In this document: one piece after another, positions 1 through 32,967 of the stretch
Position numbering within the stretch: the stretch's first letter is position 1
Layout: each line of letters starts with the position of its first letter
DNA from: Nitrospinota bacterium
GTDB taxonomy: Bacteria > UBA8248
NCBI GenBank assembly: GCA_046581755.1
Contig: JAYGFR010000393.1
Span: 1-32,967, forward strand
DNA length: 32,967 bases
Direction of reading: 5' to 3'
The notes under the pieces: generated by a model
What the model saw: only the letters and a program-made list of their open reading frames with translations
Told to the model about the DNA's origin: nothing
Database searches by the model: none
Made by a program: the position numbers and the translations under genes

Positions 1-263
1 TGAGAAACTAGATTTCTGCTTAAAAAATGAGGTGAAATCATCTTATGAAGAACTTTATAAGATGAATCATCACTTTCGAGTGCAGCCACTCCTCCTCTAA
101 GCAGATAGCGACGTATATAGTTAATGGTGAACCCTTTTCTAAGAAGACCCTTAGCTTCTAATTTTGTCACTTCAACGATGTCATAAGGATCAGAGATAAT
201 AACTATGTTTTGAATTCCAGGAATATTGCCGTAAAACTTGGTCAGCCCTTCAACCTGAATCAA
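1..263 (-). CDS. Partial ORF running off the left edge; ABC ATPase-like N-terminus joined to an AT-rich cytochrome P450-like segment (probable chimera)
   Basis: TTG start at 263 with GGAGGA 8 nt upstream. Manual translation MIQVEGLTKFYGNIPGIQNIVIISDPYDIVEVTKLEAKGLLRKGFTINYIRRYLLRGGVAALESDDSSYKVLHKMISPHFLSRNLVS stays open to base 1. Not in the ORF track. Confidence 0.5.
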   Translation of the reverse strand, partial: MIQVEGLTKFYGNIPGIQNIVIISDPYDIVEVTKLEAKGLLRKGFTINYIRRYLLRGGVAALESDDSSYKVLHKMISPHFLSRNLVS

Positions 264-477
264 CTGCAATTTCCTCCAGCGGCAGCAAATTTCGGATCGG
301 CGCAAAAGGCATTCACAGGCAAGCGTTCTCGGAAGAACCTAAAAATTCCTGAATCTTTCCGAAAAAAATGCCAAATCCTGAGCGGCGAATTCCAAAAGCC
401 GCTCAACATATAGCCCGCACTTTCCCTCCGTCCGTATGTCAAATTCTTCATGGCATCTGGTTTGAAAAACGACCCTA

Positions 478-506
478 AAAATACGTGTTAATCTGCTAGC
501 TGTCAA
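478..506 (-). promoter_or_regulatory. sigma70-type promoter for the left-edge ORF
   Basis: Minus strand TTGACA (506-501), 17 nt spacer, TATTTT (483-478). Confidence 0.55.
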
Positions 507-580
507 GAAATTTTCCGAGTACCGTTTGTAACTTCGCCATTATTACAACAAATGACTATTCAATTAGATGGACACATTAC

Positions 581-1618
581 TTACTTCTTTTCCCGGGCAA
601 TTTCAACCCGCCCCTTGCCTGACAGGTGGCCTTTTCGGGCGGCCCGCTCCAGGACCTCCGGAATGTTCAGGACTCTCGGCCCCTTCCGGTCGAGTTCGAT
701 CCCCACCCTTTCCCCATCGCCGAGCACGTACTCGCGCTCCCCGTCGAAGGCAAGAACCTGACCGGCGCGACCCGATATCTCGATCCGGTGGCCCGGCAAG
801 ATACGCTTCGATTTTTTAATTCTGGCGCTAGCCACCAATCCCGGCCCGATGGGGGACAAAACCTGTTTTCCCCTTCCACCTCCCCGGGCAAATTCAATCC
901 AAAGACCCTCGGGCTCCTCGGCCGATATGGGATCGATGCTGGCCCCCAGCGCCGAGAGGCCCAGCCCCCCGGGCCGGCATCTCGTCAATGCCAACGCTTC
1001 GAGAAGATCGGTGTCCCACACCGCCCTGGAGCCGGCGAACGCTTCGTTGACGAGCGCCACATCCACGAGCGCCATCTCGGACTCCCCCGAAAGATGCACG
1101 ACGAGCCGCTTCGAGGAGGCCACCTGACGGGCATAGCGGCGCGGCATCCGCGCATAGAGACCCGCGCCCAGGCCCGCGACCGTCCCCTCCCAGGCCTGCG
1201 AGAAAGCGTTGTTGGTTCCCGTCGAAAGCGGAACAAGGGGGCAGCTTCCGCAACCCTTGGCCGCCGCCCGGCTGGTTCCGTCGCCGCCGAGGACCACGAT
1301 GCACGCCGCGCCCTCTTCCCTCATCCGGGCCGCCACCCGGACCGTGTCGACGGATTCCCCTCTCGCATCGACATCGATAAGGCGAACCCTCATTTTCTTC
1401 CTGGTCCCGCCCTCCCGGTGCGCCTCGCAAGCCGCCCTGCCCAGGGAGCCCGCGTCGTCGAGGACCAGCGCCTCTTCCACCTGCGCCGCCTCGAGCCCCG
1501 CCATCACCCGCCGCACGATGAGCAGTTTTTCGTGGTTGCTGAACGTGGTGGCGAGCGCCACCAGGCGGCGGATGTCTTTTCCCGACTGGGGATTCGCAAT
1601 GATACCCACGCAGGACAA
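581..1618 (-). CDS. acoX: ATP-NAD kinase-like / acetoin catabolism AcoX family protein
   Basis: VGIIANPQSGKDIRRLVA N-terminus, LGGDGTSR and STGTNNAF motifs, C-terminal AFDGERE. Likely start is TTG at 1618 after a GGAGG RBS (1628-1624), not 1735. Confidence 0.8.
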   Translation of the reverse strand: MSCVGIIANPQSGKDIRRLVALATTFSNHEKLLIVRRVMAGLEAAQVEEALVLDDAGSLGRAACEAHREGGTRKKMRVRLIDVDARGESVDTVRVAARMREEGAACIVVLGGDGTSRAAAKGCGSCPLVPLSTGTNNAFSQAWEGTVAGLGAGLYARMPRRYARQVASSKRLVVHLSGESEMALVDVALVNEAFAGSRAVWDTDLLEALALTRCRPGGLGLSALGASIDPISAEEPEGLWIEFARGGGRGKQVLSPIGPGLVASARIKKSKRILPGHRIEISGRAGQVLAFDGEREYVLGDGERVGIELDRKGPRVLNIPEVLERAARKGHLSGKGRVEIAREKK

Positions 1619-1803
1619 GGCAACCTCCGCGATCGGGGAAAACCCGGCGTCCGCTATCTCCACTCCGCCGGAATCGGTTAGTGTATGTGCCTTATGGCGC
1701 TTTTCCGTACCGGAGGCTAATGAAGCGGGAGCCAAGCGTCAAGGATCGGGAAATCCCCGATTGGGAAATCCCCATTTAACAAAGGGCGGAGTTCGAATCA
1801 TCC

Positions 1804-3213
1804 ATGGCCACGCGCCGCCGCACATCCCGAAAAATAAAATCATCCCTGGGAGCCGGGAAAGAACCGCCCACCCGCCAGCCGGCCCACCTTCGCCGGGATG
1901 CGAAAGCCATCTTCCGTGCCGCCCTGGCATCGGTCCGGGCGGAAAAAGTGCTCCCCGAAACGATCTCCCTCGAAACAACCAAAGCGGGAGAGTGGCTTCG
2001 GTGCGCCGGGAAGCGGTTCCCGCTCCGGCCGGGCGGGCGGCTCATCGTCGTCGGCGCCGGCAAGGCCAGCTCCCACATGGCGCGTGCGGCCGAGCGCCTT
2101 TTGGGCCGCCGGGTGGATGGCGGCGCCGTCGTCACCCAGAGGGGCCACGCCGTCCGGTGCAAACGGATCGAAATTCTCGAGGCTGGCCATCCGGTTCCGG
2201 ACGAAGACGGAATTGAGGCGGCGCGGACTATCGGCGCCTGGATCGACGGTGCCGGAGAAGAGGATTTGGTGCTTTGCCTGATTTCGGGCGGTGGCTCAGC
2301 CCTGATGCCCGCCCCGGCCGAGGGAGTCACGCTCGGGGAAAAGCGTGCGGCCACCGGCGCTCTTCTGAAATCGGGCGCAACGATCAACGCCCTGAACTGT
2401 GTGCGAAAACACCTCTCCCGCCTCAAGGGGGGCCACATCGCCCTGCGCGCCGCCCCGGCCCGTCTCCTGACCCTGGCCATATCGGACGTGATCGGCGATC
2501 CGCTCGACGTCATCGCATCCGGGCCAACCTGCGGTGACCCCACCACCTTCGCCGACGCCGAGCGTGAGCTGAAATCCCACGGCGTCTGGAAGAGCCTCCC
2601 GCCCGGCATACGCCGGCACCTCCAAAAAGGGATCGCCGGCGATATTCCCGAGACACCGGACCCGGCGGACCCGTTATTCGAGCGGGTGCACAACGTCGTT
2701 GCCGCCAACAACGAGACCGCCCTGAAGGCCGCCGCTTGTGCCGCGCGCGCCCTGGGATACCGCCCGATGATTCTCACCCGGCGCATGCAGGGAGAGGCCC
2801 GCGAAATCGGCCGCTTTCTGGCGGGATTGACCGATGGAGTCCGAGGCGAGGGATTTCCCGCCCGGCCGCCGGTCTGTCTTCTCCTGGGAGGAGAGACAAC
2901 CGTCACCGTCCGGGGAAAGGGCATCGGTGGCCGGTGCCAGGAACTGGCCTTGTCGTTTCTTGGACGGATCGCTGATTGCGATTCGGTTTGCCTCCTCTCC
3001 GCGGGCAGCGACGGGAGGGATGGCCCCTCCCCGACGGCCGGGGCAATCGTGGACGGCGGATCAATGGAAATTCTGAAAAAACAAGGTCTTGACGTGGGAT
3101 CCTTTTTGAGTGAAAATGACAGTTATGGATATTTCAACAGGTTCGGAGGGGCCTTTTCTTTAACTCCCACCGGAACCAACGTGATGGATATTGTGGTTTT
3201 GCTTGTTTGTTGA
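1804..3213 (+). CDS. Glycerate 2-kinase (GckA/TtuD, MOFRL family)
   Basis: GAGKAS, EAGHPVPD, LISGGGSAL, RKHLSRLKGG, SDVIGD..IASGP, GGETTV, GRCQE, DGRDG and TGTNVMD motifs. Confidence 0.92.
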   Translation: MATRRRTSRKIKSSLGAGKEPPTRQPAHLRRDAKAIFRAALASVRAEKVLPETISLETTKAGEWLRCAGKRFPLRPGGRLIVVGAGKASSHMARAAERLLGRRVDGGAVVTQRGHAVRCKRIEILEAGHPVPDEDGIEAARTIGAWIDGAGEEDLVLCLISGGGSALMPAPAEGVTLGEKRAATGALLKSGATINALNCVRKHLSRLKGGHIALRAAPARLLTLAISDVIGDPLDVIASGPTCGDPTTFADAERELKSHGVWKSLPPGIRRHLQKGIAGDIPETPDPADPLFERVHNVVAANNETALKAAACAARALGYRPMILTRRMQGEAREIGRFLAGLTDGVRGEGFPARPPVCLLLGGETTVTVRGKGIGGRCQELALSFLGRIADCDSVCLLSAGSDGRDGPSPTAGAIVDGGSMEILKKQGLDVGSFLSENDSYGYFNRFGGAFSLTPTGTNVMDIVVLLVC

Positions 3214-3291
3214 AGTGAATATATATTCATACGTAATGTCCTTATAGAAAGTATCAGCGCCCGCCCGGCGATTTTGATTTTGAGGTTTCAT

Positions 3292-4056
3292 ATGGCAACT
3301 TTGCCCGGCTTGTGGGTCCGGTCCGCGACATTCATCGCCGCCGGAGCCTTTGTTTGCCTGCTCTCCCCCGCCCCCGCTCAAAGCGCGGCAAGTTCTCTTG
3401 TTGTCAGCAATTATTCCAAGCCTCTGATTGTCACCCAACCAAACGGCCTTCCCAAGGGATGGAAGCTCCGGATTTGGGCCGGCGAGCCGGATGTGAAGGT
3501 CATTCGGGAGAACGGCAAAAATGTTCTCCGCCTTAGAAGTAGAGTTGCATCTCTCAGTTTATACAAAGACTTAAAGGTCAATCTCAAGAATTATCCTCAT
3601 CTTAAATGGCGCTGGAAAGTCACCAAGCTCCCCAAAAATGCCGATGCGCGGGTCAACAACCGCGACGATCAGGCCGCCGGCGTTTACGTCGTATTTCCCC
3701 GCTTTCCAAAGATGATCAACACCCAGCTTTTGGCTTATATATGGGAAACCAGCGCCCCGGTCGGCTCCATCCTTCGAAACAAGAAAAACCCCGCGGTCCA
3801 TTACATCGTGGTCCGCAGCGGGAAGGGCCGGCTCAACGAGTGGATTACCGAGGAGCGCAACGTCATCGAGGACTACCGCCAGGTGTTCGGCGAGGACCCG
3901 CCAATGGTGGGCGGGGTCGCCCTGCTCATCGACAGCGACGATACCCACTCCCAGGCGGAAAGTTATTTCGCCAAGATCGAATTCCTCAAGCGATCTCACG
4001 TACAATTACCGCCACCGGCCAACCAGCTCGTCAAATCGATCATCCCCAAGCCCTAA
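3292..4056 (+). CDS. DUF3047-like exported protein
   Basis: Signal-peptide-like N-terminus; LKWRWKV, DDQAAGVYVVF, LAYIW, WITEERNVIEDYRQVFGE and DSDDT motifs; ATG at 3292 after TGAGG. Confidence 0.8.
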   Translation: MATLPGLWVRSATFIAAGAFVCLLSPAPAQSAASSLVVSNYSKPLIVTQPNGLPKGWKLRIWAGEPDVKVIRENGKNVLRLRSRVASLSLYKDLKVNLKNYPHLKWRWKVTKLPKNADARVNNRDDQAAGVYVVFPRFPKMINTQLLAYIWETSAPVGSILRNKKNPAVHYIVVRSGKGRLNEWITEERNVIEDYRQVFGEDPPMVGGVALLIDSDDTHSQAESYFAKIEFLKRSHVQLPPPANQLVKSIIPKP

Positions 4057-4187
4057 GGCGCCTTGGGTGAAATCATTCGCCGGACCTGAAATTTTCTTTC
4101 ACCCTTCATACCCGGTATACTGCCTCCTGCACCTGAGAGAACCATTCATTCAGGCCCCCATTCCCCGGGACGGAGTTGGGTAGCGAT

Positions 4188-5606
4188 ATGCCCCGGACAA
4201 AAATCGTCTGCACACTGGGTCCAGCGAGCAACAAGGCATCCATCCTGCGATCCATGATTCGCGCCGGGATGAACGTGGCCCGCCTCAACTTCTCCCACGG
4301 CACCCAAGCCGAGCACAGGGCCACCATCCGGAAAATCCGGCGAATCGCATCCGAGGAAGACCGCCCCATCGCCGTCCTCGCCGACATGGGAGGGCCCAAA
4401 TTCCGCCTCGGAAAGGTGAAGACCGGAGAAACGCTCCGCGAAGGGCGGCGGGTGAGCTTGATGGGCCAGGCCCGCCTGGGCACATCGGATAGACTCTCCA
4501 CCAACCGGCCCACACTCCTCCCCCAGCTGGGCCTGGGGGACCGCGTCATGATCTGGGACGGCAAGGTCCAGCTCGAGGTCATCGAAACCGGGGAAGAGGA
4601 AGTCACCTGCCGGGTCGTCATCGGCGGGCCGCTCAAGGACGGCGCCGGGCTCAACATGCCGGACACCACCCTCGACATTCCGGCCCTGACGGATAAGGAC
4701 AAAAAAGACATCGCCTTCTGCGCCCGGCAAGGGGTGGACTTCATCGCCCTCTCCTTCGTGCGGACGGCGGCGGATATTGAGTTGTGCCGCCGCGAAATTC
4801 GCTCCAACAAAGTGGACATCCCCATCGTCGCGAAGATGGAGAAAACCGAGGCCATCCGGAATCTCGAGGAAATCATCGAGGCGACGGATGGGGTGATGGT
4901 CGCGCGCGGAGACTTGGGGATCGAGATTCCCCTCGAGGAGGTTCCGCGCGCCCAGAAGAGAATCATCGCCTGCGCCAACACGCTCGGGAAACCCGTCATC
5001 ACGGCCACCGAGATGCTCTTGTCCATGGTGGATGCGGCCCGTCCCACCAGGGCCGAGGCCGGCGACGTGGCCAATGCCATCCTCGATGGGTCCGACGCCG
5101 TCATGCTCAGCGAGGAAACATCGGTGGGCAAACATCCCTCCGAAGTCATCCGGATGATGGCCCGCATCGCCGAGGCGACCGAGAAAGGCGCCGCCGACTC
5201 GTTCAACGAGGCCAGGAGGCACCGGTCCGCGGACGGCGATTCCGATCTGGGCCATGCGATCGCCCGCTCCACCGTGGACCTTGCCCGCGACCTGAACGCC
5301 GCCGTGATCATCACCCCGACGGACTCGGGCGACACGCCCCGGCGGCTCGTTCTCCAGCGCCCCCCGCAGGCCGTGATCGCCCTGAGCACCTCGGATCGGA
5401 CCCTCCGGCGGCTTGCCCTTTCTTGGGGCGTCGTTCCATGGAAACTACCGCGCCGCCTGCCCCTCGAAAAGATTCTTCCTGCTATCCGGGATCGAATCCT
5501 CGACGAGCAACTGGGAGTCCAGGGCGATCATGTCATTTTCTGCGCGGGCTATCCCTTCGGAGCCAAAGAGAATTCGGGAAGGGTCATTCAAACCGAGGTG
5601 ATCTGA
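4188..5606 (+). CDS. pyk: Pyruvate kinase (GPK form, predicted K+-independent)
   Basis: RTKIVCTLGPAS, ARLNFSHG, DMGGPKFR, MVARGDLG, PTRAEAGDVANAILDGSDAVMLS. Confidence 0.97.
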   Translation: MPRTKIVCTLGPASNKASILRSMIRAGMNVARLNFSHGTQAEHRATIRKIRRIASEEDRPIAVLADMGGPKFRLGKVKTGETLREGRRVSLMGQARLGTSDRLSTNRPTLLPQLGLGDRVMIWDGKVQLEVIETGEEEVTCRVVIGGPLKDGAGLNMPDTTLDIPALTDKDKKDIAFCARQGVDFIALSFVRTAADIELCRREIRSNKVDIPIVAKMEKTEAIRNLEEIIEATDGVMVARGDLGIEIPLEEVPRAQKRIIACANTLGKPVITATEMLLSMVDAARPTRAEAGDVANAILDGSDAVMLSEETSVGKHPSEVIRMMARIAEATEKGAADSFNEARRHRSADGDSDLGHAIARSTVDLARDLNAAVIITPTDSGDTPRRLVLQRPPQAVIALSTSDRTLRRLALSWGVVPWKLPRRLPLEKILPAIRDRILDEQLGVQGDHVIFCAGYPFGAKENSGRVIQTEVI

Positions 5607-5608
5607 GC

Positions 5609-6550
5609 GTGGCCGGAAATGTGGGCATCTACCTCGGGATCGATCTGGGAGGCACCCGCGTCAAAGCGGCCCGCTTCACCCCGGATGGCGTTCGGGAAGC
5701 TTCGGAAAGCGCGCCCTCCGAAGCCCAAGGGGACGCGGACGCCATCCTCGAGGCGATCCATTCGGCGGCTTCTTCGCTGGCCGGAAACGCGGACCTGCTC
5801 GGAGTGGGCCTGGGCGCCGCCGGGCTCCTCGATCCCGAGGCGGGCCGGATTCTCAACTCCCCCAACATCCCCTCCCTGAACGGATTCGATCTCAAGGCCC
5901 GCCTCCAGGAGGCCTTCGGAAATGTCCCCGTCCATATGATGAACGACGCGAACGCGGCCGCATTGGGCGAATTCCACGCGGGCGCGGGCGTGGACTCATC
6001 GAGCATGTTTCTCCTCACTCTGGGAACGGGAATCGGTGGCGGATTCGTCGTCAATGGAAAAATCTGGGGAGGGGCGGCGGGTGTTGCCGCCGAAGCTGGC
6101 CATATGTGCATTCAGGCGGACGGTCCCCTATGCCACTGCGGGGCGCGGGGCTGTCTGGAGGCATGCGTCTCGGGCTGGGCGTTCGTCCGGGACGCCGAGG
6201 AAATCGCCCGGAACACACCCGCCTCCGCCATCGCCCGGCTGCCCTCCCTCACGCCCCTCGCCTTGGCCAGGTTGGCCGAGGGCGGTGACGCGTATGCGCG
6301 CTCCCTTTGGGAGAAAGCGGGAACGATGCTCGGCACCGGCATCGCCAACCTGATGAATCTCCTGAACCCGGATTGTGTCGTGTTGGCCGGGGGGCTTGGA
6401 AAGGCGGGGAGCCTGTTACTCGATCCGGCCCGGCGCGCCTGGGAGAGCCAGGCTTTCGAGGAGGCCCACAAATCCACTGCCGTCAAGATGGGAGCCCTCG
6501 GCGAATGGGCCGGAGTTCGTGGCGCGATCCAGCCGTTTTTGGATCCGTAA
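5609..6550 (+). CDS. ROK family sugar kinase (glucokinase-like)
   Basis: GIDLGGT, NDANAAALGE, LGTGIGGG, EAGH and the CHCGARGCLE Zn motif. GTG start 2 nt after the pyk stop; the longer 4784 ORF is an overlap artefact. Confidence 0.92.
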   Translation: MAGNVGIYLGIDLGGTRVKAARFTPDGVREASESAPSEAQGDADAILEAIHSAASSLAGNADLLGVGLGAAGLLDPEAGRILNSPNIPSLNGFDLKARLQEAFGNVPVHMMNDANAAALGEFHAGAGVDSSSMFLLTLGTGIGGGFVVNGKIWGGAAGVAAEAGHMCIQADGPLCHCGARGCLEACVSGWAFVRDAEEIARNTPASAIARLPSLTPLALARLAEGGDAYARSLWEKAGTMLGTGIANLMNLLNPDCVVLAGGLGKAGSLLLDPARRAWESQAFEEAHKSTAVKMGALGEWAGVRGAIQPFLDP

Positions 6551-6698
6551 TGAGAAATAGAATTTTCATAGTGTTACCTCTTCCTTTGCATGCACCCACA
6601 TAAATTAATGTAGATAATAGATTATTCTTGATATATTATTGATATATTTTATGCAATTCTATTTATAATTTCCTAAGATATATTTTTCTACGTATATG

Positions 6699-6734
6699 TT
6701 GACAAGATAACAGTGTTAAGTTAATTTAACTTAA
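6699..6734 (+). promoter_or_regulatory. sigma70 promoter overlapped by a 19-bp DtxR/IdeR-type operator
   Basis: TTGACA at 6699-6704, 17 nt spacer, TAATTT at 6722-6727. Near-perfect palindrome TTAAGTTAATTTAACTTAA at 6716-6734 matches the DtxR consensus TTAGGTTAGCCTAACCTAA at 14/19. Confidence 0.8.
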
Positions 6735-6773
6735 TTATTTCAGGACCGAGCAATCTTTTTCAGGAGAGTCCCT

Positions 6774-7322
6774 ATGCCAACCCCTCACCAAAAAGCCCGC
6801 GGGGAGCTTTCGCCCAGCCTGGAGCATTATCTCCGCTCGATATACGACCTCCAGGAAGAGAAGGGATACGCCCGGGTCACCGACATCGCCGAGAAGCTGG
6901 GGGTGGCGAAACCGGCCGTCTCCTCCGCCCTCAAGACGCTCCGCGCGGCCGGGTTCGTGGATCACCGGGTGTATGAGAGCGTGCTCCTGACCGACGAGGG
7001 GATGATCCGGGCCAAGAGCGTATCGGGAAAATTCGCCATCCTCCTCGAATTTCTCACCTCCATCCTGGGGGTGGAGGAGGAACAGGCCTTCGTCGATGCC
7101 TGCCTGATGGAGCATTACGTGAGCGGAAACTCGATGGACCGCGTTCTGGATCTTCTCCGCTTTTTCGAGGACAAGGACCATCAGGATGCCCTGGACGCTT
7201 TCCGCGCCTTTCGGCGCTCATGCGAGAGCGAAACCTCCTGCCCTTCCTGCTCGTTCCACTGCGATGTCAGCATCCAGACATCCGGCGGTGTGGCCGGCCG
7301 CATGGCCGGGAGCGGAGCCTGA
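6774..7322 (+). CDS. DtxR/MntR family metal-dependent repressor with a C-terminal Cys4 motif
   Basis: SLEHYLRSIY, ARVTDIAEKLGVAKPAVS (wHTH), DACLMEH; tail CESETSCPSCSFHC; AGGAG RBS. Confidence 0.9.
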   Translation: MPTPHQKARGELSPSLEHYLRSIYDLQEEKGYARVTDIAEKLGVAKPAVSSALKTLRAAGFVDHRVYESVLLTDEGMIRAKSVSGKFAILLEFLTSILGVEEEQAFVDACLMEHYVSGNSMDRVLDLLRFFEDKDHQDALDAFRAFRRSCESETSCPSCSFHCDVSIQTSGGVAGRMAGSGA

Positions 7323-7380
7323 GAGCCGGCGGAATAGACAAACCTGAGAACCAGTGAAATAGAGAAAGGAACTGAAAACC

Positions 7381-8421
7381 TTGCGAAAAATAATCTTTAT
7401 CCTCGGAATCGCTGCGCTGGCGGCATACGCACCCGTGGGAGCGGAGAGCGCCGAAGAGGTCAATCTGTATTCCTTCCGCCAGCCGTTTTTAATCAGACCC
7501 ATGCTCGGTGAGTTCACCAAAAGAACTGGAATCCGGGTCAACGCCGTATTCGCCAAAAAGGGGATGATCGAGAAAATCAAGGCCACGCCGGGCGCCGCTG
7601 ACGCCGTTCTCACCTCGGACGTCGGCCGGCTGAACGACATGAGGGAAGCGGGTGTTCTGGCGCCGGTCCGCTCGAAAATCCTCGAGAAAAACATCCCCTC
7701 GCACTACCGCCATCCGGATGGCCTGTGGTTCGGTCTAACCATGCGGGCGCGCGTCCTCTACGTGAGCAGGGACAGGGTGAAGCCCGGCGAGGTGGCCACC
7801 TACGAGGATCTGACCAAGCCGCATCTCCTCGAAAGGGTGTGTGTCCGGTCCGGAAAACACGTCTACAACATCTCCCTGATCGCCTCGATCATCGCCCACA
7901 AGGGCAAGGCCGCCGCCCGGGAATGGCTCCAGGGCCTCAAGCGCAACCTGGCCCGCAAGCCCGGGGGCAACGACCGCGCCCAGGCGAAGGCAATCTACGC
8001 CGGCCAGTGCGACGTGGCCATCGGGAACACTTATTACATGGGGAAAATGCAGACAAACCGCAAAAAGCGCGCCCAGCGGAAATGGGCCGCTTCGATTCGC
8101 CTGCTTTTCCCCAACCAAGGGGGCCGGGGAGCCCATGTAAACATCAGCGGCGCGGCGGTGGTTCGGGGCGCCAGAAACCGGGCAAACGCGGTGAAACTCA
8201 TCGAATTCCTGAGCGGAGATTTCGCCCAGAAATTCTACGCCGGCCGGAATTTCGAATACCCGGTCAAGCACGGTGTCCCGCTCCATCCCCTGGTCAAATC
8301 CTGGGGCGATTTCAAAGCCGACCGAATCGATCTGGCCGAGGTGGCCAAACACCGGAAAGAGGCCTCGAAAATCGTGGACGTGGTTGATTTCAACAATTTT
8401 GTAAAGTCTTCCAAAAACTAG
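7381..8421 (+). CDS. fbpA: Fe3+ ABC transporter substrate-binding protein (FbpA/FutA family)
   Basis: Signal peptide; YSFRQPFLI, WFGLTMRAR, RSGKHVYN, GGNDR, NTYY (Tyr ligands), HVNISG, NFEYP. Confidence 0.92.
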   Translation: MRKIIFILGIAALAAYAPVGAESAEEVNLYSFRQPFLIRPMLGEFTKRTGIRVNAVFAKKGMIEKIKATPGAADAVLTSDVGRLNDMREAGVLAPVRSKILEKNIPSHYRHPDGLWFGLTMRARVLYVSRDRVKPGEVATYEDLTKPHLLERVCVRSGKHVYNISLIASIIAHKGKAAAREWLQGLKRNLARKPGGNDRAQAKAIYAGQCDVAIGNTYYMGKMQTNRKKRAQRKWAASIRLLFPNQGGRGAHVNISGAAVVRGARNRANAVKLIEFLSGDFAQKFYAGRNFEYPVKHGVPLHPLVKSWGDFKADRIDLAEVAKHRKEASKIVDVVDFNNFVKSSKN

Positions 8422-8494
8422 AGGCGGACGGCGGGCGGGGGGGCGCACGATGAAATCGATCCCCTCTCATTGATCCGGGCCTCGCCGCCCCGGC

Positions 8495-10213
8495 ATGGAT
8501 ATCGAGATGGCCCGAGCGACCCAGGATTCGAATTTGCGCCTCCGGAGATGGGCCCTCCCGTGGCTCCACCTCGATGGCTGGACCCTCGGAGTGCTCCTGT
8601 TGACCGCCCTCATCGCCGCGCCGCTCGTCACGGTGTTCGTTTTGGCCGCGTCCCCCAGCGATAATATTTGGCAGCACCTCGCCTCCACCGTTCTTCCCCG
8701 CTACATCCGGACGACGATCTATCTCATGGCGGCCACCGGAATCGGCACCGCCGTCATCGGCATCGGCACTGCCTGGGTCGTTACCCTGTGCCGGTTTCCG
8801 GGAAAACGTATTTTCGAGTGGTCGCTGCTCCTTCCCCTGGCCATGCCGACCTACGTCGTGGCTTACGTATATACGGATATCCTAGAATTCGCCGGCCCGG
8901 TTCAGGAGCTTCTCCGCCATACCTTCGGCTGGACCTCGGGGCGGGATTACTGGTTTCCCGAAATCCGATCCCTCGGCGGCGCGGCTGCCATGATGACCCT
9001 CGTTCTTTACCCCTATGTGTATCTCCTCGCCCGGATCACCTTTCTCCAGCAATCCGTCTGCGTCCTGGAGGCCAGCCGGATTCTGGGGCGCGGCCCCTGG
9101 CACAGTTTTTTTTCGATCGCCCTGCCCCTCGCCCGGCCCTCGGTCGTGATCGGGGTGAGCCTGGTCCTGATGGAGACGCTCAACGATTTCGGGACGGTGG
9201 ATTTCTTTTCGGTCGAAACCCTGACAGCCGGGATCTACGATGTCTGGCTCAACATGAACAACACCGCCGGGGCGGCCCAGTTGGCCGTGGTCTCGCTGGC
9301 CTTCGTGCTTACCCTGATCGGGATTGAGCGCTGGTCCCGGAGGAGCCAGCGCTTCTACCACACGACCACCAAATACCGTTCGCTTCCGAGCTATCCCCTC
9401 GGCGGCCCCCGGGCGGCCCTGGCCTTTTTGGCCTGCCTGGCGCCCATCCTCATGGGATTCATGGTTCCCGCCGGCATTTTGCTCGACTACGCTGCGCGGT
9501 TCTACGAGGAAAGCATTTCGGCCAATTTTCTCATCTACGCCCGGAACAGCCTTGTCCTCGCCACGATCAGCGCCGTCCTCGCCGCGCTGCTCGGCCTGTT
9601 CATGGCCTACGGCGTCCGGTTGAGCCGGAACCCCCTCATGACGGCCGCCGCCCGGTTCGCGAGCATCGGATACGCCGTGCCGGGCGCCGTTCTCGGCGTG
9701 GGCGTCATCATCATCCTGGGCAGGGCTGACGCGGCGCTCGGCGGGATCGGCCGAAATCTATTCGGAATCGACGCGAGACTCCTCCTCAGCGGAAGCATCA
9801 TCGCCGTCACCTACGGCTATCTGGTCCGCTTTCTCGCGCTTTCATACGGAAGCGCCGAATCCAGCCTCGCCAAAATCACCCTCAACATGGACGGGGCCTC
9901 CCGCACCCTGGGCCTGGGCCCGGCCCGGACGCTTAAGCGCGTGCATTTGCCGATGATCCGGGGCAGCGTCCTGGCCGCCGCCATCTTGGTGTTCGTGGAT
10001 GTGATGAAGGAACTGCCGATGACGCTCATCCTCCGGCCGTTCAATTACGGAACCCTGGCCACCCACGTTCACCAGTTCGCCTCGGATGAAATGCTGGAGG
10101 AAAGCGCCCTGGGCGCGCTCATGATCGTGGCGGCGGGCATTTTGCCGGTCATCCTCCTCAGCGCGACGATTCGGGGGGCGCGGCCGGGCCAGATGGGCGG
10201 AGGGGCACCGTGA
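8495..10213 (+). CDS. fbpB: Fe3+ ABC transporter permease (two fused TM domains)
   Basis: LLPLAMPTYVVAYVY, YWFPEIRSLGG, EASRILG, GYAVPGAVL, MKELPMTLILRPFN. Confidence 0.92.
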   Translation: MDIEMARATQDSNLRLRRWALPWLHLDGWTLGVLLLTALIAAPLVTVFVLAASPSDNIWQHLASTVLPRYIRTTIYLMAATGIGTAVIGIGTAWVVTLCRFPGKRIFEWSLLLPLAMPTYVVAYVYTDILEFAGPVQELLRHTFGWTSGRDYWFPEIRSLGGAAAMMTLVLYPYVYLLARITFLQQSVCVLEASRILGRGPWHSFFSIALPLARPSVVIGVSLVLMETLNDFGTVDFFSVETLTAGIYDVWLNMNNTAGAAQLAVVSLAFVLTLIGIERWSRRSQRFYHTTTKYRSLPSYPLGGPRAALAFLACLAPILMGFMVPAGILLDYAARFYEESISANFLIYARNSLVLATISAVLAALLGLFMAYGVRLSRNPLMTAAARFASIGYAVPGAVLGVGVIIILGRADAALGGIGRNLFGIDARLLLSGSIIAVTYGYLVRFLALSYGSAESSLAKITLNMDGASRTLGLGPARTLKRVHLPMIRGSVLAAAILVFVDVMKELPMTLILRPFNYGTLATHVHQFASDEMLEESALGALMIVAAGILPVILLSATIRGARPGQMGGGAP

Positions 10214-11289
10214 GCGGACTTCTCCTCACTGATATCCGCCACGCATACGATGCCGCCAAGGTTATCCGCGGCGCATCGCTACGGGTCGAAGCCGGAGAAT
10301 TCGTCTGCCTGCTCGGCCCCTCGGGATGCGGAAAGACCACCCTGCTCAGAATCGCGGCGGGCCTGGAGCCCTTGCAGGCCGGGAGGGTCGAGATCGGCGG
10401 CGCGCTCGCCGCGGACGCGGTGTCCCGGTTTTCGGTGCCGCCCGAAAAGCGCGGAACCGGCCTCATGTTTCAGGACTATGCGCTGTTTCCGCACCTGACG
10501 GTTTTCGAGAACATCGTTTTCGGAATCCCCAAACCCTCGCCGGATCAACTCCGTGCGGCGCGCCAGGACATGGCCCAGATAGGCATCGCCGATCTGGGGG
10601 ACGCCTATCCCCACATGCTCTCGGGCGGGCAGCAGCAAAGGGTGGCCCTTCTTCGCGCCATGGCCCCCCGGCCCGGCGTCCTCCTTCTGGACGAGCCTTT
10701 TTCGGGCCTGGACATCAACCTTCGGGCGCAAATTCGGGAAGAGAGCCTATCCCTGCTCAAGAAAACCGAGGTGGCCACCCTCATGGTCACCCACGATCCG
10801 CAGGAGGCCATGTTCATGGCCGACCGCATCCTGGTGATGAACCGGGGGCGCATCGAGCAGGTCGGGACCCCCCGGGAGATTTACCAGTTTCCGGCCACCG
10901 AATTCATCGCCCGCTTCGTTGGCCAGACCAACATCCTTCCGGGCATCGTCCTCGATTCGGGGTACGATGAAATCATGACCTCCATCGGGGCGGTCCCCTG
11001 CCTATCGATGCGCGGACTCGAATTCGGGACCGACGCATTTATTTCGATCCGGCCGGAGAGTTTCACGCTCGATCCGGCGGGCCCGTTTCGGGCCATGGTC
11101 CGGGAAATCCGCTACGGCGGCCACTATGTGAGTTTCGTGGTGGAGCTACTCGAGGAGATCGGAAAAGGCCAGCTATTGCGGATTCACGCCCATCCGACGA
11201 GGCGGATCGACGTGGGCGAGACCATCCGCTTCCGGATCATTCCGGATTTCGTGACCGTCATCGAGGATGTGGACGAAAGCGGCGGTTGA
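10210..11289 (+). CDS. fbpC: Fe3+ ABC transporter ATP-binding protein
   Basis: GPSGCGKTT, FQDYALFPHL, LSGGQQQRVAL, LLLDEPF, VTHD; GTGA overlap with the permease. Confidence 0.92.
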   Translation: MSGLLLTDIRHAYDAAKVIRGASLRVEAGEFVCLLGPSGCGKTTLLRIAAGLEPLQAGRVEIGGALAADAVSRFSVPPEKRGTGLMFQDYALFPHLTVFENIVFGIPKPSPDQLRAARQDMAQIGIADLGDAYPHMLSGGQQQRVALLRAMAPRPGVLLLDEPFSGLDINLRAQIREESLSLLKKTEVATLMVTHDPQEAMFMADRILVMNRGRIEQVGTPREIYQFPATEFIARFVGQTNILPGIVLDSGYDEIMTSIGAVPCLSMRGLEFGTDAFISIRPESFTLDPAGPFRAMVREIRYGGHYVSFVVELLEEIGKGQLLRIHAHPTRRIDVGETIRFRIIPDFVTVIEDVDESGG

Positions 11290-11308
11290 GTGAAATCAGG
11301 CGGAGCGC

Positions 11309-11977
11309 CTATTTGAAAATGGGCGAAAAGTTTTTTTCAGCCACGATCTTATCGCCTTCGAAATCGAATCTCTTTCCCCGGGAATAATACCACCAGACCT
11401 CGGTCTTCGTTCCTTTCTCGGCTTTTCGGATCTCCTCGGCGATACCGTAGCGGCGGATGACGCGGGCCTTGGGCGAGCTCTTGGGATATGCGCGGATGGT
11501 TTTCTGCACCCGATCCCAGGCGCCATGAAAAGTCAGCTCATGGTCGAAGATGAACGGTTTCTTCGCTCTCACTTTCGCGGTGATATCGATTCGGGCCGGC
11601 CTGGCGAATCGAACCTCGTCGAAAAGCCCCAACAAATAGAAGCTCAGGTAAATCCTCCTCGAACCGGGCGGGGCCGCGAAAATCAGTCTGTACGTTCCGT
11701 CCGAGGCGGTGGTTCCCGAGACGAGCAGTTTGCCCCTTTTCAGGCCCAGGCGCGGATCGGACTGGAGGGGCCGCTTCGATGCGATAATCCGAACGGGCAG
11801 GCGCGCAACGGGGAACCCCAAGGAATTGGTGACGAGCCCGGCGATGACGATTTGGCCGGACGAGCGCGCCGCCTTGGCGGAGAATTTTGCCGGAGACGCG
11901 GCGCTCCCGCCGCACCCCGATAAAGCAAGGGAAACCAGCAGAAGAACTCCGCCGGCCTTTGCTCGAAACGTCTTCAT
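11309..11977 (-). CDS. Hypothetical lipoprotein
   Basis: Basic N-terminus, hydrophobic stretch and lipobox LSGC; ATGA overlap with the secA stop. Confidence 0.75.
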
Positions 11978-14784
11978 CTCCCGCAGCAGTGCTTGTATTT
12001 TTTCCCGCTACCGCAGGGACAAGGCTGGTTTCGTCCGATCTTGGGGGAATCCCGCCGGACGGGCGTGGCCGTCTTGACCGCCGCCTCCACCTCGCCGTTC
12101 TCGAACGCTCCCACCTCGTCGTGGAACATATACATTTCCTGTTCGCGTTCGTAGTCCTCGAGCTGGATTCCGTCCTCCCGCACATCCAGCTTGTAGAGGT
12201 AGAGCAGGGTTTCGGAATCGATCCGGTCGTTGAGCGCCTCGAACATCTCGAAGGCCTCTTTTTTATACTCGTGCAGGGGATCGACCTGGGCGTATCCCCG
12301 GAGCCCGATTCCCTCCTTGACGTGTTCTATATTCGTCAGGTGGTCTTTCCACTGCGAGTCGAGGATCTGGAGATAGACGACGCGCTCCAGTTCGCGGACG
12401 ACCTCATCGTCGAACTCCTCGTATTTCAGCTTATACGTCTCCTCGATGAGCTGCTGCATCTTCTCCGCGACGAGATCGCGCGGTTCGTCCTCGATGTCGA
12501 TTTCGCAGGGAGGATGCGCAAACGTGATCTTCCGCGAATCGAGCTTTCCGGAAACGCCGAACTGGTGCTCGACCGAAACGAGGAAAGCCTCCAGGTCCCA
12601 ATCCTCGAAATGCTCGCTCTCGGGCAGGTGGACGCCGAGAAGGCTGTCGAGAATTCCATACGCAATGTCCTTGATTTGCTCCGAGATATCCGACCCCTGG
12701 AGGATGTCCTTCCGGAGATCGTAGATGACTTCGCGCTGCTTGTTCATGACGTCATCGTATTTCAGAATCTGCTTGCGCATCTCGAAGTGTTGGGCCTCGA
12801 CCCGCTTCTGGGCGTTTTCGATGGCGCGGGTCACCATCTTGGCCTCGATGGGAACGCCATCTTCCATGCCCAGCTTTTCCATGATTCCGCTGATCCGGTC
12901 GGAGCCGAAAATCCGCAGCAGGTCGTCCTCGAGCGAAAGATAAAAGCGCGAACTGCCCGGATCGCCCTGGCGGCCCGAACGGCCCCGCAGCTGATTGTCG
13001 ATTCGCCTGCTTTCGTGCCGCTCGGTGGCGATGACGTGAAGCCCCCCCGCCTCGACGACCTCGTCGTGCTCGTTTTTGCACTCGGCCCGGAACCGATCGA
13101 GGACCTTTTCGTATTCGGGGCCTTCGCTGGTCTGGGCCAGGGTGGCGGCCAGGAACTCGGGATTCCCCCCGAGGAGAATGTCCGTGCCGCGGCCCGCCAT
13201 GTTGGTGGAGATGGTCAGAGCGCCCTTCCTGCCGGCCTGGGCGATGATCTCGGCCTCGCCCTGGTGGTTTTTCGCGTTCAGGACATGATGAGAAATATTC
13301 CGCCCCTTGAGAATCGAGGAGAGCTTTTCGCTCTTTTCGATGTTGGTGGTGCCGACGAGGACGGGACGGCCCTCCTTGTTGCATTCGACAATTTCCCCGA
13401 TGACGGCATCAATCTTCTCCCGCTCGGTCCGGTAGACCTGATCCGGATACTCGTAGCGGATCAGATCGCAGTTGGTGGGAATCACCGAGACGCTCAGTTT
13501 GTAGATTTCCTGGAATTCGGCGGCCTCGGTGTCGGCCGTGCCGGTCATGCCCGCCAGCTTCTCGTAGAGGCGGAAATAATTCTGGAACGTGATGGTGGCG
13601 AGGGTGATGTTTTCTTCCTGGACCTTGACGTGCTCCTTAGCCTCGAGCGCCTGGTGGAGCCCGTCGCTGTACCTGCGGCCGGGCATGAGGCGGCCCGTGA
13701 ACTCATCGACGATGAGAACCTCGTCGTCCTTCACGACATAATCGATGTCCTTCTCGAAAATGGCGTGCGCCTTCAGGGCCTGGTCCACGTGATGAAGCAG
13801 CGTGATGCTGCTCATATCGTAAAGGCTCACCTCCGGCTCGAGGAGGCCGGCACGCTGGAGTATTTTTTCACTCTCGTGGACGCCTGTTTCCTTCAGGCTC
13901 ACCGTCCGCGTCTTTTCGTCCACAATCAGATACTCGTATTTTTTCTTGCTGATGTTGTCTTTTCCGCCCTCGACGTAATCGTCCGGACCGAGCGGCTCTT
14001 CTTCCTGCTCCTCGCTCTCGAGGAGCAGGGGCTTGATGAGGCCGTTGACCTGTCCGTACAGGCGGGTCGCCTCCTCGGCCGGGCCGCTGATGATGAGCGG
14101 GGTTCGGGCCTCGTCGATGAGAATGCTGTCCACCTCATCGACGATGCCGTAGTGGAGTTTCCCTTGAACGAAACTCCCCTCCTCGAATTTCATGTTGTCC
14201 CGCAGGTAATCGAACCCGTATTCGTTGTTCGTCCCGAAGGTGATGTCGGACGCGTAGGCCTCCTTGCGGTCCTCATCCTCCATGTCGTTCTGAATCACGC
14301 CGACGGTCAGCCCGAGGCCTTTGTAAATGCCGCCCATCCAGGCGGCGTCCCGCCTTGCCAGATAATCGTTCACGGTGATGATGTGGACGCCCTCGCCGGT
14401 CAGCGCGTTCAGGTAGGCCGGAAGCGTCGCGACGAGCGTTTTGCCCTCGCCCGTTTTCATCTCGGCGATCTTGCCCTGATGCAAGATGACGCCGCCGATG
14501 ATCTGGACGCCGAAATGGCGCATGTTGAGAAACCGCCGGCCCGCCTCCCGGACCAGGGCGAACGCCTCGGGAAGGATATCGTCAAGGGTTTCACCGGCCG
14601 CGAGGCGTTCCTTGAAGCGCGGCGTCTCGGCCCGCATTTCCTCGTCCGACATTTCCTGATAGCGCGGCTCGAGGGAATTCACCTCCTCGAGGATGGGATA
14701 TATTTTCTTCAACTCGCGCTCGTTGGCGGTTCCGAACACCGAACTGAGACTCGACAGGCCTTTTTCGAGAATCGACCCAAGCAT
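11974..14784 (-). CDS. secA: Preprotein translocase subunit SecA
   Basis: [64 protein letters not shown] and C-terminal SEC-C motif [13 protein letters not shown]. Confidence 0.99.
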
Positions 14785-14898
14785 GGCGCGCTCCAATAAA
14801 GTTTTGCCGGAAGGGGCAAAAACCGCCTCCGTTATTCCACCGCGTTAAATTACCACGAGAGATGATGCAGGAAAATCGACTTCAGGACGGAGAAACCA

Positions 14899-15804
14899 TT
14901 ATCTCCGGGCAACCGGGGTATCGACGATATAAATCATCGGATTCACCGCAACTCCGTTCAGGCGGACTTCGTAATGTAGATGGGGGCCCGTCGAGCGGCC
15001 CGTGGAACCCACCTGGGCCATGATATCGCCCCGCTTCACACGCATGCCCGCACGCACAAGATTCTTTTTCATATGGGCGTAACGCGTGACGATGCCCTGC
15101 ATATGCCGGATTTCGAGGACATTTCCGTACCCCCGCTCGCGCTTGGATTTAATCACCAACCCATCGGCGGGAGCCATGATCGGCGTTCCCGATCGGGCCA
15201 CGATGTCGATTCCGGAGTGGAATTCCCGGCGCCCGGTAAAGGGCGAGTAGCGCCTCCCGAAGCCGGAGGTGAGCCAGCCCCGGGCGGGCAAGACGGATGG
15301 CGTATGCGCGAGGGTCACCTTCTTTTCTCGGAACACGCTCACAAGGTCTTCGAACGCGCGTTGCTGGGAGGCGGCCCTGTGTTCCAGGTCCAGGAACTGG
15401 CGGTTCAGGCGGTTCACGAAGCGGCGTCCGGAGGGCGAAAGCCCCTCCATGCTCCCGGACTGATCGTCCTTGCTGATTCCGCCCAACCCGAATTCGCTTT
15501 GAAGGTCTCTCGGCTTCACCGAGGCCATGATGCGAAGCTGTTTTTCGAGCTTCTGCAATGATTCCAGGCTCCCGTCCAGGGCCTGAATCCGGTTTCCCAG
15601 ACTCTCGAGGAGTTTCTGGAGGGGCTGAAGGCGCAGGATTTTTCTTTCAAGGGATACGCGATCTTTGACGAGGAAAATACTGACGGCAATCAGCGAAAGG
15701 ACGCAAATGGCAGCAGCCCAAACCGTCCGGCTCGCGATTCCAAACCGGCGGGTGCCGCTCGACTTATCCGGAATGATGATGACGGTATATTTTTTACCGG
15801 CCAA
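14899..15804 (-). CDS. M23 family metallopeptidase with N-terminal TM segment and coiled coil
   Basis: HSGID, YAHM and GRSTGPHLHYEV motifs; sits upstream of secA. Confidence 0.92.
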   Translation of the reverse strand: MAGKKYTVIIIPDKSSGTRRFGIASRTVWAAAICVLSLIAVSIFLVKDRVSLERKILRLQPLQKLLESLGNRIQALDGSLESLQKLEKQLRIMASVKPRDLQSEFGLGGISKDDQSGSMEGLSPSGRRFVNRLNRQFLDLEHRAASQQRAFEDLVSVFREKKVTLAHTPSVLPARGWLTSGFGRRYSPFTGRREFHSGIDIVARSGTPIMAPADGLVIKSKRERGYGNVLEIRHMQGIVTRYAHMKKNLVRAGMRVKRGDIMAQVGSTGRSTGPHLHYEVRLNGVAVNPMIYIVDTPVARR

Positions 15805-15919
15805 CCCGGATCCTCCAATATATTATCAAGTTATGAGCGATACGATAAATAAACCAACTCGGCGAGAAGCAGACAACTATCCCCCTCGATTTTCCCCATC
15901 AAATGACCTAAAAACACGA

Positions 15920-15949
15920 AAACTAGCACCCACCCTCCGATGTTGTCAA
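15920..15949 (-). promoter_or_regulatory. sigma70-type promoter for M23-secA-lipoprotein
   Basis: TTGACA (15949-15944), 18 nt spacer, extended -10 TGcTAGTTT. Confidence 0.55.
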
Positions 15950-15992
15950 GGCCGGGCACCTAACAGATTGAAATCCCTCATGTTTCAAGGTT

Positions 15993-16823
15993 TCAAGGCA
16001 TTACCGCCCCGGAGTCAACGAGAAGCGCCTGGCCGGTGATGGTTCTCGCGTCCTCGCTGGCCAAAAAAGCCGCCACCCGGCCGATATCCTCGGGGGTCTG
16101 CTCCCGCTTGAGGGGGGTCGAATCGACGAAATAATCGAAAACCTGGCGGGGCGTCATCCCTTCCAGACGGGGGATTTTCTGGCCGTAAAGGGGGGCCAGC
16201 TTCTCCCACATGGGGGTCCATATGAGCCCGGGACAGACCGCGTTGGCCGTAATCCCGTGCCGGGCGGCCTCCCGCGCGAGGGCCTGGGTGAAATTGATAA
16301 CCGCCGCTTTGCTGGCGCTGTAGTGCGGGATGGCCTCGGTGCCGTGGCGGCCGGCGCGCGATGAGATGTTCACAATCCGGCCCCATTTATTTTCCACCAT
16401 CCCCGAAAGCGCCGCACGGCAAAGAAGGAACACTCCCTTGACGTTCACCTCGTAGGTGGCGTCCCAATCGGCCTCGGAAATATCGGAGAGCGGAAGGCCC
16501 AGCTTGAAATCCGGGCCGCCGATCACGCCCGCGTTGTTTACAAGGATATCAAGCCCCCCCAGATCGCTCCGCGTTTGCCCGATGGCGGCCTCGCAGGAGG
16601 CGGCGTCCGTGACATCGAGGTGCAGCGCCACCGCCTTGCCGCCGATGGCCTCTACTTCCTCACGGCACCGCCCGGCCCCTTCGAGGGAAATATCCGCCAG
16701 CGCAACGACGGCCCCCTCCTCGGCAAGGCAGAGCGCGATTCCGCGGCCGATCTCTCCCCCGGCGCCGGTCAGCAGCGCAACCCTCCCTTCGAGTCTCCGC
16801 CCCCGGGACGCCTCTCCGCTCAT
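15993..16823 (-). CDS. SDR family NAD-dependent oxidoreductase
   Basis: TGAGGEIG, LVNNAG, NISS, YSASK, NAVCPG; Asp at the end of beta2 (ALADI) suggests NAD(H). Confidence 0.93.
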   Translation of the reverse strand: MSGEASRGRRLEGRVALLTGAGGEIGRGIALCLAEEGAVVALADISLEGAGRCREEVEAIGGKAVALHLDVTDAASCEAAIGQTRSDLGGLDILVNNAGVIGGPDFKLGLPLSDISEADWDATYEVNVKGVFLLCRAALSGMVENKWGRIVNISSRAGRHGTEAIPHYSASKAAVINFTQALAREAARHGITANAVCPGLIWTPMWEKLAPLYGQKIPRLEGMTPRQVFDYFVDSTPLKREQTPEDIGRVAAFLASEDARTITGQALLVDSGAVMP

Positions 16824-16829
16824 CGCCCG

Positions 16830-17237
16830 CTACCCGGGCGACCCGAAGCCCGCCATGGAGCGGCCCTGGTCGATCCAACTTTCATACGCCTTGATCCCCT
16901 CGATAACGGCGGGCGCTCCGGCATAGGTGAACATCTGAATGACGACCTCGAAAATTTCCTTGTCCGATGCGCCGTAGCTGGCCGCCGCCGTGAAATGAGA
17001 GCGAAGCTGGTTGAACATGCCACTCACGCAGAGGGCGGCGATGGCGCAGAGCTCGCGCGTCTTGTGGTCGATGACATCCCGGTCATAAAGGCCGCCATGG
17101 ACCGTGCGCTGAAAAATCATGGAAAATTCGGGGTCGATCCGGTTGATGCGCTCGAAGAGCGCCTTCGTATAGCCCTCGCCGTACTGCGCATCGCCGCGCC
17201 TCAACGCCGGGGGATAGAATTTTTCGTCATCCGCCAT
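16830..17237 (-). CDS. Carboxymuconolactone decarboxylase (PcaC-like, no CxxC) family protein
   Basis: GGLYDRDVIDHKTRELCAIAAL, QLRSHF, EIFEVVIQMFTYAGAP. Confidence 0.85.
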   Translation of the reverse strand: MADDEKFYPPALRRGDAQYGEGYTKALFERINRIDPEFSMIFQRTVHGGLYDRDVIDHKTRELCAIAALCVSGMFNQLRSHFTAAASYGASDKEIFEVVIQMFTYAGAPAVIEGIKAYESWIDQGRSMAGFGSPG

Positions 17238-17282
17238 CCATGAACTCCTTATTTGGGCCGCGCGTCCCGCAGTGAATCGCGC

Positions 17283-18209
17283 CTATGCCTCGACCACCGG
17301 ATTCTTGAGCCGCCCGAGCCCCTCGACCTCGACCTCGACCACATCCCCGGGCTGCAGGAACGAGGGCGTCTCCCGCGCGTATCCCACCCCGGACGGTGTG
17401 CCGGTCAGGAAGATATCCCCCGGCTTCAGGGTAAGGCCCTCCGAGAGCGAGGCGAGCATCCCCGGAATATCGTGAATCATGTTCGCGGTCGTGGAGTCCT
17501 GGCGAAGCTCACCGTTCACCCAGCTTTTCAGCGTCTTTTTCATCGGGTCCCCGTAATCCTCTTTGGGGACGATAAAGGGGCCCAACGGGCAGGAGCGGTC
17601 GAGCGTTTTTCCCTTGAAAATCTGCTTGTGCCTGCGCTGAATGTCGCGGGCGGAAATATCGTTCGCGCAGCAGTACCCGAAAACGTGGGCATAGACCTCC
17701 TCGCGGGGAATGTTGATTCCGCTGCGCCCGATGATGACGGCGATCTCGACCTCGTAGTCGTATTTTTTCGAGCAATTATGCCTCGGAATCCCCGCGCCGT
17801 GGCCGATCAGGGTGGATGGCGCTTTCGTGAAGAAAATCGGCTCGTCGAGCTCGACCTTGTCCGTCTGAACCTCCTTGGCCTTGAGGCCCTCGTTCACGTG
17901 ATCCTTGTAGTTGAGGCCCATGCAGAGCACGTTCCGGCCCGGATTCGGGACCGGTGCCATGAACGCCACGTCGTCCGGGTCCATCAGAACGCCCGCCAGA
18001 TCGGCGGCGTTCTTTTCCGCATCGGCGGCCATGCCGCGCACCTCGGGTCCCAGCTCCTCCCAATTTTCGATCAACTCCACCATGCCGGCCGGGTTCAGGC
18101 CCCGCCGCCCCAGGATTCCGGCCAGCCGCGGGATGTGTCCGATTTTATCGCCCACATACACGCCGACCCTCGAAACCCCTCTGTAGTCGTATGTAAGAAG
18201 TTTCAGCAT
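17283..18209 (-). CDS. Fumarylacetoacetate hydrolase family protein
   Basis: CMGLNYKDH, DYEVEIA, NDISARDIQ, KGK, LKPGDIFLTGTPSGVG. Confidence 0.93.
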   Translation of the reverse strand: MLKLLTYDYRGVSRVGVYVGDKIGHIPRLAGILGRRGLNPAGMVELIENWEELGPEVRGMAADAEKNAADLAGVLMDPDDVAFMAPVPNPGRNVLCMGLNYKDHVNEGLKAKEVQTDKVELDEPIFFTKAPSTLIGHGAGIPRHNCSKKYDYEVEIAVIIGRSGINIPREEVYAHVFGYCCANDISARDIQRRHKQIFKGKTLDRSCPLGPFIVPKEDYGDPMKKTLKSWVNGELRQDSTTANMIHDIPGMLASLSEGLTLKPGDIFLTGTPSGVGYARETPSFLQPGDVVEVEVEGLGRLKNPVVEA

Positions 18210-18281
18210 CTCGCCTCCTCGAAAGCGTTCGCGCCGCCCGCGCAGCCTCGGGCACGGGGCGGCGAATGAAATGGATTCGCC

Positions 18282-19370
18282 CTAGAGGGCCGAATATTTT
18301 TTGACGGCATCGGGAGTGAATTCGAGGCCGTGCCCCGGCACGTCGGGCACCCGCATCATCCCGTCCTTGGCCGCGAACTCCCGCGTCAGCGCGCCGGGGG
18401 GGATGAGGTCCATGTACTCCACCATGAAACCGCTGGGGGAGGCCCCGATGAGGCTGACGGAAATTTCGTGCGCGAGGTGGCTGCTCAGGGAAAGGTTAAA
18501 GGAGTCGGCCAGGTGCGCTATTTTCCGAAACTCGGTGATGCCCCCGCAGCGGCACACATCCGGCTGAAGATAGCCCACCGCCCGGAGCTCGCACATCTCT
18601 CGGAAACCCCACCGCGCGTAATGGTTCTCTCCCGCGCCGATGGGGACCACGCTTTTCTCGGCCACCTCGGCCAGATCGTTGAGCGAATCCGCCAGCACGG
18701 GCTCCTCGAACCAGGCGATACCGTACTCGGCCAGCATGCTGGAGACCTCAACCGCCTCGCGCACGTTGTATTTTTGGTTCGCGTCGGCGAAGAGGGTGAT
18801 GTCCTCCCCCGCCTCCTGGCGAAGAAGCGCCGTCCGCTCCTCGTCCCGATCGGTTCCAATCTTGTACTTGTAGGCATTAAACCCCCGGCCGATGAATTCC
18901 TGGCACTCGGCAACCAGTTCCGCGTCGCTCAAAGTGTGCCATCCCCCGCTTGCGTAAACGGGAACATCCTCCCGGAAGCCGCCGAGCAGGCGGTGAATCG
19001 GCAGGCCCGCGGCCTTGCCCAGAATGTCCCAGCAGGCGATGTCCACGGCGGAAAGGGCCCAGAACCCAAGCCCCCCGCGCATGCGGGCCTTGTTCGGCCC
19101 CCAGAGCCGCTGCCAGAGGGCTTCGGGAGCCAGGGCGTCCTCCCCGATGGCCAGCGGGGCCAGTTCGTTCCGGATATAGGGAACGATGGCCGAACTGGCC
19201 GCCCCCCCGAGGCCCATCGAAAACCCGCAGCCGCTCGGACCGTCCTCGGTGTGAACGAACACGGCGGCGAAATCGATATGCGTATAGGTTCCGAGCGCGC
19301 TTCCGATCGGCTTCTCCAGCGGCAGCGCCATGGGCACCGCTTCGACGGCCCTGATTTTCAGTTTCGGCAT
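18282..19370 (-). CDS. Enolase superfamily protein, mandelate racemase subgroup (acid dehydratase/racemase)
   Basis: SAVDIACWDILGK, KxK (YKYKIG), DANQ, FEEP, GEN, QPD..RCGGIT, SSH; start MPKLK at 19370 after an RBS. Confidence 0.9.
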   Translation of the reverse strand: MPKLKIRAVEAVPMALPLEKPIGSALGTYTHIDFAAVFVHTEDGPSGCGFSMGLGGAASSAIVPYIRNELAPLAIGEDALAPEALWQRLWGPNKARMRGGLGFWALSAVDIACWDILGKAAGLPIHRLLGGFREDVPVYASGGWHTLSDAELVAECQEFIGRGFNAYKYKIGTDRDEERTALLRQEAGEDITLFADANQKYNVREAVEVSSMLAEYGIAWFEEPVLADSLNDLAEVAEKSVVPIGAGENHYARWGFREMCELRAVGYLQPDVCRCGGITEFRKIAHLADSFNLSLSSHLAHEISVSLIGASPSGFMVEYMDLIPPGALTREFAAKDGMMRVPDVPGHGLEFTPDAVKKYSAL

Positions 19371-19387
19371 TTCTGGAATCGTCTCCT

Positions 19388-20563
19388 TTAGAGGAAAGGC
19401 ATGGTGCGAATTCGCATGGCCTGGTTCGTGCCGTCCGAGTGCAGGAAGCTCGCCGCGTCGCGGAGGTATTTCTCCATGGGCGATTCGGTCATGTAGCCCA
19501 TCCCGCCCCAAACCTCGAGCGCCCGCGTGGCGATCCGGAACGAGGCCTCCGACACGAATGCCTTGGTCATGAAACCCATCTTGGGATCGTAGAGGTCCTC
19601 CTGGCCGGCCGTCCAGGCCGCGTAGTGAAGGAGGCGGCGCGAGGCCTCGTACTCGGCGAAACAGTCCGCCAGCATGAACCCGACCGCCTGGTGTTCGATG
19701 ATCGGCCTTCCGCCCTGAACGCGGTTCCGGGCGTACTCCAGCGCATCCTCATAGGCGGCCCGCGCCGTCCCGAGGACGGTGGCCGCCGCCTCGATGTTCG
19801 AGCCGCGGACAAATTTGCGGCGCTCGGCCAGCGCCCTTCCGGGCTCGCTCGCCCGGTTCGCCTCCGGGATCCGGCAATCCTTGAAGATCAGCTCCGCGTT
19901 CTGGGAGAGGCGCTGGCCCATCTTTTCGTGAACCCGCCCGATCGAGAATCCCTCCATGTCCGGGGTGGCGATGAAATAGGTCAGCCCCTCACTGACCCCC
20001 TTGGAGGTGTCCGTGCGCAGGGCGAGAAAATAGAGCTTGGCGATTCCGCCGTTGCTGATGAAGTGCTTCATGCCGTTGACGACCCAATCGTCTCCGTCGC
20101 GGACTGCGGTTGTCTGCGCCCCCGCGTCCGGGCTGTTGTAGGGAATGATGTTGTCGGTGCCCGCAGCGGGCTCGGTCATGGCAATGGCCAGGTGAAAGCG
20201 GTGGTCCTCGAGGAAGGCCGGAAGGTAGCGGGAGCGCTGTTCATCGTTCGCGAGGTGCTCGATAAGGTGGCTGATCTTCCAGGTTTGATCGAACGTAACG
20301 GCGATGCCCAGATCGCCCCAGGCAATTTCCTCCCCGACCAGGCACAGTGTCAGCACGTCGGCCCCGGCGCCCCCCATCTCCTCGGGCAGGGCGAGGGTCC
20401 GGAGCCCCAGGCGGCTCCCTTTTTCCACCACATCCCAGGGAAACCGCTCGGCGGGGCCTTCGATCTTCTCGCGCTCGCGCGCGATGGGGCGAATCTCGCG
20501 CTCGGCGAATTCATGAGCCAGGCTCTGGAGCGCCGATTGTTTTTCGGTGAGTCGAAAATCCAT
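19388..20563 (-). CDS. Acyl-CoA dehydrogenase family flavoprotein with non-canonical active site
   Basis: MDFRLTE start, AMTEPAAG, NGMKHFISNG, EKMGQR, RVQGG..IIEHQAV, GGMGY..E..MEKYLRD, HSDGTNQ. Confidence 0.9.
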   Translation of the reverse strand: MDFRLTEKQSALQSLAHEFAEREIRPIAREREKIEGPAERFPWDVVEKGSRLGLRTLALPEEMGGAGADVLTLCLVGEEIAWGDLGIAVTFDQTWKISHLIEHLANDEQRSRYLPAFLEDHRFHLAIAMTEPAAGTDNIIPYNSPDAGAQTTAVRDGDDWVVNGMKHFISNGGIAKLYFLALRTDTSKGVSEGLTYFIATPDMEGFSIGRVHEKMGQRLSQNAELIFKDCRIPEANRASEPGRALAERRKFVRGSNIEAAATVLGTARAAYEDALEYARNRVQGGRPIIEHQAVGFMLADCFAEYEASRRLLHYAAWTAGQEDLYDPKMGFMTKAFVSEASFRIATRALEVWGGMGYMTESPMEKYLRDAASFLHSDGTNQAMRIRTMPFL

Positions 20564-20669
20564 GAATTTTCCTTTCACGATACCCACCCGCGCGGCGGCC
20601 CCCCCCACCGGGAGGCAACCCTGCCCCGGGAGGCCGGGAAACGGCGGAGAATGTCCGGTGACGGGCGAG

Positions 20670-20699
20670 ATGGTATCCACCCCCCCGAAAAGGTGTCAA
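20670..20699 (-). promoter_or_regulatory. sigma70-type promoter for the ACAD-MR-FAH-CMD-SDR operon
   Basis: TTGACA (20699-20694), 18 nt spacer, TACCAT (20675-20670). Confidence 0.6.
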
Positions 20700-20812
20700 G
20701 GCCGGGGGGCCGAAAGGGTTTTTCGAGGCTCCTGGTTGCGGGCGGCCAGCGCCGCACCTGCCGGAATCGTCCCAAAATTGCCCAAAAAGTGCGATGAAAC
20801 GCCCGGCCGGCA

Positions 20813-20852
20813 TTGACATTTGCCTATATCTCGTATAGGAATTAACTATAAT
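20813..20852 (+). promoter_or_regulatory. Promoter region of the PhnD-like ABC operon with palindromic operator CCTATA-N5-TATAGG
   Basis: TTGACA at 20813-20818; inverted repeat at 20823-20839; TATAAT at 20847-20852 (which -35 pairs with which -10 is ambiguous). Confidence 0.55.
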
Positions 20853-20944
20853 ATATTTTCCGTTCGACCGGCGGAATATTGAACCCCCCGCATATTGTCC
20901 CACTTCATGGAAAATGGATTCCATGAAAAAGGAGAGTTGCTTCC

Positions 20945-21814
20945 ATGAAGATCGGATCGTTCGATTTGCTTGCCGCCGCGGGTGCGCTGTTGTTTTCCAG
21001 CGCGGCCTCGGCGGCCACCCTTCGGGTCTCGGCGATTCCGGACGAGGCGCCGACGGAGTTGATCCGGAAGTTCAAGCCCCTGATGGAATACCTCGAAAAA
21101 GAGGTGGGCGTCCGCGTGAAATTCATCCCCCTGGTGAATTACGCCGCCACCGTCGAGGCCCTTGCGGCCGGGAAAATCGATCTCGTCTGGTACGGGGGCT
21201 TTACGCACGTTCAGGCGCGCATCCGCACGAACGGCAGGGCGGTTCCCCTCGTCATGCGGCGCCGGGACCTGAATTTTAAAACCAAGTTCATCACGGCGAT
21301 AAACAGCGGCATCCGGTCCCTGAAGGATCTGAGGGGCAAAACTTTCGCCTTCGGCAGCGTGAGCAGCACTTCGGGCCATCTCATGCCGCGCTTTTTCTTG
21401 AAGGGCGCGGGCATCGTCCCCGAAAAAGACTTCGCCAAATTCAGCTTCTCGGGCTCCCACGATGCAACCGTGAAATGGGTGGAGGCCGGAAAGGTGCAGG
21501 CCGGGGCGATCAACGAGGCTGTTTGGAATAAACTCGTCCAATTGGGCAAGGTGAACCCGAAGAAGGTCCGCGTCTTCTTCACCACGCCGGGCTACGTGGA
21601 CTACAACTGGACGGCCCGCGGAGATCTGCCCCGCGAGACGCTTACCCGCTTGGCCGGCGCCTTCCTGAAACTCAGCGCTATAAACCCGGAGCACCGGAAG
21701 ATTCTCGCCCTCCAGCGCGCGGAGGGATATGTCCTGGCCCTTCCGGGCGACTTCAAGGGGATCGAATCGGCGGCGAGAGAGGCCGGCCTTTTGAAAAAAT
21801 TGCCCACCCAGTAA
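20945..21814 (+). CDS. PhnD-family ABC substrate-binding protein, putative selenate-binding clade
   Basis: LRVSAIPDEAPTEL.RKF, DLVWYGGFTHVQAR, FGSVSSTSGHLMPRFFL, FSGSHDAT and YVDYNWT. By recall these match the SelD-associated clade (TIGR04553) rather than canonical PhnD/PtxB. Confidence 0.75.
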   Translation: MKIGSFDLLAAAGALLFSSAASAATLRVSAIPDEAPTELIRKFKPLMEYLEKEVGVRVKFIPLVNYAATVEALAAGKIDLVWYGGFTHVQARIRTNGRAVPLVMRRRDLNFKTKFITAINSGIRSLKDLRGKTFAFGSVSSTSGHLMPRFFLKGAGIVPEKDFAKFSFSGSHDATVKWVEAGKVQAGAINEAVWNKLVQLGKVNPKKVRVFFTTPGYVDYNWTARGDLPRETLTRLAGAFLKLSAINPEHRKILALQRAEGYVLALPGDFKGIESAAREAGLLKKLPTQ

Positions 21815-21892
21815 AATCCGCACCTCAATCGTTCGGGCCCAGCGGCCGGAAGCGACCGGAAGCTGCCCGGGCTCAATAAAGGGGGACATTCG

Positions 21893-22717
21893 TTGGAGAG
21901 CGCGTTCGATCTTGTCGATGTCCACAAGCGCTTCCGCATGGCCGGGGGCGGCTGGAAGAGGGCCCTCCGGGGGGTCACCCTGTCGATCCGAGCGGGGGAG
22001 TCGGTCGCCGTCATTGGCCCGAGCGGCGCCGGTAAAACCACCCTCCTCCGGATGATGAATCTCACCCTGCGGCCCGATTCGGGCGAGGTCCGCGTGAACG
22101 GAATCGATCCGGGCGGTATCGGCGGCAAGGAGCTTCGCCGCCTGCGCTCCATGACCGGAACCATCTATCAGCAGCACAACCTTATCCCCACCCTCCGGAC
22201 AATTCACAACATCCTGGCCGGGCGGCTCTCCTCGTGGTCCATCCTCCGCTCGCTCTACTCCCTAATCGCTCCGCGCGAGACCGGCCGCGCCGCCGAGGCG
22301 GCCCACCGGGTCGGCGTCCTCGACAAGCTCTGGGAGCGGACGGACCGCCTGAGCGGAGGGGAGCAGCAGCGCGTGGCTATCGCCCGCGCCCTGATTCAGA
22401 ATCCCCGGCACCTGCTCGCCGACGAGCCCATCGCGAGCGTCGATCCCTCGCGCGCCGACGCCCTGATCTCCCTCCTCCGGAAGTTGAGCGATGAGAACCG
22501 AAAAACCATCGTCCTCAATCTCCACGATGTCCCGGTCGCCCTCCGGCATTTTCCCCGCATTGTCGGCCTGAGCGCTGGAAAAGTCCTCTTCGATCTTCCG
22601 CCCCGGGAAATCACGGGCGATCTCCTGATCCAGCTCTATGAAGGGGACCAGGAGATGACCGCCGGCGAGGCCTACGCCTGGATCGGTGAGGCGATGAAGG
22701 AAAGCCTCGCCGGGTGA
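21893..22717 (+). CDS. PhnC-like ABC ATP-binding protein
   Basis: GPSGAGKTT, IYQQHNL, LSGGEQQRVAIARAL, LLADEPIASVDP, NLH. Confidence 0.9.
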   Translation: MESAFDLVDVHKRFRMAGGGWKRALRGVTLSIRAGESVAVIGPSGAGKTTLLRMMNLTLRPDSGEVRVNGIDPGGIGGKELRRLRSMTGTIYQQHNLIPTLRTIHNILAGRLSSWSILRSLYSLIAPRETGRAAEAAHRVGVLDKLWERTDRLSGGEQQRVAIARALIQNPRHLLADEPIASVDPSRADALISLLRKLSDENRKTIVLNLHDVPVALRHFPRIVGLSAGKVLFDLPPREITGDLLIQLYEGDQEMTAGEAYAWIGEAMKESLAG

Positions 22718-23571
22718 GCGCTCCTCCGGCTTCCCCCCCCGCCCGGCCTCCGGTGTCGGCGGGCCAGTTCACGATCATGGCCGGCATAGCGGCGGCGGTG
22801 CTGGCCAGCCTGCGGTACACGGAGTTCAATCCGGTTCTGCTGGCGCAACCGGGCCCCCTGAAGGCGATGGCCAATTTCGGCTGGGGCTTTTTTCCGCCCG
22901 ACCTGAGCCTCGCCTTTTTGGCCACGACCCTGAAGCCCGCCATCGAAACCATCCAGTTGGCCACGGCGGGCACGGCGCTGGCGCTCCTCCTGGGCTTTCC
23001 GCTCTCCCTGATGGCGGCCGGGACGTTTCACCTGGGCGGCCCCCTCTTCGAGGGCGACCCGCCGGCCGGCAAGGCCCGAAAATTCCTCGGTGCGGCTCCT
23101 TATTGGGTCTCCCGGCTGATGTTGAATGCGATGCGCTCGATCCCTGAGCTCATCTGGGCGCTCCTGTTCGTGCGCATCACCGGACTCGGGCCGGCCGCCG
23201 GGATTCTAGGCATCGGCGTCGCCTACGCGGGGATTCTCGGGAAGGTGTTCGCCGAGATCATGGAGGGGACCGACGCGCGCGCCGCCATTTCCCTGCGCGC
23301 CACCGGCGCCACGCGGCCGCAGGCGGTCCTCTACGGAATCCTCCCCGCTTCGTTCCGGACGCTTCTCTCCTACACCCTCTACCGGTGGGAATGCGGCATG
23401 CGGGCGGCCGCGATCCTCGGCTTCGTGGGAGCGGGCGGCCTGGGGCAGCAGATCGAAATTTCGATGCGAATGTTCGAGCACCACCGGACGGCGACGCTCA
23501 TCGCCGAGCTTTTCCTGCTCGTCGCCCTCTCGGACTTCATCAGCTCCCGTCTGCGGAGAAAATTCGCATGA
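22714..23571 (+). CDS. PhnE/PtxC-like ABC permease
   Basis: FFPPD, MRSIPELIWAL, GILGKVFAE, LYRWEC..RAAAILGFVGAGGLG. Confidence 0.9.
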   Translation: MSAPPASPPARPPVSAGQFTIMAGIAAAVLASLRYTEFNPVLLAQPGPLKAMANFGWGFFPPDLSLAFLATTLKPAIETIQLATAGTALALLLGFPLSLMAAGTFHLGGPLFEGDPPAGKARKFLGAAPYWVSRLMLNAMRSIPELIWALLFVRITGLGPAAGILGIGVAYAGILGKVFAEIMEGTDARAAISLRATGATRPQAVLYGILPASFRTLLSYTLYRWECGMRAAAILGFVGAGGLGQQIEISMRMFEHHRTATLIAELFLLVALSDFISSRLRRKFA

Positions 23572-24431
23572 CCGGCTCCCTATCCGATGACCGGATTCCG
23601 CCGCGCTCCAATGCGTGGGACAAATGGGGTTGGCTCGCGGCCATGGGGGCGTTTCTCGCCTGGAGCTTCTCGGTCGCCGGGTGGGAGATCCTGGCGGTAT
23701 TCACCCGCGAGGGGGTCGCTCAGTTCGGAAGCTATCTGAAAAATTTCTGGCCGCCCGCCACGGACGCGGCGTTTTTGAGCGTCGTCGCCCAAGCCGTCCT
23801 CGAAACCCTCGCCATATCCATCGGGGGAACGGCCATCGCCTCCGTGATCGCCATGGGGCTCCTCTACTTCGCCTCCTCGGAAGACCTTATCGGAGGCGGA
23901 GGCGAGTGGGAGGCGGCCGCACCGCACCAAAAAACGCTTCGCCGCGCCCTTTTCATCGCCTCGCGGGCGGCCCTGAACCTGTTCCGGACCATCCCCGAGA
24001 TTGTCTGGGCGATTTTTTTCGTTTTCGCCGTGGGCCTGGGCACGTTCGCCGGAACGCTTGCGCTGGGAATCCACAACGCCGGGGTCATGGGAAAGCTTTA
24101 TGCGGAAACCCTCGAAAACACCCGCCGGGGAGCCGTGGAGGCGCTGCGCGCGGGCGGGGCCACGCGCTTCACGGCTTTCGCCTACGGGGCGGTTCCGCAG
24201 GCCTCCTCCCAACTCATCGTCTACACCCTCTACCGCTGGGAGGTGAACATCCGGGCGGCGGCGATTCTCGGCTTCGTCGGCGCGGGGGGAATCGGCCAGC
24301 AAATGTATATCTCGATATCGCTGTTTCTCGATTCGCGCCTGGCGACGCTGACCATCGCCACGTTCATCCTCGTGAACGGGGTCGATCTCCTGAGCGGCTA
24401 TCTCAGGCGAAGGCTCGATGCCCGGTTCTAG
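23568..24431 (+). CDS. PhnE/PtxC-like ABC permease (second copy)
   Basis: FWPP, RTIPEIVWA, GVMGKLYAE, LYRWEVNIRAAAILGFVGAGGIG; ATGA overlap at 23568-23571. Confidence 0.9.
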   Translation: MTGSLSDDRIPPRSNAWDKWGWLAAMGAFLAWSFSVAGWEILAVFTREGVAQFGSYLKNFWPPATDAAFLSVVAQAVLETLAISIGGTAIASVIAMGLLYFASSEDLIGGGGEWEAAAPHQKTLRRALFIASRAALNLFRTIPEIVWAIFFVFAVGLGTFAGTLALGIHNAGVMGKLYAETLENTRRGAVEALRAGGATRFTAFAYGAVPQASSQLIVYTLYRWEVNIRAAAILGFVGAGGIGQQMYISISLFLDSRLATLTIATFILVNGVDLLSGYLRRRLDARF

Positions 24432-24459
24432 CGGGCCTCAATCCCCTCCATCAAAAAAT

Positions 24460-24512
24460 AGCGCGGGCGAAACCCCCAGCGCGGGCGAAACCCCCGGTGC
24501 GGCTAAACCCTC
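24460..24512. repeat. 18-bp tandem repeat (two exact copies plus one degenerate)
   Basis: AGCGCGGGCGAAACCCCC at 24460-24477 and 24478-24495, then GGTGCGGCTAAACCCTC. Confidence 0.85.
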
Positions 24513-24527
24513 GGCGTGTGCCGTCCC

Positions 24528-25250
24528 TTACTCGAAATAGATCGCGACCGCCCGGACCGGAGAGCCCGTCCCGCCGCGCACCTTGAGCGGGAGGCAGGAG
24601 AAGACGAACTTCGTCCCGGCGATTTCCTTGAGGTTGCACATGTTCTCGACGTTCAGGACCTTCCGCTCGCGGCAGACCTTGTGGGCCCAGTAGCCCCTGT
24701 CCTTCATCGCAGCCGATGAATCGACGCTCGGCGAATCGATCCCGACGTTGACGCAGCCTCGATCGGCCAGCCAGTTCATGGCCTCCTCGCTGAGGCCCGG
24801 ATACTTGTAGAGCCAATCGTTAAAATCGCCCCCGCAGAATTTCTCGTAGTGGCCGGTCCAGATGAGAACGCTGCCCTTGTCCGGAACCTCGAGGTCCGCC
24901 TTCCGGCAGGCCTCCTCGATGTCCTGGGCGCTCATCCAGCCGTCGGTTCCGCAAAACTGGCTCAGGTCCAGGCAGATCGCATCGGTGAAAAACCACTCGA
25001 ACCCGAGTTCCTCGATGGCCTCGGCCCCGGGTTTCCCGTCCATGTGCACAAAAGCACCGACGTGGGTCGGGCCGTGGTCGCTCATCAGGAGAATTTAGAC
25101 GTGGAGGTGTGTCCCGCGAGGGCGAGTCCCGGTAGGCGTAGGCGGTTTCCTCGTGCGTTTTGGCGGGGTAGACGACGGTACGCTGATGGCCGGGTAGACG
25201 GGGATTCCGTTAAAAATATCCTGGGTCAGATCGATGATTCTCCATTTCAT
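24528..25250 (-). pseudogene. Cyclase / kynurenine formamidase family gene, disrupted
   Basis: True start MKWRIIDLTQDIFNGIPVYP at 25250 (AGGAGG RBS); at least two indels between about 25190 and 25095 and a TAA at 25097-25095; C-terminal part has HGPTH, GIDSPSVD, AHKVC, VENM and GGTGSPVRAVA. Confidence 0.8.
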
Positions 25251-25312
25251 GGTGACGCTCCTCCTTGGGTTGAGATTGAACGGAAAAAGCGGATGAAGTA
25301 GATCGGGGGTTC

Positions 25313-25369
25313 ATGAGCCGACGGCCGGAATGAGCCGGCGGCCGGGAAACTTCATGAGCCAGCGGCTGG
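25313..25369. repeat. Three copies of the 16-mer ATGAGCCRRCGGCYGG
   Basis: Copies at 25313-25328, 25330-25345 and 25354-25369. Confidence 0.8.
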
Positions 25370-25380
25370 CACTTCGGGAT

Positions 25381-26172
25381 TCAAGTTTTGGCGCTCTCCG
25401 GGGCATCTTCCGGCTCCCAGAGGCGTTTTTTTACGATGATCCACCCGAACGCCAGAATCAAGACAGCGCTCGCGACATAGGCCGCCCGGACCGGCCCGAG
25501 CCACAGGCTGTCCGCCCGGAAGCCGCTGACGGCGGCCCGGCCGATGGAGTAGAGGATGAAATAGAGGCAAAAGATGAACCCGGCCTTGTGGGGGCGAAGG
25601 CGCAGCCGGCGCAGGATAGCGAACCAGATGAGATTCAGGACCAGCTCGTAGAGCATGACTGGGTGAATTGGGGTATTGGGAAACTGGCGGCCGGCGATGC
25701 TGGCGGCCGGAAAGACGATGCCCCAGGAGGATGCGGTGGGAACCCCGTGGGCGTCGCCGTTCATGAAATTCCCGAACCGGCCGAACACCTGGCCCAGCAT
25801 GATCGAGGGGGCGGCCACGTCGGCGAAGGAGAATGTGGACACCGGATGGCGCCGCAGATACCAGACCCCCGCCAGCACACCCCCGACGAGGCCTCCGTGG
25901 ATGGCGAGGCCCCCGTGCCAGACCTGGGGTATCTCCCAGGGGTTCGCTCCGTAAAAATTCCAGTTGAAGATGACGTAGTAAATCCGCCCCCCCAGGATGC
26001 CCGAGAACATGGCGACCAACCCCAAATTCATGATCTCATCCGGGGTGATCGGAAGGCCCTTGCGCTCGGCCTCCTTGCCGGCCAGCCACACCCCGACGAG
26101 AACCGCCGTGACGTACATCATCCCGTACCAGCGGAGTACTAATGGACCGATTTCGACGATGACGGGACTCAA
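25381..26172 (-). CDS. lgt: Prolipoprotein diacylglyceryl transferase
   Basis: LRWYGMM, GGRIYYV, WHGGLAIHGGL, GRFGNFMNG, HPVMLYE; TTG start at 26172 after GAGGAG. Confidence 0.96.
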   Translation of the reverse strand: MSPVIVEIGPLVLRWYGMMYVTAVLVGVWLAGKEAERKGLPITPDEIMNLGLVAMFSGILGGRIYYVIFNWNFYGANPWEIPQVWHGGLAIHGGLVGGVLAGVWYLRRHPVSTFSFADVAAPSIMLGQVFGRFGNFMNGDAHGVPTASSWGIVFPAASIAGRQFPNTPIHPVMLYELVLNLIWFAILRRLRLRPHKAGFIFCLYFILYSIGRAAVSGFRADSLWLGPVRAAYVASAVLILAFGWIIVKKRLWEPEDAPESAKT

Positions 26173-26207
26173 CGGGCATCTCCTCGCTGGCGGTAAATAT
26201 TCGAGAG

Positions 26208-26243
26208 CATAAACAAAATGCCCCCTCATGCGAAGGGGCATTT
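26208..26243 (-). terminator. Intrinsic terminator after the DUF3179 gene
   Basis: Minus strand ATGCCCCTTC-GCAT-GAGGGGGCAT followed by TTTGTTT. Confidence 0.75.
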
Positions 26244-26304
26244 GGATCTCTTGGCAGAGTTCGGGATATGTCTTCGAAATATGGTGGGGATAACCGGCCC
26301 GCCG

Positions 26305-27413
26305 CTAGCGCTTGTGGCGATAGATCTCGCTTTTCGGATAATAATCCTTCCACCCGAACCAAAAGGATTGCGTGCTCGGAATCATCCGGAATTTTTTGCC
26401 CTTGAGCGGGCCTTCCGCGGCTGCGCCGGTCAGGAGGACCCACTGGGTTCCCGTCTCGCGGTCGCGCATGACAGGGCAACCGGCCGGGCCGATTTTCGAT
26501 CCCTTGCCCGGGTCGTTTTTGCTTCCGGGCTCGAAGGTCAACACCCGGCCATCGAGCTTGCGGTCGAAGACCACCCCCGATTTGGCCGACTCGCAATAAG
26601 AAACCAGCAGATCCCGGCCGGCGAAAACATCGGTCACAACCCCGGCCCGGTTCAGCTCCGCAAAGGGGTAGACCTTCGCCTTCTTCTTTCCGCCGCCCGA
26701 GGCGAGGGCGACCGCCACGATAAAGGTTTTGGGATGAAGGCGGGTGTCCCGGTATTTCTGGGGGATGATTCCCGCCCGGGAGCTATAGTAGTAGCCCTCG
26801 TAGGGGTCCCGGCTGGACCGAAAGAGGCGGCCGAAGAGGCCCGGTGGGGTTTTTCAGGATGAGGGTGCCGGGGAACAGGCGCTTCCATTGGGCATAGGTC
26901 ATCATGGCCGAGGGCAGCGACTTCAGGCGCTTCCCCTTCAGGGGGCCGATCAGCCCCTCGCCGAGCAGATGGCTCCAGAGCGTATCGGTCTGGCGATCGT
27001 ACATGACCAGAACGTTTTTCCAGAGTTTTCCCGACACCCCGATGGAGAGTTCCCTTCCCTCCAATATCCGGTCATACACGATGGCCGTATAGCAGAAGGG
27101 TCACCAGGTGACGGCAATTCCCCCCCCCCACATCGTTGACAATTTCGTGGGAACCCAGCAAGGGAACGGAATACGCCCGCCGCTCTCCGTTAATGTTCAC
27201 ACCGATGACCATCTCATCGGACGACATGAACCTATCGGCTTCCCGGACCGTGGCGAATTTCGGATCATCGATGGAGGGGATTCCGTCTTTCGGAAGAAGG
27301 GTTCGAATCTCATCGGCGGGGTTGGCCGATGCCGGCCCCACCACCGCAACGGCAAACGGGGCAAGTGCGGCAAAAAACAGCGCCACCCAAAATACGCCTG
27401 AAATCCGGGTCAT
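26305..27413 (-). CDS. DUF3179 domain exported protein, probable selenoprotein (UxxC); two frameshifts in this sequence
   Basis: Reassembled from three frames: signal peptide + LPKDGIPSIDDPKF...HEIVND | IAVTW-TGA-PFCYT...GVSGKLW..VLVMYDRQTDTLWS..GPLKG | DPYEGYY...KVYPF...RDRETGTQW...FWFGWKDYYP. TGA at 27103-27101; shifts at G10 (27120-27129) and A5C4 (about 26846-26854). Confidence 0.8.
27057..27100 (-). promoter_or_regulatory. Candidate bacterial SECIS hairpin
   Basis: Immediately 3' of the UGA: CCCUUCUGCUAUACGGCCAU-[CGUGU]-AUGACCGGAUAUUGGAGGG folds by eye into a long imperfect stem; the apical loop lies 20 nt after the UGA and has G at position 2. Confidence 0.55.
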
Positions 27414-27496
27414 CGGGGAAACTCCTCGCGGCACGGGCGGCGGATGCCGATTTCGGCCCGGGAGGGGAGAAATTCCTCTCCGGTATGGAAAACCCT

Positions 27497-28945
27497 TTAA
27501 CGGGGGCGAATATTCCTCAGCACTCTGAAAAAGGTCCTTTCCCCCCGGATCGAGCCGCGCGAGAGGCGCGCGAGAATGTTCGAGCCGGGCGGGATCTTTT
27601 GCAAAATGTTCTCGAAATCCTCCAGCCCCCCGAGAATCACCCGGACCGGCGCCGTCCGGTCCCCGGACGCGCGGTAGGTGAACTCGCGGATCACCATTCC
27701 CGCCCGAAGGCCGTCCCGAAAAGCGCGGCTGCCCGGTTTCACCTTGCGGATAAAAACCCCCCCGGGGGAGGTCAGCCTGTTCTTGGTCATGAGGCCGGGC
27801 GTCATGCTCTCGATTCTCATCCCGTAGGTTCCCTTTTCCGTGCGCTCCCTCTGAACGGGGGCCATGGGCCGCCTGCCAGAATTGGGCGCATCCTGGAGCT
27901 TGGCCAGCTTGACCGTCAGGAACCTGCGCTGGCCGTAGCGGACCACCTCCAGGCTGACCGCCTTTCCGGGCGGGGTCCATCCGACGAGCCGCTGCAAATG
28001 GGACGTGTCGGAGACTTTCTTGCCGTCGATCCCGACGATGACGTCTCCGGCCTCGACCCCTGCGTTCTTGGCGGGGCCATCCTTGAGCAGGGAGCCCACC
28101 AAGGCGCCCGAGGAGCCTCGAAGCCCCAAGAGGTGGGCTATGTCGTTATTCACGGGCTGAATCGTCACGCCCAGATACCCTCTCGGGAAACTTCCCTGGC
28201 GCCTGAGATAATGGACCACTTCGCGGGCCATGTTGACGGGAATGGCGAATCCGATGCCGCTGCCCGGAGCCGGGATGGCCGTATTAATCCCGATCACCTC
28301 CCCGTCGATGTTGACCAGGGGCCCGCCGCTGTTCCCCCGGTTGATGGCCGCGTCGGTCTGGATGAAATACTCGTAGCGGGCGATGCCCACGCCCGTCCGG
28401 CCCATGCCGCTCACCACGCCGACCGTGAATGTCCGCGTGATCCCGAACGGGTCCCCCACGGCGATGGACCATTGCCCCACCTTGACCATATCGCTGTCCC
28501 CCAGCCGGGCCACGGGAAGCGGCTTGCGGGAGGAAATCTTGATCACGGCCAGATCCGTGTAGGGGTCCGTTCCGATCACCTTGGCCCAATACTCCGAATC
28601 ATCCGAGAGGCGGACCCGCAGGCGGTGCGCATTCGCGACGACATGGTTATTCGTGAGGATGTATCCCCCCGCATCGATAATGAAGCCCGAGCCCGAGGAA
28701 AACCGGGGGATACCGGGATGGGGAGTAGGCTGTCTCTTATTTTTATCCTTCCTCTTGCTCCCCACGACCGGCCTCGGGGCCGCCTCGGCCCGGATGCTGA
28801 CCACGGTGGGCATGACCTTTTCGGCTATCTGGATGAAGCCCTGCTCCACTTCGCGAAGAACGGATATCCCCGTGCCGGCGCCATAGGCGCTTGCCACGAA
28901 AAATCCCACCAATACAGCCGAGATCGGCAGTGCCCGACGAATCAT
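27497..28945 (-). CDS. HtrA/DegP/DegQ family periplasmic serine protease with two PDZ domains
   Basis: GSGFII, LTNNHV, TDLAVIK, IQTDAAINRGNSGGPL, RGYLGVTIQ; signal peptide. Confidence 0.95.
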   Translation of the reverse strand: MIRRALPISAVLVGFFVASAYGAGTGISVLREVEQGFIQIAEKVMPTVVSIRAEAAPRPVVGSKRKDKNKRQPTPHPGIPRFSSGSGFIIDAGGYILTNNHVVANAHRLRVRLSDDSEYWAKVIGTDPYTDLAVIKISSRKPLPVARLGDSDMVKVGQWSIAVGDPFGITRTFTVGVVSGMGRTGVGIARYEYFIQTDAAINRGNSGGPLVNIDGEVIGINTAIPAPGSGIGFAIPVNMAREVVHYLRRQGSFPRGYLGVTIQPVNNDIAHLLGLRGSSGALVGSLLKDGPAKNAGVEAGDVIVGIDGKKVSDTSHLQRLVGWTPPGKAVSLEVVRYGQRRFLTVKLAKLQDAPNSGRRPMAPVQRERTEKGTYGMRIESMTPGLMTKNRLTSPGGVFIRKVKPGSRAFRDGLRAGMVIREFTYRASGDRTAPVRVILGGLEDFENILQKIPPGSNILARLSRGSIRGERTFFRVLRNIRPR

Positions 28946-29059
28946 GGGACCCTCTCTTTAATCATGTCTTCCGACAGGAAAGTGTATACGGGAAAACAAC
29001 CCCACCCCGAGTATACGCCCCCTTCCGCTCATTGAAAGAGAGGCAACCCACTTCGGCAC

Positions 29060-29089
29060 AAAAAAAGCCCCGCTTTCGCGGGACTTTTT
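29060..29089 (-). terminator. Intrinsic terminator after the anti-sigma gene
   Basis: Minus strand GTCCCGC-GAAA-GCGGGGC followed by T7; A-run on the other side. Confidence 0.85.
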
Positions 29090-29111
29090 GGTCGATCGAG
29101 GCATCGGCGCC

Positions 29112-29883
29112 CTAAAATTGGAAGGTCTTTTGGGTGAGGAGGTCCTTCATATGCGCCCGGCCATTTCCGTCTTCGAGGACCAGGGCATAGAACCAAATCC
29201 CCTTTCTCCAGAAGGCGAGCCGAAAGCCTTCTTTTTGGGCCTCGAAGATCTTGTGGCCGTTGACCCGGAAACTGGCGACCATCGGCAAGGAATAGCGAAT
29301 TCCGCTGGCCTCTCCGATAAAGAGGGCCAGGTTCTTGCCTTTGTGGCGGTACCGGACCATGGCCCCTTTATTCCCGGCGAACGGGCAAAGCCGCGCGCCC
29401 AGTAACGACCCTTTCAATTCGAGCGTATCGACATTTTGCTGAATTTTTCCGCCAGCCAGGTGGAAACTGCCCGGATGCTTTCCGACTTCACGTCGAGCGG
29501 ATTTCCGGTCTCCACCCGGTATATCATCATCGTGTCGGCCACCAGCGGTTCCGGCACCGCTACCGCCCTCTGATAGCCGCCCAGCCAAAAACCATGAACG
29601 TGATGACCGCGGCGGCGGCCACCTAGGGGCGGAACCACACAGACGGGCGAAGCCCCTCCCGGCGGAGCGCCCGCTTCACGCGCTGTTTCAGTAAGTCCGG
29701 AGCGACCGGCCCCTCCCCCTCCAGGCGGCCGGGCAACATCCCCTTGAGCGCCACGACACGCTCGTATTCCGCCCGGCAGGCCTCGTCTTTTTCGATCCAG
29801 CCCTGCAGCTCCAGGGTATCCTTTACATCCAGTTCGTTATCGACATAGGCGTCGATAAATCGAATCGCATCTTCCCGAATCAT
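29112..29883 (-). pseudogene. Membrane anti-sigma factor (RsiW/zf-HC2-like), disrupted
   Basis: MIREDAIRFIDAYVDNELD N-terminus; TAG at 29625-29623 before the TM segment VAAAAVITFMVF; shifts at about 29589 and 29452; C-terminal LLGARLC...MVRY...LALF...AFWRKGIWFYALV. Confidence 0.75.
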
Positions 29884-30059
29884 CTTTTCCTCAAATCGCG
29901 CTGCCCGGACCCCGCAACAGAGTCCGGTATTCCGGCGCGGCCACAAGCATCGGCGAAAAACGGTTCACCCCCGAACATTTCACCTCAAAACGCCTTCTCT
30001 ATCCTCCATCCGCTTGAACAACCGCATTCCGGAATAAATTCACTTTTCCGGCGGAGGCC

Positions 30060-30584
30060 CTAACTTTCCCTGGCTCTATCGTACTTTGTCAACAAAATTT
30101 GGAGCATCCTCCTGGCCCGGTACAGGCGGGACATGACGGTCCCCAGCGGACATTCTTCAATTTCGGATATTCCCTTATGCGAAAAACATTCAATATCGGA
30201 CAATACGACGATGCGCTTGAATTTTTCCGGAATTTCCGAAAGCGCCCTGTTGATCATCTCGGCGGTCTGGCGGTTAAATAATTCCACCTCCGGCCCATCG
30301 ATGGAAGAATGTCCCACGGGAAACGAATCGCCATCGGAGCGTTGATACTCCGAATCACCGAGATTCACCTGGATCGGACTCCGAGCGGCCTTTCTGAACC
30401 GGTTTGATATAGGTGTTTTTGAGGATTTTAAAGAGCCAGGCCCGGATATTCGTACCGGGCTGGAACTGTTGATAGAAGCGGATGCCCGCACATAAACGTC
30501 CTGAACCAGATCCTCGGCGTCCTCAGGACTGCCCGACATCCGTTGCGCCCCTCGGTAGAGGGCGTCGATATGCTCCAGGGCCAT
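30060..30584 (-). pseudogene. ECF sigma-70 factor with compensating frameshifts in region 2
   Basis: HIDALYR..DAEDLVQD and region 4 CPLGTVMSRLYRAR are in frame; the conserved segment RFYQQFQPGTNIRAWLFKILKNTYI sits in a shifted frame between about 30482 and 30404. The true start may lie slightly upstream. Confidence 0.8.
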
Positions 30585-30628
30585 ACTTTTAAACTCACAT
30601 CTATCTAGTTGTATATCAAATATATTTA

Positions 30629-31087
30629 CTACATTACCTCAAGTATCACTTCAATTTCAACGGGGGAGCCAAGCGGCAGCTCCGCAGCCCCGATCGCCAC
30701 CCGCGCATGCTTCCCAGCATCGCCGAATATCTCGACGGCCAGCTCGGAGGCCCCGTTCAAGACAAGGGCCTGGTCCGTAAATCCCTCCGAGGAGGCGACA
30801 TATCCGGTCATCCGGACGATTCGGGCCACCCTGTCCAGGCTCCCCAAGGCCGCCTTGGCCTGGGCAAGCGCATTCAGGAGGCACACCTGGGCGCACTCCT
30901 GGGCCGCATCGACCCCCACATCTTCCTTAACCTTCCCCTGGTGGAGCAAATTCCCGTCCCGGAAGGGAACTTGTCCGGATATGAATAAAAAACCCTGGGA
31001 TAATACATAGGGCACATATGCCCCCACTGGCGCCGGGGCGAGCGGAAGCTCGATTCCAAGCGCTTGAATCTTTTCCTCCACTCCCAT
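30629..31087 (-). CDS. RidA/YjgF family protein
   Basis: PVGAYVP, FISGQVP, NGASEL..IFG..GKHARVAIG..ELPLGSPVEIE. Confidence 0.92.
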   Translation of the reverse strand: MGVEEKIQALGIELPLAPAPVGAYVPYVLSQGFLFISGQVPFRDGNLLHQGKVKEDVGVDAAQECAQVCLLNALAQAKAALGSLDRVARIVRMTGYVASSEGFTDQALVLNGASELAVEIFGDAGKHARVAIGAAELPLGSPVEIEVILEVM

Positions 31088-31120
31088 TCCGATCTCCTCT
31101 CAAATCACCAATCGGTCAAA

Positions 31121-31723
31121 TCACGAACCGGCCGAAATTTCTTGGTATTCTCCGGGCGTGTTGAGGTTTCGAAACGACAGGCCCGAAGGGTCCCAGGCCC
31201 GCCATTCCGGCTCCTCCACCCGGCGCACGCGGACCTCATCGTGGAAGCCGATCATCTTCAGCTTCCCGCCCTCAATCCGCCGCCGGATAGGCCCCTCGCA
31301 AGCGGAGCCGTAAACGGCGCACAAGGGCTCCGGAAACCCCCGGTGGATTGGAATCACAACGTCCCAATCCGCCGCCAGGGAGGCCAGGCCGCTCAAAAGG
31401 GATCTTTGAAGAAAGGGCATATCGCATCCGGTGACGAAAACGCGGGCGGCCCCGGCGGCCGAGACCGCCGCATGCAGCCCCCCCAGCGAATCGTTTCCCT
31501 CAAAAATATCCGCCGAGACGCGGAATCCGATTTTTTCAAATGGCGCCGCATTGTTGGCCACCACGAAAACATCGGAAAATACCGCCCGCAGGGAATCGGC
31601 TATGCATGAGATGGCCGGACGGCCATCGATGAGAAGGAAGGATTTGTCTCGCCCCATGCGCCGGCTCCTTCCGCCGGCGAGAATGGCCGCGGGAAAATCG
31701 AAATTTCCTGCGTTATCGCTCAA
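31121..31723 (-). CDS. mobA: Molybdenum cofactor guanylyltransferase
   Basis: ILAGGRSRRMGRDK, SLGGLHAA, GCDMPF, EPLCAVY, FRNLNTP. Confidence 0.93.
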   Translation of the reverse strand: MSDNAGNFDFPAAILAGGRSRRMGRDKSFLLIDGRPAISCIADSLRAVFSDVFVVANNAAPFEKIGFRVSADIFEGNDSLGGLHAAVSAAGAARVFVTGCDMPFLQRSLLSGLASLAADWDVVIPIHRGFPEPLCAVYGSACEGPIRRRIEGGKLKMIGFHDEVRVRRVEEPEWRAWDPSGLSFRNLNTPGEYQEISAGS

Positions 31724-31783
31724 ACCGGCCCCTCCGGAGGGGGGCGATTTCTCTCGAATTCGCCAGCCTCGAATTCGCCGCCG

Positions 31784-32967
31784 TCATTTCGCCTCCGGCG
31801 AGACCAGGGAGCCCGGCCCCGCGGCGGGAAGCGGCTGCGCGCCGAGCGCGGATTCGCCCTCGAGAAGGAGGACCTGAACCTGGCTTCCCGCCTCGAGATC
31901 CGGCTCGAATTCCGGGAAAACGATCAGGGAATTCGCCCGGACCATCGAGTGGATGATATTGGAACCCTGGGCCTCGACCGCATTGACGGTCCACTCCCCG
32001 TCCTTGAACGAGGCCACCGCCCGGACGTAATGCCGGCGCTCGGGCGACTTATGGAGAGGATGGAGCAATTTGGCCGCGATCCGGGGACGATGGAGGCCGG
32101 CCACGCCCTGCATCTTCATCAGCGCGGGACGGACGAAAAGCTCGAAGCTCACCATCGTGGAAACCGGATTCCCCGGAAGGCCGAACACCGGCCGGCCTTG
32201 CAGGGTGCCGAACGCCATCGGCTTGCCCGGCTTCATTCGCACCCGCCAGAAGTGCATCTCGTTCCCCAGGTCGCCGAGGGTGCTCTTGACCAGATCGAAA
32301 TCCCCCACCGACACCCCGCCGCTGGTCAGCACCATGTCGGCGGCGAGCCCGTCCCTCAGGCGCTCCTCGAGATCCCCGGCGTCGTCGCGCGCGATGCCGA
32401 GCACGAGAGGCTCCCCGCTCGCCTCGCGAACCTGGGCCGCAAGGGCATAGGAGTTCGAGTTGAATATCTGACCCGGGCCGAGCTCCTGGCCGAGTTCGAC
32501 CAACTCATCGCCGGTGGAGAGGATGGCGACCCGGGCGCGCTGAACCACATACACTTGGGGCCTTCCGACTCCGGCCAGCATGGCAATCGAGGCCGGGCCC
32601 AGCCTGCTCCCGGCTGAAAAAATCTTCTCTCCCGCCCCGACATCCTCCCCCGGGCGGCGGACGGCCTCTCCCTCCGGAACGGATTTCAGGATCCGCACCT
32701 CGTCATCGTTGTCCCGCTCGGTCAGTTCAACCATGACCACCGCGTCGGCCCCTTTGGGGATGGGAGCGCCCGTCATGATGCGGATGGCCTCGCCCGGACC
32801 GATGGTTTTGGCGGATTCGAATCCGGCCTGGATCTCCTCGATGATGCGGAGGGTGGCCGGGTTTTCCTCGCTCGAATGGGCGATATCCCGGGCGCGGACG
32901 GCGTATCCGTCCATCGCCGAGTTGGCCCAGGGCGGGATCTGCCTCGGTGAAACGACATCCTCGGCCA
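31784..32967 (-). CDS. moeA: Molybdopterin molybdotransferase (5' end outside the window)
   Basis: Frame open to the right edge: AEDVVSPRQIPPWANSAMDGYAVR, IMTGAPIP, STGDEL, SGGVSVGDFD, MKPGKP, GLPGNPVS. Confidence 0.96.
   Translation of the reverse strand, partial: AEDVVSPRQIPPWANSAMDGYAVRARDIAHSSEENPATLRIIEEIQAGFESAKTIGPGEAIRIMTGAPIPKGADAVVMVELTERDNDDEVRILKSVPEGEAVRRPGEDVGAGEKIFSAGSRLGPASIAMLAGVGRPQVYVVQRARVAILSTGDELVELGQELGPGQIFNSNSYALAAQVREASGEPLVLGIARDDAGDLEERLRDGLAADMVLTSGGVSVGDFDLVKSTLGDLGNEMHFWRVRMKPGKPMAFGTLQGRPVFGLPGNPVSTMVSFELFVRPALMKMQGVAGLHRPRIAAKLLHPLHKSPERRHYVRAVASFKDGEWTVNAVEAQGSNIIHSMVRANSLIVFPEFEPDLEAGSQVQVLLLEGESALGAQPLPAAGPGSLVSPEAK

Follow-up and report, generated by a model that had tools for sequence, protein, structure and literature searches.

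Exported thiol-disulfide oxidoreductases such as DsbC/DsbG and TlpA/Etrx have the thioredoxin fold, and envelope-stress operons that combine an ECF sigma factor, an anti-sigma factor and HtrA are represented by rpoE-rseA-degP-type clusters. Exchange between cysteine and selenocysteine (Sec) is typical of catalytic redox cysteines, and NirD is a Rieske-like protein without cluster ligands. The DUF3179 family (PF11376; at least 8000 matches, with no solved relative in a PDB sequence search) is tabulated with the motif UxxC/T as a predicted selenoprotein family (PMC9312934) and appears in Table 1 of PMC13188914 under 'Predicted with high confidence'. Both tables trace it to a single earlier source, given in PMC13188914 as Zhang and Gladyshev 2007 (PMC1976440), and the family is named in passing in PMC9230427 and in a macroalgae preprint. 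The table passages on DUF3179 give no fold, location or function.

We analysed a window of 32,967 nucleotides, the whole of a contig from a Nitrospinota bacterium, in which the initial annotation had proposed a hidden exported selenoprotein of this family; its statement that Sec-containing members had been annotated agrees with the published tables. Like the tabulated selenoproteins, the gene matches the same Pfam model end to end, with a predicted Sec at the first Cys of CPLC and a SECIS-like element inside the gene. It differs from them in that this copy is frameshifted twice and that the orthologue group lying between htrA and lgt carries WUPLC along with an additional pair of cysteines in domain 2. 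Since the family is already on selenoprotein lists, the Sec call itself is routine, and it mends a gene which standard callers break up, with separate database entries of 105 and about 257 aa. Our addition is a testable hypothesis of two cluster-free Rieske-like domains with a U/CxxC hairpin, encoded in an envelope-stress operon. Taken as a whole, we consider it reasonably probable that the locus encodes a Sec-decoded, exported, Rieske-like redox protein of such an operon, in a copy that has been frameshifted twice here.

The DUF3179 gene, its frameshifts and its neighbours

PF11376 spans three minus-strand fragments at profile positions 1-57, 59-155 and 158-291 of 292, with scores of 64.5, 114.7 and 80.6 bits (gathering cut-off 27); an NCBIfam search returned no model for the three fragments. 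The parts of the gene are as follows.

27413-26305, minus strand: DUF3179 gene overall, three pieces, each in a different frame
27131-27413, minus strand: frame 1, with the ATG start, a predicted signal peptide (about residues 1-30) and the start of domain 1 as far as HEIVND (PF11376 1-57, E 1.4e-17)
27120-27129, minus strand: frameshift 1, a G10 run 5 nt short relative to the rest of the species and the orthologues
26843-27118, minus strand: frame 2, remainder of domain 1, Rieske-like in structure models (PF11376 59-155, E 7.3e-33)
27101-27103, minus strand: in-frame TGA where CPLC has its first Cys, a predicted Sec codon that would give U106 in the intact 370-aa form
27092-27094, minus strand: second Cys of the UxxC motif (C109), invariant in 83 N-domain sequences
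27069-27087, minus strand: SECIS-like core hairpin with a 7-position stem, one C-A mismatch and a CGUGU loop at 27080-27076
26840-26842, minus strand: frameshift 2, one base extra
26305-26839, minus strand: frame 3, linker and predicted Rieske-like domain 2 (PF11376 158-291, E 1.8e-22)
26595-26593 and 26478-26476, minus strand: Cys pair in domain 2, co-occurring in orthologues

The initial annotation had joined the three fragments into one protein of about 370 aa. The intact form does have that length (105 + U + 7 + 257 = 370 aa), with PF11376 running through it end to end, but each piece lies in a frame of its own, so the gene is broken at more than the TGA. As assembled, this copy has two frameshifts and no single open frame, and it could not give the 370-aa protein even with Sec insertion. 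The translation bears out the reading of the middle frame, IAVTW-TGA-PFCYTAIVYDR followed by DUF3179 motifs; the F of PFC is a private variant, and the relatives have PLC. The proposed signal peptide also stands on hydropathy, since the N-terminus, which follows a GAGGAG site upstream of the start ATG, begins with MTR, is hydrophobic from about residue 4 to 26 and has ASA before NP; from it we predict export. A lipobox Cys is absent, with no Cys in the first 70 residues and none in the orthologue N-termini.

A copy that is frameshifted twice is either a pseudogene or an assembly error. Alignment with four orthologues showed that 5 nt are missing at the G10 run and that one base is extra near 26840. 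When four public runs from four studies (4 of the 24 listed) were compared over 26000-27700, all four lacked the extra base and read PLC, and both runs that span the G run carried five more bases there. Among database proteins, which may overlap the compared runs and are not all independent, 12 of 14 other C-terminal cluster proteins are in frame through frameshift 2 (the remaining two begin at or after it), and all five other N-terminal proteins end in frame in VVG(G)GRKIAVTW at the TGA. Both lesions are very probably private to this assembly.

The neighbouring genes on the same strand are as follows.

30060-30640 (upper coordinate approximate), minus strand: ECF sigma-70 factor gene, with a frameshift close to the 5' end in comparison with genome G004
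29115-29883, minus strand: anti-sigma-like gene, broken by one stop and two frameshifts, one of the frameshifts being found in other assemblies too
27497-28945, minus strand: htrA/DegP-like protease gene, intact, directly upstream of DUF3179
25381-26241, minus strand: lgt, intact, directly downstream; its true start is probably near 26178
24528-25250 (upper coordinate approximate), minus strand: cyclase-family gene, broken near its 5' end

The position of the gene behind htrA and ahead of lgt is thus as first described, and both flanking genes are intact. The order ECF sigma, anti-sigma, htrA, DUF3179, lgt is conserved, and lgt and htrA flank the DUF3179 orthologue in most family members; among 100 loci, an anti-sigma homologue was found in 6 and an htrA homologue in 19. 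The sigma, anti-sigma, htrA order upstream of DUF3179 is likewise that of rpoE-rseA-degP-type operons, whereas here the selenoprotein, lgt and the cyclase-family gene come next, the sigma and anti-sigma genes show decay in this species, and the operon is predicted from gene order. The suggestion that this position hints at envelope protein quality control gains from the export-like N-terminus and the sigma/anti-sigma/htrA synteny, but a direct enzyme-substrate tie to lgt is unlikely because the signal peptide has no lipobox Cys. A scan of 24300-30800 found no sigma-70 promoter-like site and is uninformative for ECF promoters. Six RNA runs contained 0.10-0.23 of the words.

A terminator-like 12-bp hairpin with a U-rich tail lies between DUF3179 and lgt (26216-26243, minus strand). 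It overlaps the first ATG of the longest lgt ORF, and the lgt start is probably further down.

The operon is decaying in this species. One frameshift of the anti-sigma gene is common to four other assemblies, and two more assemblies carry different ones; the gene is intact on a 99.3% identical contig (L158). For the cyclase-family protein, 11 of the 15 cluster members listed have a 185-aa form, and one has 240 aa. Anti-sigma forms of 107 and 245 aa represent several independent lesions across the assemblies of the species.

With modest confidence, we regard the two frameshifts in DUF3179 as recent pseudogenisation, which is more likely than assembly error. All three DUF3179 genes of this genome are broken, as are the sigma, anti-sigma and cyclase genes, with htrA and lgt intact, and the background is about 7 lesions in 181 genes relative to G004 (stops upstream of the start excluded), three of them within this operon. 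That the gene is instead intact in the sequenced organism, the frameshifts and the PLC-to-PFC change being sequencing or assembly errors in a low-coverage patch, has somewhat less than an even chance. The differences private relative to all compared runs sit within 290 bp and at homopolymer edges, as would suit such errors; frameshift 1 requires at least two events within 10 nt, contigs from both X2 and X4 end at the G10 run, the main contigs of X1 and X4 are otherwise identical to the window across 1.7 kb, and both shifted products (98 aa for frameshift 2) are singletons seen on this contig alone. Homopolymer-edge indels are no proof of error, however, since four other assemblies also carry an anti-sigma frameshift of this genome that looks just as homopolymer-like. 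A first lesion count (5 in 164) contained shadow ORFs. The reciprocal comparison of 172 ORFs of this genome with G004 gave 7 multi-frame ORFs and 28 with stops, but was dominated by shadow ORFs and discarded.

Selection on the DUF3179 gene may be relaxed within the species, as judged from three kinds of difference. Outside the G run, the window and the main contig of run X8 have four single-base differences in the gene, all of which are non-synonymous; other assemblies have lesions of their own (a late frameshift in P0128 and a D-to-Y change in PKDGIP in P0141); and the orthologue of genome G003 (L031/L043) has TAA at Tyr245, which is either an independent loss or an error, together with changes of the conserved His84 and Trp128 relative to G001. 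Between species, dN/dS against five orthologues was 0.05-0.18, indicating purifying selection. The copy in the window is the wrong experimental template, and an intact allele is preferable.

Predicted fold and candidate function

An AlphaFold model of the G004 orthologue, with Cys in place of Sec, had a pLDDT of 91 (95 for domain 1 alone), and the protein contains an internal repeat (E about 1e-12). Domain 1 aligned with the Rieske ferredoxin 2qpz over 92 of 103 residues at an rmsd of 3.0 and a Z of 8.9, slightly above the typical best Z of 7-8; each structure ranked 1-45 was a Rieske-family chain or a complex that includes one, and the first match of a different fold had a Z of 4.0. Domain 2 likewise matched Rieske ferredoxins (Z 8.7, rmsd 2.7, 91 aligned). 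Foldseek agreed in its Rieske ranking (best E 0.03) and gave no match at E <=0.001 for either model, and the ESM Atlas gave a single unnamed match at 0.75. The sequences themselves did not point to the Rieske family: hhalign of domain 1 against 19 Rieske sequences gave a probability of 0.7% and no profile similarity, a PDB sequence search with a 104-sequence profile returned nothing (best E 0.98), and PF00355 (Rieske) had no match in the DUF3179 fragments of the window.

Each half of the DUF3179 model aligns over about 91-97 residues with Rieske ferredoxins (2qpz, 3gce, 3dqy, 1vm9) and with NirD (3c0d) at Z 8.5-8.9 and rmsd 2.6-3.6, but differs from Rieske proteins in having no CxH/CxxH ligands, only 8-14% identity and no profile similarity, and in being tandemly duplicated with an export signal. 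No CxH/CxxH cluster ligands are conserved, and in domain 1 the U/CxxC cysteines are the only invariant ones. On these models DUF3179 is likely to consist of two tandem Rieske-like domains without Fe-S ligands, a likeness that is structural only, as a shared fold shows no function. In the domain 1 model U ends a strand and the second Cys lies in the next turn; to judge from strand order, this hairpin would be away from the Rieske cluster-binding tip. The Cys pair of domain 2 is present in 9 of 10 aligned Sec orthologues and lost as a pair in G025; being kept and lost together, it suggests a structural disulfide, which would fit export. No Rieske-like assignment of DUF3179 was found in the literature searched, fold-classification databases being outside its scope.

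DsbC/DsbG and the CcdA-linked TlpA/Etrx resemble DUF3179 in being exported and in carrying a CxxC-type motif, and CcdA or thioredoxin neighbours occur in distant DUF3179 loci as they do with TlpA/Etrx systems. These proteins use the thioredoxin fold, which was absent from the matches listed for DUF3179; the DUF3179 model consists almost entirely of beta structure. In a set of 76 distant loci, a Trx, redoxin, DsbA, CcdA, OsmC or CMD neighbour was found at 11 and a neighbour of ECF sigma or zf-HC2 type at 5; these are raw counts with no background set, taken from the one nearest ORF per side where found, 3 of the 115 ORFs having been added by motif or cluster. The DsbD_TM match in this genome is weak (E 1e-6) and unlinked to the DUF3179 locus.

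We slightly favour a function as a selenol/thiol redox protein. In this scheme, SelB would insert Sec on binding the GU loop that follows the UGA by 20 nt, and the U106-x-x-C109 pair on the beta-hairpin of domain 1 would cycle between selenolate/thiol and selenenylsulfide. The exported protein might then reduce or reshuffle oxidised cysteines of envelope proteins, while a co-regulated HtrA would remove those beyond repair, and recharging could proceed via a CcdA/DsbD-thioredoxin relay. The redox step, the partners and the co-regulation of DUF3179 are all parts of the scheme that we infer.

The main rival of a redox function is metal binding, in which UxxC would be a site for binding or sensing Zn, Cu or Hg on the Rieske-like scaffold rather than a catalytic redox pair. 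We consider this unlikely, even though the motif lies on a beta-hairpin turn in zinc-knuckle-like fashion, the His-Glu of HEIVND is nearly invariant and the listed structural matches include no thioredoxin fold. The repeated exchange of Cys and Sec, with a hairpin dedicated to it, and the recurrence of thiol-redox neighbours in distant loci speak instead for redox chemistry, and the published family motif, UxxC/T, indicates that the second Cys is dispensable in some members. Going further, we propose only tentatively that DUF3179 arose by duplication of a Rieske domain, which gave up its iron-sulfur cluster and took on a new role as an exported, non-thioredoxin selenol/thiol oxidoreductase for the ECF-sigma/HtrA response. 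If so, DUF3179 would define a new structural class among selenoenzymes, one that this marine species is losing together with its regulators.

The UGA codon and the hairpin behind it

On comparative sequence evidence, the TGA is almost certainly a selenocysteine codon. Alignment with homologues places it on the first Cys of CPLC, and the genome (96.5% complete) carries selA, selB and selD over cut-off (E 4e-171, 6e-112 and 4e-100, respectively) as well as tRNA-SeC(tca), the selC gene; selD itself contains a TGA. All of selA, selB, selC and selD, whose absence would have spoken against Sec, are therefore present. Nor is the TGA private to this copy: TW-TGA-PLC was found in all 19 orthologous genes with a readable motif from 18 relative genomes (17 of the same family and one of the same order, G005 having two genes; G022, a fragment without the motif, was excluded). 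At the first-Cys position, 80 GTDB loci comprise 22 with TGA and 58 with Cys (44 TGC and 14 TGT), and the titles of TGA-bearing records include ones that name Nitrospinota, Chloroflexota and Acidobacteria.

The selA gene is present in 23 of 24 same-family genomes and PF11376 in 27 of the 41 genomes searched. The small genomes of genus g4 in the same family (G007, G013, G017 and G020) have selA in 4/4 and a detected DUF3179 in 0/4. In family f4, selA is likewise present, but the DUF3179 genes with the best scores have Cys.

The hairpin places its CGUGU loop exactly 20 nt past the TGA, as the initial annotation had stated. The published bSECIS constraints comprise a loop of 3-9 nt with G within the first two positions, an upper stem of 4-16 bp, a spacing of 16-37 nt and an MFE of -7.5 or lower (PMC13188914); the 5-nt loop, the spacing and the 6 pairs around one mismatch satisfy them, and the 47-nt stretch folds at -13.9 kcal/mol. 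This energy lies within the range of shuffled sequences (z of -0.5, -1.2 and +0.7 for three stretches of the window, not beyond chance), and support for the hairpin comes from conservation and covariation, not from folding energy. At codons +5 to +10 the residue is retained in 18-20 of 20 orthologues, none of which has a synonymous change there, whereas adjacent codons vary freely. Six or seven of the seven stem positions are paired in 35 of 37 TGA sequences but in none of the 60 with Cys, the 37 being an incomplete set from which a filter omitted TGTG-start stems (L087, L092, L093, L095 and L078). In the covariation alignment, in which row L087 was entered as gaps, 89.6% of cells are paired and two-sided changes occur at 4 of 7 pairs, but in only 8 cells; none of 500 shuffles, a control that ignores relatedness, reached as high a value, and slid controls gave 19-39%.

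It is highly improbable, and already refuted by conservation, that the TGA arose as a nonsense mutation during decay of the gene or encodes Trp throughout the genome. Decay does show in this copy and its operon, but 18 relative genomes share the TGA, as do records with Chloroflexota and Acidobacteria in their titles; in alignments its counterpart is Cys rather than Trp, and a covarying hairpin goes with it. In addition, lgt terminates in TGA and the sole UCA-anticodon tRNA found is tRNA-Sec. Just as little can be said for the G10 run as a programmed phase-variation switch or frameshift site, for although the tract lies inside an exported-protein gene and is 3 nt longer in assembly P0141, in orthologues and other assemblies the run is interrupted and codes for VVGGRK, the second, unrelated frameshift would block the protein anyway, and G or C runs of at least 10 occur 33 times in the genome.

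Further DUF3179 genes were seen in this and other genomes. A second, Sec-type paralogue with YUTLC lies at C256:12928-14340 (minus strand; L004/L053) in this genome and has a different hairpin after the TGA and a premature stop upstream, where the reading frame is open in G001 and G010. A third, Cys-type paralogue (YCSLC) lies at C323:8879-10036 (plus strand; L005/L054), with one segment of its N-terminal part frame-shifted. A long form of about 640 aa with STUERC (UxxC), at approximate coordinates L055:5946-7880 (plus strand) and L056:5528-7430 (minus strand), has no evident signal peptide and an extra C-terminal region, and adjoins sugar-type ABC transporter and Rid-like genes. A tandem DUF3179 pair occurs in G005 (L025/L052), and the Dehalococcoidia locus L094 contains two TGA-bearing DUF3179 motifs at 5175 and 5931, 756 nt apart. 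Elsewhere in this genome, a RimO-like radical SAM gene lies in three frames (C66:13284-14793, minus strand) and a lactate permease gene carries a premature stop (C68:1-1437, minus strand).
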